From an uncultured Bacteriovoracaceae bacterium (GTDB lineage Bacteria > Bdellovibrionota > UBA1018), in the NCBI GenBank assembly GCA_964367865.1, contig CAYJBA010000001.1, positions 1,461 through 27,335 of the forward strand: a stretch of 25,875 nt of DNA. Direction: 5' to 3'. The notes beneath the pieces were generated by a model. That model saw only the letters and a list, made by a program, of their open reading frames with translations, had not been told where the DNA came from and searched no databases. Both the position numbers and the translations under genes were made by a program. How positions within the stretch are numbered: the first letter of the stretch is position 1; every line of letters begins with the position of its first letter. Positions 1 through 25,875 of this stretch are shown one piece after another.

Positions 1-73
1 CCGGCCGTCTCAGTTTTTTTGTCCTACGCCCCTGGCACGCCGGGCCCGTTATATAATTTTTTAATGTTAATTT

Positions 74-151
74 TGGCGGTGGGGGTGAGATTCGAACTCA
101 CGACCCCTTGCTCCCAAAGCAAGTGCGCTAGCCAGGCTGCGCTACACCCCG
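74..151 (-). tRNA. tRNA-Pro (anticodon UGG) with aberrant, poorly paired acceptor stem; possibly chimeric or non-functional
   Basis: Minus strand reads CGGGGTG-TA-GCGC-AGCCTGGCTA-GCGC-A-CTTGC-TTTGGGA-GCAAG-GGGTC-GTGAG-TTCGAAT-CTCAC-CCCCACC-G-CCA. D, anticodon and T arms pair perfectly, the anticodon is TGG and CCA is encoded. The acceptor stem pairs at only 4 of 7 positions. Confidence 0.9.
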
Positions 152-161
152 ACATTTAGAA

Positions 162-191
162 CCTTATCCAACGGCCCGGGCCGCATGTCAA
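162..191 (-). promoter_or_regulatory. Possible sigma70 promoter of the tRNA gene
   Basis: Perfect TTGACA at 191-186. Best -10 is TAAGGT (166-161) at a suboptimal 19-nt spacing. The spacer holds the palindrome CGGCCCGGGCCG (172-183). Confidence 0.4.
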
Positions 192-230
192 TTGTCTTCC
201 CAAATAGTCTTGCCGAGTGCACCAGGAGCC

Positions 231-1220
231 CTATTTTCGACGACCGCGATTTCTAATTTTCTCTTTGATCTTCTTAATGACCTTAGCCCCTTTAGTCCGC
301 TTTGAATCGCTAACAGAAGCCTTAGGTACTTGAGCTCTGCGGGCCTCTCGCAATGCCCGGATCTTCGATTTGAATGGAACGCCAGTTGGAAATTTCAAAT
401 TCTTAAACTTCTTATTCTTCGAGTCAAGCGATGCACGGTTCCACAATGCTTCTAAGTGGGGATGCCTAAGATGAAATTCTCTAAGAAAAGTACCGGTTTC
501 AAATGGCTTTGCGGCGAAGGGACGCCCCGCGTGTGCCCAAACGACGTGGCCGCTTTGAATCTCCGTAACTTTGTGGCTTTTGAGCCCGGAATAGTCCGCC
601 GCGACATCCACAACTCCTGAAACGGTATGAACTGTCGCCTGATCATTACTGACACTCACAATATAGTCAGTGCCTCTCACACCTAGTACCGCAGATTTTG
701 TTCGAGTCAAAAACCGATAAACCGATTTTTTTTGCGGTTCGCCTTCGACTAAAATACGGGTTTCACCTTTTTTTACCTCAATTGCAGGTACGGTGGGAGA
801 TTCGGTGAACTCAGAACCCGGACGTTCAATGACAATCTCGGTCCCTTTTCCCATGAGTACCTGGGAACCTTCGTAAAATAAAATTTTGGAAGAAACCTCT
901 GAACCCGTTTCAAGACTTTCACCAAAATCCAATGCCTCTCCGACATGGACAGACCGCGGACCATGTGGACCTTGAGCAGTGAGGTAATCTGCCCCTTCGA
1001 TCTCGTCAATGACGGGAACGGGCTGAACCACCGGAAGTGGCTTCTGAGGCGCAGGGGCTGCCAAAACCGGTGGTGGCCTTAATCTCTTAAATTCTTCAGG
1101 CGACTTGCTAAAAACCGAGTTCTTGTCCTCGGCCATGGCCCCCGAAAAAGAGACTACGCCGATTAAAATCCCAACGGACAGCCCTACGCAATATCTTAAA
1201 ACCTTTGGAGTTTTCTGCAT
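231..1220 (-). CDS. Secreted or membrane-anchored FecR-domain protein
   Basis: N-terminal hydrophobic segment, Pro-rich linker, then a FecR-like pattern (LETG...GSQVLMGKGTEIVI...EVKKGE...TKSAVLGVRGTDYIV...TVHTVSGVVDV) and a basic tail. ATG at 1220 preferred over the ORF-track TTG at 1241 because the TTG lies upstream of the predicted transcription start. Confidence 0.8.
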   Translation of the reverse strand: MQKTPKVLRYCVGLSVGILIGVVSFSGAMAEDKNSVFSKSPEEFKRLRPPPVLAAPAPQKPLPVVQPVPVIDEIEGADYLTAQGPHGPRSVHVGEALDFGESLETGSEVSSKILFYEGSQVLMGKGTEIVIERPGSEFTESPTVPAIEVKKGETRILVEGEPQKKSVYRFLTRTKSAVLGVRGTDYIVSVSNDQATVHTVSGVVDVAADYSGLKSHKVTEIQSGHVVWAHAGRPFAAKPFETGTFLREFHLRHPHLEALWNRASLDSKNKKFKNLKFPTGVPFKSKIRALREARRAQVPKASVSDSKRTKGAKVIKKIKEKIRNRGRRK

Positions 1221-1230
1221 TTTAATAATA

Positions 1231-1259
1231 ATCGTAGCCAATCCGGACTCTCATGTCAA
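1231..1259 (-). promoter_or_regulatory. sigma70 promoter of the FecR-domain gene
   Basis: TTGACA (1259-1254), N17, TACGAT (1236-1231), 10 nt before ATG 1220. Confidence 0.7.
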
Positions 1260-1279
1260 AAAACCTCTTGCACTGCCGT

Positions 1280-1309
1280 TTGACAATACCTCGTTATTTC
1301 ATCTACGAT
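1280..1309 (+). promoter_or_regulatory. sigma70 promoter, divergent from the FecR-gene promoter
   Basis: TTGACA (1280-1285), N18, TACGAT (1304-1309). Confidence 0.6.
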
Positions 1310-1392
1310 TTAAGAATGAGAATCCACGGATTTCGGATTCTCAAAACAGCTGCAATGGACCACCAGCGCGGCATTTGTACAAGGAGGTTTAG

Positions 1393-1446
1393 ATGTTTCT
1401 CTCCTTCGATCCTCATCACACCGCTGATTATTTTCCGTGGGGCTAG
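1393..1446 (+). CDS. Putative 17-aa small ORF or leader peptide MFLSFDPHHTADYFPWG
   Basis: AAGGAGGT (1381-1388), TTAG, ATG (1393), in-frame TAG at 1444-1446. Translated by hand; absent from the ORF track. Confidence 0.45.
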   Translation: MFLSFDPHHTADYFPWG

Positions 1447-1509
1447 CCCCCCAATCATTACCTTAAAAATTTAATCTATATCCGTCACAAATTATTCAAG
1501 GAGGAATAT

Positions 1510-1878
1510 ATGAAATATTTATTGGGCCTTTTGGCCATGGTACTTACTTTAACTTCTCAATCGTCCTACGCACTTCTAGAAAATTCGATTGCCGCTACGC
1601 GGCAAGATAGGGTAGCAGATCAAGCCAGAGAGTACGTTATTCAAATTAAAGGCACGCTGGGTTGCGAAACTACCCAGGGATTAACTCAAAGAAAACTCAC
1701 TCAGACGAACTCTATTTGCATATTGAAAATTCGAGATCGTGAGTCAGGAAAGATCTTCGGCTTAATTGATGCCAAAGCTGCAATGGCGCTTTATAACGCT
1801 GGAAGTTACAATGTCTTGATCGAAGGCATTCTTCGAGACGTAAATACGATCCAAATCAAGACTGCTCAAAATCTTTAA
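1510..1878 (+). CDS. Secreted hypothetical protein (122 aa)
   Basis: Strong SD AAGGAGG just upstream; classical signal peptide MKYLLGLLAMVLTLTSQSSYA. Confidence 0.8.
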   Translation: MKYLLGLLAMVLTLTSQSSYALLENSIAATRQDRVADQAREYVIQIKGTLGCETTQGLTQRKLTQTNSICILKIRDRESGKIFGLIDAKAAMALYNAGSYNVLIEGILRDVNTIQIKTAQNL

Positions 1879-1940
1879 GCGGAGTTGGGGGTTCCGGATA
1901 AGTCTTGAGACTCGTCCCAAATGCAGGTAAATCTTTATCT

Positions 1941-2204
1941 ATGCTTCCCATCGATAAGGATAAATACATTCAAATTGCCCGAACAGAAGGCCCTAATGCG
2001 GCGATTACTGCACTCCACAAAGACACAAATCTCATAGAAATTGAGTCTTTTGAGGGAAAAGCGGGGTGGGACCCCGAACTCTTCGAGCAAATTAAAAAAA
2101 TAAGGGATTTTTCGCGAGAACTTTGGGATGCCGCAGTTTTACAGTCTGAGGCTGAGATTGCTGCTGAAGCGCTCGCCAACGCCCCATTCGAATCTAAAAT
2201 CTAA
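1941..2204 (+). CDS. Hypothetical protein (87 aa)
   Basis: Protein-like composition. ATG 1941 lies 7 nt after TTGAGA-N17-TAAATC, and the ORF-track TTG at 1905 is the -35 box itself. Confidence 0.75.
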   Translation: MLPIDKDKYIQIARTEGPNAAITALHKDTNLIEIESFEGKAGWDPELFEQIKKIRDFSRELWDAAVLQSEAEIAAEALANAPFESKI

Positions 2205-2635
2205 GCTGGAATTCTTTTGGTCTTAATCATTCCACGTTTTTCTAATTTTCTAAGTGCCTCGACCATTTTGAGCTGAGCTCCACCGATATCCCTCATCTCG
2301 ACGTTTCCAGAGAGATACTCCTTAACTTCGGAGACCATGCGAGGATTTCCGCAGCGATACATTCGATCTTTTACGTCGTCATTTAGCTTCGCAATCGCAA
2401 AAGCAGTCACCCGAGGTGGGACCTGATTTACAAGTTCCGCCATCTCGTTATCAGGAAGTGCAAGCACGTCTTCGAACGTAAACACAAATTTCATCGCCTC
2501 TTCGGTATATTCGGGATCTTCTGCCATGCCAGCATCAATCATCTTTTTGCGGCGAATTGAAGGCGTAGATTCGAGGAGTTCAACGAGTTGACGAAAACCA
2601 TCCGGGGATTTTTTGTATCGAGTATAGATGCCCAT
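2201..2635 (-). CDS. Stand-alone FliG C-terminal-domain protein
   Basis: Resembles the FliG C-terminal region (AEDPEYTEEAMKFVFTFEDVLALPD...AQLKMVEALRKLEKRGMI). Only 144 aa, lacking the N-terminal and middle FliG domains. Confidence 0.75.
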   Translation of the reverse strand: MGIYTRYKKSPDGFRQLVELLESTPSIRRKKMIDAGMAEDPEYTEEAMKFVFTFEDVLALPDNEMAELVNQVPPRVTAFAIAKLNDDVKDRMYRCGNPRMVSEVKEYLSGNVEMRDIGGAQLKMVEALRKLEKRGMIKTKRIPA

Positions 2636-2644
2636 AAGGTTCTC

Positions 2645-2686
2645 ATTATAAACATTTTCACTTTGGGTGCCAGAAAATGTTAGAAT
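2645..2686. promoter_or_regulatory. Compact bidirectional promoter with 9-bp inverted repeat
   Basis: Minus-strand TATAAT (2650-2645), plus-strand TG-T-TAGAAT (2678-2686), and AACATTTTC-N13-GAAAATGTT (2651-2681). Confidence 0.65.
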
Positions 2687-2693
2687 TTAGCAC

Positions 2694-3032
2694 ATGGCCA
2701 CCCCGGCTATTAAATTAGTGCCAGTATCCGAACCTGAAAGCAAAAATCCGCCTACACAAGAAGAGGCCGAAGCAAAGCTTCATCAAGAGGGCTACGAGTC
2801 TTATTGTTGGCACGACGTATCAGGAACCCTATACCCGAGACATCAACACGCCTATGATGAATGCCTTTGGATTTTAAAGGGTGAGATTACGTTTGAAACA
2901 AAAGAAGCTGCTTTCGCGCTCAAACCAGGCGACCGGCTTTATATGCCAGCAGGAACCGCACATTCTGCAAAAGTAACTTCGAAGCAGGGGGTAACTTATT
3001 TAGTGGGACAGAAAACGCCGGAACAGCCCTAA
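2694..3032 (+). CDS. Cupin-domain protein
   Basis: Two cupin motifs: YPRHQHAYDECLWILKGEITF and LKPGDRLYMPAGTAHSA. Confidence 0.9.
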   Translation: MATPAIKLVPVSEPESKNPPTQEEAEAKLHQEGYESYCWHDVSGTLYPRHQHAYDECLWILKGEITFETKEAAFALKPGDRLYMPAGTAHSAKVTSKQGVTYLVGQKTPEQP

Positions 3033-3033
3033 C

Positions 3034-4806
3034 TCAATAAGCCACGAACTCAGCTTCACGAAATGGAATCGCCTTAAACTTCATAACGTCTCTTAGCTTA
3101 TCGCTGAATTCAAAACTGACTGGACCCGTGTTTTCGGATTCACTTGGATAGGGCACCTCGCTCAGTAAATGATCAGCCCAAGCTCTAGGATCTACTTTGA
3201 TACAAGGCCACTTCGAATCGCTGCAGGTGTCTTTCAACACGAAAACCCGATTTTCCTCAAAAAGCGATTGAATCATCGCTCTTGAATAATAACCTAGCTG
3301 CTTAGACACAATTTGATCGCGTACGGAATCTTCTACAACGATATCTTTTAACTTTTGCCCATGAACTCGTTTGAGGAGTCTCACGTGAACCTCTCCCGAT
3401 TCTGAGGTGGTGTCAAAAAATGGAAACGGAATCACTCGAATCATCGGCGAAAAAGCGAGCTTCAGTTCTCTTGCCTCCACAGAATCCACTGGAGGAATCG
3501 CGCGCGAGTTGTCGTACTGGAGTCCTCTTTCGGAAAAGGAAACTGAAAGTGCCCCGGATGCGATGGCTGACGCAAACTCCACCTTTAATTTTTCTACCAG
3601 CTCTGAACCGTGCCTTGCTCTTGCGTTGAGCATAAGACGGGTAACACGAATTTTTCTGAGAAGTTCAAGGGGCGCAATCGGATTAGGACCCGCATTTTTA
3701 TTATCCTCTGCAATTTCTGCCGCCAGAGTATTTACTTTTTCATCAATCCACTGTCTTAGGCGGGTTCGTGCCTCGCCAGCCAGCGGACCAGAAAATTTGA
3801 TATCGATCAAAGTCGCTTCGAGCTTTTCGCCCGGAATAAACTCGTTAAACCCACGAAGCGTTTCGTAGCGTTTTTTCATTTCATCTTGAAACACTATATG
3901 GGCAGCGTTCCAGATCGAAGAGTAGTAACGATCTGCAACAGTCGTTCTCCAGACCAACTCACGAGCAAATAGATGGTAATAGGCGTTCAGCTCTCGTTTC
4001 GCAATCTCTCTAAATTCAGAAATCGTATCGGGCAGTTTTTCGACCATAAAGCGAAACTGGGGAAGTACGAGATCCTTTTTCCACCAGGGTAAACCGTAAC
4101 TGGGTCCCACAGGTTCCATCAAGCGACGAAGATCGGATAAACCGCCTTCTTCGTATTGCCAATCCACACTAAACTCGAGGCCGTATACAGGAACTTTATC
4201 ATTTTTAGCTCTTTCATTTTCTGCGGAGAAGCATTCCTTGACCCACTTATAAAGCTGGTCATCCGAATAAAGTCCAAGCTCTGGGCCAGCGATTTTTATA
4301 GTCTTTTTAACAGCTTTTTCGTTTTTCAGTTTTTCTACCAATACATATTTTTCAATGGTCGGAACTTTTTCGCAATTGACTGCGTTCTCAACTAAGATCT
4401 GACGAACAGCAAACCGGAGCCTTTTTTCGCCCAGCTCCGGAACCATATGCCGTTTGATTCGCTGATCCACGATTTTTGATAGACTGATAAACGCGAGTGC
4501 TTCATGCAACGCTTTTTCGAAGGTTGCGCGATCTTTTTCAGTTTTAATTCCAGCGCGACGAGCTTCTTCTAACGGAACATATCCCATGCTGAGAATATCG
4601 GTTCCTTTGATATCCAACATTTCGTCAGAATTACTGATCCAGATATGGGCGAGAACCTGGTTTTCCCAAATGGGAGCTTCAAGGGGTTCTGGACCACCGA
4701 TTCGACTTAAAAAATCGAATGGACCAGCAGCTATCGACGGAGAGCTAAGGACTCCCACCCAAGCTAAAAAACAGACCGCTAAAGCTTTGAACCACATCCG
4801 CGACAT
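3034..4806 (-). CDS. Large secreted hypothetical protein, possibly a degenerate PrsA/SurA/PpiD-like foldase
   Basis: Long ORF with signal peptide (MSRMWFKALAVCFLAWVGVLSSPSIA). The foldase resemblance is weak. ATG 4806 chosen from promoter geometry. Confidence 0.75.
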   Translation of the reverse strand: MSRMWFKALAVCFLAWVGVLSSPSIAAGPFDFLSRIGGPEPLEAPIWENQVLAHIWISNSDEMLDIKGTDILSMGYVPLEEARRAGIKTEKDRATFEKALHEALAFISLSKIVDQRIKRHMVPELGEKRLRFAVRQILVENAVNCEKVPTIEKYVLVEKLKNEKAVKKTIKIAGPELGLYSDDQLYKWVKECFSAENERAKNDKVPVYGLEFSVDWQYEEGGLSDLRRLMEPVGPSYGLPWWKKDLVLPQFRFMVEKLPDTISEFREIAKRELNAYYHLFARELVWRTTVADRYYSSIWNAAHIVFQDEMKKRYETLRGFNEFIPGEKLEATLIDIKFSGPLAGEARTRLRQWIDEKVNTLAAEIAEDNKNAGPNPIAPLELLRKIRVTRLMLNARARHGSELVEKLKVEFASAIASGALSVSFSERGLQYDNSRAIPPVDSVEARELKLAFSPMIRVIPFPFFDTTSESGEVHVRLLKRVHGQKLKDIVVEDSVRDQIVSKQLGYYSRAMIQSLFEENRVFVLKDTCSDSKWPCIKVDPRAWADHLLSEVPYPSESENTGPVSFEFSDKLRDVMKFKAIPFREAEFVAY

Positions 4807-4813
4807 CGCAGGC

Positions 4814-4842
4814 AATATAGTTGATTAAATTAGTCAAGTCAA
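4814..4842 (-). promoter_or_regulatory. sigma70 promoter overlapped by an IscR type-1-like palindrome
   Basis: TTGACT (4842-4837), N17, TATATT (4819-4814), N7, ATG. TTGATT-N5-AGTCAA at 4821-4837. Confidence 0.65.
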
Positions 4843-4898
4843 TCGGGATTTCCACTCCGGCCAATATTGTAACTATTTGTATTTATTGAATTATATAT

Positions 4899-5387
4899 TT
4901 AAGCCGCTCTTGATTTAGGCCTAATAATTGAAACTGTTCCGGCCATCAAATCATGAAGTGCCCGCTTTTCAGGATGAAACGCCGCCATGATATATCCTGC
5001 ACTCAACGGAAGCGATGAAACCGCGTACCCGAAACACCGAATCAGCGACTGTTTCAATGTGATTTTGCCCAAGTTCTTTTCATTTACGACATAGATTCCA
5101 AGCATCTTTTTACCGATCGTTGTGCCGTGCTGAAAGTGCCAGTAGGTATAGTACGGAATCGAAAGCAAAGCGTAGAGAATGCAGTAAATCACCTGAATCC
5201 AAACGGGTCCTAGAACGTCTAAAAACCCTCTCGGTGTTTCGCCAGTAGGAGTTTTTAAAACAAAAATCCAATAAATCATTCCGATTAAAATGAGCTCGCC
5301 GATAATAACGACAAGTGACAAAATGGTATTATCAATCATTTCTGCGACAAACCGAATCCAAAATCCTGCATATTTTGGTGTAGCCAT
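4899..5387 (-). CDS. RDD family membrane protein
   Basis: YAGFWIRFVAEMID N-terminus, GTTIGKKMLGIYVV and KRALHDLMAGT motifs. Confidence 0.92.
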   Translation of the reverse strand: MATPKYAGFWIRFVAEMIDNTILSLVVIIGELILIGMIYWIFVLKTPTGETPRGFLDVLGPVWIQVIYCILYALLSIPYYTYWHFQHGTTIGKKMLGIYVVNEKNLGKITLKQSLIRCFGYAVSSLPLSAGYIMAAFHPEKRALHDLMAGTVSIIRPKSRAA

Positions 5388-5413
5388 AGAATCAAATTAG
5401 CCCTGGTCCGGGA

Positions 5414-6541
5414 TTATCTCAATTGAAATAAACCAGAAGCTAAACCACAGGCCAAAATGACTAACCAACTCGGCAGACGCTTAACAAAAAGAGCAGTTGT
5501 CGCGATTAAAAATAAAAAAATAGAAAGCCTCGAGTGAAAACTCATCGAACCGAGCCTAACCATCGAAGCGGCGACTCCCCCCACAACTGCAGGCACTGCC
5601 CAAGACGAAAATGCCTGTGCTCCTCCCCCTTTTGACCAACGACCCCAAATTCTAGGCACTATAAAAAGTACGTTGATAAAGGATGGTAAAAAAATTCCAA
5701 ATGTCGCAACAACCGCCCCTAGAATTCCAGCGGCCTGATATCCAATAAAAGTAGCAGTGATGACTACCGGCCCTGGCGTAATCTGCCCGAAAACTAGCCC
5801 ATCCATAAACTCCGAATGACTCATCCAATGATATTTTACGACTGCATCCGCTTCTAAAAATGGAACTATTGCAATTCCACTTCCAAATACAAATGCACCG
5901 GCTTTAAAACAAACCCAAAAAATTTCTAGCAATTTCGAATTGAGCACAAGACCTGAAAGTCCCAATCCCAAAAATCCAGTAAATGCCTTGTAGCCCTTGC
6001 TTTTCGACTTCGAAAAAAAAATCGGATGTTTATGTATGAGAACACCCAAGACGCCCGACATTAAAATCGCGACAGGCTCAAGGCGTGGTGCCATGAGGAC
6101 TGTGACACCGCTGATGAGGGCAAGGACCCAAGCTCTAGAAATTTTAATATAAGGTTTTCCGAGCTGCCAAATCGACAATAGAATCACTGCAAAAGTGCCC
6201 GCCTGAAGCCCTGAAAAAAAACCTTCGTACCGCCCTACCCAGCCGGTGCGAGAATAGAGAACAGAAAAAAGCGTTACTGCCAAAAAAGCCGGTAAGATAA
6301 AAACAAATCCGGATACCATGCCGCCTTGAGTACCGGCTCGCTCGCGGCCCAGCGCGATCGCCATCTGTGTCGAAAGGGGGCCGGGCAAAAGTTTACAAAC
6401 TGCGACAAGTTCAGCGAACCGCGATTGTGTGAGCCATTTTCTTGAGCGAACAAACTCTTCTTCCATCATGGCTACAGCTGCAAAAGGGCCGCCAAATCCA
6501 AGACAACCTAGCCGTGTAAACGCAAACAGAATTTCTTTCAT
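5414..6541 (-). CDS. chrA: Chromate efflux transporter, long-chain CHR family
   Basis: Two CHR repeats: LGCLGFGGP...LLPGPLSTQ and GAFVFGSG...GQITPGPVVITATFIGY. Confidence 0.92.
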   Translation of the reverse strand: MKEILFAFTRLGCLGFGGPFAAVAMMEEEFVRSRKWLTQSRFAELVAVCKLLPGPLSTQMAIALGRERAGTQGGMVSGFVFILPAFLAVTLFSVLYSRTGWVGRYEGFFSGLQAGTFAVILLSIWQLGKPYIKISRAWVLALISGVTVLMAPRLEPVAILMSGVLGVLIHKHPIFFSKSKSKGYKAFTGFLGLGLSGLVLNSKLLEIFWVCFKAGAFVFGSGIAIVPFLEADAVVKYHWMSHSEFMDGLVFGQITPGPVVITATFIGYQAAGILGAVVATFGIFLPSFINVLFIVPRIWGRWSKGGGAQAFSSWAVPAVVGGVAASMVRLGSMSFHSRLSIFLFLIATTALFVKRLPSWLVILACGLASGLFQLR

Positions 6542-7248
6542 TACTTCTTTGCCACCAACTTAGCCCAAGCGTCCTTGCCATCATTAGTTTCGACAAAATA
6601 GATGATCTTGAGGTCTTTGAATAATTCCTGAAGCTCACCTTTTTCGAGTAGATAATCCCGCCTGAGCTCTTTTCCGCCCGCATTTTTCAGTTGCTCAACC
6701 GTGTAACTCTGAAACAAAACGACTCCACCTTTTTTGAGTCCCCTTTTGATCTGAGAAACGAGGTTGCGCTGAAGATAATCAATATTTAAAATGACGTCAT
6801 AAGAGTCGGGCCTGATCTGATAGTGATTGAGATCGGCATTGATTGTATTGATCTGCACGCGATTTTCTCGAGCCAATCTCCTGGCCTTTCGAATCGCGAC
6901 CTCAGAAAAGTCAACGCCATCGACTGTAAACCCTTTTTTCGCAAGATATACAGCGTTTTGACCCTCACCCATTGCTATGTCGAGGGCGCGGCCAATTGGA
7001 AGCTGATGTACGTAGTCACGAAGAAAAACACTTGGCTCTTTTCCAAAGACATAAGCTCTTGTATTGAAAAGGGTATTCCAGTGTTGGCGATCATCCTCGG
7101 TATCCTGGCCAGTGACCATCTGAAATACATTTGCCCCTGACGGGGTGGTCTCATCTGATTCTTCAAGACCTAAGAAATTGCATCCAACGAAGCCTGCAAG
7201 AGTCACAATCATTGACACGCCTAAAAGCGCCTTGTATACCCGATTCAT
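6541..7248 (-). CDS. Class I SAM-dependent methyltransferase (TehB-like) with predicted lipoprotein signal peptide
   Basis: SAM motif [29 protein letters not shown]; N-terminus [23 protein letters not shown]. The TAA stop overlaps the chrA ATG (TAATG). The upstream part of the ORF-track ORF is antisense to tatA. Confidence 0.85.
7212..7240 (+). promoter_or_regulatory. sigma70 promoter of tatA, inside the methyltransferase coding region
   Basis: TTGACA (7212-7217), N17, TATACC (7235-7240), N6, ATG 7247. Confidence 0.6.
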
Positions 7249-7522
7249 GTTTGGAATCTCGGGCGAACATATAGTTATCCTTGCGATAGTGCTTCTCATT
7301 TTAGGTCCTCGTCGACTGCCAGAGCTTGGAAACACATTAGGCAAAGCGATAAAGAACTTCAAGGACGCAATCGGTGGAATTGAAGAGGCTAAGTTTCGCC
7401 ACGTAGAGGATACCAAGACCGCATCGGCTGACCCCAAGAGCGAAACCGGCGTAAAAACTGACTCTTCTGCATCGGACCAGTCCAGCGATTCCTCAAAGGA
7501 TAAACCCACAGACAAGGCCTGA
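7247..7522 (+). CDS. tatA: Twin-arginine translocase TatA/TatE family subunit
   Basis: [42 protein letters not shown]: transmembrane helix, GP hinge, amphipathic helix, charged tail. Confidence 0.92.
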
Positions 7523-7560
7523 GCCTTGCAAATTGCCCCCAAGCGCGGCAAATTGCTCAA

Positions 7561-8076
7561 ATGGATGCCGTAAAGACAACTCAAGGATTGACGTTTACCG
7601 AACGTTTTTCGACTTATTTTTCACGCGACGTCGCCCATCGAGCCGCTAAATCCATCGCCGACGGAGCTGAAATCGAATTCAGCGTTTGTTTATCTGCAGA
7701 CCCTAAAGTACAAACGCCAGCCATCGAAGCCTTTACATTTACTAGAGTCGAGGGTCGCAATCTGATTCGTGCTGCTCCTTCTTCGTCCGCACAGATTTTA
7801 TTTAAAATGACGCCCCAAGCTGCTGAGGCGATCCTTAATGATCCAACTGAAGAAATAGGCCAGATCGGCGTAAACATCGCCAAACTCATGATTTCACCAG
7901 ACGCCAACCGTCGAATCGGCATGAAGCTTCAAGTCGGTTTTATGAGCCTATTTTCTAAGGGGTATTTGGGCGTCTTGACGACGGGTGGCTCAGAATTCGG
8001 TTCATTTTTAGCTTCTAGAGGACTAAATGGATTAAGAGCAGTACAATCTCTTTTGAGAAAGAAAAGCGACCTATGA
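7561..8076 (+). CDS. Hypothetical protein, possible SCP2 (sterol/lipid carrier)-like fold
   Basis: First gene of a coupled operon (ATGA overlap with hpt). The fold assignment is a weak impression. Confidence 0.7.
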   Translation: MDAVKTTQGLTFTERFSTYFSRDVAHRAAKSIADGAEIEFSVCLSADPKVQTPAIEAFTFTRVEGRNLIRAAPSSSAQILFKMTPQAAEAILNDPTEEIGQIGVNIAKLMISPDANRRIGMKLQVGFMSLFSKGYLGVLTTGGSEFGSFLASRGLNGLRAVQSLLRKKSDL

Positions 8077-8606
8077 TCGACGAAAAAAATTTTACGAAAT
8101 ACCTGAGCCGTCACGAAATCGATGCAGCCGTACAAAATATTGCCCATCGATTAAACCAAGACTACGAAGGTAAACAGGTCGTTTTAGTCGGCGTATTAAA
8201 AGGTGCCATTTTATTTATCGCGGATCTCGTCCGGCATCTCAAATTTGATGCTGAAATCGAATTTGTTAGACTCTCCAGTTACGGAAAAGCCAGGACTTCG
8301 ACCGGAACCGTGACAATCCTAAAAGACATCGGCGCGGATATTCGCGGAAAGCACGTCTTAATCATCGAAGAAATTATCGACAGCGGACGGACTCTAAGAT
8401 TTTTATATGACCGTTTGCTCTCATCGGGGCCAGCGACCGTCGAAATCGTAACCCTTCTTGATAAAACCGCAAAGCGCGTCGCGGAAGTTCCGGTGAAATA
8501 CGTGGGACGCGCCATTGATGATCAGTTTTTAGTTGGATATGGGCTTGATTTAGAAGAGCACTGCAGAAACCTTCCAGATATTTATTATCTCAAATACCCC
8601 AACTGA
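8073..8606 (+). CDS. hpt: Hypoxanthine phosphoribosyltransferase
   Basis: VLVGVLKGAILFIADL, RLSSYG, PRPP loop IIEEIIDSGRTL, FLVGYGLD. Confidence 0.95.
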   Translation: MIDEKNFTKYLSRHEIDAAVQNIAHRLNQDYEGKQVVLVGVLKGAILFIADLVRHLKFDAEIEFVRLSSYGKARTSTGTVTILKDIGADIRGKHVLIIEEIIDSGRTLRFLYDRLLSSGPATVEIVTLLDKTAKRVAEVPVKYVGRAIDDQFLVGYGLDLEEHCRNLPDIYYLKYPN

Positions 8607-8618
8607 GGAACCGCAACC

Positions 8619-9341
8619 ATGATGCAATCACGAGTTCTCGAAGGAAAGGTCGCCATTATCACCGGCGGAGGCCGAGGAATAGGAGCCGCGACAGCGAAGC
8701 TTTTTGCCAGCGAAGGCGCAAGAGTTGTCGTTGCTAGCCGAACTTCATCAGAAATCGACGAGGTTGTCCAACACATCGGCCTTCCCAGTGTGATTGCAAT
8801 GCCGACCGATGTCAGTGATGAAAGCCAAGTTCATCGGTTATTCGAAGAAGCAGAACACATTTTTGGCCCAGTCAATATTTTGGTTAATAATGCTGCTATC
8901 GCGCCCACAAAAGAGTTCATATACCTGGATGCCTCGGAGTGGGACCAAGTGATGAACGTCAATTTACGAGGCTCCTTTTTGTGTGCCCGCGAAGCTTTTC
9001 GAAGAATGTCGAAAAAAAAGGGCGGCGCAATTGTCAACATCAGCTCACTGGGAGGAATTAAAGGAACTCAAAAATTTAAGGGTTTTTGTGCCTACTCTGT
9101 GAGTAAATCCGCAATCGTCGGATTAACCGAGTGCCTTGCGGTCGAAGGCCGTGAATACGGAATTCGTGTGAACTGCGTAGCCCCAGGCGCTGTCGATACT
9201 AAAATGCTTAAAACAGCAGCGCCGTTTCTTAAAACTGAGACCCTTCCGATTGACATCGCTAAAGCAATATTACTTTTCAGCGACGATCACCAATCTAAAG
9301 CCGTTTCTGGTGCTGTGCTTGAAATCCACAGCAACCTTTGA
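8619..9341 (+). CDS. Classical short-chain dehydrogenase/reductase (SDR); candidate sepiapterin/pterin reductase
   Basis: TGGGRGIG, NNAA, catalytic S and YSVSK, RVNCVAPGAVDT. The substrate is inferred from adjacency to PTPS. Confidence 0.9.
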   Translation: MMQSRVLEGKVAIITGGGRGIGAATAKLFASEGARVVVASRTSSEIDEVVQHIGLPSVIAMPTDVSDESQVHRLFEEAEHIFGPVNILVNNAAIAPTKEFIYLDASEWDQVMNVNLRGSFLCAREAFRRMSKKKGGAIVNISSLGGIKGTQKFKGFCAYSVSKSAIVGLTECLAVEGREYGIRVNCVAPGAVDTKMLKTAAPFLKTETLPIDIAKAILLFSDDHQSKAVSGAVLEIHSNL

Positions 9342-9350
9342 GAAATTAAA

Positions 9351-9764
9351 ATGCCGATTGCGTACTTATCTCGCCGTACAACCTTTTGCGCTTCGCATCG
9401 ACTCCATTCGGACTCACTTTCAGCGAGTGAAAATCTGAAAATATTTGGAAAGTGTAATTCTGCGAACGGGCATGGACATAATTACGAGCTCGAAGTCACA
9501 GTCCGAGGTGAGATTGATTCTAAATCCGGCATGATCATGAATCTCACTGAACTTAAGAGTGTCATTGAAAGCGCAATTTTGGCAGAAGTGGATCACAAGC
9601 ATATTAACCTCGACTGTCCGTCGTTTCGTGGAATCAATCCCACTGCTGAAAATATCGCTTTCGTATTTTGGAACCTCCTTTTACCCAAGCTTCCAAAAGG
9701 GGCCCTCTACGAAGTTCGTATTAGAGAAACAGAAAATAACGTCGCCTATTTTAGGGGCGAATAA
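9351..9764 (+). CDS. 6-pyruvoyl-tetrahydropterin synthase / QueD family protein with PTPS-II-type motif
   Basis: FCASHRL, FGKCNSANGHGHNY (C-X5-HGH), PTAENIA, RETENNVAYFRGE. Confidence 0.93.
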   Translation: MPIAYLSRRTTFCASHRLHSDSLSASENLKIFGKCNSANGHGHNYELEVTVRGEIDSKSGMIMNLTELKSVIESAILAEVDHKHINLDCPSFRGINPTAENIAFVFWNLLLPKLPKGALYEVRIRETENNVAYFRGE

Positions 9765-9895
9765 TGGGCGCCGCTTTAGGGCTCCTGATCAAAATCGGCG
9801 TAGCGATGTATTTTTTTGTAATTGTGGTTTCGTTTCTGACGGGTATCGTTCGCGGCCACGATCAAAAACCTAAGAAGAAACCACGGTCCAGGTAG
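9764..9895 (+). CDS. 43-aa single-pass membrane microprotein MGAALGLLIKIGVAMYFFVIVVSFLTGIVRGHDQKPKKKPRSR
   Basis: ATG overlaps the PTPS stop (TAATG); one hydrophobic helix plus a basic tail. Below the ORF-track size cut-off. Confidence 0.65.
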   Translation: MGAALGLLIKIGVAMYFFVIVVSFLTGIVRGHDQKPKKKPRSR

Positions 9896-10015
9896 CTCTC
9901 TCATAGTTTCAAATAAACATTCTCTGAAGAACAAGCATCCTGCTTTTCCGCGCTTGTGTCGCATCCATGCGACGCGCGAATCTTCAGAGAATGTTCATTT
10001 GAAACTATGAGAGAG
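9896..10015. repeat. 120-bp element bounded by 35-bp inverted repeats
   Basis: 9896-9930 and 9981-10015 are complementary at 34 of 35 positions; the 50-nt core has internal hairpins. Confidence 0.95.
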
Positions 10016-10122
10016 GGAGCAGGCGAAGCAGGAGCTGCACCCTTAAAGAAGCTGGAACCAATTAGCACGGATAGAGAAATAGAGGTCCTGAGCTACAAGC
10101 TCCTACCCGGAGTGCGAACTTC

Positions 10123-10698
10123 TTACTCGATTTCATCACGACCATTGAGACGTTCGCGAGAAGCTTCAGCGGTTTGGACGCGCTCAACTTCCATACGAAT
10201 ATGAGCTTCGTCCTTGCGAATGAGCTTAGACATTGTTTTGCCTGACGCATCTAAAATGCTCACATTATTGTAAGCATCCAATTCCAGCCGATTTTTGAGG
10301 CGCATCCCTTCGGCATCTTGAATGCCACTACATACAGACGCTGTTCTGCAGTTTGCATCAGTGAGCAGTGAGGCCTGAGATGCGGAGTCCGATTTTTCAC
10401 GAACCACGGAGACCATTAAGAGTCCTCTTGCGCGATCTTTGTCACTCGAATAAATGATTTGAATTGAACCATCGTCCTGTACTTGCAAAACGGTTTCTTC
10501 GTTTACAAAAACGCCGGCAAAGGTTCCTACAGATACAGGGGGCTTTTGAATTTTAGATCCTTCGAGTCCAGGCTGTTTTCCAGGAACAAAATAACCTGGG
10601 GGATATTTCATTTGAGGTGCGCAAGCGATTACACCGGTCGCAACGGCCAATACCGTTAATGACGAAAAACTTAATTTCGATAAATTTTGGAACTTCAT
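10123..10698 (-). CDS. Hypothetical lipoprotein
   Basis: Signal peptide ending in lipobox VIA-C; GAGGG SD upstream. Confidence 0.8.
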   Translation of the reverse strand: MKFQNLSKLSFSSLTVLAVATGVIACAPQMKYPPGYFVPGKQPGLEGSKIQKPPVSVGTFAGVFVNEETVLQVQDDGSIQIIYSSDKDRARGLLMVSVVREKSDSASQASLLTDANCRTASVCSGIQDAEGMRLKNRLELDAYNNVSILDASGKTMSKLIRKDEAHIRMEVERVQTAEASRERLNGRDEIE

Positions 10699-10775
10699 TT
10701 TTCAAACCCTCAAAAAAATTAGCTCTCTTTCCGATTTTCCAGGTAGAGAAACCGACGGAGCGGACGCAACCTCTC

Positions 10776-10800
10776 ATTGTTGACTTTTTTAGTCAATTAA
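10776..10800. promoter_or_regulatory. Palindromic operator-like site TTGACT-N5-AGTCAA
   Basis: Perfect 6-5-6 inverted repeat in the divergent intergenic region. Confidence 0.5.
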
Positions 10801-10916
10801 ATTTTATCACTGAGCCCTGTTCTTATTCCCGTAATAAAATTCTAGACTTGCCCAATCACCCAATGTCAGCAAAACTAGAAACTATATAAAAACCTAATTT
10901 GAGGGAGCGCTACGTT

Positions 10917-11327
10917 ATGAAACGCATCAACTTTAAGGCGGTATTGGTTGTAGTTTTATTTCAACAATTGCTTGGCTTTATCTGGTACTCGCCAGCGCTT
11001 TTTGGAAATCCTTGGCTTATTGCCCGTGGAAAAAATCCGGCTTTTTTTGTCCCCACAACTTACTATTGGCCCTTTGTATTTGCTGCTGTTAGTTCCTTTT
11101 TATTCGCATGCGTTGTGTCCGTAGCCTTGGATCGGGCAAAAGTAAAAACCTTTAAAAAGGGCGTTAAAGTGGGAGGGATGCTCTGGTCCGCCTTTATTTT
11201 TCCTGTCATCTTGACCAACTATAGTTTTTTGGGTCTCTCACGGGAACTTAAGCTGATCGATGGCGGAATGCTTTTGATTTCCTATGCTGTGGGCGCGGGT
11301 ATCATTGGAGCGTGGAAAAAGAAGTAA
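10917..11327 (+). CDS. DUF1761-family membrane protein
   Basis: LGFIWYSPALFGNPW signature, four hydrophobic segments, SD GAGGGAG at 10901-10907. Confidence 0.8.
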   Translation: MKRINFKAVLVVVLFQQLLGFIWYSPALFGNPWLIARGKNPAFFVPTTYYWPFVFAAVSSFLFACVVSVALDRAKVKTFKKGVKVGGMLWSAFIFPVILTNYSFLGLSRELKLIDGGMLLISYAVGAGIIGAWKKK

Positions 11328-11343
11328 TCTAGGTCTTACTGAC

Positions 11344-12366
11344 CTAGATCCCGTCCGGCTGCGATGGACGACTCATCAAAAAATCCAGCACCTCGGCCGC
11401 GGGTCGCCCCTCCACAGTGAGGCGATAGACGCCTTCAGTAATGGGCATATAGATTCCGCGCTGTTTAGCATGATTCCAAACAATCTGCGTTGTCCGTACC
11501 CCTTCGGCAACACCCCCTAGCGTGTGAAGAACTTCGGAGAGCTTTTTTCCCGCCGCAAGCTGCTGACCCACACGGTAGTTTCGACTGAGTGGACTGCTAC
11601 AAGTTGCAAGAAGGTCACCCATTCCTGCGAGCCCTAAAAATGTTTCGAGCTTCGCTCCCATCGCCGTGCCAAAACGTACGATCTCCGCAAGCCCACGCGT
11701 GATCACCATGGATCGGGTGTTCCACCCCAGCTTAAGAGCATCTACAGTCCCCGAAGCAATAGCCAAAATATTTTTAAGGGCGCCCGCCCATTCGACGCCA
11801 ACCATATCGTTAGAGCTATAGATCCTAAAACGATCCGTAGTAAAAAGCGCAATACCGGCGTCAATGACCTCTTGAAAAGATGAGGCGACTACCGTTGCAG
11901 CAGGCTCACCTCTGGATACTTCGTGCGCAAGATTAGGACCGCTAATGACTCCAATTCTCGGGCAAGGCAACTCTTCGGCTAACATCTGAGAAACCCGCTT
12001 CATTGAAACTTCTTCGATTCCTTTTGTCGCATGAAGCACGATCTCTTCGCCTTTGAAAAAGCCTGCCATCTTTTTACTCTCAATCCGACAGGCACCTGAC
12101 GGTAGGGCCCAAATCACCGCGTGAATTCCCTGGTCAAACGCTTTTTCTAGACTCGTAGTCGCGTGAATCCGATCACTTAAAACCAACTCAGGTAGATATT
12201 TTATATTTACGCGTGCAGCATTAATGGATTTAACCTGCTCCTCATCTCTGAGCCAAAGACGGATGTCAGGGCAGTTTTTCGCTGCAACGTTAGCCAGGAC
12301 CGTCCCCCAGCTCCCTCCACCCATCACCGCAATTCGCGAATTACGCCAAAAATCCTTTTGCATCAT
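11344..12366 (-). CDS. gpsA: NAD(P)H-dependent glycerol-3-phosphate dehydrogenase
   Basis: GGGSWGT, ATKGIE, SGPNLAHEV, GALKNILAIASG, GLAGMGDLLATCSSPLSRNY, AEGVRT. Confidence 0.96.
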   Translation of the reverse strand: MMQKDFWRNSRIAVMGGGSWGTVLANVAAKNCPDIRLWLRDEEQVKSINAARVNIKYLPELVLSDRIHATTSLEKAFDQGIHAVIWALPSGACRIESKKMAGFFKGEEIVLHATKGIEEVSMKRVSQMLAEELPCPRIGVISGPNLAHEVSRGEPAATVVASSFQEVIDAGIALFTTDRFRIYSSNDMVGVEWAGALKNILAIASGTVDALKLGWNTRSMVITRGLAEIVRFGTAMGAKLETFLGLAGMGDLLATCSSPLSRNYRVGQQLAAGKKLSEVLHTLGGVAEGVRTTQIVWNHAKQRGIYMPITEGVYRLTVEGRPAAEVLDFLMSRPSQPDGI

Positions 12367-14071
12367 ATTGTCCTGGTTGAACTGAAGCCGCACCCGCTTT
12401 TGCGAGAAGCGATAAACCATAACCTGAAAGCCGATTTCGATAGTAATAAAGAAGAGTCATATCCTGCGTCCAAATCGCACCTTCCTCTACTTTAACGACA
12501 GCCGCGTCATGTAAAAGGCCTAAATGCCTTACCCCATCCGCGACCCAAGCGCGCGTATCCGTAGTTTTAAGCTCTTCACAAATAAAGAGCTGACCTTGAT
12601 CCGCGAGCTCTCTCACGCGCTTATGAAACTGCTCCGCCTCAGCAAGAAACTCCTCTAACGGCATCGAACGCTGAGCCGTGGATAATCTCATAAATCGATA
12701 GAGGTCCGAATCAGGATACTTTTTTCTCAAGGTCTCAAAAAAACTAAATGCAACCAGATGAGATGTGAGAACGGTGTTTTCTCGAAAATACCGTGATGCA
12801 ATTCTGGACCCCAAAAGTTTTGTGTACTCCGCATCGCGTTGGGGTTCGTGCCTGAGCGCTCCGCGAGTAGTGCACCATTTTGCAGGATCAATCATCGTTC
12901 CGTTTGGCCCTATGGATCGCCCCTCATCGTCTACAAAGTTTCCAAACACATCGAGGGGCCTTCCGATGCGACACGTGACTCCCGTTTGAGAGGACATAAA
13001 TTTCCAGAAAAAATTGATGATCTTTAAAACCTGCCAGGACTCATCATCTTCCAAAATAAATCGGTGCTTACCCGCGTCCATGAGAAATTCTTCAATCAGC
13101 GAACTGGCTTCGAGAACATAGTGATAACTCACGACCATAGGGACTACGTAAATGTTGGGCTTAGGGCTTCCGGCGATCATACTCTCAATTTGGGCCTCAA
13201 GGGCGGTGCCGAGGAGTCCGAGCTTTAAACGACTTTCTAGGGCCCCGGTGCGGGAGCGTCCCCCTCCGGGGAAAAAAATCGAATGAACACCCTCTTTAAG
13301 AATTCTAGTGCTGTAATTTTTGAGCGTCGCTTTATAAATTGAATCCGTCTTTTTTCGATCAACCGTGTAACTTCCGAGCCGACTCATAAAAAAACTCAAA
13401 ATGGGATTAGAAAAAAGATTTAGGCCGGCCCCATAAGCAAAGGGAGGAAGTTCCATCAACGCAATAATGTAACCAATGAGCACAGAGTCCAAATTGGATT
13501 GATGGGTTGGCACCAAAAGAAGTGTTCCTTTTTTCGCAAGTTTCTGAACATGTGAGACTTCGCCTAAAATTGACATGCGGGATTCTAACGACTCCGTCAT
13601 TCCCCAAGGCAAAAAACGTTTGACGCTTGCTGCATTGAGAAGCCAGCTCAACATCCAAGGCACCATATCCGTCGAAATTTTATAAATTTTGGGATCGAAA
13701 TGTCCGCCGATCTCCTCGGCGTAATGACTTACTGACTGCTGAAGCAACGCACGCCGATCCACTTCTGCAACGGATTTAAGAAGGCCGCCCTGAATGCCGC
13801 TCCAGATTTTACGATCGCGATTGAGCCGCGATCGGGTAAAGAGATTGCCGCGATCACGCCTTAAGCGTGCGCGTTCAGAATACAGTGCCTCAGCTAAAAG
13901 AACATCTGCATTTGATTTCGAAAAATCCTGAAGCGTTTTACTCACAACATCATTTAATAAGCGGGGCCTTTTGGCATCAAAATCAGTGAGCGGGCCTTCG
14001 ATCATTTTAAGTTTTTTGAATCGAATTGCGGGATGACTTCCGCCTGTGTGTTGTGTCTGGTCGATACTCAT
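12341..14071 (-). CDS. plsB: Glycerol-3-phosphate acyltransferase, PlsB-like
   Basis: PTHQSNLDS (HX4D), FAYGAGLNL, FFPGGGRSRTG; directly upstream of gpsA. Confidence 0.8.
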   Translation of the reverse strand: MSIDQTQHTGGSHPAIRFKKLKMIEGPLTDFDAKRPRLLNDVVSKTLQDFSKSNADVLLAEALYSERARLRRDRGNLFTRSRLNRDRKIWSGIQGGLLKSVAEVDRRALLQQSVSHYAEEIGGHFDPKIYKISTDMVPWMLSWLLNAASVKRFLPWGMTESLESRMSILGEVSHVQKLAKKGTLLLVPTHQSNLDSVLIGYIIALMELPPFAYGAGLNLFSNPILSFFMSRLGSYTVDRKKTDSIYKATLKNYSTRILKEGVHSIFFPGGGRSRTGALESRLKLGLLGTALEAQIESMIAGSPKPNIYVVPMVVSYHYVLEASSLIEEFLMDAGKHRFILEDDESWQVLKIINFFWKFMSSQTGVTCRIGRPLDVFGNFVDDEGRSIGPNGTMIDPAKWCTTRGALRHEPQRDAEYTKLLGSRIASRYFRENTVLTSHLVAFSFFETLRKKYPDSDLYRFMRLSTAQRSMPLEEFLAEAEQFHKRVRELADQGQLFICEELKTTDTRAWVADGVRHLGLLHDAAVVKVEEGAIWTQDMTLLYYYRNRLSGYGLSLLAKAGAASVQPGQYDAKGFLA

Positions 14072-14082
14072 CTCATATGGCC

Positions 14083-17040
14083 CTATACCTGAGCGAGGCG
14101 AGCGAGTGCGGCCTCAAGATCCTTTTTCTTGGATTCGAGCTCCTGCTGACGTTTTCTTTCTTTGGCAACGAGGTCAGGCGGCGCTTTTGATACAAAGGAT
14201 TCTTTGGAGAGCTTGGTGCTCACATGCTCAAGATCACCTTCCAGTCGCTCAATTTCTTTTCGAAGCCGCTTTGATTCTTCTTCAATGTTTACGAGTCCCG
14301 CAAGACTCACTCGCAGCTCCATCGGTGGATTAATAATTGCTATGATCGCTTCGGCTTGAGGAGGTGGATCACCAGGCTTTCGATGATGGCCGCGCTCAAT
14401 GCTCGAAACTCTGCAAAGAGTCGAGATCTCTTGCATGTGCATTCTCACAAAAGACTCCGCCGGCGAATTATGAGGTACATAAATCAAGGGGAATTCAATT
14501 TTGGGTGAAATTCCGTTTTCGCCCCTAAAATTTCTAACCGCTTCAATGATGCCTTTAAGCGCTTCGACAACATGTTCGCCCTCGGGGTCAATGAGCTTAG
14601 GATTTGCTGCCGGATAGTTCTGAAGCATGATTGAGTTCTCAGCGTGGACACCCATTATGGATTTCTTGTAAGGCAACGACTGCCAAAGCTCTTCAGTCAC
14701 AAATGGCGTAAAGGGATGCATCAATCTTAATAACCTTTCAATTACGTAATGAAGGGTAAAAACCGTCTGCTCGCGAGAATCACCGCCCTCTCGCAGTGGA
14801 AGTTTCGCAAACTCAATGTACCAATCACAAAGCTCACGCCAGATAAAATCGTAAAGAGCCTGAGAAGCCACATCCAGCTCGAACCGCTCTAGCCCCCCTT
14901 CAACAACCGGAATTAATTTCTGGAGGCGAGACAAAATCCAACGATTGTAGCTGACCAGTCCCACTCTATTATCGAGGAGCCATTTTTCGATTCCACCTGT
15001 AGGTTCTTTGAGCGGACCCCCTTGAGCAGAGTCAAACTGCAGGTGCAAAAATTTGACAGCGTTCCAAAGCTTGTTACAAAACGCGCGATATCCGGTTACG
15101 CGGTCCTGGGATAATTTAATGTCTCGCCCCTGACCCGCCATGCTGGATAAGGTAAAACGAAGAGGATCTGCTCCATGCTGGTTGATCAGCTCGAGCGGGT
15201 CGATGACATTGCCCTTAGTCTTGGACATCTTTTCACCTTTTTCGTCTCGAACCATTGCGTGCAAATAAACTTTATGGAACGGAACATCGTCCATGAGGTG
15301 AAGCCCCATCATGATCATGCGTGCCACCCAGAAAAAGATGATATCAAAGCCGGTTTCTAAGATCGAAGTAGGATAGAAAGTTTTGAGCGCTTGAGTTTTC
15401 TCTGGCCAACCGAGAGTCGAAAAGGGCCAAAGCGCCGAACTAAACCAAGTATCTAAAACGTCTTCGTCTTGTTTGAGACGGTCGGCTCCCGCTTTACAAT
15501 GAGAACATTTTTTAGGCGCTTCGCGGGCAACAGTGGTCTCATAGCACTGACCACAATACCAAGCTGGAATCTGGTGACCCCACCAAAGCTGCCGCGAGAT
15601 ACACCAGTCTCGAATGTTGTACATCCATTCAAAATAAGTTTTCTCCCAGGACTTAGGAGTAAACTTAATTTTTCCATTTTTAACGGCGTCAATCGCAGGT
15701 TTGGCGAGGGGATCAATTTTTACGAACCACTGCTTGGACATCATCGGTTCTGCAACCGTGTTACAACGCTGACATAGTCCGACACTATGAGGGTGGTCTT
15801 CGGTCTTAACTAACAGAGCTGCTTCTTTAAGCGCCTGAAGAACCCGCTCGCGAGCTTCATCCATTTTTATTCCGGCAAACGGACCACCCGCAGCGCTCAC
15901 GCGTCCGTCTTTGCCCATAATACTTACTAGCGGAAGATCATGGCGCTTACTCAGATCATAATCATTAAAATCATGCGCCGGAGTAACTTTCAGCGCGCCA
16001 CTTCCAAATTCTTGATCAACATAGGTATCCGTTATGATCGGGATCAAGCGACCCAAGAGCGGAAGCACGGCCTTTTTGCCGTGAATATGAGTATAGCGTT
16101 CATCCTCGGGATGAACGGCAACCGCGGTGTCGCCGAGCAACGTCTCGGGTCGAGTTGTTGCAATCACAAGCTCTGTTGGCTTTCCATCCGAGTTCAAAAC
16201 GGGCTTTCCCGCGTCATCTACTATTTTATAAATGATATGCCAGAAAGAGCCTTTGCGCGGAGTCGGGATGACCTCGAGATCCGAAAGCGCGGTCTGACAT
16301 CGGGTACACCAATTGATGAGGCGCTCACCCCGATAAATCAAGCCCTGTTCATAGAGTCTGACAAAAACTTCTTTCACCGCGACTGACAGGCCCTCGTCCA
16401 TGGTAAATCGCTCACGCTCCCAATCGAGGGACGAGCCCAGGCGTTTGAGCTGATCGGTAATGATACTTCCGTGTTCATCTTTCCATTTCCAAACACGTGC
16501 CACGAAAGCCTCGCGCCCCAAATCGTGCCGCGAGAGCGGGCGCCCCGACGGTCCCTTTCCTTCTTTGGCGAGTGCCTTTTCGACCTGATTTTGCGTCGCA
16601 ATTCCGGCGTGATCGGTTCCCGGAAGCCAAAGCGTGTTGTCACCTTTCATACGGTGCCAACGGACCAAAATATCTTGAATCGTGTTGGTCAGCGCATGAC
16701 CCATGTGCAACACGCCCGTTACGTTTGGGGGCGGAATTACGATGCAAAACGGTTTTTGTCCCTGAGTGCACTTGTCTTTTGATTTGAAGTAACCGTTTTG
16801 TAACCAGACTTTATAGATCGAGGACTCAAACTCTGCGGGCTCGTAGCTCTTGGCCAACGCGTGAGGTACGAAATGAAGTTTGGGTTTTGCAGTGCGCTTC
16901 GGCGCCGAAGCTTTTTTCCGCGTTGGTTTTTTCGGTGCGGATTTGTTAGCTGGCAATTTTCTGCGCGAGGCTTTCGTTTTGGATTTTGACTTCGGCTTAG
17001 ACTTCGATCGGTCCCGAGCGGGCTTTTTGCGTATTGCCAT
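14083..17040 (-). CDS. valS: Valine--tRNA ligase with a basic N-terminal extension
   Basis: PPPNVTGVLHMGHAL, GTDHAGIATQ, DWCISRQLWWGH, DVLDTWFSS, KMSKTKGN and C-terminal coiled coil. Confidence 0.98.
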   Translation of the reverse strand: MAIRKKPARDRSKSKPKSKSKTKASRRKLPANKSAPKKPTRKKASAPKRTAKPKLHFVPHALAKSYEPAEFESSIYKVWLQNGYFKSKDKCTQGQKPFCIVIPPPNVTGVLHMGHALTNTIQDILVRWHRMKGDNTLWLPGTDHAGIATQNQVEKALAKEGKGPSGRPLSRHDLGREAFVARVWKWKDEHGSIITDQLKRLGSSLDWERERFTMDEGLSVAVKEVFVRLYEQGLIYRGERLINWCTRCQTALSDLEVIPTPRKGSFWHIIYKIVDDAGKPVLNSDGKPTELVIATTRPETLLGDTAVAVHPEDERYTHIHGKKAVLPLLGRLIPIITDTYVDQEFGSGALKVTPAHDFNDYDLSKRHDLPLVSIMGKDGRVSAAGGPFAGIKMDEARERVLQALKEAALLVKTEDHPHSVGLCQRCNTVAEPMMSKQWFVKIDPLAKPAIDAVKNGKIKFTPKSWEKTYFEWMYNIRDWCISRQLWWGHQIPAWYCGQCYETTVAREAPKKCSHCKAGADRLKQDEDVLDTWFSSALWPFSTLGWPEKTQALKTFYPTSILETGFDIIFFWVARMIMMGLHLMDDVPFHKVYLHAMVRDEKGEKMSKTKGNVIDPLELINQHGADPLRFTLSSMAGQGRDIKLSQDRVTGYRAFCNKLWNAVKFLHLQFDSAQGGPLKEPTGGIEKWLLDNRVGLVSYNRWILSRLQKLIPVVEGGLERFELDVASQALYDFIWRELCDWYIEFAKLPLREGGDSREQTVFTLHYVIERLLRLMHPFTPFVTEELWQSLPYKKSIMGVHAENSIMLQNYPAANPKLIDPEGEHVVEALKGIIEAVRNFRGENGISPKIEFPLIYVPHNSPAESFVRMHMQEISTLCRVSSIERGHHRKPGDPPPQAEAIIAIINPPMELRVSLAGLVNIEEESKRLRKEIERLEGDLEHVSTKLSKESFVSKAPPDLVAKERKRQQELESKKKDLEAALARLAQV

Positions 17041-17183
17041 GGATCTCAAAAATTACCAGACGTTACACCTTTTTGAAAATAGGAACTGAAGGGGGCCGGG
17101 TTTCAAGACGCAGTGGTTCAAAAATGGACGCCGCGATGGGAATTGTTTGGGCCGTAATAGGAGCCGGATTTGCAATTCTACCG

Positions 17184-17227
17184 GTCAATTTAAGTAAATT
17201 GACTTGTAAGGTAAATTACCTTACAAT
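17184..17227 (+). promoter_or_regulatory. sigma70 promoter and operator palindromes of the HigBA-type module
   Basis: TTGACT (17199-17204), N17, TACAAT (17222-17227). TTGTAAGGTAA-A-TTACCTTACAA (17204-17226) and GTCAATTT-N4-AAATTGAC (17184-17203). Confidence 0.85.
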
Positions 17228-17240
17228 ATGGGGGTGAGGG

Positions 17241-17528
17241 TTGGAAAAGAAATGTCGGATCGAGGTTACAAAATTTGCAGAAAAGCAGTTAAGTCGTTTA
17301 CCCAATGAAATTCTAGAGGCATTTCTCTGCTGGGAACAAACTATAATGGTTCATGGATTAAGAAAAATGAGAATGTCACGCGGTTATAGAGACGAAGCAC
17401 TAAAAGGGGTAAGAACAATTCAGAGGTCATCGCGTTTAAATCGTAGCTACAGAATAATTTATCGCGAAGTGACTTCTGTAGAATTTGTGGTCATTTGCAT
17501 TTTAGAGGTAAATAAACATGAGTACTAA
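17241..17528 (+). CDS. RelE/HigB-superfamily toxin (toxin-first type II TA)
   Basis: 95 aa with GYRDEALKG...RSSRLNRSYRIIY; overlaps the downstream HTH gene by 11 nt. Confidence 0.82.
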   Translation: MEKKCRIEVTKFAEKQLSRLPNEILEAFLCWEQTIMVHGLRKMRMSRGYRDEALKGVRTIQRSSRLNRSYRIIYREVTSVEFVVICILEVNKHEY

Positions 17529-17820
17529 TAATGAACTTGGGTCGATTTTAGAAGAAACAGTGGGGCCACTGACTTTCGCAATGTTTGTCCGAGTCGCAAG
17601 GACAACTCTTGAAATTAGTCAGGCCGAAATGGCTAGAAAATTAAAAATTGCACGTGGAACGCTATGCGATATTGAAAAAGGCCGCCAGGCGGTCAGTCCA
17701 AAATTTGCTCTAAAAATTGCTAGGACTGCCGGCCTTTCAGAAGACCTTACTCTCACCGTATGTCTCCAAGATCAGCTCAATCGCCTTAAAATTAAAAAGC
17801 GCGTCGTTTTAGTAGCCTGA
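17518..17820 (+). CDS. XRE-family HTH antitoxin (HigA-like)
   Basis: ISQAEMARKLKIARGTLCDIEKGRQAVS. Confidence 0.88.
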   Translation: MSTNNELGSILEETVGPLTFAMFVRVARTTLEISQAEMARKLKIARGTLCDIEKGRQAVSPKFALKIARTAGLSEDLTLTVCLQDQLNRLKIKKRVVLVA

Positions 17821-17840
17821 CCAATATCCATCACTAAGAC

Positions 17841-18329
17841 TCAGTGATGATGCCCATGCCCATCAGGGCCGTGAGCATGACCATGCTCTTTTTCTTCGTC
17901 AGTTGCGTCGCGAACGGCTGTCACTTCGACATCAAAGTGAAGGGTTTCGCCAGCAAGAGGGTGGTTGCCATCGATATGAACGGTATCTCCTTCTACTTTT
18001 GAGACGGTAAATACCATGCCTTGGCCTTCGGGGCCGTTGGCCTGAAACTGCATTCCCTGTTGGAGTTCTGCGGTTGGGGGAAACTGCGAGCGTTTAACTT
18101 CGATTCTGAGCTCGTTGCTAACATCCCCATAGCCGTCTGCGGGTGGAACAACAACTTTCTTCTTATCGCCTACTTTTAAGCCTATCAACGCACTTTCGAG
18201 ACCCGGAACGATCTGCTGACCACCGTGAAGGTAACTAAATGGAGCATCTTTATCCGCCCGATCTAAAACCTTACCTTTCGCATCGGTTAATACGTAGTGA
18301 AGTTCAACAACTTTTCCGGTTCCGATCAT
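17841..18329 (-). CDS. slyD: FKBP-type peptidyl-prolyl isomerase SlyD
   Basis: YLHGGQQIVPGLESAL, IDGNHPLAGETLHFDVEV, His-rich tail; AGGAG SD. Confidence 0.96.
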   Translation of the reverse strand: MIGTGKVVELHYVLTDAKGKVLDRADKDAPFSYLHGGQQIVPGLESALIGLKVGDKKKVVVPPADGYGDVSNELRIEVKRSQFPPTAELQQGMQFQANGPEGQGMVFTVSKVEGDTVHIDGNHPLAGETLHFDVEVTAVRDATDEEKEHGHAHGPDGHGHHH

Positions 18330-18403
18330 AGCTTGCTCCTTGGCTCGGGGATGTACCGTTTTAATAATGCGGGGGCAAGGTAAAAGGGAGCAGAAAACCC
18401 AGG

Positions 18404-20119
18404 TTACCGTTTAAATATTCCCTCCGGAAGCGCAACTTCGACGTAATTTCCGCTTTTACTGTTTCGGACTATTTGGGCTCCCCTCTTAAGAAGGGCTGCA
18501 AAAATCGAATTTTCACAAAGCTTCTTTTTATTAAAAATCATATCGCGGGCTTGCTGTACATTTTGACCAGGAATTCGAGATGTGTCTTTAAAATTAATCT
18601 CGAGCAACGTCTGAATCGGATGCTCCTCGCATCGATCCGGAAGGACAAATAATCGCAGCTCAGGACAATGAGTTAATTTTGGATACACGCGTTCATCTCC
18701 CGCAGTAATTTGGGCGCATTCGGTCGAAGAAATAAAAAACGTGTCACTTACTTTTTCATAAGTTGGAAAATGCTCTATAATTGAATACATAGGCCAACGC
18801 CCGGAGAACGAAATCGCCATCAGAAGGCCGAAGAGCAATTTTCGGTTTCGAACAGCCTGGGTCTTCTCAGCTTCGGCCAGCTTCTTGATTCCAATTACCG
18901 TAGCAGCCATCAAAAACGGCATAAACGGAATATCATAATGAAAATGAAGGGATCGTTGAAGTTCGGAGCCCGAAGTTAAATTTGCGGCAATCCCAATAAA
19001 AGCCGCTAGCAGCCATGGCCACGCGAGGCGCGCGAAATAAAGATATGGAATTAATATTAAGATAAAATACTTGATCGATATCCATGCAAGTACTTTTGTT
19101 TTCACCAACTCAACCCAAATTCGCGGGGAGATTAAGACATTAATAATGATTTCCTTTGGCGTAGCGCCGTAGGCGCCATATCGCATCGTAATATTATTAG
19201 CGTCCTGAATTCCTTTTTGAAGAGTAGGGGTAATCCAACCAAAAATCGCTACATTCCAGAGCATGAGAAATACTAGAGTTGCCAAAGCCAATCGACGCCG
19301 GGCTGCTTGACTGTACTGAAGCGACCGATCTAAAAGAATGGGCGCCAAGATACCCAGCGCGACCATGCCTAAGTGCTCTTTACTCAGGCAGTAACCCAAG
19401 AGCGCGATAAAGTAATATAGAATTTTACCTCGAATAAGAGCGAGAATCGTTAAACACAAAAAAACATAACCTACGATATCCTCTCTAAAATCCCAGAGGG
19501 CCCCCGCTCGTAATGTCCGATTCGAAACGAGGACCAAAGCCGCAAGCAAAAACAATTCACGAAACTTCCGAAGAGGACCCTGGGCTACCAAAAAATAAAC
19601 CCCGAATCCCAACAAAAAAGCCTGGAGCGCAAAGACAACGATATTCGAGCGAAAGACCGACGTAATGGGAGATAATAATAGGAGCGTGGGTGCAAAATGA
19701 TCGACAAGATAGGAGCGATAAGGCGAAAGATCAGCCTGAAGCAGTTTTCCATCTGAAAACGGATAAAAAACTGCTTGATTGACGAAGCCCATGTCAAAAA
19801 CGTGGGCGTGGAAATTTAAGTAAGAAAATAAATGAGCAATAAAAAGCCCACCAAAAACCAAGGAAATTGAAATCACCAATGCCCGATTGGGTCGTTTTAT
19901 TTTGAATACTTTTTCACCCATGGGCAAGGCCCACTTCTTGAACCGCTCAAAATCCTGCTTAAACCATCTTGAAGAAGCCCAGAGAAGGAGTAAAAAAAAT
20001 AATGCGAATGGATCAATACTTGCAACTTCGATTTTTCCGATTCGAGTGGGAAACATCGCTCCTCCCACGCAAACCAATAACACCATAAAGCAAACTAAAA
20101 ACCGAAGGATATGGAACAT
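18404..20119 (-). CDS. DUF2079-family polytopic membrane protein (putative GT-C glycosyltransferase)
   Basis: FDMGFVNQAV...DHFAPTLLLLSP, DFRED, LSKEH and HFHYD motifs; many hydrophobic segments. Confidence 0.75.
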   Translation of the reverse strand: MFHILRFLVCFMVLLVCVGGAMFPTRIGKIEVASIDPFALFFLLLLWASSRWFKQDFERFKKWALPMGEKVFKIKRPNRALVISISLVFGGLFIAHLFSYLNFHAHVFDMGFVNQAVFYPFSDGKLLQADLSPYRSYLVDHFAPTLLLLSPITSVFRSNIVVFALQAFLLGFGVYFLVAQGPLRKFRELFLLAALVLVSNRTLRAGALWDFREDIVGYVFLCLTILALIRGKILYYFIALLGYCLSKEHLGMVALGILAPILLDRSLQYSQAARRRLALATLVFLMLWNVAIFGWITPTLQKGIQDANNITMRYGAYGATPKEIIINVLISPRIWVELVKTKVLAWISIKYFILILIPYLYFARLAWPWLLAAFIGIAANLTSGSELQRSLHFHYDIPFMPFLMAATVIGIKKLAEAEKTQAVRNRKLLFGLLMAISFSGRWPMYSIIEHFPTYEKVSDTFFISSTECAQITAGDERVYPKLTHCPELRLFVLPDRCEEHPIQTLLEINFKDTSRIPGQNVQQARDMIFNKKKLCENSIFAALLKRGAQIVRNSKSGNYVEVALPEGIFKR

Positions 20120-20124
20120 GTAGG

Positions 20125-20838
20125 CTAAAGCTTAAATCCAGCCTGGGTAGCGTCTTTGTAAAAGGCTTTGACGGTCTCTAGGGAGAAGTCTTCGAGGGAT
20201 TTTCCATGAAGATGAAGCTTCTCGATCTGATCGTCGGTCGCTGTGATAATGTGGCAACCGCAATCCTGAGCTTGATAAATATTCAGGGCCTCACGAGGAC
20301 TAGCCCAAAGAATTTTTGAACCTTTCAGCGCTTTAAAATCCTGAACCGCGTTTTTCATAAGCGGAATGGGATCAATTCCAGTGTCAGCAATTCGGCCTGC
20401 GAAAATGGAGACGATGACATCGTCCATGGGCTTTAATATTTGCCACAGTCCCTTGACCTGCTGCTGTGTAAAAAGAGCAGTGACGTTGAGTTTCATTCCG
20501 CGATCCAGTAACTGACGAATCAGCGGGAGTGAGGATTGACCTTTCGTATTTGTGATCGGTATCTTTACGTTTACGTTCGCCGCCCAAGCACTGATAATTC
20601 CAGCTTCGCGCTCCATCTCATTAAACTCATCTGAGAACACTTCAAACGAAATCGGAACATCCTTGATTTCTGCAAGAACACTTTTGGCAAATTCAGCATA
20701 ATTTTTAACGCCAGCCTTAGCTACAAGCGTTGGATTGGTCGTAAAACCTCTGACAAACCCTTCACGGTATCTTTTGACCATTAGGTCCTTGTTGGCACCA
20801 TCCGCGAAAACTGCAATTTTCATCTTTGGAAACGCCAT
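20125..20838 (-). CDS. tal: Transaldolase/FSA-family protein (short type)
   Basis: FADGA, GFTTNPTL, PISFEV, NVKIP (Schiff-base Lys), SIFAGRIADTG. Confidence 0.88.
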   Translation of the reverse strand: MAFPKMKIAVFADGANKDLMVKRYREGFVRGFTTNPTLVAKAGVKNYAEFAKSVLAEIKDVPISFEVFSDEFNEMEREAGIISAWAANVNVKIPITNTKGQSSLPLIRQLLDRGMKLNVTALFTQQQVKGLWQILKPMDDVIVSIFAGRIADTGIDPIPLMKNAVQDFKALKGSKILWASPREALNIYQAQDCGCHIITATDDQIEKLHLHGKSLEDFSLETVKAFYKDATQAGFKL

Positions 20839-20914
20839 ATCAGAACCTCGTAAGGGTTAATTTGAAATCGCTAACGAGAAAATCATATTCAGAGCCCGTC
20901 CGTCAACACCTGGG

Positions 20915-21451
20915 TTATAGAGAAATTTCCTTAAAGCGAGGTAATTTCTGATCTCGGGCTGAAACAACCGGGTTTTTGAGGGGCCACTTGATCCCAAGCG
21001 CGGGATCATCCCACTTAATTCCACGATCCGTGTCCGGATTGTAAAGCGAGCCCACCTTGTAAACGACGTCCGCTGGTTCTTCGCCTAAAACACAAAAACC
21101 ATGAGCAAAACCCGCTGGAATCCACAAAAGCTTACCATTCATGTCACTGAGCTCGAGTCCGAAATGCTTTCCGTAAGTTGGAGAGTTCGCGCGGATGTCA
21201 AGCGCCACATCCCAGATACTGCCTCGAGTAACACCGACTAACTTGCCTTGGGGCGGGCTCGATTGAAAATGAAGACCGCGTAAAACGCCGGGCCCCGAGC
21301 GTGAATGGTTATCTTGAACAAATTCAGTAGGAAGACCCGCTTTAGAGAAAAGATCTTCTCTAAAGCGCTCTACAAAAAATCCACGCGCATCTCCATGGAT
21401 CTTAAGTTCTATGACGGTCAGGCCTTTAAGTTCTGTTGGAAAAAATTTCAT
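20915..21451 (-). CDS. rfbC: dTDP-4-dehydrorhamnose 3,5-epimerase
   Basis: DARGFFVE, FVQDNHSRS, VLRGLHFQ, WIPAGFAHGF. Confidence 0.96.
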   Translation of the reverse strand: MKFFPTELKGLTVIELKIHGDARGFFVERFREDLFSKAGLPTEFVQDNHSRSGPGVLRGLHFQSSPPQGKLVGVTRGSIWDVALDIRANSPTYGKHFGLELSDMNGKLLWIPAGFAHGFCVLGEEPADVVYKVGSLYNPDTDRGIKWDDPALGIKWPLKNPVVSARDQKLPRFKEISL

Positions 21452-22341
21452 AAGATATGCTCCATCGCAGCTTTAAGACCCACGCGCCAATCCGGAAGCC
21501 TGACTTCAAACGCGCGAAAAGCGCGATCCGTGTTGAGCCTCGAATTGACGGGGCGCTTAGCCGGCGTCGGATAATTTTTAGTTAAAATCGGATGCACCTT
21601 TTTTACGTGAAGCGGAATCCCCTTAGCCCTGGCCGCCGAAAAAATCGCCTCGGCAAATTGATGCCAAGTCGTCGTGCCTGCATGGCAAAGATGATAAACT
21701 CCGAATGGAAATTTAGGCTTACCCATCGCGGCTTCTAGACACTGAAGCGCGGCTTGCGCCAGATCAGGCGCATAGGTCGGAGCGCCAAACTGATCGGATA
21801 CGACTTCGAGGGTTTCTCTATTTTCACCGAGATTCAGCATCGTCTTAAAGAAATTTTTTCCATTCTCGTCATAGACCCAGCTCGTTCTAAAAATCAGGTA
21901 CTTAGACCAGCATTCGCGAATGCGATTTTCTCCCTCGAGCTTGGATCGACCATAGACATTGAGCGGCCCGGTTTCGGCATCCTCTCCCCAGGGTTTTTCG
22001 CCCACTCCCGAAAAAACGTAGTCTGTTGAAAAGTGAACAAACGGGACATCACGCTCTTTACACCACTCGGCGATCACGCCCGGAGCTTCGGCATTGATCT
22101 TAAAAGCCAGGTCCTCTTCGCGCTCCGCAAGATCAACTTGCGTAAAAGCCGCGCAATTGATGACGGCGGACAATCGATCACTGTTCCATTGCTTAAGAAC
22201 GTCCTTAAGAGATTGCGGATTAGAAAAATCAGCTTGTTCACGAGTCAGAGCTATAGCGCGAGAACCGAGGATTTTGGCGCAAGCGCTGCCCACTTGTCCG
22301 GTTGTTCCAAAGATCAGGATTTTTCCTAAGATTCCGTTCAC
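21448..22341 (-). CDS. rfbD: dTDP-4-dehydrorhamnose reductase
   Basis: GTTGQVG, NCAAFTQVD, STDYVF, YGRSKLEGE, PTPAKRP; GTG start. Confidence 0.95.
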   Translation of the reverse strand: MNGILGKILIFGTTGQVGSACAKILGSRAIALTREQADFSNPQSLKDVLKQWNSDRLSAVINCAAFTQVDLAEREEDLAFKINAEAPGVIAEWCKERDVPFVHFSTDYVFSGVGEKPWGEDAETGPLNVYGRSKLEGENRIRECWSKYLIFRTSWVYDENGKNFFKTMLNLGENRETLEVVSDQFGAPTYAPDLAQAALQCLEAAMGKPKFPFGVYHLCHAGTTTWHQFAEAIFSAARAKGIPLHVKKVHPILTKNYPTPAKRPVNSRLNTDRAFRAFEVRLPDWRVGLKAAMEHIL

Positions 22342-23223
22342 TCAGTTTAACCTTGGATTTTCTTCAAGCACCCGAATCAGATAAGCGCCGTAGGAGCTTT
22401 TGCTATAGCTCTCAGCAAGTTTTTTCATTTGCTGTGCATTGATATACCCTTTGACGTACGCGATCTCCTCGATGCACGCCACTTTTAGGCCCTGTCGTGC
22501 TTCGAGCGTTTGCACAAATTGTGATGCGGATAAGAGCGAATCGTAAGTTCCGCTATCGAGCCAAGCGATTCCACGGCCCATCTTAGTGACTTTGAGTTGT
22601 TTTTTTGAAAGATATGCGCGATTGAGGTCTGTAATCTCGAGCTCGCCGCGCGCGGAGGGTTTTAAATTCTTTGCAATATCCACGACACTTGAGTCGTAAA
22701 AATAAAGTCCAGTCACGGCCCAGTTGGAGCGCGGTGCTTTTGGTTTTTCTTCTATGCTGAGTGCCAGGCCCTTGGTATCAAACTCAACCACTCCGTAGCG
22801 CTCAGGATCTTGGACGTGATAGGCGTAAACTTCAGCACCGGTGATGAGTTTTGCGCTTTTTTCAACGGCTGCAACCAAATCATGTCCGTAAAAAATATTA
22901 TCACCTAAAATCAGACAAACGGGAGACGATCCCACAAACTCAGCGCCAATCGTAAAAGCCTGGGCGATCCCTTTAGGCTCAGCCTGTTCGCGGTACGAAA
23001 ATGTGCAGCCTAAATCCGCACCATCGCCTAACAAACCCTGAATCATCGGTAAATCGCGAGGAGTCGAGATGATCAAAATTTCTCGGATCCCGGCCAGCAT
23101 CAACGTCGAAAGTGGGTAATAAATCGTTGGCTTGTCATAGACGGGGAGAAGCTGCTTGCTGATCGTTCGAGTCAGCGGATAAAGCCTTGTGCCGCTTCCA
23201 CCCGCGAGAATAATGCCTTTCAT
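22342..23223 (-). CDS. rfbA: Glucose-1-phosphate thymidylyltransferase
   Basis: [37 protein letters not shown] 23223 overlaps the rfbB stop (ATGA). Confidence 0.97.
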
Positions 23224-24251
23224 TTTTTTACTCCTGTCACAGCTTTGCACCAACTGTCGTTATCGAGATACCATTTTACAGCAGAGGCGAGTCCCCGTTC
23301 AAAATCAAATTCGCGTTTAAACTCAAGCTCCCTCATCGCGAGAGTATCGTCAATTGCATACCTGCGATCATGCCCTAAGCGATCTTTGACAAAAGAGATG
23401 CCAGTTTTATGGGGTTTTCCATCCAGGCGGGGTCTGAGGCGATCGAGTTCAGCACAGATTGCGTTAACGACATCGAGATTATTTTTCTCAGCGTTGCCAC
23501 CAAAGCAGTAGGTATGACCCAGTTTGCCTTTTTCAAGTGCGAGCGAAATTCCACGGCAATGATCCTCGACGTGGATCCAATCACGGATGTTTCCACCGTC
23601 GCCATACATGGGGAGTGGCTTGCCTCCCACTGCACACGCAATCATATGTGGAATTAATTTTTCAGGAAATTGCCTCGGTCCGTAATTATTGGAGCAATTG
23701 GTCGTGATTGTCGGAAGCCCATAAGTATGATACCAAGCGCGAACCAAATGATCGCCCGCAGCCTTAGACGCCGAGTAAGGGGAGTTGGGTGCCATGGCGG
23801 TTGTTTCGCTAAACTTGCCGGTTGGGCCCAAAGACCCGTAGACTTCGTCCGTTGAGATTTGGAGAAACCGAAACGCGTCTTTTTTAGTGCCCGTAAGCCC
23901 CTGCCAATATTCAAGTGCGGCGGATACAACGGTAAACACTCCGCGGATATTGGTTTCAATAAACGCGGATGGTGCATCAATCGAGCGATCGACATGAGAT
24001 TCAGCCGCGAAATTAATAAACCAATCAATCGAATGGGTTTTAAGTAGTTCGCGAATCCGGGGTCCATTACAGATGTTATCCACGACAAGTTCAAAGGAGC
24101 CCGGGCCTTTGATTCCATCCAAGTTTTCGCGATGCCCGGCATAGGTCAGCGCATCTAGTATAATGACGCGATCGCCCAGAGCTACGCGCTGACGGACAAA
24201 ACAACTGCCTATAAAACCGCAACCGCCGGTTAAGAGGATGCTTTTAGCCAT
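23220..24251 (-). CDS. rfbB: dTDP-glucose 4,6-dehydratase
   Basis: [40 protein letters not shown]. Confidence 0.97.
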
Positions 24252-24257
24252 AGATTG

Positions 24258-24286
24258 GGTTTAGCGGAGTCTCTGGGTTTAGACAA
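24258..24286 (-). promoter_or_regulatory. Possible leaderless-type promoter of the rml operon
   Basis: TTGTCT (24286-24281), N17, TAAACC (24263-24258), N6, ATG. Confidence 0.45.
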
Positions 24287-24326
24287 GTATCTATATGAAA
24301 TTAGGACGTAACTCCTGAAGGGAGTA

Positions 24327-24695
24327 TTAAGCCACCTCTAACCTCAACGAATCGGCGAGACTCATCGGACGGCGCGTATCTCCCCGTTTCCCTTTTTCTT
24401 TTTTTAGTGTGACTAATCCCACTGAAACGAGAATAGAAACATCTCGATAAACGCTTTTAAAATCACGCTCCGCGATTTGAGATAGCCCTAAAAGAGATTT
24501 TGGCTTTTTATCACGAATGAGTCTCCAAAGGATGAGACGTTTTTCGGTCAAAATATTACGCACAGCTTCGAGCGATTCAAAACACTCACCTCTGAGGTGA
24601 CGTGCCTTACCCTCTCGGTCCAGGATCTCAGCGGCCTTCAGAGCTTCGCCATAAAACTCTTCTTTGGAAATAATTTTAATTTTCATAATCTTCAT
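24327..24695 (-). CDS. Winged-HTH DNA-binding protein (HVO_A0114/MarR-like), putative antitoxin
   Basis: FESLEAVRNILTEKRLILWRLI...SLLGLSQIAERDFKSVYRDVSILVSVGLV; ATGA overlap with the upstream gene. Confidence 0.75.
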   Translation of the reverse strand: MKIMKIKIISKEEFYGEALKAAEILDREGKARHLRGECFESLEAVRNILTEKRLILWRLIRDKKPKSLLGLSQIAERDFKSVYRDVSILVSVGLVTLKKEKGKRGDTRRPMSLADSLRLEVA

Positions 24696-24997
24696 CGAAC
24701 CTGCCTTTCTACCGCGTCTGCTCGATCTCGAAAATCAATTAAAAGTGCAACCACGGATTCAAATGAATAAACCGTCTCTCTACCGTCGAAATGCACATGA
24801 GGCCCCTTGGGCCAATGGTTATCGTAAAGAAGATATAATTCTCCACTTTTGCAATTCACCAATGCCAGACGGTATCTTATTCCTTGAGGATACTGACCAG
24901 ATTTTCGCATTTTCCAAACCCGAATTTCACGAACCAGACCACTCGAACTAGTCAGTTTTTCATGAATTACTAACTCAGCCCGACTACGCTGTCCCAA
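24692..24997 (-). CDS. DUF6516 (TumE-like) putative toxin
   Basis: YPQGIRYRL...LYDNHWPKGPHVH...ETVYSFESVVALLIDF; TTG start with GGAG 7 nt upstream. Confidence 0.72.
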   Translation of the reverse strand: MGQRSRAELVIHEKLTSSSGLVREIRVWKMRKSGQYPQGIRYRLALVNCKSGELYLLYDNHWPKGPHVHFDGRETVYSFESVVALLIDFRDRADAVERQVR

Positions 24998-25013
24998 GTT
25001 CCGTCTCCATAAC

Positions 25014-25041
25014 TATGGCATATTATGCCATATAAAGTCAA
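25014..25041 (-). promoter_or_regulatory. Promoter/operator of the DUF6516 module
   Basis: TTGACT (25041-25036) and perfect TATGGCATA-T-TATGCCATA (25014-25032). Confidence 0.7.
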
Positions 25042-25065
25042 TCTGCAGTGTTAAACGAGTTGTGC

Positions 25066-25103
25066 AGGTTCGCTGAGGCGAGAACTTCAGCCTCGGCGAA
25101 CCT
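25066..25103. repeat. 14-bp stem-loop between the two tandem TA modules
   Basis: AGGTTCGCTGAGGC-N10-GCCTCGGCGAACCT, with one G.U pair on the plus strand. Confidence 0.8.
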
Positions 25104-25223
25104 CGTTCATGTGCAGAGGGGAGGAGCAAGGACTGGGCCTGGGATTCCACGCGGAGCAGCCAGTAACCATGACAGAATTCGAACGACAAGTCTGATAACC
25201 AGACTAGGAAATCTTAGAGGTTC

Positions 25224-25604
25224 TTACAAAAATACGCGGTAATTAATATTAAGAACTTTCGACAGACGCTTGGCCATATTTTTACCGATCGGCCGTTTAC
25301 CGTTTTCCATTTTCGAGAGATTCGTCTGGCTGATCTTTAGCTTCTCCGCGAGTTCAACTTGACTCAAGCCCTCTTTTACACGCGCTCCCTGAAGCGTCGC
25401 GCCCGCCTTGCTATACTTGGCGTGAAGTTCTTTGAGGGCTGGACTATCACTGGCCGAGACAAGTTCGTCATCATCGTCCGTGGCAGAAAGTAGTTCATCT
25501 TTCAAGAGCACAAGAAGTGCTTTTGCTTTTTCACGCGGCACGGGAATAACCAAACCTCGCACAGTAATTGTTTCAATACGGGGCTTTTTCATGGGTACCG
25601 ACAT
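25224..25604 (-). CDS. XRE-family HTH antitoxin
   Basis: ARVKEGLSQVELAEKLKISQTNLSKMENGKRPIG; SD GGAGG 6 nt upstream. Confidence 0.88.
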   Translation of the reverse strand: MSVPMKKPRIETITVRGLVIPVPREKAKALLVLLKDELLSATDDDDELVSASDSPALKELHAKYSKAGATLQGARVKEGLSQVELAEKLKISQTNLSKMENGKRPIGKNMAKRLSKVLNINYRVFL

Positions 25605-25851
25605 AATAAACCTCCACTTTTTTACTCACCTTGTCTGTCACTTCCCAGCAGGCTACGTACGTCGGGCGACCTGACTTAATGTGACAATGGTGTCGATCTC
25701 CCTGAAGTTTCGAATAGTTTTTCCAGTTTCCACGCACCCGCCCGGATTGACGAATATCCTCTGCGAGAGCATCAAAAGAAGCCATGGCCGGTTCAGGGAG
25801 AATCCGGATTTGCTTTTCTACCCTCTTTTTCCAGATGACTAGCCAGCCCAT
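25573..25851 (-). CDS. RelE/YafQ-superfamily toxin (toxin-first type II TA)
   Basis: 92 aa with GNWKNYSKL...HHCHIKSGRPTYVACW...EVYYVGTHEKAPY; GGAG SD. Confidence 0.82.
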   Translation of the reverse strand: MGWLVIWKKRVEKQIRILPEPAMASFDALAEDIRQSGRVRGNWKNYSKLQGDRHHCHIKSGRPTYVACWEVTDKVSKKVEVYYVGTHEKAPY

Positions 25852-25875
25852 TGAGGCTCCATAAATAATAGGTCA

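Follow-up and report, generated by a model that had tools for sequence, protein, structure and literature searches.

A hybrid tRNA-Pro/tRNA-Ser gene beside a scaffold gap in a Bacteriovoracaceae genome is very probably an assembly chimera

The window examined in this study is a stretch of 25,875 nucleotides from an uncultured Bacteriovoracaceae bacterium, and it corresponds to C1:1461-27335 of contig C1 in a metagenome-assembled genome (MAG) of 405 contigs and 2.7 Mb that is 83% complete and has roughly 6x coverage. Base 1 of the window lies directly after a 10-N scaffold gap (C1:1451-1460), and 57 fixed gaps of this length are present in the assembly. The runs that hold the organism are groundwater metagenomes. 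A tRNA gene with an odd 3′ end occupies window positions 74-151 on the minus strand, and is flanked by genes for an M28 peptidase on the left and a FecR-domain protein on the right. Gene order is poorly kept among relatives, where the FecR-like neighbour is retained in only one and the M28 peptidase in none.

Window 74-151, read as its reverse complement, is 78 nt long and forms a cloverleaf with an anticodon of the NGG form used by bacterial tRNA-Pro, specifically TGG. Reading along the minus strand from window 151 to 74, the acceptor 5′ strand is CGGGGTG, the D and anticodon arms are regular, and a T arm formed by GTGAG and CTCAC is followed by CCCCACC-G-CCA. This 3′ strand creates three non-pairs in the acceptor stem (C1.C72, G3.A70 and U6.C67), leaving standard pairs at four of seven positions. 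A 3′ strand of CACCCCG would give seven of seven pairs with CGGGGTG, and the deposited CCCCACC would likewise pair at all seven positions with GGTGGGG. The Rfam tRNA model matches the deposited sequence end to end, scoring 47.1 bits and showing the same non-pairs. The tRNA-Pro body, the unusual tail and the three mismatches reported in a preliminary description of this DNA are confirmed. ARAGORN makes no call on window 74-151, and because it misses the hybrid, tRNA-Pro(UGG) is lost from tRNA counts. The ARAGORN total for the whole assembly is 35 tRNAs, or 36 when this gene is counted.

Two parts of different origin can be distinguished within the gene. Window 87-151 (minus strand) contains tRNA positions 1-63 and is a genuine part of tRNA-Pro(UGG), matched by the organism's own Logan contigs; it includes the 5′ strand of the acceptor stem, the D and anticodon arms, the variable loop, the 5′ strand of the T stem and the T loop, and extends three bases into the 3′ strand of the T stem. 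Window 74-86 (minus strand) is a foreign tail composed of A64-C65, CCCCACC, G73 and CCA, which is the same as the 3′ end of a GGTGGGG-type tRNA-Ser. The flank of this tail, running from the 10-N gap to the tRNA end, occupies window 1-73 and has a terminator-like half stem and a T-run at window 1-20. Foreign sequence is limited to the 86 bases (window 1-86) between the gap and the T loop. The hybrid junction at issue joins a UGG-specific anticodon arm to CCCCACCGCCA and an AT-rich flank.

The identity elements for ProRS are a C1-G72 pair in a paired acceptor stem and the discriminator base A73. Neither G72 nor A73 is found in the deposited sequence, which has C1.C72 and G73. The sequence also does not have the form of a class II tRNA-Ser, as its variable loop is 5 nt and its 5′ strand is of the Pro type, and its identity to tRNA-Ser is confined to the last 13-28 nt. 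Over positions 1-63, the body shares 90-94% identity with the tRNA-Pro(UGG) genes of genomes from the same family. Among relatives, C1 is paired with G72 in every one of the 13 tRNA-Pro(UGG) genes read, and all 12 that were read to the CCA end in C-R-Y-CCCG-A-CCA. The tRNA-Pro(CGG) of the same genome, located on contig C208, is canonical and ends CTCGC-CACCCCG-A-CCA. Its last difference from tRNA-Pro(UGG) is at position 46, such that the final 32 nt of the two are identical when the UGG gene is given a canonical tail. No second tRNA-Pro(UGG) was found in the genome, where tRNA-Pro(CGG) is the only other tRNA-Pro, and no tRNA besides tRNA-Pro(UGG) that would read CCA codons was found in the assembly.

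Repeated sequences are seen downstream of several tRNA-Pro genes. Both of the tRNA-Pro-type 3′ ends in this genome are followed by the short motifs GGGACCGGCC and CCTTACTCACA (C208:1649-1750 and C1:1330-1372), which hints that the two trailers are related. In two relatives, G004 and G035, the last 19-20 nt of tRNA-Pro(UGG) recur as direct repeats about 170 nt downstream of the gene. They may represent remnants of att sites or else a neighbouring tRNA.

The tail is that of a tRNA-Ser. Exact matches to a 23-mer spanning from the T loop to the CCA are present in 89 species representatives, mostly Patescibacteria and some Omnitrophota, both of which are common in groundwater. ARAGORN identifies 83 of these loci as tRNA-Ser (67 UGA, 15 CGA and 1 GGA), all of them starting with GGTGGGG, and this agreement bears out the earlier proposal that the 3′ strand derives from a tRNA-Ser and pairs with GGTGGGG. 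The proposed switch point in the T arm also holds, with departure from tRNA-Pro beginning at position 64. The 23-mer is absent from all 400 genomes sampled across the organism's own phylum. A GGTGGGG tRNA-Ser was also sought in the same genome, as the preliminary description had suggested, and none was found; all four tRNA-Ser genes start with GGAGAGA. Judged by these sequence comparisons, the donor tRNA-Ser type is foreign to this lineage, and the distribution of the 23-mer suggests that the donor organism was probably Patescibacteria- or Omnitrophota-like.

Searches for the source of window 1-73 among the 89 tRNA-Ser loci, JGI metagenome contigs (two patterns), viral contigs and the run index gave no match, and there is no copy of window 1-73 elsewhere in the genome. 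In the runs, tRNA-Ser-like 3′ ends are abundant, with a summed depth of 130-1000, or 20-80 times the abundance of this organism. A tRNA-Ser(UGA) on one abundant contig (depth 53-98) can be aligned to window 73-107 with 3 mismatches in 35 nt, and apparently shares 21 nt up to the switch point, a length stated without the positions of its 3 mismatches. In most of the tRNA-Ser genes recovered, exact identity with tRNA-Pro(UGG) extends over only 16-17 nt. The donor type is present in the community and a conserved stretch lies at the junction; the exact donor contig itself was not recovered.

Contigs assembled independently from the same samples depart from the window at this junction. Logan contigs of four runs (X1, X2, X3 and X5) were placed on C1:933-2333, which is equivalent to L001:900-2300, where L001 coordinates equal window coordinates plus 1427. 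In X1, X2 and X3, a contig at depth 6-7 follows the window for 300-500 nt without a mismatch, through the 5′ flank and the tRNA body, and the matches all stop at L001:1514, corresponding to window 87. The piece from X5 (depth 4.8) starts at window 84 and has 3 mismatches. To the left of window 87, the 11 unaligned letters of X1 are GTCGGGGTGGC (plus strand), which read CTC-GC-CACCCCG-A-C on the tRNA strand and constitute a canonical tRNA-Pro tail. The loose letters of X2, taken as a two-contig consensus, are tRNA-Pro-like, while X3 and X5 provide the break point only. With the contig-supported sequence, the acceptor stem forms seven of seven pairs, including C1-G72, and the discriminator is A73. 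Contigs from the same samples therefore show CACCCCGAC at the locus, the sequence that the preliminary description had named as the sign of an artefact.

No comparable support exists for the foreign part. In the Logan contigs, depth is 0 in four of four runs for the bin covering window 1-36, and no piece reaches to the left of window 69. No indexed run holds more than one of seven sampled words of window 1-100. The junction is carried by no Logan contig in the four runs, evidence that consists of contigs, which drop rare variants. Moreover, the hybrid lies at a contig end beside a gap and is contradicted there by independent assembly of these samples.

The true locus can be reconstructed from the same data. 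As a hypothesis, we joined C1:1-1388 to the reverse complement of C1:1298-1339 and then to window 87 onwards, and k=31 de Bruijn unitigs were computed for this reconstructed locus together with contig C208. Because the UGG and CGG genes share their final 32 nt, the last 31-mer of a k=31 unitig leading out of the UGG body has to be the one beginning at G46. The predicted stop lies 11 nt past a shared 19-mer and ends ...GAC, and the X1 contig ends exactly there. This agreement means that 31-mers in the data join a UGG-specific base to G64, CACCCCG and A73.

Five X1 pieces agree exactly with the simulation in end point or length. A unitig end predicted at C1:1327 corresponds to record 1, which ends at L001:1294, the same base. 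A predicted 47-nt piece from the T arm to the trailer corresponds to record 2 (47 nt, with 6 loose letters and 1 mismatch), and a predicted two-copy piece of 42 nt to record 3, which is 42 nt long and has a depth of 12.2 compared with about 6 for single-copy pieces. Record 4 is 109 nt, as predicted for the spacer piece, and has 10 differences from the MAG; the MAG's inverted arm accounts for four of these, as expected, and the spacer for the other six. Finally, the tRNA-body piece is predicted to begin with 11 canonical letters, and record 6 has 11 loose letters. ARAGORN calls the reconstructed gene as tRNA-Pro(tgg). Public unitigs, through their lengths and end points alone, thus suffice to recover the true sequence across a scaffold gap.

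The contig end on the left side of the gap has its own peculiarities. An inverted partial copy of the tRNA-Pro 3′ end is located at C1:1287-1339 (plus strand), as compared with the true tRNA 3′ end, and in the deposited scaffold the arms of the inverted repeat are C1:1278-1339 and C1:1389-1450. The copy matches the last 13 nt of the tRNA and 29 nt of its trailer, 42 nt in all without a mismatch, and is located 49 nt downstream of the tRNA. It reaches into the T arm and T loop with two mismatches, giving a stem of about 54 bp, and a 180-nt minus-strand transcript segment has a predicted fold energy of -115 kcal/mol. No such inverted copy is present in the relatives examined. The last 111 bases before the gap (C1:1340-1450) fold back on the contig's own arm instead of entering the tRNA, and carry 11 differences from the X1 and X5 Logan contigs. 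All 11 are transversions, which suggests error rather than strain divergence.

A simple fold-back as the sole cause of the inverted repeat was considered and rejected in part, given the double depth and the spacer unitig. The inner 42 nt look like a real repeat, while the outer part and the 11 odd bases look artefactual. The genuine locus appears to hold the inverted copy beside a normal tRNA-Pro(UGG). The preliminary description had raised the possibility of a displaced tRNA-Pro 3′ fragment, and a fragment does lie left of the gap; however, it is inverted and stands beside an intact canonical end rather than being displaced. By its predicted fold, the inverted copy could sequester the 3′ half of the tRNA in a read-through transcript. 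It may be what a recombinase inversion left behind as a scar, or else a structure that acts in processing or termination.

We consider it very probable that window 1-86 is an inter-genome assembly chimera formed at a contig end. An assembly chimera was the third option offered in the preliminary description, and it is favored here in that Logan contigs from the same samples contradict the hybrid. The contig would have been extended from the conserved T arm into the tRNA-Ser 3′ end and flank of another community member, so that a tRNA-Ser tail replaced the last 13 bases of a normal tRNA-Pro gene. Three obstacles may have confronted the assembler: the last 32 nt of tRNA-Pro(UGG) are the same as those of tRNA-Pro(CGG) in this genome, the tRNA end with 29 nt of trailer is repeated in inverted form 49 nt downstream, and the community is rich in tRNA-Ser-like 3′ ends while the organism is present at a depth of about 6x. 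The scaffolder would then have placed 10 N between the two damaged contig ends.

We infer that the mishap itself was a crossing of the assembly graph at a short shared k-mer, with k small, or else came from a read that was chimeric or of low quality. Weighing against a chimera, the exact identity of 16-17 nt shared by most of the tRNA-Ser genes recovered is shorter than the k-mers usually employed by assemblers. The 21-nt overlap is implied for one abundant tRNA-Ser, which differs from the hybrid tail at 3 positions in the aligned 35 nt.

All biological readings taken together are unlikely. Because tRNA 3′ ends are classical integration sites, the hybrid could in principle be a real att junction, in which, in the strain or subpopulation behind the MAG, an element carrying a tRNA-Ser-type attP crossed into the T loop of tRNA-Pro(UGG) and replaced its 3′ end. 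The switch in the T arm, the AT-rich flank and the tRNA-Pro 3′ fragments just left of the gap all fit such an event. However, no integrase lies in the 1.4 kb to the left or among the first genes of the window, and only 86 nt of the supposed element precede a short scaffold gap in which the reconstruction leaves no room for a gene. No direct repeat brackets the site, the extra copies being only an inverted pair 49 nt apart, and the reconstruction explains the inverted left fragment together with an intact tRNA. With the canonical tail read in X1, the junction in none of four runs and the donor tRNA-Ser type in 0 of 400 genomes of the phylum, an att junction is very unlikely. The preliminary description had offered this option or a rearrangement between tRNA loci of the same genome, but no integrase is found on either side and no GGTGGGG tRNA-Ser exists in the genome. 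The reciprocal hybrid it proposed to look for is not present in the genome, nor is a second copy of window 1-90, and the sought second tRNA-Pro(UGG) and left-hand integrase were equally not found.

Readings that invoke change within the lineage fare no better. A tRNA-Pro pseudogene undergoing local decay, with four or five substitutions in the 3′ strand, would fit the lack of an ARAGORN call, and the decay would have to be recent with the other three arms intact. Random change, however, would not yield 23 consecutive nucleotides identical to a tRNA-Ser class of 89 species, independent contigs carry the intact sequence, and the gene affected would be the sole CCA-codon reader found in the assembly, which makes decay scarcely credible. 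It is also highly improbable that the MAG comes from another sample, with a strain in which C1:1340-1546, tRNA tail included, is genuinely different. Such a difference would agree with the 11 divergent positions at the left contig end and with the fact that no run holds all sampled words of the window, but it is hard to reconcile with 11 of 11 error-like transversions beside flanking kilobases with 0 mismatches, and would still require a cross-phylum tRNA-Ser tail. Similarly, we assign very little probability to a minority subpopulation, lost from the Logan contigs, that carries the hybrid by way of an element from a Patescibacteria- or Omnitrophota-type host. If true, this would be a cross-phylum att event disabling the only tRNA-Pro(UGG).

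The assembly chimera resembles the chimeric contigs and misjoins seen at tRNA and rRNA repeats in short-read metagenomes, in that the junction lies in the conserved T arm at a contig end by a gap. The low-coverage genome, the donor-rich community and the disagreement of independent same-sample assemblies are also typical of metagenome misjoins. Unlike the usual cases, the piece here is very short (86 nt) and yields a full-length, tRNA-shaped gene. Other gap-flanking ends of this assembly may hold similar short chimeras. The hybrid also resembles the attL and attR hybrid tRNA genes of genomic islands and prophages in having its switch in the 3′ half and partial 3′ copies nearby. It differs from them in that no integrase, element or bracketing direct repeat is present, population contigs have the canonical end at the organism's full depth, and the tail belongs to a different amino-acid family and to other phyla.

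Compared with canonical bacterial tRNA-Pro(UGG), the body is alike and the reconstructed gene restores C1-G72 and A73; the contigs indicate that the absence of G72 and A73 from the deposited sequence is an error. A seemingly coordinated, tRNA-shaped hybrid can be produced when the end of a MAG contig is wrongly extended by 86 nt, and caution is needed since an error of this kind might give rise to mistaken reports of att sites, tRNA editing or mischarging. The hybrid tRNA is an assembly chimera and no property of the organism: it is almost certainly not biological, and the organism's real locus almost certainly holds an ordinary tRNA-Pro(UGG).

Follow-up and report, generated by a model that had tools for sequence, protein, structure and literature searches.

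A 17-codon open reading frame (ORF) at positions 1393-1446 (+) of the window, by which we mean the whole 25,875-nucleotide stretch of Bacteriovoracaceae DNA analyzed here, is most likely a regulatory leader peptide ORF and a real member of a small family of leader ORFs, as judged from comparison with related loci. As far as we could find, this family is not described in the literature. We give slightly better than even odds (a probability of roughly 0.55) to the reading that the ORF is translated and acts in cis within the leader, about 194 nt long, of a gene whose product is a small periplasmic protein with an OB fold. Few regulatory devices of bacteria are annotated as poorly as short leader ORFs, and we know of almost nothing on post-transcriptional control in uncultured Bdellovibrionota. 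The family offers landmarks that can be mutated, namely a Shine-Dalgarno (SD) site, an anti-SD tract, a tryptophan codon and a stop codon inside a hairpin.

The elements of the ORF can be read directly from the DNA. Its own initiation signals consist of AAGGAGG at 1381-1387 (context GUACAAGGAGGU, 1377-1388, +), the five nucleotides TTTAG at 1388-1392 and an ATG at 1393. Seventeen codons specifying the peptide MFLSFDPHHTADYFPWG are followed by a TAG stop at 1444-1446, exactly the short ORF with a perfect SD that a preliminary description had reported. The motif CAAGGAGG, which begins at 1380, has a second copy at 1497-1504 ahead of the ATG at 1510; this repetition in front of the secreted-protein gene had also been pointed out, and that SD context is kept across homologs as well. 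Inside the ORF lies a pyrimidine-rich anti-SD tract (1401-1414, +) composed of CTCCTT (1401-1406) and TCCTC (1410-1414), the first of which is complementary to AAGGAG at 1381-1386. A conserved Trp codon, TGG (1438-1440, +), stands two codons ahead of the stop. The TAG itself is at the center of a perfect palindrome, GGGGCTAGCCCC (1439-1450), which forms the GC hairpin GGGGCUAGCCCC (1439-1450, +; -7.6 kcal/mol). Direct reading bears out both the proposed complementarity and the placement of the stop within the palindrome. The spacer that follows (1447-1496, +) is C-rich and G-poor, with 14 C and a single G in the 48 nt counted (1447-1494). When 60-nt windows in the spacer are ranked against those of the genome, C minus G falls in the top ~2-4% and G content in the lowest ~0.6%.

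The source genome is metagenome-assembled (2.7 Mb in 405 contigs, 46% GC, 83% complete) and contains 256 copies of AAGGAGG, where by our own arithmetic composition predicts about 300. An ATG follows 3-10 nt downstream of 41 of these 256 sites, and 16 of the 41 head ORFs of fewer than 60 codons. Judged from this genome alone, the combination of SD, ATG and short ORF is within chance, and the leader ORF is significant only because it recurs in related genomes. The full architecture occurs once in the source genome and is therefore tied to the 1510 gene. The nearest public contigs, one from Hainich groundwater (L011) and L012, match the region at 100% identity and, having no substitutions, are uninformative about constraint on the ORF at 1393. 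An order-wide scan for the pattern SD-ATG-N-TGGGGCTRR proved too loose, since it mostly returned ordinary gene starts (CTGGGGCTGG, Leu-Gly-Leu); the match in the window was the only relevant one.

A predicted promoter at 1280-1309 (+) is the sole promoter-like site on the + strand. It comprises TTGACA (1280-1285), an 18-nt spacer and TACGAT (1304-1309), with matches at 10 of 12 positions. Transcription is predicted to start near 1316, a position taken from the promoter match alone, giving the 1510 gene a leader of about 194 nt that fits the ~195 nt previously estimated. The pattern TTGACA-N17/18-TACGAT has only two copies in the whole assembly, both within this intergenic region. The second is a twin divergent promoter (1231-1259, -; TTGACA-17-TACGAT) of the FecR-domain gene at 231-1220, whose ATG lies 10 nt past the -10 box. 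Directly behind the predicted start, a stem-loop of 9 bp, UGAGAAUCC / GGAUUCUCA, occupies 1317-1343 (+; -12.1 kcal/mol, z = -2.5). The promoter and the 5' stem-loop are conserved across homologs, which would place the leader ORF inside the transcript, downstream of the predicted transcription start. A search of 1000-2300 on the + strand found no terminator-like site, and the leader had no Rfam match at either threshold.

The same promoter bears on two ways in which the 17-codon ORF could be set aside. It could be a functionless chance ORF, as the 16 short ORFs behind the 41 SD-ATG pairs would allow, or the real product could be a leaderless 52-codon frame starting at an ATG at 1316. That ATG is 6 nt past the -10 box, and several long ORFs of the source genome start 5-10 nt after such promoters. 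This frame has neither a counterpart in homologous leaders nor a Pfam match, and it would start inside the 9-bp stem-loop; chance is opposed by the cross-genome enrichment and by the common peptide and hairpin features described below. We regard this pair of readings as extremely unlikely. Two further frames overlapping the leader were rejected as products: one of 73 aa (1253-1474, +), of which the 52-codon frame would be a leaderless version and which has no Pfam match and no counterpart in homologs, and one of 51 aa (1303-1458, -), which likewise lacks a counterpart.

The main gene (1510-1878, +) encodes a 122-aa secreted protein with a signal peptide, an OB-fold barrel and two conserved Cys residues; it belongs to no Pfam family and contains no Trp. 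The core of its AlphaFold model has pLDDT above 90, and the best matches in a fold search were OB-fold proteins, all of them weak (E ~0.01). Protein-atlas and fold searches yielded only a generic OB fold as a clue to function, and comparison with 5.8 billion proteins recovered only the protein's own cluster. The SD site of the gene, CAAGGAGGA (1497-1505, +), has the context (TT)CAAGGAGGA. Conserved neighbors of the gene encode an 87-aa protein, a 144-aa FliG_C-domain protein and a cupin, and the FliG_C-domain neighbor hints at a link to motility.

Of 116 genomes of the order, 34 yielded homologs of the 122-aa protein (25-38% identity) in a profile search, which detected next to none in the rest of the phylum. 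We located the start of each homolog and read the region upstream, and we added metagenome contigs through the conserved FliG_C-like neighbor. Most homologous loci carry TTGACA-N18-(T/C)ACnnT 48-243 nt ahead of the start. In most of these leaders a stem-loop directly follows the predicted transcription start; its sequence differs from locus to locus (mean z -2.1; 17 of 31 below -1.5). Most homologs also have a strong, conserved main SD, and its context, (TT)CAAGGAGGA, is repeated in many of them.

Ten loci, with leaders of ~150-240 nt, carry a second SD and an ATG that head an ORF of 8-35 codons: the window, L016, L020, L023, L026, L028, L039 (with L027), L044, L058 and L075. They are spread over at least six genera and metagenome contigs. 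In several genera, then, SD-led short ORFs recur in homologous leaders, and this recurrence argues for the regulatory leader peptide that had been suggested. The ORF is conserved upstream of homologs of the 1510 gene, at ten loci in all and with its frame kept in two same-genus pairs; it is absent from about two-thirds of the homologous leaders, including L021, a genus-mate of L020. Leaders that lack it are mostly shorter. The module is therefore dispensable, an optional insert.

The enrichment of these ORFs was assessed in several ways. A strong SD with an ATG and 8-70 codons occurred in 6 of 29 leaders, whereas 300 dinucleotide shuffles gave an expectation of 0.36 and never more than 3; L044, L058 and L075, from metagenome contigs, were additions to this initial set. 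An ATG lay 3-10 nt after an SD-like motif in leaders in 9 of 19 cases, compared with 7.4% expected (P = 3e-6). Trp was found among the last three residues of seven of the ten leader peptides, compared with a background of 2.1% (P = 2e-10), and the signal persisted when counted by lineage (6/9, P = 7e-9). The seven peptides end in PWG, FWG, LWG, WRG, WRA, WWRR or WWRF before the stop.

The peptides themselves are diverse. That of L058 is MASLRFWG, and those of L016, L044 and L075 are MKYLQQCFTNSHLWG, MKTSPTSPLRFKGRWQLSWRG and MAFLAIGPLFLTVTHRHRYWRA. L023 encodes the 14 residues MKTFTLPLHRWWRR, and L026, L020 and L028 encode MKTFTLPHQRQQILWWRF, MITLHSGFSTLSSLGYRP and MTQHSFQTALVTDLPQVLPEMLPAIPAPF, respectively. 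The ORF of L039 has 35 codons and that of its genus-mate L027 about 33. Two Trp codons are found only in L023 and L026, where they are in tandem, and in L044, where they are separate; the window ORF has one. At three loci, those of the window, L016 and L058, GGGGC...GCCCC forms a hairpin that has the stop in its loop. In L058 a TAG sits within GGGGCTAGGCCCC, the promoter hexamers are those of the window (TTGACA-18-TACGAT) and the leader is 219 nt long; in L016 the peptide ends in HLWG and a TGA lies inside GGGGC-TGACC-GCCCC (GGGGCTGACCGCCCC). A CCUC/CUCC tract falls within the first ~10 codons of all ten leader ORFs, and C exceeds G in the spacer at nine of the ten loci, the exception being L058. 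The upstream SD context GUACAAGGAGGU is identical in L028 and similar, as ACA(N)GGAGG, in L020, L075, L044 and L039.

Comparisons within genera gave signs of coding constraint. In genus g3, L023 and L026 share an SD, an ATG and a first seven codons that are near-unchanged (one mismatch in 35 nt); further on, indels of 3 and 12 nt leave the frame and WWR intact, and conserved Pro and Arg codons show synonymous changes. In genus g18, L039 and L027 have kept an ORF of 33-35 codons with synonymous changes and in-frame indels. Most positions of the leader peptides are not conserved. In particular, the HH-x-x-D residues of the window peptide, for which metal binding had been suggested, are not conserved in other members of the family, so that role is not supported. 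UGGGGC followed by a stop is also present in L014, L015 and L017, where there is no usable start codon. Because the UGG codon overlaps the hairpin sequence UGGGGC, constraint on the RNA could mimic part of the peptide conservation, and part of the apparent Trp conservation may thus be RNA-level.

The conserved aromatic or Trp motif at the C-terminus and the signs of coding constraint in the two same-genus pairs could also be accommodated if the ORF encoded a free micropeptide, co-transcribed with the OB-fold protein and acting in trans, for example as a signaling or protein-binding peptide with Trp-Gly at its end. Some leader peptides do act in trans, such as peTrpL (PMC7298713). The members of this family range from 8 to 35 residues with only one to three positions in common, and they carry no export signal. 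The ORF has been lost from many homologous loci, and it is always found within the leader of one gene family. On balance we consider a trans-acting micropeptide very unlikely.

We then examined how the leader might fold. The hairpin between the SD of the leader ORF and its anti-SD tract is the minimum-energy fold, with a predicted free energy of -6.9 kcal/mol at 37 °C that drops to about -13 kcal/mol at 10 °C, and the upstream SD is predicted to be paired (P ≥ 0.89) at eight of the ten leader-ORF loci. When the downstream 33 nt were replaced by composition-matched shuffles, 64% paired the SD at least equally well, and the fold of the whole leader is ordinary (z = -0.87). The predicted occlusion of the SD in nearly all leader ORFs thus arises because the region is C/U-rich, rather than from a specially tuned hairpin. 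We accordingly rejected a specially evolved SD hairpin, for which selection is not demonstrable when shuffles give almost the same pairing. On this evidence the earlier idea that temperature or an sRNA gates the leader ORF is left neither stronger nor weaker. An alternative hairpin of -5.1 kcal/mol presents AAGGAG in a 6-nt loop. Across the homologous leaders we found no shared terminator or antiterminator and no shared fold that masks the main SD, whose predicted pairing probability is 0.33-0.79 with partners that vary by locus; a downstream effect is therefore without structural support. The GC hairpin at 1439-1450 is not a classical terminator, because an A-rich stretch rather than a U-tract follows it. 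For this reason, and given the absence of an Rfam match, neither the dual-function RNA suggested earlier nor an sRNA is supported.

These folds also bear on a purely protective role. The SD and mini-ORF might act as an mRNA stabilizer, in which a loaded and perhaps paused ribosome, together with the 5' stem-loop, shields an abundant envelope-protein mRNA from 5'-end-dependent decay and no regulatory signal is involved. The near-consensus promoter, the near-universal 5' stem-loop and the strong main SD would all fit, and such features mark the stable, abundant mRNAs with ompA and Bacillus STAB-SD leaders. The presence of the module in some genera and not others, and the freedom of most of the peptide sequence to vary, are also compatible with shielding. 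However, an anti-SD tract that occludes the SD opposes constitutive ribosome loading, and simple shielding needs neither a conserved Trp nor a stop in a hairpin, unless these serve as a ribosome pause. We consider a stabilizer distinctly unlikely, and it is, like the micropeptide and the chance or 52-codon readings, less likely than the leader ORF.

The upstream AAGGAGG could instead be mainly a binding site for the translational repressor CsrA (RsmA), with a partner site at the main SD, in which case the ATG and ORF would be secondary or CsrA would act through the leader ORF. The source genome has a flagellar flgK-flgL-csrA-fliW cluster, and its flagellin leaders show classic hairpins with GGA in the loop. 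The published SELEX consensus for CsrA is RUACARGGAUGU, which GUACAAGGAGGU fits at 11 of 12 positions by our own count, and ACA(N)GGAGG stands ahead of six of the ten leader ORFs. Further support comes from the -5.1 kcal/mol hairpin, in which AAGGAG is looped out, and from homologs of genus g28, which have no SD-led leader ORF; in its place, NCUC-AGGAU-GAGN forms a covarying hairpin ahead of the main SD. In addition, the main SD context UUCAAGGAGGA recurs in homologs beyond the apparent need of SD function, and a FliG_C-like gene is a conserved neighbor. A CsrA site, however, requires no ATG at SD spacing, no open frame, no conserved Trp and no hairpin stop, all of which are enriched. The two candidate sites are 117 nt apart, beyond the usual spacing for one dimer bridging two sites, and GGA is part of a stem in the lowest-energy fold; the hairpin that exposes it in a loop ranks second. 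We therefore regard CsrA as an unlikely primary explanation; it may act on top of the leader ORF, as an additional layer of control, and not in its place.

If the leader ORF acts in cis, control could proceed as follows. Initiation would be damped, strongly so at groundwater temperature, by base pairs between the pyrimidine tract and the SD of the ORF. A ribosome that does translate the ORF would dwell on the Trp codon or on the stop codon within the hairpin. Ribosome occupancy would then set the amount of full-length, translatable mRNA that reaches the main gene, acting through access of Rho to the C-rich, G-poor spacer and/or through protection of the mRNA. Rho prefers RNA of C-rich, G-poor composition. 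Because the spacer suits this preference, a Rho-dependent step resembling those of tna or mgtA is the sub-mechanism that we would favor, on grounds of composition. Against it, the excess of C over G in the spacer is no more extreme than the top 2-4% of genome windows, and L058 does not show it.

The Trp codon might in addition have a sensory role. TrpA was not found in the source genome, which is 83% complete, and among 38 high-quality genomes from the family a search detected it in only 4. Since most genomes of the family are without tryptophan synthase, the codon could, speculatively, report charged tRNA-Trp and hence prey nutrients. The ORF would then be a sensor of tRNA-Trp (or free Trp) uncoupled from Trp biosynthesis in a largely Trp-auxotrophic lineage of predatory type. 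A pause at the Trp codon beside the hairpin-embedded stop would report prey amino-acid supply and switch the periplasmic OB-fold protein on or off, with CsrA-FliW perhaps providing a second input at the same SD. This extended scheme is a long shot. If it were true, an amino-acid-sensing leader would have been recruited to a gene outside biosynthesis; if the Trp codon is not a sensor, the ORF would add one more case to the known leader ORFs, and its wider interest would be modest.

The leader resembles several known regulatory systems in part. As in RNA thermometers, an SD and part of a start codon (here those of the leader ORF) are paired with a pyrimidine tract downstream, and the predicted stability of the hairpin doubles from 37 °C to 10 °C. 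Unlike in thermometers, it is the leader ORF and not the regulated gene whose SD is masked, and the hairpin has no ROSE or fourU signature, no Rfam match and no better pairing than shuffles. Leaders repressed by CsrA provide a second comparison. In flagellin (hag) leaders, one of the CsrA sites is part of a hairpin and the other falls on the SD, and in E. coli idlP-iraD CsrA reportedly acts through a short upstream ORF. In the window, too, the CA(A)GGAGG element at the main SD is preceded by another further upstream; the source genome has csrA-fliW, and the neighborhood of the main gene is linked to motility. The differences are that the candidate sites of the window are 117 nt apart, with GGA in the stem of the best fold, and that its leader ORF, with a 63-nt gap before the main start, lacks translational coupling to it.

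Trp leader peptides such as E. coli TrpL and S. meliloti peTrpL share with the family a short ORF (mostly 8-22 codons here) that lies in a 5' leader and has an SD to itself, and the Trp codons of the family stand two to three codons ahead of the stop. L023 (MKTFTLPLHRWWRR) and L026 even have a tandem WW followed by R, as TrpL does. They differ in that the downstream gene encodes a periplasmic OB-fold protein without Trp rather than Trp biosynthesis enzymes, and in that most members, including that of the window, have a single Trp codon. Neither a U-tract terminator nor alternative 2:3 and 3:4 pairing was found, and the leader of the window has no match to the Rfam Trp_leader family. We therefore rejected a classical attenuator of the Trp type, given the single Trp codon of the window ORF, the lack of a terminator and antiterminator, and the absence of a downstream gene for Trp synthesis or uptake.

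In the tnaC, secM, ermCL and speFL systems, a stalled ribosome controls the downstream genes, in tna by blocking Rho. The family departs from erm and cat leaders in that the SD predicted to be occluded is the leader ORF's own, whereas occlusion of the main SD is inconsistent (P 0.33-0.79). Neither the W12-D16-P24 spacing of TnaC nor the GIRAGP spacing of SecM is present, and the likeness to arrest peptides is one of sequence: the leader ORF is short, and the C-terminal part of its peptide has conserved aromatic and basic residues. As in leaders of the TnaC type, the key residue is near the stop, there is no intrinsic terminator, and a C-rich, G-poor spacer follows the leader ORF.

The secreted OB-fold protein with two invariant cysteines (window positions 1510-1878) lies in a conserved gene set together with an 87-aa protein carrying a DKxKYLxI motif (1941-2204), a stand-alone 144-aa FliG_C-domain protein on the minus strand (2201-2635) and a small cupin (2694-3032). 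The stand-alone FliG_C protein shares 47-53% identity with homologs across the order, and its best metagenome matches reach 62%.

The leader/OB-fold gene and the divergent FecR-domain gene have predicted promoters that lie back-to-back within 1231-1309, point in opposite directions and use the same hexamers, with TTGACA-17-TACGAT on the minus strand for the FecR-domain gene and TTGACA-18-TACGAT on the plus strand for the leader/OB-fold gene. A search of the 2.7-Mb assembly found no copy of this hexamer pair outside 1231-1309, and the broader pattern TTGACA-N17-19-TAnnnT is rarer there than expected (41 found versus ~90). A few bases past the predicted transcription start, the leader forms a predicted stem-loop (1317-1343, plus strand). 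Nearly all homologous leaders have a stem-loop at this position and its sequence differs among them, which is the signature of a putative 5' mRNA-stabilizing hairpin.

On the minus strand, only 10 nt separate the -10 box from the ATG of the FecR-like gene (position 1220). Genome-wide, 8 of 41 consensus-like promoters are followed by a long ORF whose first codon lies 5-10 nt past the -10 box, which suggests that leaderless or near-leaderless mRNAs are common in this organism. That reading fits the remark in the preliminary description that an SD is missing ahead of many operon-first genes.

A search for the tryptophan synthase alpha chain (PF00290) detected it in just 4 of the family's 38 high-quality genomes and did not find it in the assembly holding the window, which is 83% complete. 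These counts suggest that tryptophan auxotrophy is widespread in the family.

Two flagellin leaders on contig G000:C92 of the same assembly, near 6418 (L051) and 7679 (L049), carry a GAGC-ACGGA(U/A)-GCUC hairpin. Both also contain a four-codon mini-ORF, MKGG* or MNGG*, following CAAGGAGGG or CCAGGAGGG, and the true SD of each flagellin gene lies within the codons of this mini-ORF. Among the genus g28 homologs of the OB-fold gene (L030-L037), a small NCUC-AGGAU-GAGN hairpin lies ~45-60 nt upstream of the main start. Its stem shows compensatory changes (ACUC/GAGU, GUUC/GAAC, GCUC/GAGC), and the AGGA(U/C) loop that it closes is invariant. This element, whose loop contains GGA, looks like a candidate CsrA-type binding site within the leaders of the OB-fold gene family.

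Follow-up and report, generated by a model that had tools for sequence, protein, structure and literature searches.

A long hairpin between convergent genes of a groundwater Bdellovibrionota genome is probably a truncated member of a dispersed, non-coding foldback family

The window analyzed here is a stretch of 25,875 nucleotides (C1:1461-27335) of G000, the source groundwater MAG assigned to the Bdellovibrionota (2.72 Mb in 405 contigs, 83% complete, 46% G+C). An inverted-repeat search revealed in this window two arms of 35 nt that are 97% complementary, pairing at 34 of 35 positions around a spacer of 50 nt. As the earlier note had stated, the structure is placed between convergent genes, with a 6-pyruvoyl-tetrahydropterin synthase (PTPS) family gene and a 43-codon ORF on the plus strand facing a 191-aa ORF on the minus strand. 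The locus comprises the following features:

9351-9764, plus strand: upstream neighbour, PTPS gene (6-pyruvoyl-tetrahydropterin synthase family), from ORF and domain analysis
9764-9895, plus strand: 43-codon ORF, a putative gene, TAATG-coupled to the PTPS gene; its stop codon TAG abuts the left arm
9774-9787, plus strand: CTTTAGGGCTCCTG, candidate vestige of the left outer stem and of the start of the left frame, assigned with low confidence by by-eye comparison with the family consensus
9896-9930, plus strand: left arm of the inner stem; only the core-proximal ~14 nt ACATTCTCTGAAGA and the distal CTCTCTC are not specific to this copy
9931-9980, plus strand: asymmetric conserved core with an apical three-way junction, from BLAST copies, covariance-model matches and covariation
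9933-9945, plus strand: core helix H1, AAGCA-TCC-TGCTT, from sequence and fold
9949-9978, plus strand: core helix H2, made up of an outer stem CGCGC/GCGCG (9949-9953/9974-9978), a 4-nt bulge and an inner hairpin
9958-9973, plus strand: inner hairpin of H2, GTCGCA-TCCA-TGCGAC, from sequence and fold
9981-10015, plus strand: right arm, the reverse complement of the left arm at 34 of 35 positions
10011-10041, plus strand: right frame GAGAGGGAGCAGGCGAAGCAGGAGCTGCACC, a 31-nt asymmetric internal-loop block, which the copy on contig C64 has with 100% identity
10039-10049, plus strand: start of the outer stem CCCTTAAAGAAG, as in full-length copies, read by eye
10123-10698, minus strand: convergent downstream ORF, 191 aa, no Pfam match, from ORF analysis

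The 43-codon ORF would encode a hydrophobic part followed by a basic tail; it ends at the foot of the hairpin and contains the candidate left-frame vestige. The sole mismatch between the arms, A9915/C9996, becomes a G.U pair on the minus strand, and the predicted RNA fold of that strand runs unbroken across it (-77.4 kcal/mol, z -11.07). The fold predicted for the plus strand reaches -72.9 kcal/mol (z -10.05), and for neither strand was any of 200 shuffles as good. The repeat search and the folds agree with the arm pairing that the earlier note had read from the letters, and all three core helices named there are present (9933-9945, 9949-9953/9974-9978 and 9958-9973). The view that the hairpin is not a terminator was borne out as well: an intrinsic terminator is a short G+C-rich hairpin with a U tract behind it, the stem here is 35 bp long and no U tract or T run follows it, and no promoter-like or terminator-like site was found in 9600-10300 of the window. 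Nor does any direct repeat flank this copy or the other copies described below, in line with the reported absence of an obvious target-site duplication. As for the proposed 120-bp extent of the element, the hairpin itself was confirmed, but its boundaries were drawn too narrowly, since the conserved block 10011-10041 directly adjoins it and a possible vestige lies at 9774-9787.

Comparison of the 120 bases with G000 by BLAST yielded 22 copies, in which the matching part covered only positions ~25-95, i.e. the core and the innermost stem. A strict regular expression for the twin hairpins recovered only 8 copies, and a covariance model (R1) was used in its place; it gave 28 matches to the 48-nt two-hairpin core, indicating at least 28 copies in this genome. 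Among the 41 relatives, R1 matched 35 times in G018, 28 times in G000, 26 times in G019 and 8 times in G003, between one and three times in each of nine others, and not at all in the remaining 28 genomes. When the copies were excised with their flanks, each one proved to be a long hairpin with a stem sequence differing among copies and a symmetry that reaches 35-170 bp per arm. The full element is a near-palindrome of 280-400 bp composed, from tip to foot, of the 48-nt core, an inner stem, an asymmetric internal-loop frame, and an outer stem. In the core, two small hairpins each carry a conserved CATCC(N)TG loop, and the frame (left GGGCTCCTGCTAGCGGACGCGTCCCTCTC, right GAGAGGGAGCAGGCGAAGCAGGAGCTGCACC), which forms the asymmetric internal loop, is common to about nine copies and was never found without the core. 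In the window copy, the left frame proper TAGCGGACGCGTCC is missing; the candidate vestige CTTTAGGGCTCCTG (9774-9787) is separated from the window stem by ~105 unrelated bases and was recovered by neither MAFFT nor the MFE fold. To judge by its sequence, the window copy is a one-sidedly truncated member of the family that keeps the right frame only, like copy L095 of a relative.

An exact scan for the H2 hairpin in one genome per species (185,579 species) revealed multiple matches solely in genomes of the Bdellovibrionota/Oligoflexia (LJ_bin-4497, FG-1, a Bacteriovoracaceae MAG, GWB1_55_8, and R2F). Single matches in other taxa covered the 18-nt hairpin alone, not the whole core, and the same was true of matches in viral contigs. 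Another genus had the same architecture with compensatory changes in H1 and in the outer stem of H2. The covariation analysis that had been proposed as a check gave a strong signal: in an alignment (A1) of 34 cores from five genomes, the four core helices scored 0.495, as against 0.165 in shuffles (0 of 500 as high) and 0.07-0.15 with slid partners, and 158 cells were altered on both sides of a helix, with almost none altered on one side. No published description of this element family was found in the literature.

A palindrome scan of G000 with a minimum arm length of 22 bp returned 35 inverted repeats, 20 of which hold this core, and at least four more of them (on C5, C71, C102, and C208) carry a variant core whose architecture and CATCC(N)TG loops are unchanged, which suggests that the long palindromes of this genome largely belong to one element superfamily. 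Decayed copies (C318 and C299) and truncated copies also occur, and the young copies of FG-1 are 89-96% identical over 124-208 nt and contain no ORF. Other palindromes of G000 are devoid of this core: that at C23:4090-4278 is perfect, with 88-bp arms and a 13-nt loop, while those at C348:2732-2893 and C357:444-599 are related to each other (44-48-bp arms, 66-68-nt loops) and possibly represent another family. In FG-1 (L062:6190-6750; G019 C5:62190-63490), the DNA just downstream of one copy is a repeated unit of ~430-560 bp, which recurs in tandem on C5 and is also present on C22, C23, and C62.

Seventeen copies had callable neighbours, and the flanking ORF pairs were convergent in 10 cases, tandem in 6 and divergent in 1; convergent spacers make up 14% of the background under the same crude ORF calls (p=3e-5). 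The orientation of the core relative to the genes was mixed, with no orientation bias in tandem contexts. Orthologous sites in relatives, which the earlier note had suggested inspecting for empty sites, were indeed empty: in five other genera ligA is followed by no element, and the same holds for the four rlmN orthologues inspected, of which one has an ordinary G+C-rich hairpin and a T run in place of the element. Since these two sites are empty in other genera, the element at them was gained, not inherited. Together with the patchy distribution, the decayed copies on C318 and C299 and the young, near-identical copies of FG-1, the empty sites indicate a mobile, non-autonomous element, whose mobility itself is read from the patchy distribution and from orthologous sites empty in other genera only. 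Against mobility stands that no transposase, target-site duplication or, among G000 and its relatives, autonomous partner was found. On balance, we regard the hairpin as probably a truncated member of a dispersed, non-coding foldback family of Bdellovibrionota, non-autonomous, REPIN/MITE-like, and mobile.

By the usual criterion, a REP is an imperfect palindrome of 20-40 nt with a 5' GT[AG]G foot and arms conserved among copies, and a RAYT gene is usually present in a single copy flanked by REPs. The present family shares several properties with REPINs, i.e. REP doublets that form long hairpins and are associated with RAYT/TnpA-REP Y1-HUH transposases (Bertels & Rainey 2011, PMC3116915; Quentin et al. 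2018, PMC6006769): it is multi-copy, non-coding, non-autonomous, and extragenic, often located at gene 3' ends, and folds into a long hairpin from two complementary inverted arms around a short spacer. However, here the spacer (the tip) and the internal loop are conserved, not the arms, and no GTAG was seen by eye at the hairpin feet of the printed copies. With MITEs and foldback transposable elements it has in common the short, non-coding, dispersed inverted-repeat form, the young copies (as in FG-1) and the truncated ones. Unlike MITEs, most copies have no conserved terminal inverted repeats and differ at their outer ends, no target-site duplication or parent IS with matching ends was found, and the palindrome spans the whole length of the element, not its termini alone. 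The earlier proposal of a MITE or REP-like element thus holds in kind, the family being multi-copy, dispersed, non-coding, and placed at gene 3' ends with empty orthologous sites, but the defining tests of both MITEs and REP/REPINs failed. A likeness to plasmid or phage ssDNA signals was also considered and rejected, as BLAST gave no match.

A further likeness to REPINs is that G000 has Y1-HUH genes. Four divergent IS200/RAYT-like paralogs were identified (C108:4441-5031, C11:10156-10701, C90:2317-2871, and C241, minus strand), which encode proteins of ~180-196 aa with the HUH motif GNHxHLL, a C-terminal Y..N and 41-55% mutual identity, and which fall in protein clusters whose annotated members are mostly Bdellovibrionota. 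To judge by their sequences, these paralogs are too diverged for a recently active IS. In contrast to REPIN-RAYT systems, they are not flanked by the element, and no G000 protein reaches the RAYT model NF047646 (best 16.9 bits, cut-off 80). No core was found beside any of 13 Y1-HUH loci, and no recurrent CATCC(N)TG in the flanks of the 12 loci checked. The Y1-HUH family is present in 27 of the 41 relatives with up to 23 copies (19-23 in some), including 12 of the 13 element-positive genomes, while 15 Y1-positive genomes have no element, and its copy number does not track that of the element. The Y1-HUH genes are therefore a weak candidate for the mobilizing enzyme. When G000 (83% complete) and the 41 relatives were searched for a parent IS with matching ends, all core matches turned out to be non-coding elements, so the proposed search for transposases with matching ends came back empty, as did that for reverse transcriptase (RT) genes in G000.

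The arms proved to be informative in their own right. Summed over all copies in G000, their pairs comprise 1642 Watson-Crick, 20 G.T, 34 A.C, and 66 other pairs, many of the last within the frame loop, with no G.U excess on either strand. Each variable arm, when considered as a 'spacer' that might match other loci, matched its own partner only. Since the stems are almost purely Watson-Crick, with no G.U excess and no orientation preference, they point to pairing that is kept at the level of DNA, not as an RNA of one strand. Three copies of G018 (L050, L051, and L065) share homology that extends through at least 125 nt of each arm, and every one of them is internally complementary, which implies that the whole foldback of ~300 bp is the copied unit. 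The stems of L050 and L051 are ~20-25% diverged and the arms within each copy still match, while the cores differ at ~7% of positions, all in loops. Furthermore, the sister copies L064 and L089 have nearly the same stems, but with respect to the two frames the core is flipped.

According to three published reports (PMC8604942, PMC5941160, PMC8794818), template switching homogenizes the arms of inverted repeats and inverts their spacers. Because arm homogenization and spacer inversion are the signatures published there, we infer by analogy that replication template switching, or an equivalent gene conversion from arm to arm, acts on the arms of this family. Quasipalindrome correction by template-switch mutation, as presented in these reports, would account for the perfect arms, for compensated double changes without G.U intermediates, for the inversion of the core (the spacer), and for the outward palindrome growth described below. 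However, it is a mutational process and not an element family, and it leaves the dispersal and the conserved asymmetric core and frame unexplained. The copies on C155 and C64 have identical cores and frames and an unrelated middle stem segment of 16-19 bp; simple drift is insufficient here, and recombination between copies is the simplest patch, or else another process is needed. In a contig from Hainich well H51, L119, the frame and core common to both copies connect the flank of the C64 copy with the C155 flank; this chimera stems either from copies that recombined in the population or from misassembly, the coverage being 2-3x.

In several copies the arms extend over host genes. In the C94 copy, the final 13 codons of ligA, including the conserved EAEFLKLIS, lie within the left arm, and the encoded LigA aligns with Escherichia coli LigA (2owo) up to its last residues (EAEFLKLIS vs EAEMLRLLG). 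LigA orthologues of five other genera end one to few residues past this motif in four cases and about nine residues past it in G027. As the orthologues mostly end near the motif, the far arm of the C94 copy contains ancestral ligA coding sequence in inverted form, and ligA has acquired a tail of 7 residues. In the copy at C115:5580-5976 (L002), a BNR-repeat gene and rlmN, convergent to each other, both stop inside the two arms, and they end with the same TACTAA and similar 7-residue tails (CETCATY* and SETRAAY*). In GWB1_55_8, the element follows a gene for tRNA-Pro(CGG), and its far arm contains, at the mirror position, an inverted copy of a 3' part of this tRNA, its T-arm. Finally, a variant superfamily copy with 45-bp arms and a degenerate core lies left of the window start (C1:1278-1450), directly before a scaffold gap of 10 N (C1:1451-1460), and has a sequence resembling a tRNA 3' half, GGTTCGAATCTTGCCACCCCGCCCA, in both arms. 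The presence in the arms of inverted host pieces (ligA, the BNR gene and rlmN, tRNA-Pro, and the tRNA-like piece) suggests that the palindromes of this family grow outward by copying one flank onto the opposite side, a growth that can overwrite the ends of essential genes (ligA and rlmN) and of tRNA genes. The variant at C1:1278-1450 is situated ~90 nt downstream of the tRNA-Pro of the window (77-151), whose acceptor 3' strand had been flagged as anomalous in the earlier note. The region of this tRNA may have been disturbed by palindrome copying, or the scaffold join may be wrong.

The strong bias to gene 3' ends and convergent gene pairs would also fit an element that serves the host as RNA, namely as a two-way transcription stop, a 3'-end stabilizer or an RNase III site for convergent genes. 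The intergenic region of the window has no other terminator-like site, a perfect Watson-Crick stem folds equally well in transcripts of either strand, and the asymmetric frames and core loops are conserved across genera, so that selection could be acting for the host, which speaks against a selfish reading. However, the stems, at 35-170 bp, are much longer than termination requires and are followed by no U tract, the ligA and rlmN sites of other genera have no element, the distribution is patchy, decayed and truncated copies exist, and there is no enrichment of G.U pairs. At the gathering score, Rfam models matched only the tRNA at 77-151 of the window and nothing for the hairpin, CsrB/Rsm included; the search by Infernal that had been recommended thus provided no family assignment, the sub-threshold matches of the hairpin being to miRNA-precursor models (38 bits vs 83). 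We therefore hold a host-serving RNA to be a possible but rather unlikely explanation of the family.

A more specific RNA role would involve CsrA, a global RNA regulator. Read on the antisense strand, the core hairpins present GGA in their loops (CA(N)GGAUG) and might act as a CsrA sponge or as a 3'-UTR tag. The antisense H2 loop is CA(N)GGAUG in 33 of the 34 aligned cores and the H1 loop contains GGA in 22 of 34, csrA is present in G000 and in 38 of the 41 relatives, and the frames carry further CAGGAG/CAGGATG motifs. The SELEX consensus of CsrA is RUACARGGAUGU with GGA in a hairpin loop, and its dimer bridges sites 10-63 nt apart (PMC7652899), a range that includes the distance of ~27 nt between the loop centres in the core sequence. 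On the other hand, H1 loses GGA (TCG loop) in a third of the copies and each core offers only two sites, CsrA is universal in the order whereas the element is patchy, the element lies in mixed orientations with respect to the genes, its stems exceed favoured CsrA sites in stability (PMC7652899), and the Rfam models of CsrB/Rsm families gave no match. The link to CsrA is thus one of motif resemblance only, and we consider such a role improbable.

It is hardly credible that the hairpin arose as a chance fold-back duplication or during assembly. G000 is, to be sure, fragmented (405 contigs), it contains adapter remnants and N runs, and several copies are found at contig ends. Illumina adapter remnants occur at the end of C385 (AGATCGGAAGAGCACACGT) and of C241 (GTGACTGGAGTTCAGAC-like), N runs occur in C229 and C175, one or other of these artefacts also affects C299:1932-1941, and several contigs break within element copies. 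However, the window copy is embedded in a 27-kb contig and has unique genes to either side of it, and two further assemblies of this groundwater population (Hainich wells H41 and H51), 99.9-100% identical to G000, include several other copies with unchanged palindromes. The window copy itself was found in Logan contigs from four runs of two studies as overlapping pieces (left flank, arm and core; core, right arm and frame; right flank). Moreover, other genera carry the family as well, among them that of the record 'Bdellovibrionota bacterium FG-1', a record without a MAG label. The earlier note would have taken a single, unconserved copy as a sign of such an origin; the element is clearly multi-copy with a conserved core, and we conclude that the window hairpin is not an assembly artefact. 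The variation among the Hainich assemblies (99.9-100% identity, 2-4x coverage) is too small to reveal co-changes of arms or core flips, and the Logan contigs, which drop rare variants, contained no inversion or empty-site joints.

The retron-like reading, in which the hairpin would be a template RNA for an RT closed by inverted repeats, is practically negligible: it draws on the general shape of long closing inverted repeats around a structured core, but ORF and domain analysis agrees with the earlier note that the window has no RT gene, no match to RVT_1 (PF00078) was found in G000 (83% complete), the presence of 28 dispersed copies that differ in their stems is at odds with a retron, and Rfam gave no match for it.

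Returning to the reading as a mobile foldback family, we propose that the element is selfish and non-autonomous and would spread as a whole foldback by means of an enzyme acting in trans. The mobile form would probably be a single-stranded hairpin recognized at its core and frame. After insertion, template switching or gene conversion from arm to arm would keep the arms identical while they drift, and the same copying process would occasionally flip the core and extend the palindrome outward over the neighbouring DNA. Between convergent genes, the host may tolerate the element and perhaps even make use of it as a hairpin that marks RNA 3' ends in both directions. A bolder version, which we put forward only tentatively, is that the conserved tip is an active module, recognized at its two hairpins with CATCC/GGATG loops by a Y1-HUH protein of the Bdellovibrionota type (as ssDNA) or by CsrA (as antisense RNA), and that it nucleates fold-back replication, from which a perfect palindrome extends over any adjoining DNA, which would make the element a self-extending palindromic mobile element of a kind undescribed so far. 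If this were true, its growth would give the two convergent neighbours new C-terminal tails and stop codons and would copy pieces of tRNA genes.

The features that are new are the conserved tip and internal-loop frame, the copy-specific Watson-Crick stems, the flip of the core, and the capture of host gene ends. Small palindromic repeats such as REPs, REPINs, and MITEs are defined by conserved arms; in the family described here this logic is reversed, as conservation lies in the tip and the internal loop, and the arms can vary provided that they still pair. The family represents a natural, many-copy record of arm homogenization, spacer inversion, and palindrome growth, three processes for which most of the evidence has otherwise come from reporter assays and from statistical work on short inverted repeats. 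If a dedicated protein recognizes the tip, the family would constitute a new class of hairpin-shaped mobile DNA in predatory bacteria and would offer a candidate tool for hairpin-specific recognition of DNA or RNA.
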